Shown here: one piece after another, positions 1-5,949 of the stretch | Layout of the letters: each line of letters starts with the position of its first letter | Position numbering within the stretch: the stretch's first letter is position 1 | The notes under the pieces: model-generated | Seen by the model: only the letters and a program-made list of their open reading frames with translations | What the model was told of the DNA's origin: nothing | The model's database searches: none | Made by a program: the position numbers and the translations under genes | Virus record (IMG/VR): IMGVR_UViG_3300028969_000052 | Length of the DNA stretch: 5,949 bases | Origin: a virus | Lineage: Duplodnaviria; Heunggongvirae; Uroviricota; Caudoviricetes | Direction: 5' to 3' (one strand)

Positions 1-173
1 CGCTTGCCATGCCCGAACATTTCAATCCAGCGATATTCTGCCTGGGTGTGTTCACGCGCAATGAAGAACGTACAACCGGCTATCGCCCCGTAAACCCAGT
101 TTCCGGTAAAAAGACCAATCAGTACCTGCGCAGCCACAGCACAAAGCGCATGAAGAAAAGGTGTTATATCCAT
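1..173 (-). CDS. Small hydrophobic (probably membrane) protein, 5' part only; ORF runs off the window start. Translation from ATG at 173-171: MDITPFLHALCAVAAQVLIGLFTGNWVYGAIAGCTFFIAREHTQAEYRWIEMFGHGKR...
   Basis: Seen in sequence: ATG at 173-171 preceded by a strong Shine-Dalgarno AGGAGG (plus 176-181, 4-nt spacer), only 10 nt after the stop of the upstream 234-aa gene; open frame with no stop to position 1. Absent from the ORF track, probably because it is short and has no in-window stop. The hydrophobic stretch suggests a transmembrane helix. Function unknown. Confidence 0.45.
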   Translation of the reverse strand, partial: MDITPFLHALCAVAAQVLIGLFTGNWVYGAIAGCTFFIAREHTQAEYRWIEMFGHGK

Positions 174-183
174 TACTCCTCCT

Positions 184-888
184 TTATCTAATATCGCTTC
201 GGGAAGTTAATAACAACTTTAATTCTGACTCAAGTTCATCAACTCTTTCAGTCAGTTTCTGGATATGGTGAATCAGTGGAACAACCAGACGTTCGTACAT
301 TACACCTTCGGCAACAAGGCCATTGCTGGAAATAGCTTCAGGAGCATCATCTTCGTTAGCTGGTCGCCAGTGTACAAACTGAGGAGCAATTTCTCCTACT
401 TCCTCGGCAATCAATCCGTAGAATCCCCAGTCACGCCTGTCATTTTCGCATTGCGACCTGTACCACACAGGGCGCATCCTGAAAATGAGATCGGCGTGCT
501 CTGAATCTATTGTCTCTACTGAATGTTTATAGCGGATAGACGATGTTGACCGCAGTACAGACGAAATTGCAGGGTCAGGATTAAGATAAAGGTTTGCCGC
601 CGCTGTAGTCGTGGCCAAATTCCATAAATAAAACGCTTCACGACCTGTCAGTGGATAAAAATCTCCGCCATAACGACCACTTTCCAGATCGTTCACTTCC
701 ACTTTGTTTTTCAGCTTATTATCAACTTCAGTTTTTGTGTATCTGGAGCTGATATCCTGCTTTGCACTGGTCATATCAGTCTGAAGCGTTGATACTTTAC
801 TGTTAATTGAGGAAATATCTTCCTTCGCTTTACTGACATCTCCCTTCAGCGTGGTGATGTCTCCCGGAATTACTGTCGATGTAGCCAT
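184..888 (-). CDS. Tail-fibre-like protein (234 aa): N-terminal ~115 aa of coiled-coil/fibre-like sequence plus a C-terminal intramolecular chaperone auto-processing domain (Peptidase_S74 / endosialidase-chaperone type)
   Basis: ORF track 184..888. SD-like GAGGGAG 5-6 nt upstream of the ATG at 888-886. The C-terminal half (SSIRYKHSVETIDSEHADLIFRMRPVWYRSQ...GFYGLIAEEVGEIAPQFV...GVMYERLVVPLIHHIQKLTERVDELESEL) follows the conserved pattern I recall for the C-terminal intramolecular chaperone domain of endosialidase and phage tail fibres. Domain assignment is from memory, not a search. Confidence 0.7.
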   Translation of the reverse strand: MATSTVIPGDITTLKGDVSKAKEDISSINSKVSTLQTDMTSAKQDISSRYTKTEVDNKLKNKVEVNDLESGRYGGDFYPLTGREAFYLWNLATTTAAANLYLNPDPAISSVLRSTSSIRYKHSVETIDSEHADLIFRMRPVWYRSQCENDRRDWGFYGLIAEEVGEIAPQFVHWRPANEDDAPEAISSNGLVAEGVMYERLVVPLIHHIQKLTERVDELESELKLLLTSRSDIR

Positions 889-897
889 TTGTCTCCC

Positions 898-1179
898 TCA
901 CATCCAGCCACGAAGTTGATGTTCAACAACAACCGCGTATTCATCGAATATTGACGATTTTTTTGCATCATTAATGATGCGCACGTTTACAAAATATCCG
1001 TCTTCCTTAACACATACCGGTTCGCCATCTTCAGTCAGTTCTCCGGTTTCTTTGTACACGTTACCTATCACGTCAATAAGAATATCATCCTGCATCGACT
1101 CGTCATCATAATAGCCAGCACTCTTCATAAAGGCCGAAAAGTCGGCCTTGTCTGTGAATTTGATAATTAAATCTCGCAT
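898..1179 (-). CDS. Hypothetical acidic 93-aa protein, translationally coupled to the side tail fibre gene; possibly a fibre-specific chaperone or assembly factor (speculative)
   Basis: ORF track 898..1179. Its ATG (1179-1177) overlaps the stf stop codon (1181-1179) by one nucleotide (TAATG on the minus strand). Acidic composition, no recognisable similarity to lambda Tfa. AT-rich like the distal part of stf. Confidence 0.55.
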   Translation of the reverse strand: MRDLIIKFTDKADFSAFMKSAGYYDDESMQDDILIDVIGNVYKETGELTEDGEPVCVKEDGYFVNVRIINDAKKSSIFDEYAVVVEHQLRGWM

Positions 1180-3563
1180 TATATTATCTCTCCCATTTGC
1201 GCATCGGTTAATTCTTTATGCCATATTCTAAAATTCCTGATATAACCAAATAAATGACGTAAGCCGGCTGTAGTCTGGCCTCCAATCCTTATACCTGTAG
1301 CACCACTAACACTCTTCCACGTTGTTGATGCTGGTGTTGATAAAACCCCATTGCAGCCAGCCTGAAACTTGCCATCGCTTTTTATTCTATATACAGCGAT
1401 AATCTTTCTTGGGTAATTTCCAGGTGGAAATGATATTTGATTACCAAATTGAACATATGGAGTTCCTACACTACCTGCTGTATTTCTGAATGCAAAAACA
1501 AAAGCGTCGTCTTTTGTTTTAAATCCTGTTATATCATAAATTCTAGGCGCGGAATTTGGTGCTATAGACCAATTTTTATTCACTTCAACCATGCAGGTTA
1601 AAGGTTTGCTGGTCATGTTATTTTTACAAGGCAATGTAACAATATCGCTTGCTCGCGTTGATGCAACTGTATCGGAAATGATAAAAGATGATGCGCATGA
1701 GCCGCCTTCAAATTGTGGTGTCGTAACATCCAAATATTCCCCGCCCAAATAAGTTCCAGGTGAAACAGGTGGAGCAATTTGGATCTGAGAGCCAACCATA
1801 TTATCAATAGCTTCAGATTGATATGTAACCTCGAAATAAATCCATCCATTAGATTCTTTCTCCGCTCGGGCGGTTATTCTTGCAGCCCCTCCTCCCGTTT
1901 TTCTAATGGACATATCTGTTATATTAGGATATGCATCTGCCAGATAAAAATATGCGGACCCGTCATATCTTTCAAATCTTATACGACATTGTATATTAGC
2001 ACTATCGCTTTTTACACGACATGATGTTGTAACATACTTTTCAGTTCCAGTAACATCGACACCTCTTCCTCCTGAAACCGCAGCGATATTCATTGTCGTA
2101 TTTGTCCCAATTTTTTCGTCCTTTATTTGAAACCGCCCATAAGTAAAGCCAAACTCATCAACACCACTTTCTGTTATAGTTACACTTGTTGTAGCTCCCC
2201 ACTTAGATGGCGTAAGTGAATTAAGATGATAGTTGGTTCTTTGTCCTTCAATCAGCAAACCTTCTCGTTCAAATCGCGGTTCGTCAACTTCAGCAACGGT
2301 TAATACTCCTGATTTATTAATGTATGTTGCACCTGATGCGCGTTTGAAGCTAACAACCTTATCGGATGGCATTTTAATAACATCATCACCTACAGTTATT
2401 TGCTTATAACCAGGCGAAAAGCCAGCAAGCATATCCAGTGAATCGTTAAACGGTATCCACACATCGGGAAGCGGCTGCAAAACTTGTTTATACGGCTCCG
2501 CAGCCTGGCTTGCATACTCTCTGGCTGCGTCTTCACTTGCTTTTGCAGCCGTCTGGCTTGCAGCGGATGCTTTCGCCGAGTTAGCCGCCGCAGTCTCGCT
2601 CGCCTTTGCGTTGGTTTCACTGGTTTTTGCAGCTTTTTGACTGTTGGCTGATGCAGTGGCAGAAGAAGCCGCCGCACTTGCAGAACCAGCTGCGGCACTC
2701 TCGCTTTGGGCCGCTGCATCCTGACTGTTTTTCGCCGCAGTTTCGCTGGCTTTGGCATTCGTTTCGCTGGTCTTCGCTGCCGTCTGGCTGGACTTTGCGT
2801 TGGTTTCGCTCGTCTTCGCTGCTTTCTGGCTGTTAGCTGCAGCAGTTGCTGATCCAGCTGCTGAAGTCGCAGAACCGGCTGCAGCACTCTCGCTTTCGGC
2901 TGCTGCAGCCTGACTGCTTTTCGCCGCAGTTTCACTGGTTTTGGCATTCGTTTCGCTTGTTTTCGCTGCCGTCTGGCTGGACTTTGCGTTGGTTTCGCTC
3001 GTCTTTGCTGCTGTCTCGCTATTTTTCGCGTTGTTTTCTGATTTTTTAGCTGCTGTCGCGGAGTTTGCCGATGCAGTCTGCGAGGCCGCTGCCGCCTGTG
3101 CGCTGTTAGCTGCATTCGTTTCTGAGGTTTTCGCNNNNNNNNNNNNNNNNNNNNNNNCCGCTGCTGTTTCTGATTTCTTTGCTGCCGCTGCGCTCTGAGA
3201 GGCGGCTTCAGCGTTGTGTGCCGCTTCTTCCACCATTGCCTCAAAACGACGCAATGCCTCCGGCATGACATCATCTTCCGTCATGGCACCGAGAAAATCA
3301 TTCAGCGTACCTGGTCTGGAACCTTCATAGACGGTAATGGTTCCGGCATGTGAAGGCGGAAAACCTTCAACCAGCAGGATAACGCTATACTGGCCATACT
3401 CAACGTCCATGCTGTAACGCCCGGCTTCATCCGGATTTTCAGAGGCCACCGTGTTCACCAGTACAGTGGTGCTGTTACGCTTTGCCTTCAGTTGAATAGT
3501 GCAGTTCTGTATTGGTTTTCCCGCACCATCTTTCAGCACACCTGAGATTTTTACTGCTGCCAT
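1179..3563 (-). CDS. stf: Side tail fibre protein (lambda Stf-like N-terminus, repetitive Ala-rich shaft, distal domain ending in a probable ConA/LamG-like lectin fold); contains a 23-nt N-run
   Basis: ORF track 1179..3569 opens at a GTG that overlaps the SD. The likely true start is the ATG at 3563-3561 (GGAG, 5-nt spacer, ATG), giving MAAVKISGVLKDGAGKPIQNCTIQLKAKRNSTTV..., which matches the lambda Stf N-terminus as I recall it. The frame stays coherent across the N-run 3135-3157. The C-terminal motif GLRHLFGYIRNFRIWHKELTDAQMGEI resembles the end of LamG-type lectin domains (from memory). Confidence 0.85.
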   Translation of the reverse strand: MAAVKISGVLKDGAGKPIQNCTIQLKAKRNSTTVLVNTVASENPDEAGRYSMDVEYGQYSVILLVEGFPPSHAGTITVYEGSRPGTLNDFLGAMTEDDVMPEALRRFEAMVEEAAHNAEAASQSAAAAKKSETAAXXXXXXXXAKTSETNAANSAQAAAASQTASANSATAAKKSENNAKNSETAAKTSETNAKSSQTAAKTSETNAKTSETAAKSSQAAAAESESAAAGSATSAAGSATAAANSQKAAKTSETNAKSSQTAAKTSETNAKASETAAKNSQDAAAQSESAAAGSASAAASSATASANSQKAAKTSETNAKASETAAANSAKASAASQTAAKASEDAAREYASQAAEPYKQVLQPLPDVWIPFNDSLDMLAGFSPGYKQITVGDDVIKMPSDKVVSFKRASGATYINKSGVLTVAEVDEPRFEREGLLIEGQRTNYHLNSLTPSKWGATTSVTITESGVDEFGFTYGRFQIKDEKIGTNTTMNIAAVSGGRGVDVTGTEKYVTTSCRVKSDSANIQCRIRFERYDGSAYFYLADAYPNITDMSIRKTGGGAARITARAEKESNGWIYFEVTYQSEAIDNMVGSQIQIAPPVSPGTYLGGEYLDVTTPQFEGGSCASSFIISDTVASTRASDIVTLPCKNNMTSKPLTCMVEVNKNWSIAPNSAPRIYDITGFKTKDDAFVFAFRNTAGSVGTPYVQFGNQISFPPGNYPRKIIAVYRIKSDGKFQAGCNGVLSTPASTTWKSVSGATGIRIGGQTTAGLRHLFGYIRNFRIWHKELTDAQMGEII
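2637..3014. repeat. Two near-identical tandem direct repeats of ~189 bp (63 codons) inside the stf shaft, with nested ~42-bp (AKTSETNAKSSQTA-type) sub-repeats; the degenerate Ala/Ser/Thr/Lys repeat region extends over ~2500-3230
   Basis: Seen directly: the stretch ~2696-2820 is almost identical to ~2886-3010. The protein shows AKTSETNAKSSQTAAKTSETNAKTSETAAKSSQAAAAESESAAAGSATSAAGSATAAANSQKA followed by a near copy. Confidence 0.8.
3135..3157. other. Run of 23 N (assembly gap or masked bases) inside stf
   Basis: Literal N characters. The reading frame and the repeat pattern of stf are continuous on both sides. Confidence 0.95.
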
Positions 3564-3574
3564 ATCCACTCCAC

Positions 3575-3600
3575 AAAAAAGCCCGCCTGAACCGGCGGGC
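3575..3600 (-). terminator. Rho-independent terminator downstream of lom, directly abutting the stf ribosome-binding site
   Basis: Minus-strand RNA: GCCCGCC-GGUUCA-GGCGGGC followed by UUUUUU (perfect 7-bp GC stem, 6-nt loop, U6). The U-tract ends 2 nt before the stf SD. Confidence 0.7.
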
Positions 3601-3623
3601 TGTCATAACACTGTGTTACCTGG

Positions 3624-4217
3624 CTAATCAGAATTTATAACCGACANNNNNNNNNNNNNNNNNNNNNNNNNNNNNNNNNNNNNNNNNNNNNNNNNNNNNN
3701 NNNNNNNNNNNNNNNNNNNNAACTGCACGCCAGCCCCCCACGCCAGAGACGTGTTGCTGTGGCGACCGTCATCACTTCCGGTCAGCACATCGTGCGTATC
3801 CCCCTTGTTGTCGGTCACCTGAAGATAATCCCCGGAAAAAGTCGACACACGGCTGTAAGCCACACCCGCGATCGCATACGCGCTGAACCATTCATTCACG
3901 CGCACAGACGGCCCCGCCATCACGCTGAACCAGCGGTTACGCACTGAATCTTCATGCCAGCGGGTATCGCTGTAATGCGTTTTTTGCTCATCTTTGGCAT
4001 TGGCATAACTGAATGACGTCACCAGCCCCAGCGTGTCCGTAAATTCATAACGGTATTTCACGTTAATGCCCTTCAGGTCATCACTGCCTGGCATATCAGT
4101 ATGGGTCTGAAGATACCCGGCGCTTAGTGTGGACTGATGCTCTGCTGCGCTCGCTGGCGTACCAGCGGCAACCAGCCAGACTACTGCGGACAGAATAACA
4201 GCACATAATTTACGCAT
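3624..4217 (-). CDS. lom: Lom/Ail-family outer-membrane beta-barrel protein (lambda Lom homologue); interrupted by a 73-nt N-run near the 3' end
   Basis: ORF track 3624..4217. N-terminus MRKLCAVILSAV...AAGTPASA is signal-peptide-like, and EHQSTLSAGYL...GINVKYRYEFTDTLGLVTSFSY...WGAGVQ matches lambda Lom as I recall it. SD GAGAGG 6-7 nt upstream of the ATG at 4217. After the N-run the track frame ends ...SVINSD, but the adjacent frame ends ...VGYKF-stop, the typical aromatic C-terminus of this family, so the 3' coordinate is uncertain by a few nt. Confidence 0.85.
   Translation of the reverse strand: MRKLCAVILSAVVWLVAAGTPASAAEHQSTLSAGYLQTHTDMPGSDDLKGINVKYRYEFTDTLGLVTSFSYANAKDEQKTHYSDTRWHEDSVRNRWFSVMAGPSVRVNEWFSAYAIAGVAYSRVSTFSGDYLQVTDNKGDTHDVLTGSDDGRHSNTSLAWGAGVQXXXXXXXXXXXXXXXXXXXXXXXXXXSVINSD
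3648..3720. other. Run of ~73 N (assembly gap or masked bases) inside the lom 3' region
   Basis: Literal N characters. The frame relationship across the gap is not preserved relative to the expected Lom C-terminus. Confidence 0.95.
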
Positions 4218-4241
4218 AATTACCTCTCGCTTTTCTGCAAT

Positions 4242-4265
4242 AAAAAAGGCGTCATTTCTGGCGCC
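4242..4265 (-). terminator. Possible weak intrinsic terminator between J and lom
   Basis: Minus-strand RNA: GGCGCCA-GAAA-UGACGCC (7-bp stem with one C/A mismatch, GAAA loop) followed by UUUUUU. The imperfect stem lowers confidence. Confidence 0.35.
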
Positions 4266-4284
4266 CGTATCTGGGTTATAAAAT

Positions 4285-5949
4285 TCAGCTAATCGTGATG
4301 CCTGCAGTGGCTTTCTTCATCACCACAACCAGCAAATCGCTGATACTTGCTGTGGGATACCAGCCATTTACCAGCCATGCCGATACAGAAAATTCCAGTG
4401 TCATGACACCACTGCCTGCAGGCATATCAATAACACCCGTATATATCAGCGTATTATCCAGAGCCGTTCGGTTATAAATTTCAGCACCGTTTTTTCGTAC
4501 TATCAGACGGCATGAGGAGTAGATATCAGTATGATCTTGCTCATGTTTAGCGCCACTGAATGCCACCGCCGGGATAACAATTTGCCGGTCAAACGGCTGA
4601 TCGTCATAAACCCTGACGGTAATGGTTCCTGATGGCCACCGCTCCGGTGCACGGGAGTCCCGGGGGAAAGCTTTGCCCACTGTTTTAACGAGATCACCTT
4701 CAATCTGGTTGGCGGACAGTTTTCCCAGAACCCGACAGTTCTCGTTAATCGTGACGTTGTTGAGCGTCCCGGAGTTCGCATTCACGTTACCGCTGATATC
4801 GGCATTTTTCGCCGTCAGCCGCCCGTCCGGTGTCAGGGAAAATGCCGGAGGATTACCGCCGCTGGTAATGGTGGGAGCCGTCAGATATTTCAGGAACACT
4901 TCATTCATGTATATCTGATCGCCCTGCCCAACAAACATCGGCTTTGTGTTGCCATTCGCAGGATTAATCATCGCAATCCTGTCTGCCGCCAGCAGCACCT
5001 GACTCTGCATGCCGTCAGGGGTGTTTTCAATACCGGCACCAATACCCGCGATATAAAGGCGTCCGTCCTGCATCTGCTGCAGCTTCACAGCCCACATGCT
5101 GTTCAGGTTATTATTTGTATCAACCTGAACCTTCTGTATCTGCTGGATCGCTGCACTCTGGTCTTCCAGTTTCTTATTGACGGTCTGCGTGATTTCATTA
5201 CTGACATCCGTGATGGACGTTCTGATTTCCGCCAGGTCAGGCGCAAGCTGACCGTTATCAATCTGCGTCCACAACTCCTGAGCCAGATGGGTTTTCCCTA
5301 TCTCTCCTTTGAAAAAATCCAGATAGCCGGATGCATCATCACTCGGCTGGCCAACAGCCTCCACGAATGCCGATTTGCCAACGGTGTTCACACTGCGGAT
5401 GTAAAAATAATAATCATGGCCCGGCTTGATATTGATACTGGCAGCTATCCAGTACAGCGCCGTGCCAAGATAGCGGGCTGTGGTTTCAACCTGCCTGATA
5501 TCCGCAATCCGCTTTTCCGAGAACCAGAACTCAAACTGTACCGTCGGATCATAAACCGCAAGATGCGGCGTGGCGGTGATCTGAAAATAGCCCGGAGTCA
5601 GCTCAATCCGCGACGGCGCTGACGGTGCGGCAATCCGGAACGATACCGACGCCGGATCGCCCTGCTGCCCCCACGCATTTACTGCCCGGACTGTCAGCGT
5701 GTAACGCCCCAGCGCCAGTTGCCTGAAGCGGTATGTGGTTTCCGTCGTCCGGGCTGTGCTGACAAGCCGCTCACTGCCGTCATCCGCTGCCACGGTCAGG
5801 CGAAGCATAAAGCTCACCCCCTTCACCACCTTCGGCGTGTCCCATCGCGCCAGTACCTGATATTCCCCGCTGTCTGCGGTGACTTCGGCAGTCAGGTGCT
5901 GCACTGCTGGCGGCGTGACACCATTCACCGTGCCGCTCTGGTCACCGTC
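4285..5949 (-). CDS. J: Host-specificity protein J (central tail fibre / tip attachment protein), C-terminal ~555 codons; the 5' end lies beyond the window
   Basis: The ORF is open to the window edge. The M at 5928 in the track is an internal GTG and upstream codons read DGDQSGT without a stop. [33 protein letters not shown]...[22 protein letters not shown]...[21 protein letters not shown]...[20 protein letters not shown] matches lambda J as I recall it; the last ~150 aa diverge. Confidence 0.9.

What the first reader, a model, noticed from the sequence alone, without database searches (positions are those of the whole stretch)
1..1179. Compact three-gene cassette immediately downstream of the side tail fibre: coupled 93-aa protein, 234-aa fibre-like protein with an intramolecular-chaperone domain, and a small membrane protein
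The three genes sit back to back on the fibre strand (1-nt overlap with stf, then 9-nt and 10-nt intergenic gaps, each with its own SD), which is operon-like. This is the position where lambdoid phages carry tail fibre assembly genes and, in many prophages, accessory cargo (morons). None resembles lambda Tfa. The combination of a stand-alone short fibre with a self-cleaving chaperone domain plus a small membrane protein is not a module I can name. It could be an alternative or auxiliary receptor-binding fibre with its helper, a superinfection-exclusion or receptor-masking module, or a remnant of fibre-module exchange.
Basis: partly seen in the sequence, partly recalled or inferred. Interest (0 to 1): 0.7.

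Follow-up and report, generated by a model that had tools for sequence, protein, structure and literature searches.

The report
Two-part side tail fibre module
The three small genes after the side tail fibre gene are a widespread accessory set: a small partner protein of the fibre, a short add-on fibre that folds and cuts itself with a built-in chaperone, and an unrelated small membrane protein; the fibre part is a known kind, and the two small proteins have no known function.

Summary
The third gene runs off the window; only 57 of about 95-97 codons are present.

All three genes are real. Across about 80 prophage loci their median dN/dS is 0.15-0.36, and the full cassette occurs in 723 of 5426 complete E. 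coli genomes, including BL21 and REL606.

It is not one three-gene unit.
- **Stf C-terminal module plus 93-aa gene.** The last ~430 residues of Stf and the 93-aa gene travel together through lambdoid, T1-like, T5-like, Dhillonvirus, Queuovirinae and rV5-like phages.
- **234-aa gene.** It is the shortest allele of a replaceable distal fibre. All alleles share a 15-residue N-terminal motif, including the 574-aa Gp24 of T5-like phage IrisVonRoten, which has been modelled as attached to its Stf-like proximal fibre. Its self-cleaving chaperone domain is confirmed, with Ser116 and Lys121.
- **93-aa protein.** It has no Pfam family and no informative fold match, and is not Tfa-like. I infer an assembly factor or joint piece.
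- **Membrane protein (Ybl63).** It moves independently, also sitting after a P22-like tailspike gene. Close, intact copies were seen only in temperate phages, and a decayed fragment in one virulent phage.

Verdict: a new member of a known kind, of modest interest.

The parts
1179..3569 (-). stf, the side tail fibre (796 aa from a GTG start; the true start is probably a few codons in). It has the prophage tail fibre N-terminal domain, an Ala-rich repeat shaft, and a C-terminal module of about 430 aa with lectin-like domains.
   Evidence: Pfam phage_tail_N E 3e-66 and Laminin_G_3; NCBIfam GTA_spike_fiber; alignment A2.
1182..2480 (-). Stf C-terminal module, from QPLPDVWIPFNDSLDM to the end. It is shared by the lateral fibres of lambdoid, T1-like, T5-like, Dhillonvirus, Queuovirinae and rV5-like phages. 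Its central part is the hypervariable, presumed receptor-binding region.
   Evidence: 218 phage records by tblastn; only 40-57% identity among prophage loci whose 93-aa genes are 86-99% identical; DNA diversity profile.
898..1179 (-). 93-aa protein (phrog_1361), translationally coupled to stf through a TAATG overlap. Inferred to be a partner of the Stf C-terminal module, either an assembly factor or a joint component.
   Evidence: 181 phage records, always directly after a lateral fibre gene. No Pfam, NCBIfam or PADLOC hit. AlphaFold2 pLDDT 80.8 with no informative fold match. dN/dS 0.36.
184..888 (-). 234-aa short distal fibre: N-terminal docking motif, coiled coil, short pre-cleavage segment and intramolecular chaperone domain.
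   Evidence: dN/dS 0.19.
844..888 (-). Codons 1-15 of the 234-aa protein (MATSTVIPGDITTLK). This N-terminal motif is conserved in every allele of the downstream fibre gene, and I infer it is the attachment element.
   Evidence: Invariant columns M1 T3 T5 I7 P8 D10 I11 L14 K15 in A3. Also present in KarlBarth gp30 and VogelGryff gp24.
187..543 (-). Intramolecular chaperone / auto-processing domain (aa 116-234). The predicted cleavage serine Ser116 is at codon 541-543 and Lys121 at codon 526-528.
   Evidence: PF13884 over aa 116-172. K121 invariant and S116 at least 90% conserved in A5. pLDDT above 90 for aa 125-233. Foldseek hits 7dc3 (E 8e-6), 3gw6 and 3gud.
1..173 (-). 5' part (57 codons) of a small membrane protein gene of the Ybl63 family (phrog_1443). 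The full length is 95-97 aa in relatives, and the gene continues beyond the window edge.
   Evidence: Hydropathy shows hydrophobic stretches at aa 4-39 and 74-94. Name. dN/dS 0.15.

Best explanation
The locus encodes a two-part side tail fibre plus an unrelated cargo gene.

Stf is the proximal fibre. Its phage-specific N-terminus anchors it to the tail, and its ~430-residue C-terminal module carries variable lectin-like domains.

The 93-aa protein is made by translational coupling with Stf. It is a dedicated partner of that C-terminal module, most likely an assembly factor or a small joint component that binds the conserved end of Stf. It is not a Tfa homologue.

The 234-aa protein is a minimal distal fibre. 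Its conserved first 15 residues dock it onto the Stf end. Residues ~9-60 form a trimeric coiled coil. The C-terminal intramolecular chaperone nucleates trimer folding and then cuts itself off at Ser116 with Lys121 as partner, leaving a stub of about 115 residues with little or no receptor-binding domain. Other phages carry longer alleles (346, 388 and 574 aa) with real binding domains in the same slot.

The small membrane protein (Ybl63 family) is a separate mobile gene. Intact close copies were found only in temperate phages, at the end of receptor-binding gene clusters. Its most likely role is a lysogen-benefit function at the envelope, such as exclusion or receptor or envelope modification.

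Shown here: the homologies, the domain assignment, synteny, purifying selection and the mosaic pattern. Inferred: physical docking, the role of the 93-aa protein, autoproteolysis, and the function of the membrane protein.
For: - **Junctions.** Gene junctions and Shine-Dalgarno sequences are as described.
- **Stf module and 93-aa gene co-occur.** The Stf C-terminal module is conserved across phage families (A2; 218 records). The 93-aa gene co-occurs with it (181 records), including loci with no distal fibre: phage 21 and the rV5-like JeffSchatz.
- **Shared docking motif.** The N-terminal motif is shared by the 234-aa, 346-aa, 231-aa and 574-aa proteins (A3), and by KarlBarth gp30 and VogelGryff gp24. 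IrisVonRoten Gp24 is modelled as attached to the proximal fibre Gp22 in PMC11990801.
- **Chaperone domain.** Supported.
- **Synteny.** Gene order and spacing are invariant in 80 prophage loci, with two fibre alleles.
- **Selection.** dN/dS is 0.15-0.36 for all genes.
- **Conserved island.** The last ~40 nt of stf, the 93-aa gene and the first ~30 nt of the fibre gene are conserved between two variable stretches.
- **Membrane gene is independent.** It follows the tailspike gene in the P22-like phage Gally and follows the 92-aa gene directly in phage 21 and in PhiR41_1. It is absent from T1-like and T5-like loci with the same fibre module. In the virulent phage HC6 it is a decayed 51-aa fragment.
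Against: - No direct evidence exists that the 234-aa product is in virions or binds Stf. Multimer modelling could not be run.
- The mature 115-residue product has almost no room for a receptor-binding domain. It is 93-100% conserved while the Stf C-terminal module varies, so it may not affect host range at all.
- BASEL annotators called the homologue a 'putative lateral tail fiber chaperone'.
- Distant homologues of the membrane protein occur in virulent Aeromonas jumbo phages, which weakens the lysogeny-specific reading.
- No promoter or terminator signal marks the membrane gene as an independent transcription unit.
Confidence: 0.6

Rival explanations
1. The 234-aa protein is not a structural fibre. 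It is a trans-acting folding chaperone for Stf: it docks transiently through its N-terminus, its chaperone domain helps Stf trimerise, and it is then released.
For: Homologues are annotated 'putative lateral tail fiber chaperone' or 'chaperone of endosialidase'. The mature part lacks an obvious binding domain: the region before the cleavage site is also conserved in long fibres. It is highly conserved while the Stf C-terminal module varies. Stf itself has no built-in chaperone domain and no Tfa.
Against: Phage 21 and rV5-like phages have the same Stf C-terminal module and the 93-aa gene but no such protein, so Stf folding does not need it. The same N-terminal motif heads long proteins with clear receptor-binding domains (PMC11990801). 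From general knowledge of the family, these chaperone domains act in cis on the segment just upstream.
Confidence: 0.15
2. The 234-aa ORF is a non-functional leftover: the 3' end of an older, longer tail fibre gene stranded by module exchange.
For: It matches positions 1147-1383 of the 1385-position profile phrog_3299. In related prophages a tfa fragment and a Pin-type recombinase lie downstream, which are signs of past fibre rearrangement.
Against: dN/dS is 0.19. The ORF is intact, with the same start and spacing, in about 38 prophage loci. Full-length stand-alone homologues at 56-60% identity occur in about 40 virulent T1-like phages. It has its own Shine-Dalgarno sequence and ATG. K121 is invariant and S116 is at least 90% conserved.
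Confidence: 0.03
3. All three genes form one functional unit in which the membrane protein serves fibre assembly or export, for example as a membrane anchor or assembly platform.
For: The order and 10-nt spacing are invariant in about 66 prophage loci. The membrane gene is found after receptor-binding genes in three different temperate phage types. DNA homology in Gally and HC6 links the 3' end of the chaperone-domain fibre gene with the membrane gene.
Against: Virulent phages with the same Stf module, 93-aa gene and fibre gene lack it. It follows an unrelated tailspike gene in Gally, after a 240-nt gap. A homologue lies among small unannotated genes, with no annotated fibre gene nearby, in an Aeromonas phage.
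Confidence: 0.07

Closest known systems
Two-part lateral tail fibre of T5-like phage IrisVonRoten (Bas32): proximal fibre Gp22, small Gp23, distal T-shaped fibre Gp24 (PMC11990801)
   Same: The gene order and spacing match. The Stf C-terminal module is 76% identical. The small protein is 39% identical. The downstream fibre begins with the same N-terminal motif and ends with an intramolecular chaperone domain.
   Different: Gp24 is 574 aa with two predicted receptor-binding domains, whereas the window protein is 234 aa with almost none. The N-terminal anchors of the proximal fibres differ (lambdoid versus T5 type). The window version carries an extra membrane protein gene. The published text that I read (sections 19-20) does not discuss the small protein.
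Lateral fibre locus of T1-like phages such as PeterMerian (Bas05): lateral fibre, 92-aa protein, 231-aa 'putative lateral tail fiber chaperone'
   Same: It has the same three-gene fibre part. The 231-aa protein is 57-60% identical over nearly its full length, with the same architecture.
   Different: These are virulent phages with no membrane protein gene downstream. The function is assigned only by annotation.
Branched L-shaped tail fibres of DT57C (LtfA/LtfB; PMC4728585, PMC10713586)
   Same: A second fibre protein is attached through the first rather than to the tail. The chaperone domain of LtfA (PDB 8hqz) matches the 234-aa protein at E 1.6e-6.
   Different: In DT57C both proteins are long and each carries its own chaperone domain. 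No small intervening gene is mentioned in the passages I read, and I did not inspect the DT57C locus itself. Attachment of LtfB was inferred genetically.
Lambda Stf/Tfa and the Mu or P2 fibre-plus-chaperone gene pairs
   Same: A small gene directly downstream of, and coupled to, the fibre gene is the classical position for a fibre assembly protein.
   Different: No sequence or fold similarity was found between the 93-aa protein and Tfa-type proteins. A tfa fragment lies further downstream in related prophages, as a relic of that older system.
Receptor-binding-gene-adjacent conversion or exclusion genes of temperate phages (cor of phi80/N15, gtrABC next to the P22 tailspike gene)
   Same: The membrane gene occupies the same position, at the end of the receptor-binding gene cluster next to the integration region, in lambdoid and P22-like phages.
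   Different: There is no homology to any of them. There is no conserved lipobox and no PADLOC or Pfam hit. The function is untested.

Membership tests
Intramolecular chaperone / Peptidase_S74 (endosialidase-type) C-terminal domain (234-aa protein) | Profile match above the curated threshold | tested here: met
   PF13884 scores 27.4 bits against a cut-off of 22, over aa 116-172 and profile positions 1-57 of 58.
Intramolecular chaperone / Peptidase_S74 (endosialidase-type) C-terminal domain (234-aa protein) | Serine at the cleavage site with a lysine five residues downstream | tested here: met
   Ser116 and Lys121 lie in SSIRYK. K121 is invariant and S116 is at least 90% conserved in 43 sequences.
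Intramolecular chaperone / Peptidase_S74 (endosialidase-type) C-terminal domain (234-aa protein) | Fold of the domain, ending in a long C-terminal helix | tested here: met
   The model has pLDDT above 90 for aa 125-233 and a helix at 198-233. Foldseek hits are 7dc3 (E 8e-6), 3gw6 and 3gud.
Intramolecular chaperone / Peptidase_S74 (endosialidase-type) C-terminal domain (234-aa protein) | Autoproteolytic release after trimer folding | not testable with these tools
   This needs protein expression and mass spectrometry, or an S116A mutant.
Distal component of a two-part lateral fibre (IrisVonRoten Gp24 type) | Gene sits downstream of an Stf-like proximal fibre gene with the shared C-terminal module and the small intervening gene | tested here: met
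Distal component of a two-part lateral fibre (IrisVonRoten Gp24 type) | Shared N-terminal attachment motif | tested here: met
   M1 T3 T5 I7 P8 D10 I11 L14 K15 are invariant across 8 proteins from lambdoid, T1-like and T5-like phages. The motif is also in Dhillonvirus and Seuratvirus proteins.
Distal component of a two-part lateral fibre (IrisVonRoten Gp24 type) | Physical attachment to the proximal fibre in the virion | not testable with these tools
   No multimer modelling was available, and I found no virion proteomics.
Distal component of a two-part lateral fibre (IrisVonRoten Gp24 type) | A receptor-binding domain between the anchor and the chaperone domain | tested here: not met
   Only about 50 residues lie between the coiled coil and Ser116, and about 30 of them are the pre-cleavage segment conserved in unrelated long fibres. 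The model has low confidence for aa 59-114.
Tail fibre assembly proteins of the lambda Tfa / Mu gpU type (93-aa protein) | Sequence profile match | tested here: not met
   No Pfam family at E up to 1 and no NCBIfam family at E up to 0.1. The only PHROG hits are of unknown function.
Tail fibre assembly proteins of the lambda Tfa / Mu gpU type (93-aa protein) | Fold similarity to solved fibre chaperones | tested here: not met
Tail fibre assembly proteins of the lambda Tfa / Mu gpU type (93-aa protein) | Gene immediately downstream of, and coupled to, its fibre gene | tested here: met
   TAATG overlap. The same position is held in 181 phage records.
Holins (membrane protein) | Profile match and location in a lysis cassette | tested here: not met
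   The only hit was Phage_holin_8 at E 0.067 and 13.8 bits (cut-off 26.4), on the 57-aa fragment. Full-length relatives gave no holin hit. The gene lies after the fibre genes, not in a lysis cassette.
Receptor-blocking lipoproteins (Cor/Llp type) (membrane protein) | Signal peptide with a conserved lipobox cysteine | tested here: not met
   IAGC at aa 31-34 is a possible lipobox, but it is not conserved in the Aeromonas homologue, and the N-terminus has no positive charge.
Moron (independent transcription unit within the late operon) (membrane protein) | Own promoter and terminator | tested here: inconclusive
   Consensus scans found no promoter upstream and no terminator downstream beyond chance. 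The upstream DNA differs between phage types apart from the Shine-Dalgarno sequence.

The most novel reading that the evidence does not exclude
The conserved island formed by the last residues of Stf, the 93-aa protein and the first 15 residues of the downstream fibre may be a universal plug-and-socket joint. In this reading the 93-aa protein is the structural connector that lets distal fibres of any length be swapped among lambdoid, T1-like, T5-like, Dhillonvirus and Queuovirinae phages. Separately, Ybl63 may be a new small inner-membrane factor of temperate phages that acts on the envelope to exclude or mask against related phages.
Probability: 0.3. Interest if true: 0.5.

Novelty: new member of a known kind. 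Interest (0 to 1): 0.35.

Why it matters
Lateral fibres set which O-antigen or capsule types a phage can cross, and they are prime targets for host-range engineering. This module sits in roughly one in eight complete E. coli genomes in full form, including the laboratory B strains, and in several families of virulent phages considered for therapy. Knowing that the Stf C-terminal module needs the 93-aa gene, and that distal fibres plug in through a 15-residue motif, would give practical rules for building chimeric fibres. The two small proteins are common and still have no assigned function.

Tried and rejected
- **Family searches.** Pfam, NCBIfam, PHROGs and PADLOC gave no function for the 93-aa or membrane proteins. 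Searches of PDB sequences gave nothing for them or for the Stf C-terminal module.
- **Exhaustive profile search with the 93-aa family.** I looked for fusions to fibre proteins. The long hits were PKD, TPR and choline-binding repeat proteins, which I judge spurious sums of weak repeat matches.
- **Invertible segment driven by the downstream Pin recombinase.** No bracketing inverted repeats were found.
- **Own promoter or terminator for the membrane gene.** None found.
- **Lipoprotein reading of the membrane protein.** The cysteine is not conserved.
- **Known RNA families.** Rfam found nothing in the window.
- **Literature.** I found nothing on the 93-aa protein or Ybl63.

Full report
**What is in the window**

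All genes of interest lie on the minus strand. In order they are:
- the C-terminal part of J (4285-5928);
- lom (3624-4217);
- stf (1179-3569);
- a 93-aa ORF (898-1179);
- a 234-aa ORF (184-888);
- a third ORF starting at 173 that runs off the window edge.

The stf stop overlaps the next ATG in TAATG, and gaps of 9 and 10 nt follow, each with a purine-rich Shine-Dalgarno sequence (GGGAG, AGGAGG). Only 57 codons of the third gene are in the window. In near-identical relatives the protein is 95-97 aa long.

**How common the cassette is**

The 1179 bases match 1885 of 5426 complete E. coli genomes. In 723 of them at least 80% of the stretch is covered, including BL21(DE3), REL606 and E. coli C. 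Three phage records cover at least 80% of the stretch: IdasGreatGrand, PhiR49_1 and its variant PhiR49_1_star.

In 80 IMG/VR prophage loci chosen through the 93-aa protein, the gene order and spacing are essentially invariant. The order is stf, 93-aa gene, fibre gene, membrane gene. The fibre gene comes in two alleles, of 234 aa (about 38 loci) and 346 aa (about 26 loci).

Pairwise Nei-Gojobori estimates give the following median dN/dS values:

| Gene | Median dN/dS |
|---|---|
| 93-aa gene | 0.36 |
| 234-aa allele | 0.19 |
| 346-aa allele | 0.21 |
| membrane gene | 0.15 |

All four are therefore maintained by selection, and the 234-aa ORF is not a decaying fragment.

**The 234-aa protein**

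Pfam places a Peptidase_S74 (endosialidase chaperone) domain at residues 116-172, above the curated threshold. Residues 110-222 match the C-terminus of the DT57C fibre protein LtfA, PDB 8hqz.

The AlphaFold2 model has three parts: a long helix at 9-47, a low-confidence stretch at 59-114, and a confident domain at 125-233 ending in a long helix. Foldseek matches that domain to the MyRF auto-processing domain and to the endosialidase and GA-1 chaperone structures.

Ser116 and Lys121 occupy the positions of the catalytic pair. Lys121 is invariant and Ser116 is at least 90% conserved in 43 homologues. I did not show cleavage; it follows from what is known of this family.

The most informative feature is the N-terminus. 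The first 15 residues (M-[AV]-T-x-T-x-I-P-x-D-I-T-x-L-K) are shared by these proteins:

| Phage (type) | Protein | Length | Chaperone domain |
|---|---|---|---|
| This window (lambdoid prophage) | 234-aa ORF | 234 aa | yes |
| Tritos (lambdoid) | fibre protein | 346 aa | yes |
| PeterMerian (T1-like) | gp29 | 231 aa | yes |
| IrisVonRoten (T5-like) | Gp24 | 574 aa | yes |
| VogelGryff (Seuratvirus) | gp24 | 388 aa | yes |
| KarlBarth (Dhillonvirus) | gp30 | 98 aa | no |

The BASEL authors modelled IrisVonRoten Gp24 as a distal T-shaped fibre attached to the Stf-like proximal fibre Gp22 (PMC11990801). The window protein is thus the shortest allele of a replaceable distal fibre.

It has almost no room for a receptor-binding domain. 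Between the coiled coil and Ser116 lie about 50 residues. About 30 of them form a pre-cleavage segment also conserved in unrelated long fibres.

**The 93-aa protein**

It has no Pfam, NCBIfam or PADLOC family. It belongs to phrog_1361, whose function is unknown.

tblastn finds it in 181 phage records: lambdoid, T1-like, Dhillonvirus, Queuovirinae, T5-like and rV5-like phages. Wherever the record is annotated, it sits directly after a lateral fibre gene. Those fibres share the last ~430 residues of Stf, from QPLPDVWIPFNDSLDM to the end (A2), and that module is found in 218 phage records.

Phage 21 and the rV5-like JeffSchatz keep the Stf module and the small gene but have no distal fibre. The small protein therefore belongs with Stf, not with the distal fibre.

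An exhaustive profile search found 97 clusters at 50% identity. The credible ones are all small stand-alone proteins. The long hits are repeat proteins that I regard as spurious.

Among 66 prophage loci the body of the Stf C-terminal module is very diverse, with 0.53-0.69 mean pairwise DNA identity. The last ~40 nt of stf, the whole 93-aa gene and the first ~30 nt of the fibre gene form a conserved island at 0.87-0.99.

I read this island as the invariant joint between two exchangeable parts. The small protein would be either an assembly factor or a connector. This is inference from position, coupling and co-occurrence, not from any demonstrated activity.

**The membrane protein**

Full-length relatives have hydrophobic stretches at residues 4-39 and 74-94. 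Between them lies a conserved tryptophan-rich loop, REHxQAEYRxI...GKRxNxPWWxGF..RAWD. Some databases call it Ybl63, and I found no literature on it. It hits no Pfam or PADLOC family.

It is not tied to this fibre type:
- In phage 21 and the phage-plasmid-sized PhiR41_1 it follows the 92-aa gene directly.
- In the P22-like phage Gally it follows the tailspike gene, after a 240-nt gap and next to the integrase gene.
- It is absent from T1-like, T5-like, Dhillonvirus and Seuratvirus loci that carry the same fibre module.

Two further observations bear on its history. In Gally a decayed copy of the 3' end of the chaperone-domain gene precedes it. In the virulent phage HC6 a fibre with the chaperone domain is followed by a decayed 51-aa fragment of the membrane gene.

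Intact close copies thus appear only in temperate phages, and a decayed copy in one virulent phage. This points to a function useful to the lysogen, but more distant intact homologues exist in virulent Aeromonas jumbo phages. Consensus scans gave no evidence for its own promoter or terminator.

**Conclusion**

The first two genes, together with the C-terminal part of stf, form a widespread two-part lateral fibre module. Its general design is already described for a T5-like phage, and in T1-like phages it is known only through annotation. The window holds its lambdoid version with the minimal distal allele. The third gene is an independent, uncharacterised membrane protein.

The 'remnant' reading is rejected. 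The 'trans-acting chaperone' reading of the 234-aa protein is less likely but not excluded.

Nothing here is categorically new. The open points are the roles of the 93-aa protein and of Ybl63.

Noticed in passing
L087 (phage Gally) about 3900-4290; L093 (phage HC6) 2465-2620: The membrane gene seems to move together with the last ~75-100 nt of the chaperone-domain fibre gene. Gally, a P22-like phage, has a decayed copy of that 3' end in front of an intact membrane gene. The virulent phage HC6 has a chaperone-domain fibre followed by a decayed 51-aa fragment of the membrane gene.
   Followed up: partly
window 860-1220 (conserved island); window 1220-2240 (variable stf body): Among 66 prophage loci, DNA identity is 0.87-0.99 across the last ~40 nt of stf, the 93-aa gene and the first ~30 nt of the fibre gene. 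It is only 0.53-0.69 in the body of the Stf C-terminal module. This is a conserved linker between two exchangeable cassettes.
   Followed up: partly
L002 8320-9118 (E. coli EcPF14): In the closest chromosomal relative the cassette is followed by a 3' fragment of a tail fibre assembly (tfa) gene and a Pin-type recombinase. The prophage sits at the Qin site next to ydfK and ydfJ. No inverted repeats bracket the cassette, so this looks like a relic of an older invertible fibre system.
   Followed up: partly
window 2586-3020: A 189-nt tandem repeat (2.3 copies, 84% matches), with nested 21- and 42-nt periods, lies in the Ala-rich shaft region of stf.
   Followed up: no
window 3135-3157 and 3647-3720: Two runs of N (23 and 74 bases) interrupt stf and lom. 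The translations there are unknown.
   Followed up: no
window 3563-3569: The listed GTG start of stf gives MDMAAVK..., whereas homologues begin MAVQISG... The true start is probably the ATG two codons downstream.
   Followed up: no
L006 4386-7835 (phage 21): In phage 21 the membrane gene is followed, on the opposite strand, by a sitABCD iron/manganese transporter operon. This is cargo in the same region where other relatives carry pin or int.
   Followed up: no
proteins P0308, P0309, P0335 and others: The 93-aa profile gives summed multi-stretch hits to PKD-repeat, TPR and choline-binding proteins. The likely cause is that its beta-hairpin (EDGYFVNVRIIND) resembles a common repeat motif. I treated these as false positives.
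   Followed up: partly

What the first reader, a model, noticed from the sequence alone, without database searches (positions are those of the whole stretch)
184..888. Stand-alone 234-aa protein with an endosialidase-type intramolecular chaperone domain and a putative Ser-Lys autoproteolysis dyad
This chaperone domain normally sits at the C-terminus of large trimeric fibres or tailspikes and is released by self-cleavage after folding. Here it is attached to only ~115 residues of coiled-coil-like sequence. The segment SSIRYK has Ser and Lys at i and i+5, the spacing I recall for the catalytic dyad in endosialidase. The product would be a very short trimeric fibre or fibre tip of unknown partner.
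Basis: partly seen in the sequence, partly recalled or inferred. Interest (0 to 1): 0.6.

Follow-up and report, generated by a model that had tools for sequence, protein, structure and literature searches.

The report
Short self-cleaving side-fibre tip protein
This gene of an E. coli lambda-like prophage most likely encodes a very short three-chain tail-fibre piece that folds with a built-in helper domain and then cuts that domain off; it is the smallest version of a swappable "third gene" that follows the side tail fibre gene in many coliphages, so it is real and tidy but an ordinary kind of phage part.

Summary
Window 888..184 (minus strand) is a 234-aa ORF with its own Shine-Dalgarno site. 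Residues 116-172 match Pfam Peptidase_S74 above the curated cut-off. Ser116 and Lys121 are invariant in homologues and align with the phage T5 fibre residues Ser1264 and Lys1269, next to a Thr-Ser bond as in T5. The modelled C-terminal half matches solved self-cleaving chaperone domains.

It is the third gene of a conserved module: side tail fibre, 92-93-aa protein, third gene. The module occurs in lambda-like prophages, T1-like phages and Queuovirinae. In the loci examined the third gene is 221-510 aa. It combines a conserved ~30-aa N-terminal head, a variable tip and an S74 domain; the 234-aa form is near the short end of that range. Residues 38-233 are 57-59% identical to the C-terminal end of single-chain lambdoid side tail fibres. 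The gene is under purifying selection (dN/dS 0.19) and combines freely with different fibre alleles.

Best reading: a short trimeric fibre piece, matured by self-cleavage and docked on the side-fibre apparatus through its N-terminal head. Cleavage, trimer formation, virion incorporation and the docking partner are all untested. It is a new member of a known kind; interest is modest.

The parts
184..888 (-). Complete gene for the 234-aa short fibre protein (stop codon 184-186). Calculated masses: full length 26.4 kDa, residues 1-115 12.5 kDa, residues 116-234 13.9 kDa.
   Evidence: ORF list; Pfam and PHROG hits; masses; dN/dS 0.19 over 19 distinct alleles.
893..897 (-). Shine-Dalgarno GGGAG between the TGA stop of the 93-aa gene (898-900) and the ATG (886-888).
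   Evidence: Junction sequence TGAGGGAGACAAATG. A stop-SD-ATG junction is also seen in seven of the eight other loci checked.
793..888 (-). Residues 1-32, the conserved N-terminal head (MATSTVIPGDITTLKGDVSK...), proposed to be the docking element.
   Evidence: It is the only part shared (62-68% identity) with the alternative 346-aa third gene. It matches the N-termini of phrog_4563 and phrog_19752. It is also found in Drexlerviridae and Queuovirinae third genes.
742..867 (-). Residues 8-49: six heptads with I/V/M at position 4 and L/A/I at position 7, read as a coiled-coil stalk.
   Evidence: Heptad layout. AF2 models a helix at 11-47. Weak matches to Lpp and the P22 gp26 needle coiled coils. 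The number of repeats differs between homologues.
544..693 (-). Residues 66-115: a non-helical terminal module (…TTTAAANLYLNPDPAISSVLRST), the predicted C-terminal end of the mature fibre. The Thr115 codon is 544-546.
   Evidence: From about residue 85-90 this module co-occurs with the S74 domain at the C-terminus of other fibres. N99 is invariant; T94 and R113 are at least 90% conserved. dN/dS is 0.15. AF2 confidence is low for the monomer.
526..543 (-). SSIRYK, residues 116-121: predicted nucleophile Ser116 (541-543) and general base Lys121 (526-528). The predicted scissile bond is Thr115|Ser116.
   Evidence: Both residues are invariant. They align to T5 pb1 T|SDARLK; the T5 mechanism is described in PMC4690869.
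187..543 (-). Residues 116-234: the intramolecular chaperone / Peptidase_S74 domain, including a C-terminal helix at 199-233.
   Evidence: Pfam; AF2 block-mean pLDDT 84-95 over residues 131-230; Foldseek hits 7dc3, 3gw6 and 3gud; dN/dS 0.14.
898..1179 (-). 93-aa protein of unknown function (phrog_1361). It is always the gene between the fibre gene and the third gene, and is a candidate connector or assembly factor.
   Evidence: Its start overlaps the Stf stop. It is 86-99% identical across 80 IMG/VR loci. Identity to the homologues in phages KarlJaspers and KurtStettler is 51% and 42%. No Pfam or PDB match. The AF2 model is unusable (pLDDT 45).
1179..3569 (-). Side tail fibre (Stf-like, 796 aa): phage_tail_N anchor, Ala/Ser/Thr-rich repeat shaft, and a C-terminal lectin-like domain (GTA_spike_fiber / Laminin_G_3). 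It contains a masked N-run at 3135-3157.
   Evidence: Pfam and NCBIfam. It is 44% identical to the KarlJaspers lateral tail fibre over 539 aligned residues. Its C-terminal 416 aa are only 38-57% identical to most other loci.
1..173 (-). 5' part of a 97-aa gene (phrog_1443) that looks like a membrane protein. It starts 10 nt after the 234-aa stop codon with an AGGAGG site. It is a neighbour and probably not part of the fibre module.
   Evidence: Full sequence from L001; PHROG hit. It follows both third-gene types in lambdoid loci but is not the gene that follows in KarlJaspers, swan01, JenP2 or KurtStettler.

Best explanation
The 234-aa protein is a minimal, separately encoded tail-fibre subunit of the prophage's side-tail-fibre apparatus.

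Proposed mechanism, by analogy with phage T5 pb1 and the K1F endosialidase:
1. Three chains associate through the C-terminal chaperone domain (residues 116-234).
2. That domain templates the trimeric fold of the short upstream module (residues 66-115) and zips up the six-heptad coiled coil (residues 8-49).
3. Once the trimer is correct, Ser116, activated by Lys121, cuts the Thr115-Ser116 bond and the 13.9-kDa chaperone leaves.
4. The mature 12.5-kDa x 3 stub stays on the virion. It is docked through its conserved ~30-residue N-terminal head to an invariant part of the fibre apparatus. The candidate partners are the neighbouring 93-aa protein and/or the conserved scaffold of the fibre's lectin-like C-terminal domain. 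The result would be a two-component (branched or extended) side fibre.

Shown here: the domain, the dyad, the fold, the gene order, the modular head, homology to genuine fibre ends, and purifying selection.

Inferred, not shown: trimerisation, cleavage, presence in virions, the identity of the docking partner, and any receptor binding.
For: Domain, dyad and fold: Pfam S74 above its cut-off. S116 and K121 are invariant and align with the T5 motif. The AF2 model matches ICA/IMC structures.

It is a fibre end. Residues 38-233 are 57-59% identical to the C-termini of the 735- and 958-aa proteins P0065 and P0067. Both carry the lambda Stf N-terminal anchor (phage_tail_N) and a fibre repeat. PHROG 3299, a 1385-position profile, aligns the whole protein to its last 237 positions at E=1e-139.

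It is one allele class of a modular third gene. All 77 IMG/VR loci with DNA downstream of the 93-aa gene, fetched through that gene alone, have a gene starting 12 nt after its stop with this N-terminal head. Complete ORFs there and in the nine other loci searched are the 234-type (49), a 346-aa type (25) or a truncated 346-type (2). The 346-aa type shares only about 31 residues and ends in its own S74 domain (E=1.2e-13).

The 346-aa type matches the C-termini of 1210- and 1567-position fibre families. Its tip is much more divergent than its head or its chaperone domain (pN 0.128 against 0.009 and 0.018).

The same three-gene order occurs in Drexlerviridae (KarlJaspers 44/51/59% identity; swan01) and in Queuovirinae (JenP2 348 aa; KurtStettler 510 aa).

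The third-gene type assorts independently of the fibre's variable domain: the three largest fibre clusters each pair with both types.

One S74 fibre without the head (P0045) has no 92-aa gene upstream, whereas two with the head do.

dN/dS is 0.19. No terminator-like site was found in window 1-1400 and promoter-like sites were no more frequent than in shuffled sequence, so the genes look like one operon.

Precedent: in DT57C, LtfB carries an S74 domain and attaches through its N-terminal ~45 aa to LtfA (PMC4728585).
Against: No experiment or multimer model was available. The AF2 monomer is unconfident for residues 62-115.

No virion proteomics or functional study of this protein was found in the papers searched. 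For swan01 only five virion proteins were identified, and the locus tags of these genes do not occur in the held supplements.

The mature part outside the coiled coil is only ~50 residues per chain. It is highly conserved (94-99% identity) while the neighbouring fibre domain is hypervariable. That is unusual for a receptor-binding tip and would fit a purely structural or assembly role.

The BASEL authors annotated the homologues as 'putative lateral tail fiber chaperone'.

The T5 'sensor' Arg and Asp upstream of the scissile bond could not be mapped from sequence.

The apparent co-variation between the C-terminus of the 93-aa protein and the third-gene type can be explained by physical linkage.
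Confidence: 0.6

Rival explanations
1. Trans-acting assembly chaperone. The protein is not part of the virion. Its S74 domain, or the whole protein, helps the neighbouring lectin-type side fibre to trimerise and is then discarded.
For: Homologues are annotated 'putative lateral tail fiber chaperone' in BASEL phages. The module contains no recognisable Tfa-type chaperone. The 234-type is highly conserved next to a hypervariable fibre domain. Its own passenger region is tiny.
Against: The cleavage dyad is invariant in the stand-alone forms, which is unnecessary for a purely trans-acting factor. Allelic third genes carry roughly 160-200 aa of tip domain between head and S74, and in the 346-aa type that tip is highly divergent. 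Residues 38-115 are homologous to the mature C-terminal end of real single-chain fibres. The third-gene type is not matched to the fibre allele.
Confidence: 0.17
2. Uncleaved cap. The protein assembles on the fibre but keeps its chaperone domain, permanently or transiently. It would then act as a mask on the fibre end, as proposed for 'chaperone caps' in Alteromonas phages.
For: In T5 the uncleaved chaperone blocks the fibre's ability to compete with infection (PMC4690869). Transient chaperone caps have been proposed (PMC10579305, cited). The upstream sensor residues could not be confirmed.
Against: Ser116, Lys121 and a small hydroxyl residue at -1 are conserved as in cleaving homologues. No feature of the sequence suggests loss of activity.
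Confidence: 0.12
3. Decaying remnant. The ORF is the left-over 3' end of an older single-chain side fibre gene, stranded when the lectin-type fibre cassette recombined in, and it has no function.
For: Residues 38-233 are homologous to the 3' end of single-chain lambdoid Stf genes. Prophage tail-fibre regions are full of such fragments; a partial tfa gene and a pin recombinase lie just downstream in L001.
Against: It has its own SD and ATG and a distinct N-terminal head. dN/dS is 0.19, and 37 intact 234-codon copies were found among the loci. The orthologue keeps the same position in lytic Drexlerviridae and Queuovirinae genomes.
Confidence: 0.03
4. Read-through fusion. The 93-aa ORF and the 234-aa ORF are in the same frame, separated by TGA plus 9 nt. 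Stop-codon read-through could therefore make a 93+234 fusion that is the real product.
For: The two ORFs are in frame in 8 of 9 junctions examined.
Against: The lytic phages use the efficient stop TAA. KarlJaspers is out of frame. Eight of the nine junctions examined carry a Shine-Dalgarno site before the ATG, which fits ordinary re-initiation.
Confidence: 0.03

Closest known systems
[quoted passage not shown]
   Same: A C-terminal S74 chaperone domain follows a trimeric fibre end. The scissile bond is Thr-Ser and the Lys lies 5 residues after the Ser, which aligns column for column. The chaperone ends in a C-terminal helix that forms a coiled coil in T5.
   Different: pb1 is one 1396-aa chain with a ~290-aa bullet-shaped receptor-binding domain before the chaperone. 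Here the whole passenger is 115 aa and is encoded apart from the long fibre. Overall identity to the aligned T5 C-terminal segment is only 17%.
LtfB of T5-like phages DT57C and DT571/2, and gp15 of phiEco32: second fibre proteins of branched fibres (PMC4728585, PMC10713586)
   Same: A second, separately encoded fibre protein lies next to the main fibre gene. It ends in an S74 self-cleaving domain and is thought to dock on the main fibre through a short conserved N-terminal segment of ~45 aa.
   Different: No sequence relationship of the N-terminal head was shown. The present module has an extra conserved 92-93-aa gene between the two fibre genes. Its main fibre ends in a lectin-like domain without an S74 domain. 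Attachment here is inferred, not genetically shown.
Single-chain lambdoid side tail fibres ending in an S74 domain (P0065, 735 aa; P0067, 958 aa)
   Same: 57-59% identity over residues 38-233, covering the YTKTEV shaft motif, the terminal TTT..AN..Y module, RSTSS.RYK and the chaperone. The phage group is the same, and the N-terminal anchor family is the same as that of the window's own Stf.
   Different: In those proteins the segment is fused to the fibre. Here it is a separate gene with a new 37-residue N-terminus.
K1F endosialidase chaperone, GA-1 neck appendage chaperone and MyRF ICA domain (PDB 3GW6, 3GUD, 7DC3)
   Same: Same fold family by Foldseek (7dc3 E=3e-5, 26-27% identity; 3gw6 and 3gud follow) and the same Pfam family.
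   Different: Those passengers are large beta-helical spikes or a eukaryotic transcription factor. There is no enzymatic passenger domain here.
346-aa to 510-aa third-gene alleles of the same module (phrog_4563; JenP2 gp25; KurtStettler bas22_0024)
   Same: Same position 9-12 nt after the 92-93-aa gene, the same N-terminal head, and an S74 domain.
   Different: They carry roughly 160-200 aa of globular tip between head and chaperone, and their S74 domain has the canonical SDRDLK motif. KurtStettler also has a ~250-aa extension after the S74 domain. The 234-aa form has almost no tip.

Membership tests
[quoted passage not shown] | Significant match to the family profile above the curated threshold | tested here: met
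   27.4 bits against a cut-off of 22, E=4.2e-6, profile positions 1-57 of 58. Homologues in the same module score 22.4-58.9 bits.
Peptidase_S74 / ICA domain | Catalytic Ser at the first residue of the domain and Lys five residues later, aligned with characterised members | tested here: met
   S116 and K121 are invariant in 29 and in 8 sequences, and align with the T5 pb1 motif T|SDARLK. The roles of Ser1264 and Lys1269 in T5 are taken from PMC4690869.
Peptidase_S74 / ICA domain | Characteristic fold: a mixed alpha/beta body followed by a long C-terminal helix that forms the trimeric coiled coil | tested here: met
   AF2 block-mean pLDDT is 84-95 over residues 131-230, with a helix at 199-233. 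Foldseek hits 7dc3 (E=3e-5), then 3gw6 and 3gud. The model is a monomer only.
Peptidase_S74 / ICA domain | Located at the extreme C-terminus, directly after a trimeric fibre or spike segment | tested here: met
   The domain runs to the stop codon. It is preceded by a six-heptad segment and by a terminal module that precedes the S74 domain in other fibres as well.
Peptidase_S74 / ICA domain | Upstream 'folding sensor' residues from a neighbouring chain (Arg1250 and Asp1239 in T5) that make cleavage depend on a correct trimer | tested here: inconclusive
   R113 (at least 90% conserved), N99 (invariant) and D105 lie upstream, but the alignment with T5 is unreliable before the scissile bond. A trimer model is needed.
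Peptidase_S74 / ICA domain | Actual self-cleavage and release of the domain after trimerisation | not testable with these tools
   Requires expression of wild type, S116A and K121A. Predicted products are 12.5 and 13.9 kDa from 26.4 kDa.
Second subunit of a branched or composite phage tail fibre (LtfB / phiEco32 gp15 type) | Encoded next to the main fibre gene in the same operon | tested here: met
   The order fibre, 92-93 aa, third gene holds in every locus examined that had DNA downstream. No terminator-like site was found between the genes.
Second subunit of a branched or composite phage tail fibre | Conserved short N-terminal segment combined with exchangeable distal parts | tested here: met
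   The ~31-aa head is shared by the 234-, 346-, 348- and 510-aa alleles. Hybrid heads exist.
Second subunit of a branched or composite phage tail fibre | Physical attachment to the main fibre and presence in the virion | not testable with these tools
   No multimer prediction was available. No proteomic or structural data for this protein were found in the papers searched.
Tfa-type or other stand-alone tail fibre assembly chaperone | Sequence or fold relationship to known separate fibre chaperones | tested here: not met
   No Pfam, NCBIfam or PHROG chaperone family matched. All annotated PHROG hits at E below 1e-4 are tail-fibre or minor-head structural families.

The most novel reading that the evidence does not exclude
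The module is a general plug-and-play docking system. The conserved 92-93-aa protein would act as a connector that accepts any fibre piece carrying the ~30-residue MAT.T.IP.DI..LK head. Lambda-like, T1-like and Queuovirinae phages could then swap self-cleaving tips (from almost nothing, as here, to ~200-aa receptor-binding domains) onto a lectin-type side fibre independently of that fibre's own specificity. In that picture the 234-aa form is a 'blank' or minimal plug that occupies the socket.
Probability: 0.3. Interest if true: 0.5.

Novelty: new member of a known kind. Interest (0 to 1): 0.3.

Why it matters
Side tail fibres of lambda-like phages are being re-engineered to retarget phage-derived DNA-delivery particles (for example bioRxiv 10.1101/2022.09.30.509847). 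Lateral fibres also determine which O-antigens T1-like and related siphoviruses can penetrate.

If the fibre apparatus in this widespread module has a second, separately encoded and freely exchangeable component with a defined ~30-residue docking head, two things follow. The component has to be carried along when such fibres are transplanted. It also offers a small handle for attaching new binding domains.

The 234-aa protein is also about the smallest natural passenger for an S74 chaperone among the homologues examined here. That would make it a convenient model for studying chaperone-driven trimer folding and self-cleavage. None of this changes current concepts; it fills in an unannotated piece of a common prophage.

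Tried and rejected
- Structure of the 93-aa neighbour: AF2 with 11 close homologues gave mean pLDDT 45, which is unusable, so no fold search was run.
- Sequence search of the PDB with the 93-aa protein gave only chance-level hits.
- Literature: the two BASEL papers, the DT57C papers, a Cronobacter Drexlerviridae fibre paper, the SH6, KanT1, SECphi27/Bil, Danish wastewater, Hf4s and Eligo lambda papers contain no characterisation of this short protein. The swan01 virion proteomics supplements do not mention the three genes.
- Stop-codon read-through fusing the 93-aa and 234-aa ORFs was considered because they are in frame. It was rejected because the lytic phages use TAA, one phage is out of frame, and eight of the nine junctions checked have an SD site.
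- A separate promoter or terminator around the gene: none beyond chance.
- The plus-strand ORF 9..191 and other overlapping ORFs were treated as shadows of minus-strand genes.
- Co-variation between the C-terminus of the 93-aa protein and the third-gene type was seen, but it cannot be separated from linkage of adjacent DNA.
- NCBIfam gave nothing for the target beyond a sub-threshold Lpp coiled-coil match.
Full report
**What the window is.** All real genes in the 5949-bp window lie on the minus strand and form the end of a lambda-like tail operon.

| Window coordinates | Product |
|---|---|
| 5928..4285 | C-terminal 547 aa of the tip attachment protein J |
| 4217..3624 | Lom |
| 3569..1179 | 796-aa side tail fibre (Stf): phage_tail_N anchor, Ala/Ser/Thr-rich repeats, lectin-like C-terminal domain (GTA_spike_fiber / Laminin_G_3) |
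| 1179..898 | 93-aa protein of unknown function |
| 888..184 | the 234-aa target |
| 173..1 | start of a further gene |

Window 1-1300 is 98.6% identical to E. coli chromosomes. There it lies in a prophage next to ydfK and a pin-type recombinase. The region is at least 80% covered in 720 of 5426 complete E. coli genomes, including BL21(DE3) and E. coli C.

**Checking the observation.**
- The ORF, its length and the SSIRYK motif at residues 116-121 are as described.
- Pfam Peptidase_S74 matches residues 116-172 with 27.4 bits against a cut-off of 22.
- Ser116 and Lys121 are invariant in 29 homologues, short and long.
- In an alignment with the C-terminus of T5 pb1 they fall on the T5 motif T|SDARLK. 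The T5 structure paper gives Thr1263-Ser1264 as the scissile bond and Lys1269 as the activating base (PMC4690869). The predicted cut here is therefore Thr115|Ser116.
- The AF2 monomer is confident for residues 131-230 (block-mean pLDDT 84-95). Foldseek finds the MyRF ICA domain (E=3e-5), then the K1F and GA-1 chaperones.
- The N-terminal 115 residues are not all coiled coil. Residues 8-49 are six clean heptads. Residues 66-115 are a non-helical module.
- In a search of 1.84 billion representative proteins, that module (from about residue 85) accompanies the S74 domain at the C-terminus of most of the 150 best hits, which are mostly 300-1300 aa.

**It is a real gene, not a fragment.**
- It has its own GGGAG-ATG start directly after the stop codon of the 93-aa gene.
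- Pairwise dN/dS over 19 distinct alleles is 0.19. It is 0.15 for residues 66-115 and 0.14 for the chaperone.
- Orthologues keep the same position in lytic phages (see below).
- No terminator-like site was found in window 1-1400, and promoter-like sites were no more frequent than in shuffled sequence.

**The surroundings give the key result.** I fetched 80 IMG/VR loci through the 93-aa protein alone.
- In all 77 loci with DNA downstream, a gene starts 12 nt after the 93-aa stop, and its first ~31 residues match the target's N-terminus (MATSTVIP.DI.TLK.DVSK).
- Complete third-gene ORFs in these loci and the nine other loci searched fall into three groups: the 234-aa type at 94-99% identity (49), a 346-aa type (25) and truncated 346-aa copies (2).
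- The 346-aa type shares only the N-terminal head (62-68% identity). It has a ~200-aa tip that is far more divergent than its head or its chaperone domain (pN 0.128 against 0.009 and 0.018). It ends in its own canonical S74 domain (HSDRDLK; E=1.2e-13).
- Hybrid heads show recombination inside this segment.
- The 346-aa type matches the C-terminal ends of long fibre families.

**The same three-gene order occurs in other phage groups.**

| Phage (group) | Third gene | Evidence |
|---|---|---|
| IdasGreatGrand (temperate) | 234 aa | |
| KarlJaspers (Drexlerviridae) | 225 aa; 44/51/59% identity for the three proteins | |
| swan01 (Drexlerviridae) | 224 aa | |
| Two metagenomic contigs | 268 and 245 aa | |
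| JenP2 (Queuovirinae) | 348 aa | |
| KurtStettler (Queuovirinae) | 510 aa | |

One S74 fibre that lacks the head (P0045) has no 92-aa gene upstream.

**Relationship to genuine fibres.** Residues 38-233 are 57-59% identical to the last ~190 residues of P0065 (735 aa) and P0067 (958 aa). Both begin with the lambda Stf anchor domain and contain a fibre repeat. PHROG 3299 (1385 positions) aligns the whole protein to its C-terminal 237 positions. The target therefore equals the C-terminal end plus chaperone of a single-chain side fibre, given a new N-terminal head and encoded separately.

**Independence from the main fibre.** The C-terminal 416 aa of Stf is only 38-57% identical to the window's copy in most other loci. 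The 93-aa protein (86-99%) and the 234-type (94-99%) are conserved. Sixteen clusters of the Stf C-terminal domain (at least 90% identity) were found in 71 loci. The three largest each occur with both third-gene types, and the 234-type occurs with 14 of the 16.

**Most likely mechanism.** The T5 and K1F paradigm (PMC4690869) and the branched-fibre precedent of DT57C LtfA/LtfB (PMC4728585, PMC10713586) suggest the following.
1. Three chains nucleate at the chaperone domain.
2. The domain templates the short terminal module and the coiled coil.
3. Ser116/Lys121 then cut Thr115|Ser116 and the 13.9-kDa chaperone is released.
4. The 12.5-kDa x 3 stub remains as a short component of the side-fibre apparatus, anchored through its N-terminal head.
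5. The partner is probably the 93-aa protein and/or the conserved scaffold of the lectin-like domain.

Domain, dyad, fold, synteny, modularity, homology and selection are shown. Trimerisation, cleavage, virion location, partner and receptor binding are inferred. I put about 0.6 on this reading.

**Rivals.**
- A discarded trans-acting chaperone (0.17) is how the BASEL authors annotated the homologues. It fits the tiny, conserved passenger. It is hard to reconcile with the invariant cleavage dyad, the large divergent tips of allelic genes, the homology to mature fibre ends, and the free assortment with fibre alleles.
- An uncleaved cap (0.12) cannot be excluded from sequence.
- A dead remnant (0.03) is contradicted by the data above.
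- A read-through fusion with the 93-aa ORF (0.03) is contradicted.

**Comparison with what is known, and novelty.**
- The protein meets every sequence and fold criterion of the S74/ICA family that could be tested. The upstream sensor residues are inconclusive and cleavage itself is untestable here.
- It behaves like the second subunit of branched fibres (LtfB type), but attachment was not tested.
- Databases already label it 'tail fiber domain-containing protein' or 'chaperone of endosialidase'. The BASEL paper already notes that lateral fibres of small siphoviruses can consist of two or more proteins.
- This analysis adds three points: the definition of a conserved three-gene module with a shared N-terminal head; the recognition that the 234-aa protein is near the short end of the third-gene size range (221-510 aa); and its derivation from single-chain side fibre ends.
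- I found no paper that characterises it. It is a new member of a known kind, of modest interest (0.3).
- The more interesting but unproven reading is a general plug-and-play docking system built around the 93-aa protein.

Noticed in passing
window 1-173 (minus strand), full gene in L001 8880-9173: A 97-aa protein that looks like a membrane protein (MDITPFLHALCAVAAQVLIGLF...; phrog_1443, no Pfam) starts 10 nt after the 234-aa stop with an AGGAGG site. It follows both the 234-type and the 346-type third gene in lambdoid loci, but it is not the gene that follows in the Drexlerviridae and Queuovirinae modules. It could be a prophage accessory gene. The plus-strand ORF 9..191 is its antisense shadow.
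   Followed up: partly
window 898-1179 (minus strand): The 93-aa protein (phrog_1361) is always wedged between the fibre gene and the third gene, and its start overlaps the Stf stop. It is conserved at 42-51% identity from lambda-like prophages to Drexlerviridae and Queuovirinae. It has no Pfam, NCBIfam or PDB match, and the AF2 model is unusable (pLDDT 45).
   Followed up: partly
window 3135-3157 and 3647-3720: Two runs of N (23 and 74 bases) interrupt the Stf repeat region and the 3' end of lom. They are masked or unresolved sequence, not biology, and they put X residues in both translations.
   Followed up: yes
window 1179-3569 (minus strand), residues ~355-796: The side fibre ends in a lectin-like domain (GTA_spike_fiber / Laminin_G_3) rather than a gp37-like tip with Tfa. 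Against KarlJaspers its first ~90 and last ~40 residues are conserved while the middle is divergent. Sixteen clusters at 90% identity were found in 71 loci.
   Followed up: partly
L089 4501-6033 (phage KurtStettler): The third-gene allele of this Queuovirinae phage is 510 aa. After the S74 domain it carries a further ~250 residues rich in Gly, Gln and Cys and ending in ...PPTPPTSCC. An extension after a chaperone domain that is normally C-terminal is odd.
   Followed up: no
L040 and L082, about 4292 onward: Two loci carry truncated 346-type third genes (227 and 90 aa). Two other loci carry hybrid heads (MATSTVIPDDIKTLKGDVSKAKEDISS), which shows recombination inside the ~30-residue head.
   Followed up: partly
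L001 10179-12557 (E. coli EcPF14): In the closest complete genome the Stf gene is annotated as broken into pseudogene pieces, while the 93-aa and 234-aa genes downstream are intact. The window's own Stf is a single ORF apart from the N-run.
   Followed up: no
window 889-900 and the same junction in L002, L023, L084-L086, L088, L089: The 93-aa and third-gene ORFs are in the same reading frame in 8 of 9 junctions examined, separated only by a stop codon and 6-9 nt of spacer that carries a Shine-Dalgarno site in eight of the nine. This is probably inherited spacing rather than read-through, because the lytic phages use TAA and KarlJaspers is out of frame.
   Followed up: yes

What the first reader, a model, noticed from the sequence alone, without database searches (positions are those of the whole stretch)
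1179..3563. Mosaic side tail fibre with a sharp GC discontinuity and a probable lectin-fold receptor-binding tip
The anchor and Ala-rich shaft (~2500-3563) are GC-rich (about 55% in sampled 60-nt stretches), while the distal ~440 codons (1179-~2500) and the downstream 93-aa gene are AT-rich (about 30% in a sampled stretch near 1200-1260). That points to a horizontally acquired distal module fused to a conserved lambda-type anchor. The C-terminus resembles a ConA/LamG-like lectin domain rather than the lambda or T4 gp37-type tip, which suggests a carbohydrate receptor (LPS or capsule) and independence from a lambda-type Tfa chaperone.
Basis: partly seen in the sequence, partly recalled or inferred. 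Interest (0 to 1): 0.6.

Follow-up and report, generated by a model that had tools for sequence, protein, structure and literature searches.

The report
Mosaic lambdoid side tail fibre

Summary
Within stf (1179-3563, minus strand) G+C drops from 54% to 39% at about nt 2451. Third-codon-position G+C drops from 0.48 to 0.25, so the Ala-rich shaft does not explain the drop. The protein has a lambda-type anchor (PF08400), an Ala-rich repeat shaft and a distal module of two ConA/LamG-like jelly rolls. The first jelly roll is homologous to the capsule-binding head spike fibre of the Rhodobacter gene transfer agent. Three points need correcting. (1) The unit that is exchanged is aa ~452-761 (nt 1287-2216). 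It sits between conserved AT-rich flanks, so the G+C break is not the recombination joint. Part of the module is 87% identical in DNA to the virulent T5-like phage IrisVonRoten. (2) The module is probably not the terminal tip. In every group sampled except rV5-like phages it is followed by a translationally coupled ~90-aa protein (ORF93) and a second fibre protein (ORF234 here) that has a conserved N-terminal peptide and a self-cleaving S74 chaperone. (3) No Tfa is present, but the module has these partners of its own. The family is already catalogued (phrog_1419, NF048003) and occurs in E. coli B, BL21 and C. It is a new member of a known kind and of modest interest.

The parts
3168..3563 (-). 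Stf N-terminal anchor (lambda-type 'prophage tail fibre N-terminal' domain, aa 5-134 in the numbering that starts at GTG 3569)
   Evidence: Pfam PF08400 E = 3e-66, 222 bits against a cut-off of 26.6. The alignment profile matches the lambda Stf N-terminus solved in 9e7m, E = 1e-13. G+C 51%, GC3 0.47.
2475..3167 (-). Ala/Ser/Thr-rich repeat shaft (aa 135-365), containing a 189-nt tandem repeat (2586-3020, 2.3 copies) with 21- and 42-nt sub-repeats
   Evidence: Translation; Tandem Repeats Finder; G+C 56% with GC2 0.68 and GC3 0.48. Homology to other phages breaks off at 2667, 2982 and 3211.
2217..2474 (-). Conserved AT-rich junction (aa 366-451, 'LQPLPDVWIPFNDSLDM...DEPRFEREGLLIEGQRTN'). The G+C change point (nt ~2451) lies at its upstream edge.
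   Evidence: 86-93% nt identity to most of the 80 lambdoid loci and 87% to IrisVonRoten. Column conservation 0.83-0.98. It recurs on its own in many other fibres. Change point.
1287..2216 (-). Hypervariable exchanged cassette (aa ~452-761): the core of two tandem ConA-like jelly-roll domains. These are a GTA-head-spike-fibre-like domain (aa 439-640, nt 1650-2255) and most of a LamG-like C-terminal domain (aa ~645-796).
1179..1286 (-). Conserved C-terminal 35 codons of Stf plus the stop codon, which overlaps the ORF93 start (TAATG)
   Evidence: Part of the conserved left flank 1-1286 at 89-97% nt identity. Column conservation 0.85-0.92. Sequence.
898..1179 (-). ORF93: a small acidic alpha/beta protein that always follows this distal module. 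It is a candidate dedicated chaperone or adaptor and is not a Tfa.
184..888 (-). ORF234: a short second fibre protein. It has a conserved N-terminal peptide (MATSTVIPGDITTLK), a coiled-coil stretch, a short beta region and a C-terminal S74 intramolecular chaperone that begins at the invariant Ser116.
   Evidence: Pfam PF13884 scores 27.4 bits against a cut-off of 22, residues 116-172. It starts 9 nt after ORF93 in every locus, as either a 234-aa or a 346-aa allele. The N-terminal peptide and S116/K121 are invariant against IrisVonRoten gp24 and JenP1 gp25. The virulent phage swan01 carries a 224-aa homologue.
3580..3601 (-). Terminator-like hairpin followed by a T run, between lom and stf
   Evidence: The only terminator-like site in 1-4300; shuffled sequence gives a mean of 4.4.

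Best explanation
The gene encodes an intact, mosaic side tail fibre of a lambdoid E. coli prophage.

Shown:
- A lambda-type N-terminal domain is joined to an Ala-rich repeat shaft and then to an AT-rich distal module of two tandem ConA/LamG-like jelly rolls.
- The first jelly roll is homologous to the capsule-binding head spike fibre of RcGTA.
- The core of that module (aa ~452-761) is a cassette exchanged among lambdoid prophages and across phage families. Part of it is 87% identical in DNA to the virulent T5-like phage IrisVonRoten.
- The conserved flanks of the cassette, the translationally coupled ORF93 and a second fibre protein (ORF234) form a fixed gene module.

Inferred:
- The shaft trimerises by itself as a helical bundle.
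- Each chain then ends in globular lectin-like domains that fold without a Tfa-type trimerisation chaperone.
- These variable domains bind a variable surface polysaccharide (O-antigen, LPS or capsule) for reversible first contact.
- The conserved junction and C-terminal tail, perhaps through ORF93, hold the N-terminal peptide of ORF234. The fibre is therefore two-part: a lectin-like node carrying a short terminal fibre that matures by self-cleavage of its S74 chaperone.
- J then makes the irreversible contact.

For: Exchange: the composition break; variable cassette 1287-2216 between conserved flanks in 80 loci; 87% nt identity to IrisVonRoten over 1532-2477 and 76% protein identity over the whole module. 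The same module sits on lambda-type, P2-type, T5-type, Drexlerviridae, Queuovirinae and rV5-type N-terminal parts. Local G+C of the donor-type phages is 39-42%.

Gene module: ORF93 directly follows in 181 phage records, against 215 that hold the module. The third gene, with its conserved N-terminal peptide and S74 domain, is present in lambdoid phages, JenP1, IrisVonRoten, AKFV33 and swan01.

Published support: the RcGTA head spike fibre binds capsule (PMC10218006). IrisVonRoten gp24 is an O16-targeting receptor-binding protein mounted on a long proximal fibre (PMC11990801). Branched fibres exist in which the N-terminus of a second protein docks on the first (PMC4728585).
Confidence: 0.6

Rival explanations
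1. The distal module is purely a structural node. It binds no receptor and only carries the terminal fibre (the third gene product), which holds all the specificity, as proposed for IrisVonRoten gp24.
Against: Among lambdoid loci the module core is the most variable segment (39-57% identity), while ORF93 (86-99%) and ORF234 (94-99%; only two alleles) hardly vary. That is the opposite of what a passive scaffold carrying a specificity-determining tip should show. Mature ORF234 would be only about 116 aa. The module is homologous to a capsule-binding GTA fibre (PMC10218006). rV5-like phages have the module without an adjacent third fibre gene.
Confidence: 0.2
2. The distal module is the sole and terminal receptor-binding tip. 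ORF93 and ORF234 are unrelated downstream genes or leftovers of a replaced fibre.
For: ORF234 aligns with the C-terminal 237 residues of a 1385-aa fibre family, phrog_3299. A truncated tfa and a pin invertase lie further downstream in related genomes, which shows past rearrangement.
Against: ORF234 has its own ribosome-binding site (GGGAG) and a fixed 9-nt spacing in every locus. Its N-terminal peptide starts several independent protein families (phrog_4563, phrog_19752). Intact homologues are kept in virulent phages with compact genomes (swan01, JenP1, AKFV33, IrisVonRoten).
Confidence: 0.12
3. The composition step is an effect of amino-acid content or codon usage within a vertically inherited gene, not a sign of horizontal exchange.
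For: The shaft's very high G+C is partly caused by Ala and Ser codons (GC2 0.68).
Against: GC3 halves (0.48 to 0.25) and no permutation reaches the observed statistic. Alleles differ by up to 60% between otherwise near-identical prophages. There is 87% nt identity to a T5-like virulent phage.
Confidence: 0.02

Closest known systems
Bacteriophage lambda (Ur-lambda) side tail fibre Stf with its chaperone Tfa
   Same: The N-terminal anchor domain (PF08400; it matches the solved lambda Stf N-terminus in 9e7m), the Ala-rich shaft, and the position after J and lom.
   Different: The distal 430 residues are unrelated to lambda's tip. No Tfa (Caudo_TAP) homologue follows; a 93-aa orphan protein and a short fibre with an S74 chaperone follow instead.
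Lateral tail fibre locus of T5-like phage IrisVonRoten (Bas32): bas32_0022, 0023 and 0024
   Same: The distal module is 76% identical in protein and 87% in DNA over 946 nt. Both have the same three-gene order, the same N-terminal peptide on the third protein and the same S74 chaperone.
   Different: The N-terminal anchor is T5-type. The small protein is only 40% identical. The third protein is 574 aa with two receptor-binding domains that target O16 O-antigen (PMC11990801), whereas here it is a minimal 234 aa.
RcGTA head spike fibre Rcc01080 (Rhodobacter capsulatus gene transfer agent; PDB 6tb9, 6tsu)
   Same: Sequence-profile homology of the first jelly-roll domain (NF048003 at 50.7 bits; profile E = 3.6e-9). 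Rcc01080 binds capsular polysaccharide (PMC10218006).
   Different: Rcc01080 is a 325-aa monomer anchored by its N-terminus to a head spike. Here the domain sits at the end of a long trimeric tail fibre and is followed by a second LamG-like domain.
Branched lateral tail fibres LtfA/LtfB of T5-like phages DT57C and DT571/2, and phiEco32 gp14/gp15
   Same: The concept is the same: a second fibre protein docks by a short conserved N-terminal segment on the first fibre, and it carries an S74 chaperone (PMC4728585, PMC10713586).
   Different: LtfA has its own S74 chaperone and no LamG-like terminal module. No small protein lying between the two fibre genes is described there. No sequence relation was tested here.
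Pseudomonas phage Pa193 baseplate wedge protein gp46 (PDB 9b45)
   Different: It is a baseplate triplex subunit of a myovirus, not part of a fibre. The relation is at the level of fold only.

Membership tests
Lambda-type side tail fibre (Stf) family | N-terminal 'prophage tail fibre N-terminal' domain (PF08400) that anchors the fibre to the tail tip | tested here: met
   E = 3e-66, 222 bits against a cut-off of 26.6, residues 5-134. The profile matches solved lambda Stf residues 1-93.
Lambda-type side tail fibre (Stf) family | Gene position directly after J and lom in a lambdoid late operon | tested here: met
   The J C-terminus (4285-5928) and Lom (3624-4217) lie upstream on the same strand.
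Lambda-type side tail fibre (Stf) family | Lambda-type distal tip followed by a Tfa (Caudo_TAP) assembly chaperone | tested here: not met
   The distal 430 aa hit no lambda-, P2- or T4-type tip family. ORF93 and ORF234 have no Tfa match in Pfam, NCBIfam or PHROGs.
ConA-like lectin/glucanase superfamily (LamG, Pfam Laminin_G_3) | Sequence match above the Pfam gathering score | tested here: not met
   23.9-25.2 bits against a cut-off of 27.6, residues 721-791. The same weak match is seen in 24 of 53 homologues.
ConA-like lectin/glucanase superfamily (LamG, Pfam Laminin_G_3) | Jelly-roll beta-sandwich fold of the LamG, CBM or pentraxin type | tested here: met
ConA-like lectin/glucanase superfamily (LamG, Pfam Laminin_G_3) | Carbohydrate (or Ca2+-dependent ligand) binding | not testable with these tools
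   Needs glycan-array or adsorption experiments.
Phage/GTA head spike fibre domain (NCBIfam NF048003) | Score above the curated cut-off, with homology to RcGTA Rcc01080 | tested here: met
   50.7 bits against 36, residues 439-640 covering model positions 1-181 of 182. The profile matches 6tb9_F3 at E = 3.6e-9.
PHROG 1419 (tail protein) | End-to-end match to the family profile | tested here: met
   1306.8 bits, residues 4-796 against profile positions 1-793 of 793.
Fibre proteins with a C-terminal intramolecular chaperone (Peptidase_S74) - applies to ORF234 | S74 domain above the cut-off, with the conserved Ser at the cleavage site | tested here: met
   27.4 bits against 22, residues 116-172. 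S116 and K121 are invariant against two homologues that score 47-48 bits. Cleavage itself was not tested.
Branched or two-part lateral tail fibres (LtfA/LtfB type) | Physical attachment of the second fibre protein to the first through its N-terminal segment | not testable with these tools
   Only gene order and a conserved N-terminal peptide are shown. This needs virion proteomics, cryo-EM or multimer modelling.

The most novel reading that the evidence does not exclude
The conserved flanks of the Stf distal module, together with ORF93, form a standard socket shared by at least four phage groups (lambdoid, Drexlerviridae, Queuovirinae, T5-like). Interchangeable terminal fibres that begin with the plug peptide M-x-T-x-T-x-IP-x-DI-x-x-LK are mounted on it. 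ORF93 would then be a new class of fibre adaptor or chaperone unrelated to Tfa. The fibre would carry two independently exchangeable specificity elements: the lectin cassette and the terminal fibre.
Probability: 0.35. Interest if true: 0.55.

Novelty: new member of a known kind. Interest (0 to 1): 0.3.

Why it matters
Tail-fibre mosaicism is textbook, so the main claim adds little. Three things are of practical use.

First, the analysis maps exactly which 310 residues are exchanged and which flanks stay fixed. That gives natural splice points for engineering lambda-type fibres.

Second, it documents recent DNA exchange between a temperate lambdoid prophage and a virulent T5-like phage.

Third, it points to an uncharacterised and very widespread small protein (ORF93, phrog_1361) that is locked to this module. 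It also points to a possible plug-and-socket connection to a second fibre.

The same allele sits in the Qin-site prophage of E. coli B, BL21, REL606 and C, so the experiments would be easy to set up.

Tried and rejected
- Searching the PDB with the distal sequence alone found nothing. Only a profile reached Rcc01080.
- Literature searches for this domain type in T5-like or lambdoid fibres found no direct study. The lambda-P2 STF chimera paper is not about this module.
- I considered that ORF234 is a leftover of a replaced long fibre, because it aligns with the C-terminus of phrog_3299. I rejected this because it has its own start, fixed spacing and intact homologues in virulent phages.
- I considered that the G+C break marks the recombination joint and rejected it.
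- I considered DT57C LtfA/LtfB as the same system. It is only an analogue, since LtfA has its own S74 domain and no small gene between the two fibre genes is described.
- I did not scan for the plug peptide alone, because it is too short for a meaningful tblastn search.
Full report
**What is in the window**

All genes lie on the minus strand. In order they are: the C-terminal 547 residues of the tail tip protein J (4285-5928), Lom (3624-4217), the side tail fibre Stf (1179-3563/3569), a 93-aa ORF (898-1179), a 234-aa ORF (184-888), and the start of a 97-aa protein of unknown function (1-173). Pfam and PHROGs confirm J, Lom and Stf. The window is 99% identical over nt 1-3646 (95% over lom and J) to a prophage at the Qin site (ydfJ ... 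pinQ) of E. coli EcPF14. The distal module with ORF93 (query nt 880-2480) is 99.3-99.5% identical in that strain and in E. coli B, REL606, BL21(DE3) and C. In BL21(DE3) the gene is cut by an IS3 element.

**Checking the observation**

G+C is 39.1% for 1179-2400, 55.8% for the shaft and 51.2% for the anchor, and the sampled stretch 1200-1260 is 31.1%. The maximum-likelihood change point is nt 2451. GC3 falls from 0.48 to 0.25 at about codon 386. The likelihood-ratio statistic is 45, and none of 1000 codon permutations exceeds 19.7. The shaft's extra G+C over the anchor comes from second codon positions (Ala and Ser). The fall in GC3 is independent of amino-acid content.

**Architecture of the protein**

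- Residues 5-134 are the lambda-type anchor (PF08400, E = 3e-66). A profile also matches the solved lambda Stf N-terminus (9e7m).
- Residues 135-365 are an Ala/Ser/Thr-rich shaft with a 189-nt tandem repeat and 21/42-nt sub-repeats.
- Residues 366-796 are the AT-rich distal module.

NCBIfam places residues 439-640 in the 'phage head spike fibre' domain (NF048003, 50.7 bits against a cut-off of 36). A profile of 53 homologues matches the RcGTA head spike fibre Rcc01080 at E = 3.6e-9. Pfam Laminin_G_3 matches residues 721-791 just below its cut-off, and does the same in 24 of 53 homologues.

**Where the mosaic joints really are**

I collected 80 related viral contigs through ORF93 and compared them with the window. 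The conserved flanks are nt 1-1286 (ORF234, ORF93 and the last 35 codons of stf; 89-97% identity) and nt ~2218/2229/2245 upward (stf aa 1-450; 84-97%). Between them, nt ~1287-2216 (aa ~452-761) has no nucleotide match in most loci, and alleles are only 39-57% identical in protein. Column conservation over 55 distinct alleles is 0.83-0.98 for aa 351-450, 0.5-0.75 for aa 451-760, and 0.85-0.92 for aa 761-796.

The exchanged unit is thus the core of the two jelly rolls. The G+C break lies about 230 nt upstream of it, at the start of a conserved AT-rich junction. ORF93 and ORF234 are AT-rich too, but they belong to the conserved backbone and not to this particular cassette.

**Evidence for exchange across phage families**

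The T5-like virulent phage IrisVonRoten shares 87% nucleotide identity with window 1532-2477 and 76% protein identity over the whole module. Its small protein, however, is only 40% identical to ORF93. The module is found at the C-terminus of fibres with lambda-type, P2-type, T5-type, Drexlerviridae, Queuovirinae and rV5-type N-terminal parts. There are 1326 clusters at 50% identity with E <= 1e-3 and 215 phage records. The fibre loci of IrisVonRoten and JenP1 have 39-42% G+C. The low G+C therefore fits a module pool that circulates among AT-rich virulent coliphages.

Nine to twelve nucleotides further on, a third gene always follows in lambdoid phages (234- or 346-aa alleles), JenP1 (351 aa), IrisVonRoten (574 aa), AKFV33 (557 aa) and swan01 (224 aa). 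Its product begins with M-x-T-x-T-x-IP-x-DI-x-x-LK and ends in a Peptidase_S74 intramolecular chaperone with an invariant Ser (S116 here). rV5-like FFH2 is an exception: it has the module and a 110-aa ORF93 homologue but no adjacent third fibre gene.

The BASEL follow-up paper describes IrisVonRoten gp24 as a T-shaped receptor-binding protein that targets O16 and connects to a long proximal fibre (PMC11990801). Branched fibres whose second protein docks by its N-terminus are established genetically for DT57C (PMC4728585).

**Best explanation**

The fibre is two-part. The helical shaft ends in lectin-like jelly rolls that are the hypervariable, exchangeable element. By homology to the capsule-binding RcGTA fibre (PMC10218006), by their CBM-like fold and by their variability, these domains most likely bind a variable surface polysaccharide. 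The conserved flanks, perhaps with ORF93, hold the N-terminal peptide of a short terminal fibre (ORF234) that matures by self-cleavage.

The architecture, the exchange and the gene linkage are shown. Glycan binding, docking and the role of ORF93 are inferred.

The main rival is that the module is only a scaffold and all specificity lies in the third protein. That fits the Pa193 gp46 match and the Bas32 model. It does not fit the fact that the module core varies most while ORF93 and ORF234 hardly vary.

**Novelty**

The family is catalogued (phrog_1419, NF048003) and annotated by NCBI as 'prophage tail fiber N-terminal domain-containing' or 'phage head spike fiber domain-containing' protein. 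This exact allele occurs in about 77 complete E. coli genomes, and parts of the region match in 1751 of 5426. Tail-fibre mosaicism is long established. This is a new member of a known kind. The modest interest lies in the precisely mapped cassette, the exchange between temperate and virulent phages, and the uncharacterised ORF93 with its possible plug-and-socket role.

Noticed in passing
window 898-1179 (-): ORF93 (phrog_1361) is an uncharacterised ~90-aa acidic protein that is translationally coupled to the fibre gene. It is found directly after this distal module in 181 phage records from five or more phage groups. Its predicted alpha/beta fold has no informative structural neighbour.
   Followed up: yes
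window 184-888 (-): ORF234 is a minimal fibre protein: a conserved N-terminal peptide, a coiled coil, and an S74 self-cleaving chaperone starting at Ser116, which would leave a mature part of only about 116 aa. Lambdoid prophages carry either this allele or a 346-aa allele. The virulent Drexlerviridae phage swan01 has a 224-aa homologue.
   Followed up: yes
window 1-173 (-): This is the start (good RBS, ATG at 173) of a 97-aa protein of unknown function (phrog_1443, no Pfam family) that runs off the left end of the window. Its sequence looks hydrophobic, like a membrane protein. The 60-aa ORF listed on the plus strand at 9-191 is probably spurious.
   Followed up: partly
window 3580-3601 (-): A strong terminator-like hairpin (8 pairs, 7 of them G-C, then TTTTTTG) lies between the lom stop and the stf start. 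It is the only such site in 1-4300. stf and its partners may therefore depend on read-through or antitermination.
   Followed up: no
window 4285-5267 (-), J C-terminal region: J is also mosaic among the related loci. Many of them lose nucleotide similarity at about 4324-4663 (within the Ig_GpJ_C receptor-binding domain) and at about 5099-5267, while the flanks stay at 90% or more. This looks like a second exchangeable specificity cassette in the same window.
   Followed up: no
window 3135-3157 and 3647-3720: These are runs of N (masked sequence) inside stf and lom. Relatives L001 and L006 read through the stf run in frame. They have 6 codons where the window has about 8, which indicates a small in-frame length difference in the shaft.
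   Followed up: partly
L001 4183-4981; L002 8262-9424: In related genomes a pin-type invertase and a truncated tfa pseudogene lie a few hundred bases beyond the window's left end. They appear to be remnants of an older invertible stf/tfa arrangement at the Qin site. In BL21(DE3) an IS3 element cuts the stf shaft, and in strain TUM10008 an IS1 element interrupts the region.
   Followed up: no
phage collection hits: Records labelled Campylobacter phage and Listeria phage carry this E. coli-type fibre module within rV5-like or T5-like sized genomes or short fragments. They are probably mislabelled hosts or contaminating coliphage sequence.
   Followed up: no

What the first reader, a model, noticed from the sequence alone, without database searches (positions are those of the whole stretch)
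2500..3230. Hierarchical tandem repeats in the fibre shaft, a likely hotspot for length variation and assembly problems
Two ~189-bp copies are nearly identical at the DNA level, with nested ~42-bp sub-repeats, so unequal recombination or slippage can readily add or remove shaft units. The same repetitiveness probably explains the nearby N-run (collapsed or unresolved assembly) and generates the long spurious overlapping ORFs.
Basis: seen in the sequence. Interest (0 to 1): 0.45.

Follow-up and report, generated by a model that had tools for sequence, protein, structure and literature searches.

The report
Coiled-coil shaft repeats of prophage tail fibre
The repeats are real but ordinary: they encode the heptad-based coiled-coil shaft of a lambda-type prophage side tail fibre, an old duplication that only occasionally gains or loses units, and they do not explain the runs of N.

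Summary
Window 2496-3260 (minus strand) encodes about 36 uninterrupted heptads, the proximal coiled-coil shaft of a lambda-type side tail fibre (Stf) in a Qin-like E. coli prophage (J-lom-stf order). The hierarchy is real: 21-nt heptads, 42-nt double heptads and two 189-nt (63-aa) units, A at 2823-3011 and B at 2634-2822. The units are 86% identical, not "nearly identical". Most differences are synonymous, and the longest exact repeat is 44 nt.

The duplication is old. Across 104 relatives, units A and B are each conserved by position. Of 120 related protein clusters, 110 keep the same shaft length, as do 23 of 24 sampled complete genomes and 10 of 11 isolated phages. Rare variants exist, always in whole heptads: one unit (phage IdasGreatGrand, strain FFFEB2), three units (draft or metagenome assemblies only), or one heptad fewer. 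"Hotspot" is therefore overstated, though in-register unit gain and loss does occur.

The N-run (3135-3157) lies outside the 189-nt array. Its length is wrong (23 N against 17 nt in all relatives), and a second N-run sits in non-repetitive lom. The overlapping ORFs are spurious. They arise from codon composition (T at codon position 2 in 2 of 241 codons). RefSeq nevertheless annotates some of them in relatives.

The parts
1179..3563 (-). stf, side tail fibre gene (794 codons as written, including the N-run; 792 aa in relatives). ATG at 3563; an in-frame GTG lies at 3569.
   Evidence: ORF. PF08400 phage_tail_N E=3e-66. phrog_1419 'tail protein' matched end to end, 793/793, E=0. 98.9% identical intact ORFs in complete genomes. 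Annotated 'side tail fiber protein Stf' in phage PhiR46_1.
3279..3563 (-). N-terminal collar domain (aa 1-95) that attaches the fibre to the tail tip.
   Evidence: phmmer hit to PDB 9e7m (Ur-lambda Stf residues 1-94), E=1.4e-49. Foldseek top hit is 9e7m. Role as collar taken from PMC12617516.
2496..3260 (-). Heptad shaft (aa 102-356), about 36 uninterrupted heptads of pattern x-S-x-x-A-A-x. This is the proximal coiled-coil domain and is the object of the finding.
   Evidence: Heptad register: Ser at position 2 in 32/35 heptads, Ala at position 6 in 32/35. 59% identity to lambda orf-401 across the shaft, with one 14-aa gap. Lambda residues 102-393 are described as a trimeric coiled coil. AF2 monomer gives helix 100-230 and 246-352 at low confidence.
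2823..3011 (-). 189-nt / 63-aa unit A (aa 185-247; nine heptads).
   Evidence: Orthologous A units in relatives are 172-189/189 identical.
2634..2822 (-). 189-nt / 63-aa unit B (aa 248-310).
   Evidence: 163/189 nt and 55/63 aa identical to unit A; 17 of 26 differences fall at codon position 3; orthologous B units are 179-187/189 identical.
2592..2633 (-). Two-heptad partial third copy (AAKTSETNAKASET) that accounts for TRF's '2.3 copies'.
   Evidence: B against the next segment: 16 and 17 of 21 identical in the first two heptads, then decaying..
3135..3157 (.). Run of 23 N inside the shaft but outside the 189-nt array. Relatives have 17 nt here, encoding ASSKNA.
   Evidence: Every aligned relative spans 6 nt less than the window. 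With 17 nt the heptad register is continuous; with 23 it would be broken by two residues.
1179..2495 (-). Distal, presumably receptor-binding, part of Stf. Low G+C, with a GTA-head-spike-fibre-like domain and a ConA/LamG-like C-terminus.
   Evidence: NF048003 E=1.5e-13. PF13385 Laminin_G_3 below its cut-off. Weak lectin/CBM fold matches from a low-confidence model. G+C 39% against 57% in the shaft.
2396..3274 (-). 292-aa ORF in the +1 frame of stf. Judged spurious.
   Evidence: No stop is possible there because T occupies codon position 2 in only 2 of 241 shaft codons. Orthologue comparison: 96% aa identity in the Stf frame against 89% in this frame, with 23 of 33 substitutions at Stf codon position 3.
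2606..3198 (+). Three antisense ORFs (2606-2836, 2846-3049, 2941-3198). Judged spurious.
   Evidence: Antisense frames carry only 4-6 stops per 249 codons in the shaft, against 17-34 per 429 codons in the distal domain. Equivalents are annotated 'hypothetical protein' in RefSeq relatives. Lambda's orf206b is the same kind of object.
3628..4217 (-). lom (Ail/Lom outer-membrane protein), interrupted by a run of 74 N at 3647-3720.
   Evidence: PF06316 E=2e-104. All 15 best complete-genome matches have 84 nt where the window has 74 N. With 74 N the reading frame to the normal ...VGYKF stop at 3628-3630 is lost (read).
3580..3601 (-). Terminator-like hairpin followed by a T-run, between lom and stf.
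   Evidence: 8 pairs, 7 of them G-C. It is a consensus match only; one site found against 0.9 expected by chance.
4285..5949 (-). 3' part of J (central tail fibre / tip attachment protein). Runs off the window.
   Evidence: Pfam Ig_J, Ig_J_second, Phage_Tail_Tip and Ig_GpJ_C.
898..1179 (-). 93-aa gene that always follows this stf type. Function unknown.
   Evidence: phrog_1361, E=9e-45. Same position in phages and prophages.
184..888 (-). 234-aa tail-fibre-domain protein with a C-terminal S74 intramolecular-chaperone domain.
   Evidence: PF13884 E=4e-6. Matches the C-terminal end of phrog_3299.

Best explanation
Window 2496-3260 is the coding sequence, on the minus strand, for the proximal alpha-helical coiled-coil shaft of a lambda-type side tail fibre (Stf). 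The fibre belongs to a Qin-like lambdoid prophage of E. coli.

The DNA hierarchy mirrors the protein. One heptad (x-S-x-x-A-A-x, small Ser/Ala residues at the core positions) is 21 nt. An alternating pair of heptads (AAKTSET/NAKSSQT) is 42 nt. A nine-heptad block, five charged heptads followed by four Ala/Ser/Gly heptads, is 189 nt and is present twice.

The block duplication is ancient relative to the divergence of this fibre family. It is maintained under purifying selection in the Stf frame.

Because any in-register exchange keeps both the reading frame and the heptad phase, rare unequal homologous recombination between the 86%-identical units, or between different stf alleles in one cell, can remove or add one 63-aa block. 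Small slippage events can do the same for single heptads. By inference from the standard coiled-coil rise of about 0.148 nm per residue (my own knowledge), one block changes shaft length by about 9 nm.

Shown here: the repeat anatomy, homology to lambda Stf, the length spectrum among relatives, and the existence of a viable one-unit phage.

Inferred: trimeric coiled-coil geometry (by homology to Ur-lambda), the recombination mechanism, and any functional effect of shaft length.
For: Identity of the gene: PF08400; PDB 9e7m, E=1.4e-49; phrog_1419 matched end to end; J-lom-stf gene order.

Shaft: an uninterrupted heptad register with Ser at position 2 in 32/35 and Ala at position 6 in 32/35 heptads, and the same pattern in lambda. 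59% identity to lambda orf-401 through the shaft, with a gap of exactly two heptads. Lambda residues 102-393 are described as a proximal trimeric coiled coil (PMC12617516). A similar heptad stretch in DpK2 lies in the part of that protein described as an extended triple-helical bundle (PMC8552709). AF2 predicts all-helix.

Repeats.

Old duplication: 15 synonymous against 8 non-synonymous codon differences between the units. Positional orthology: A-A 61/63, B-B 61/63 and A-B 57/63 aa, and the same picture at the DNA level.

Length spectrum: shaft lengths of 133, 231, 238 and 301 aa, all multiples of 7. One-unit chimeric A/B block in phage IdasGreatGrand. One unit in complete genome FFFEB2, and minus one heptad in E2528-C1. 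Exact 63-aa deletion in P0145. Three units in L007, two of them 189/189 identical.

Feasibility of recombination on such substrates: lambda Red recombines 88%-identical stf segments whose longest perfect stretch is 49 bp at about 2e-6 (PMC3945230).
Against: The AF2 monomer model has low confidence (mean pLDDT 50) and folds the helix back on itself, so helicity is only weakly supported by my own computation. The oligomeric state was not tested.

The three-unit forms come only from draft or metagenome assemblies. None appeared among the 40 best complete-genome matches, so some could be assembly artefacts.

No experiment links shaft length to function. The recombination mechanism is inferred from products only.
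Confidence: 0.85

Rival explanations
1. One reading: the array is a hypervariable, VNTR-like hotspot whose unit number changes readily between closely related strains.
For: Variants with 1, 2 and 3 units, and variants lacking one heptad, exist. One three-unit allele has two 189/189-identical units, which points to a recent event. Patchy sharing of residues between A and B within some alleles hints at occasional gene conversion.
Against: 110 of 120 cluster representatives at 73-99% identity share one shaft length. So do 23 of 24 sampled complete genomes, all 30 best full-gene matches and 10 of 11 phages. The units are only 86% identical with a 44-nt longest exact match, and they are orthologous by position across lineages.
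Confidence: 0.1
2. The N-run at 3135-3157 marks a collapsed or unresolved copy of the tandem repeat, so real shaft units are missing from the window.
For: The N-run lies within the heptad region. Draft assemblies of relatives often end contigs inside units A/B: 5 of 11 contig-truncated proteins start at aa 218-254.
Against: All relatives, including complete genomes and isolated phages, align colinearly across the gap with 17 nt of ordinary sequence there. The gap is about 115 nt outside the 189-nt array. A second N-run of similarly inexact length (74 against 84 nt) sits in non-repetitive lom. E. coli genomes carry a median of 2-3 and up to 15 homologous stf/lom copies. Ambiguity between co-resident prophages, or deliberate masking, is therefore at least as likely. 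This last step is inference.
Confidence: 0.05
3. One of the long overlapping ORFs (the 292-aa +1-frame ORF or an antisense ORF) is a genuine overlapping gene.
For: RefSeq annotates equivalents in relatives: 'phage tail protein' WP_071819603.1, which is out of frame with stf, and two 'hypothetical proteins' on the opposite strand. Lambda carries the annotated antisense orf206b over the same shaft.
Against: The frames are open for compositional reasons: T at codon position 2 in 2 of 241 codons, and a strong A-over-T skew. Substitutions between orthologues fall at Stf codon position 3 (23 of 33), giving 96% aa identity in the Stf frame against 89% in the +1 frame. The best-conserved antisense frame contains 3-5 stops. 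The same relatives have an intact 792-aa stf ORF that the fragmented annotation ignores.
Confidence: 0.03
4. The Ala/Ser/Thr-rich region is a disordered low-complexity linker, not a structured shaft.
For: Low AF2 confidence. Extreme composition: Ala 37%, Ser 18%, Thr 11%.
Against: A strict heptad phase is maintained over about 250 residues and in every length variant, which a disordered linker would not require. The homologous lambda segment is seen as a rigid trimeric bundle by cryo-EM and cryo-ET.
Confidence: 0.04

Closest known systems
[quoted passage not shown]
   Same: The N-terminal collar domain is about 90% identical. The gene position after J and lom is the same. The x-S-x-x-x-A-x heptad pattern is the same, and the shaft aligns with a gap of exactly two heptads.
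   Different: In the lambda orf-401 sequence examined here, 401 residues up to lambda's frameshift, the shaft shows no obvious 63-aa block duplication. I did not run a repeat finder on it. The distal part differs: lambda has a hinge, a gp37-like distal domain and Tfa, whereas here there is a low-G+C GTA-spike-fibre / ConA-like module followed by a 93-aa gene of unknown function.
The same gene in E. coli B REL606 and other Qin-region prophages, and in isolated phages (PhiR46_1, ev207, 2G7b, Tritos, HannyBb); PHROG 1419
   Same: 91-99% DNA identity across the shaft, the same two-unit architecture and the same neighbouring genes.
   Different: Nothing of substance. The window differs by a few substitutions and the two N-runs.
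Klebsiella phage RAD2 depolymerase DpK2 (PDB 7LZJ), N-terminal extended triple-helical bundle
   Same: A stretch of the same KTSE(D/T)NAKSSENAAK-type heptads within a region the authors describe as a triple-helical bundle.
   Different: Short local similarity only (E=0.0014). The rest of the protein is a beta-helix enzyme. That N-terminal region was not modelled at high resolution.
Size-variable coiled-coil surface fibres built from repeat blocks, such as streptococcal M protein, and fibre shafts with variable repeat number, such as adenovirus fibre (from my own knowledge, not tested here)
   Same: In-frame, in-register repeat blocks whose gain or loss by intragenic recombination changes fibre length.
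   Different: Unrelated proteins. In M protein the size variation is frequent and immune-driven. Here the variation is rare and no selective agent is known.
Lambda orf206b, an annotated antisense ORF across the stf shaft
   Same: A long open frame on the opposite strand of the same compositionally biased shaft.
   Different: It is a different sequence. Neither it nor the window's ORFs has evidence of expression that I could find.

Membership tests
Lambda-type side tail fibre (Stf; Pfam PF08400 family) | N-terminal collar domain homologous to lambda gpStf residues 1-94 | tested here: met
   PF08400 E=3e-66, 222 bits against a cut-off of 26.6. PDB 9e7m E=1.4e-49. Foldseek top hit is 9e7m.
Lambda-type side tail fibre (Stf; Pfam PF08400 family) | Gene located downstream of J and lom in a lambdoid tail module | tested here: met
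   J domains and Ail_Lom lie immediately upstream on the same strand. The order is the same in relatives and phages.
Lambda-type side tail fibre (Stf; Pfam PF08400 family) | Proximal heptad coiled-coil shaft following the collar domain | tested here: met
   About 36 uninterrupted heptads. 59% identity to lambda orf-401 through the shaft.
Lambda-type side tail fibre (Stf; Pfam PF08400 family) | Lambda-like distal domain with a Tfa assembly chaperone gene downstream | tested here: not met
   No similarity to lambda beyond the shaft. The distal part matches GTA_spike_fiber and, weakly, Laminin_G_3. The downstream gene is a 93-aa protein of phrog_1361 with no Tfa match. The fibre is a mosaic: lambda-type proximal half, different distal module.
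Lambda-type side tail fibre (Stf; Pfam PF08400 family) | Assembles as a trimer on the virion and speeds adsorption | not testable with these tools
   Only monomer prediction was available. Near-identical genes occur in plaque-forming phages, which shows the gene travels in viable phages but not what it does.
Alpha-helical coiled coil | Sustained heptad periodicity with conserved residues at 3/4 spacing | tested here: met
   Ser at heptad position 2 (32/35) and Ala at position 6 (32/35). All natural length variants are multiples of 7. The core residues are small and polar, which is atypical of classical coiled coils.
Alpha-helical coiled coil | Helical secondary structure and defined oligomeric bundle | tested here: inconclusive
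   AF2 gives helix 100-230 and 246-352 but with pLDDT mostly below 50-60 and an artefactual hairpin. The bundle is known only for the lambda homologue.
Hypervariable tandem repeat (VNTR / contingency-type locus) | Near-identical units at the DNA level | tested here: not met
   Units are 86% identical and the longest exact repeat is 44 nt. In the close relative L001 the longest is 18 nt.
Hypervariable tandem repeat (VNTR / contingency-type locus) | Copy number differs frequently among close relatives | tested here: not met
   All 30 best full-gene matches have the same length, as do 23 of 24 sampled complete genomes and 110 of 120 cluster representatives. Variants exist but are rare. The samples are not a full census.

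The most novel reading that the evidence does not exclude
The 1-, 2- and 3-block shaft versions, differing in steps of 63 aa or roughly 9 nm, may be a functional length polymorphism. Such a polymorphism would tune how far the side fibre reaches through host surface layers such as O-antigen or capsule. It would be generated by in-register recombination between blocks or between co-resident stf alleles, and would not be neutral noise.
Probability: 0.15. Interest if true: 0.4.

Novelty: already known. Interest (0 to 1): 0.15.

Why it matters
The value is mostly practical. The region is a well-behaved structural repeat in a very common prophage gene, not a new element.

- The N-runs should not be read as collapsed repeats.
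- The long alternative-frame ORFs should not be annotated. RefSeq entries for close relatives, including E. coli B REL606, split an intact 792-aa stf into a pseudogene fragment, an out-of-frame 'phage tail protein', antisense 'hypothetical proteins' and a truncated C-terminal protein.
- The observation that all natural shaft lengths are whole heptads, with a 63-aa quantum, could guide engineering of Stf chimeras of defined length. It is not surprising to a phage structural biologist.

Tried and rejected
1. Looking for the source record with an exact 33-mer in genome contigs, viral contigs and metagenome contigs. There were no hits, so the origin of the N-runs could not be checked directly.

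2. Testing for concerted evolution of units A and B. Within-protein A-B identity (median 57/63) equals between-protein A-B identity (56.8). Orthologous A-A and B-B are 61/63. I rejected strong homogenisation.

3. AF2 monomer of the full protein. Mean pLDDT was 50, with a helix hairpin artefact. It is usable only for secondary structure. The Foldseek search on it recovered the lambda N-domain and otherwise only weak lectin-like matches.

4. Literature searches for a described VNTR or copy-number polymorphism in stf shafts found nothing specific. One hit containing 'heptad' was irrelevant.

5. Searching complete genomes for a three-unit shaft. None appeared in the 40 best rows. Several one-unit shafts turned up instead.

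6. I considered that the N-runs are exact-length masks. I rejected this because 23 against 17 nt would break the heptad phase and 74 against 84 nt breaks the lom frame.
Full report
**What the window is.** All genes lie on the minus strand. From right to left they are:
- the 3' part of J (4285-5949; Ig_J, Phage_Tail_Tip and Ig_GpJ_C domains);
- lom (3628-4217; Ail_Lom, E=2e-104);
- a 794-codon ORF at 1179-3563 with the Pfam 'prophage tail fibre N-terminal' domain (PF08400, E=3e-66);
- a 93-aa gene (898-1179);
- a 234-aa tail-fibre-domain gene with an S74 chaperone domain (184-888).

The closest complete genomes (98.9% identity over the fibre gene) place this module in the Qin prophage region, next to ydfJ, ydfK and pinQ. 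They include E. coli B REL606. The same module occurs in isolated temperate phages, where the gene is annotated 'side tail fiber protein Stf'. PHROG 1419 matches the protein end to end.

**Checking the observation.** Tandem Repeats Finder reports an array at 2586-3020 with period 189, 2.3 copies, 84% matches and score 611. It also reports nested period-42 and period-21 arrays. The repeat finder gives 81% for one register.

In the codon register the two units are A = 2823-3011 (aa 185-247) and B = 2634-2822 (aa 248-310). They share 163/189 nt (86%) and 55/63 aa. Of the 26 differences, 17 fall at third codon positions, and the longest exact direct repeat is 44 nt.

The duplication is far beyond what the underlying heptad repetition gives. 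The best in-register 189-nt identity is 160 (measured on the 99%-identical relative L001). Shuffles that preserve heptad order or heptad position give 111-114, sd about 4, maximum 125 in 300.

The hierarchy is therefore real, but 'nearly identical' is an overstatement. The N-run is 3135-3157 (23 N), about 115 nt outside the 189-nt array.

**What the repeats encode.** Translated, aa 102-356 (window 2496-3260) form about 36 heptads with no phase break. Serine occupies heptad position 2 in 32 of 35 heptads and alanine occupies position 6 in 32 of 35. The 42-nt period is the alternation AAKTSET/NAKSSQT. The 189-nt period is a nine-heptad block of five charged heptads followed by four Ala/Ser/Gly heptads.

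The protein aligns with lambda orf-401, the N-terminal part of Stf, at 59% identity over 341 residues. The alignment includes the shaft and has one gap of exactly 14 residues. Lambda's shaft shows the same Ser/Ala heptad positions.

The N-terminal 94 residues match the solved Ur-lambda Stf collar domain (PDB 9e7m, E=1.4e-49). The Ur-lambda cryo-EM study describes residues 102-393 as a proximal trimeric coiled coil joined to three collar domains by short linkers (PMC12617516). A short stretch of the same heptads occurs in Klebsiella phage depolymerase DpK2, in the part of the protein whose authors describe an extended triple-helical bundle (PMC8552709).

My own AF2 monomer model is of low confidence (mean pLDDT 50) but is helical over 100-230 and 246-352. 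The fold-back in that model resembles the artefact the Ur-lambda authors report for full-length predictions.

I conclude that the region is the coiled-coil shaft of a side tail fibre. Trimer geometry is inferred by homology and was not shown here.

**Is it a hotspot for length variation?** Among the 120 best cluster representatives (90% clusters; 65-99% identity to the query), the distance between a conserved anchor before the shaft and one after it takes four values:

| Shaft length (aa) | Representatives |
|---|---|
| 238 | 110 |
| 231 | 3 |
| 133 | 2 |
| 301 | 5 |

All four are multiples of seven.

Inspection of the variants shows the following:
- +63 aa corresponds to a third block.
- -7 aa corresponds to single-heptad deletions at different places.
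- Of the two -105-aa proteins, one is a 15-heptad deletion and the other carries a different shaft sequence.
- P0145 lacks exactly residues 183-245, one block.
- The isolated phage IdasGreatGrand has a single chimeric A/B block (731 aa).
- The complete genome FFFEB2 has one block, and the complete genome E2528-C1 lacks one heptad.
- A three-block allele in a 580-kb draft contig has two blocks that are 189/189 identical, which points to a recent tandem duplication.
- Another three-block allele, from a metagenome contig, has blocks that resemble the A units of two different lineages. This suggests an unequal exchange between alleles, or possibly a chimeric assembly.

Against a 'hotspot':
- All 30 best full-gene matches in complete genomes have the same length.
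- 23 of 24 near-full matches in an evenly spaced sample of complete genomes have the same length.
- 10 of 11 phages have the same length.
- No three-block shaft appeared among the 40 best complete-genome matches to a three-block query.
- Units A and B are orthologous by position. A-A and B-B identities between proteins average 61/63, while A-B is 57/63 both within and between proteins. DNA comparisons agree.

The duplication therefore predates the diversification of this fibre family and shows no strong homogenisation.

Unit gain and loss does happen and always preserves both frame and heptad phase, but it is rare. A plausible mechanism is relaxed homologous recombination. Lambda Red is reported to recombine 88%-identical stf segments, with a longest perfect match of 49 bp, at about 2e-6 (PMC3945230). 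That substrate is comparable to these units. This step is inference.

**The N-runs.** Every relative aligned across 3135-3157 has 17 nt there, encoding ASSKNA. Every alignment spans 6 nt less than the window. With 17 nt the heptad phase is continuous, whereas 23 nt would insert two residues and break it.

The second N-run (3647-3720, 74 N) is in lom, which has no tandem repeats. All 15 best complete-genome matches have 84 nt there, and 74 nt destroys the frame leading to the normal lom stop. The N lengths are therefore not true sequence lengths, and the tandem repeat cannot explain the lom gap.

E. coli genomes carry a median of 2-3 and up to 15 homologous stf/lom segments. Ambiguity between co-resident prophages, or masking of the record, is thus at least as likely a cause. 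This could not be verified because the source record was not found in any collection.

**The overlapping ORFs.** The shaft is 37% Ala, 18% Ser, 11% Thr and 9% each Glu and Lys. T occupies codon position 2 in only 2 of 241 codons, so the +1 frame cannot contain a stop. This produces the 292-aa ORF at 2396-3274. Antisense frames have only 4-6 stops per 249 codons, against 17-34 per 429 codons in the distal domain. The plus strand shows a matching AT skew of -0.55 to -0.65.

Between orthologues, 23 of 33 substitutions are at Stf codon position 3. Amino-acid identity is 96% in the Stf frame and 89% in the +1 frame. The ORFs are therefore by-products of composition.

They nevertheless mislead annotation. 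In REL606, EcPF14 and many other RefSeq genomes the intact 792-aa ORF is split into five pieces:
- an N-terminal pseudogene;
- an out-of-frame 'phage tail protein';
- two antisense 'hypothetical proteins';
- a truncated 'phage head spike fiber domain' protein.

Lambda's orf206b is the same kind of object.

**Comparison with what is known, and verdict.** The proximal half of the protein passes the membership tests for lambda-type Stf: collar domain, gene position and heptad shaft. The distal half does not resemble lambda's. It is a low-G+C module (39% against 57%) with a GTA-spike-fibre-like domain and a ConA/LamG-like end. It is followed by a 93-aa gene of unknown function and not by tfa.

As a tandem repeat, the region fails the defining features of a hypervariable VNTR. 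The feature is ordinary and, in kind, already known. Interest is low.

The one mildly new point is the quantised length spectrum: whole heptads only, with a 63-aa block present once, twice or three times. Whether it has any functional meaning is untested.

Noticed in passing
L002 (E. coli B REL606, NC_012967.1) 3501-5885; L001 (EcPF14) 3501-5885: RefSeq/PGAP splits an intact 792-aa stf ORF into five pieces: an N-terminal pseudogene, an out-of-frame 'phage tail protein' (WP_071819603.1), antisense 'hypothetical proteins' (WP_000896277.1, WP_077880430.1) and a truncated C-terminal protein. Other genomes with near-identical sequence get a single full-length CDS.
   Followed up: yes
window 3647-3720: A second run of 74 N lies inside lom. 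All 15 best relatives have 84 nt there, so the N length is inexact and, as written, it breaks the lom reading frame.
   Followed up: yes
window 1179-2495 against 2496-3563: There is a sharp G+C step at the boundary between shaft and distal domain: about 39% in the distal domain and downstream genes against 50-57% in the shaft, N-domain and J. This suggests the receptor-binding module was acquired by mosaic exchange. The junction motif PLPDVWIPFNDS is invariant among relatives.
   Followed up: partly
window 898-1179 and 184-888: In place of a tfa chaperone gene, stf is followed by a conserved 93-aa gene (phrog_1361, unknown function) whose start overlaps the stf stop. After that comes a 234-aa protein that looks like the C-terminal end of a much larger fibre (phrog_3299 positions 1147-1383 of 1385) with an S74 intramolecular-chaperone domain. 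In some relatives this second gene is 346 aa. How a fibre tip without an anchor domain is used is unclear.
   Followed up: no
window 3580-3601 (minus strand): A G+C-rich hairpin with a T-run lies between the lom stop and the stf ribosome-binding site. It resembles an intrinsic terminator immediately upstream of stf. It is a consensus match only, at about the chance expectation.
   Followed up: partly
L006 (lambda NC_001416) 1248-1868, minus strand: Lambda's reference annotation carries orf206b antisense to the stf shaft. It is probably the same kind of composition-driven open frame as the window's plus-strand ORFs.
   Followed up: partly
L008 (metagenome contig ERZ27240642 k141_24085) 1501-4095: This three-block stf has a first block closest to the A unit of one lineage (184/189 to the L007 A unit) and a second block closest to the window's A unit (184/189). 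That pattern is expected from unequal exchange between two different stf alleles, but a chimeric metagenome assembly is not excluded.
   Followed up: partly
L002 (REL606) 6610-9141: In E. coli B the upstream J gene is truncated by an IS3 insertion, so that copy of the prophage tail module is defective although its stf ORF is intact.
   Followed up: no
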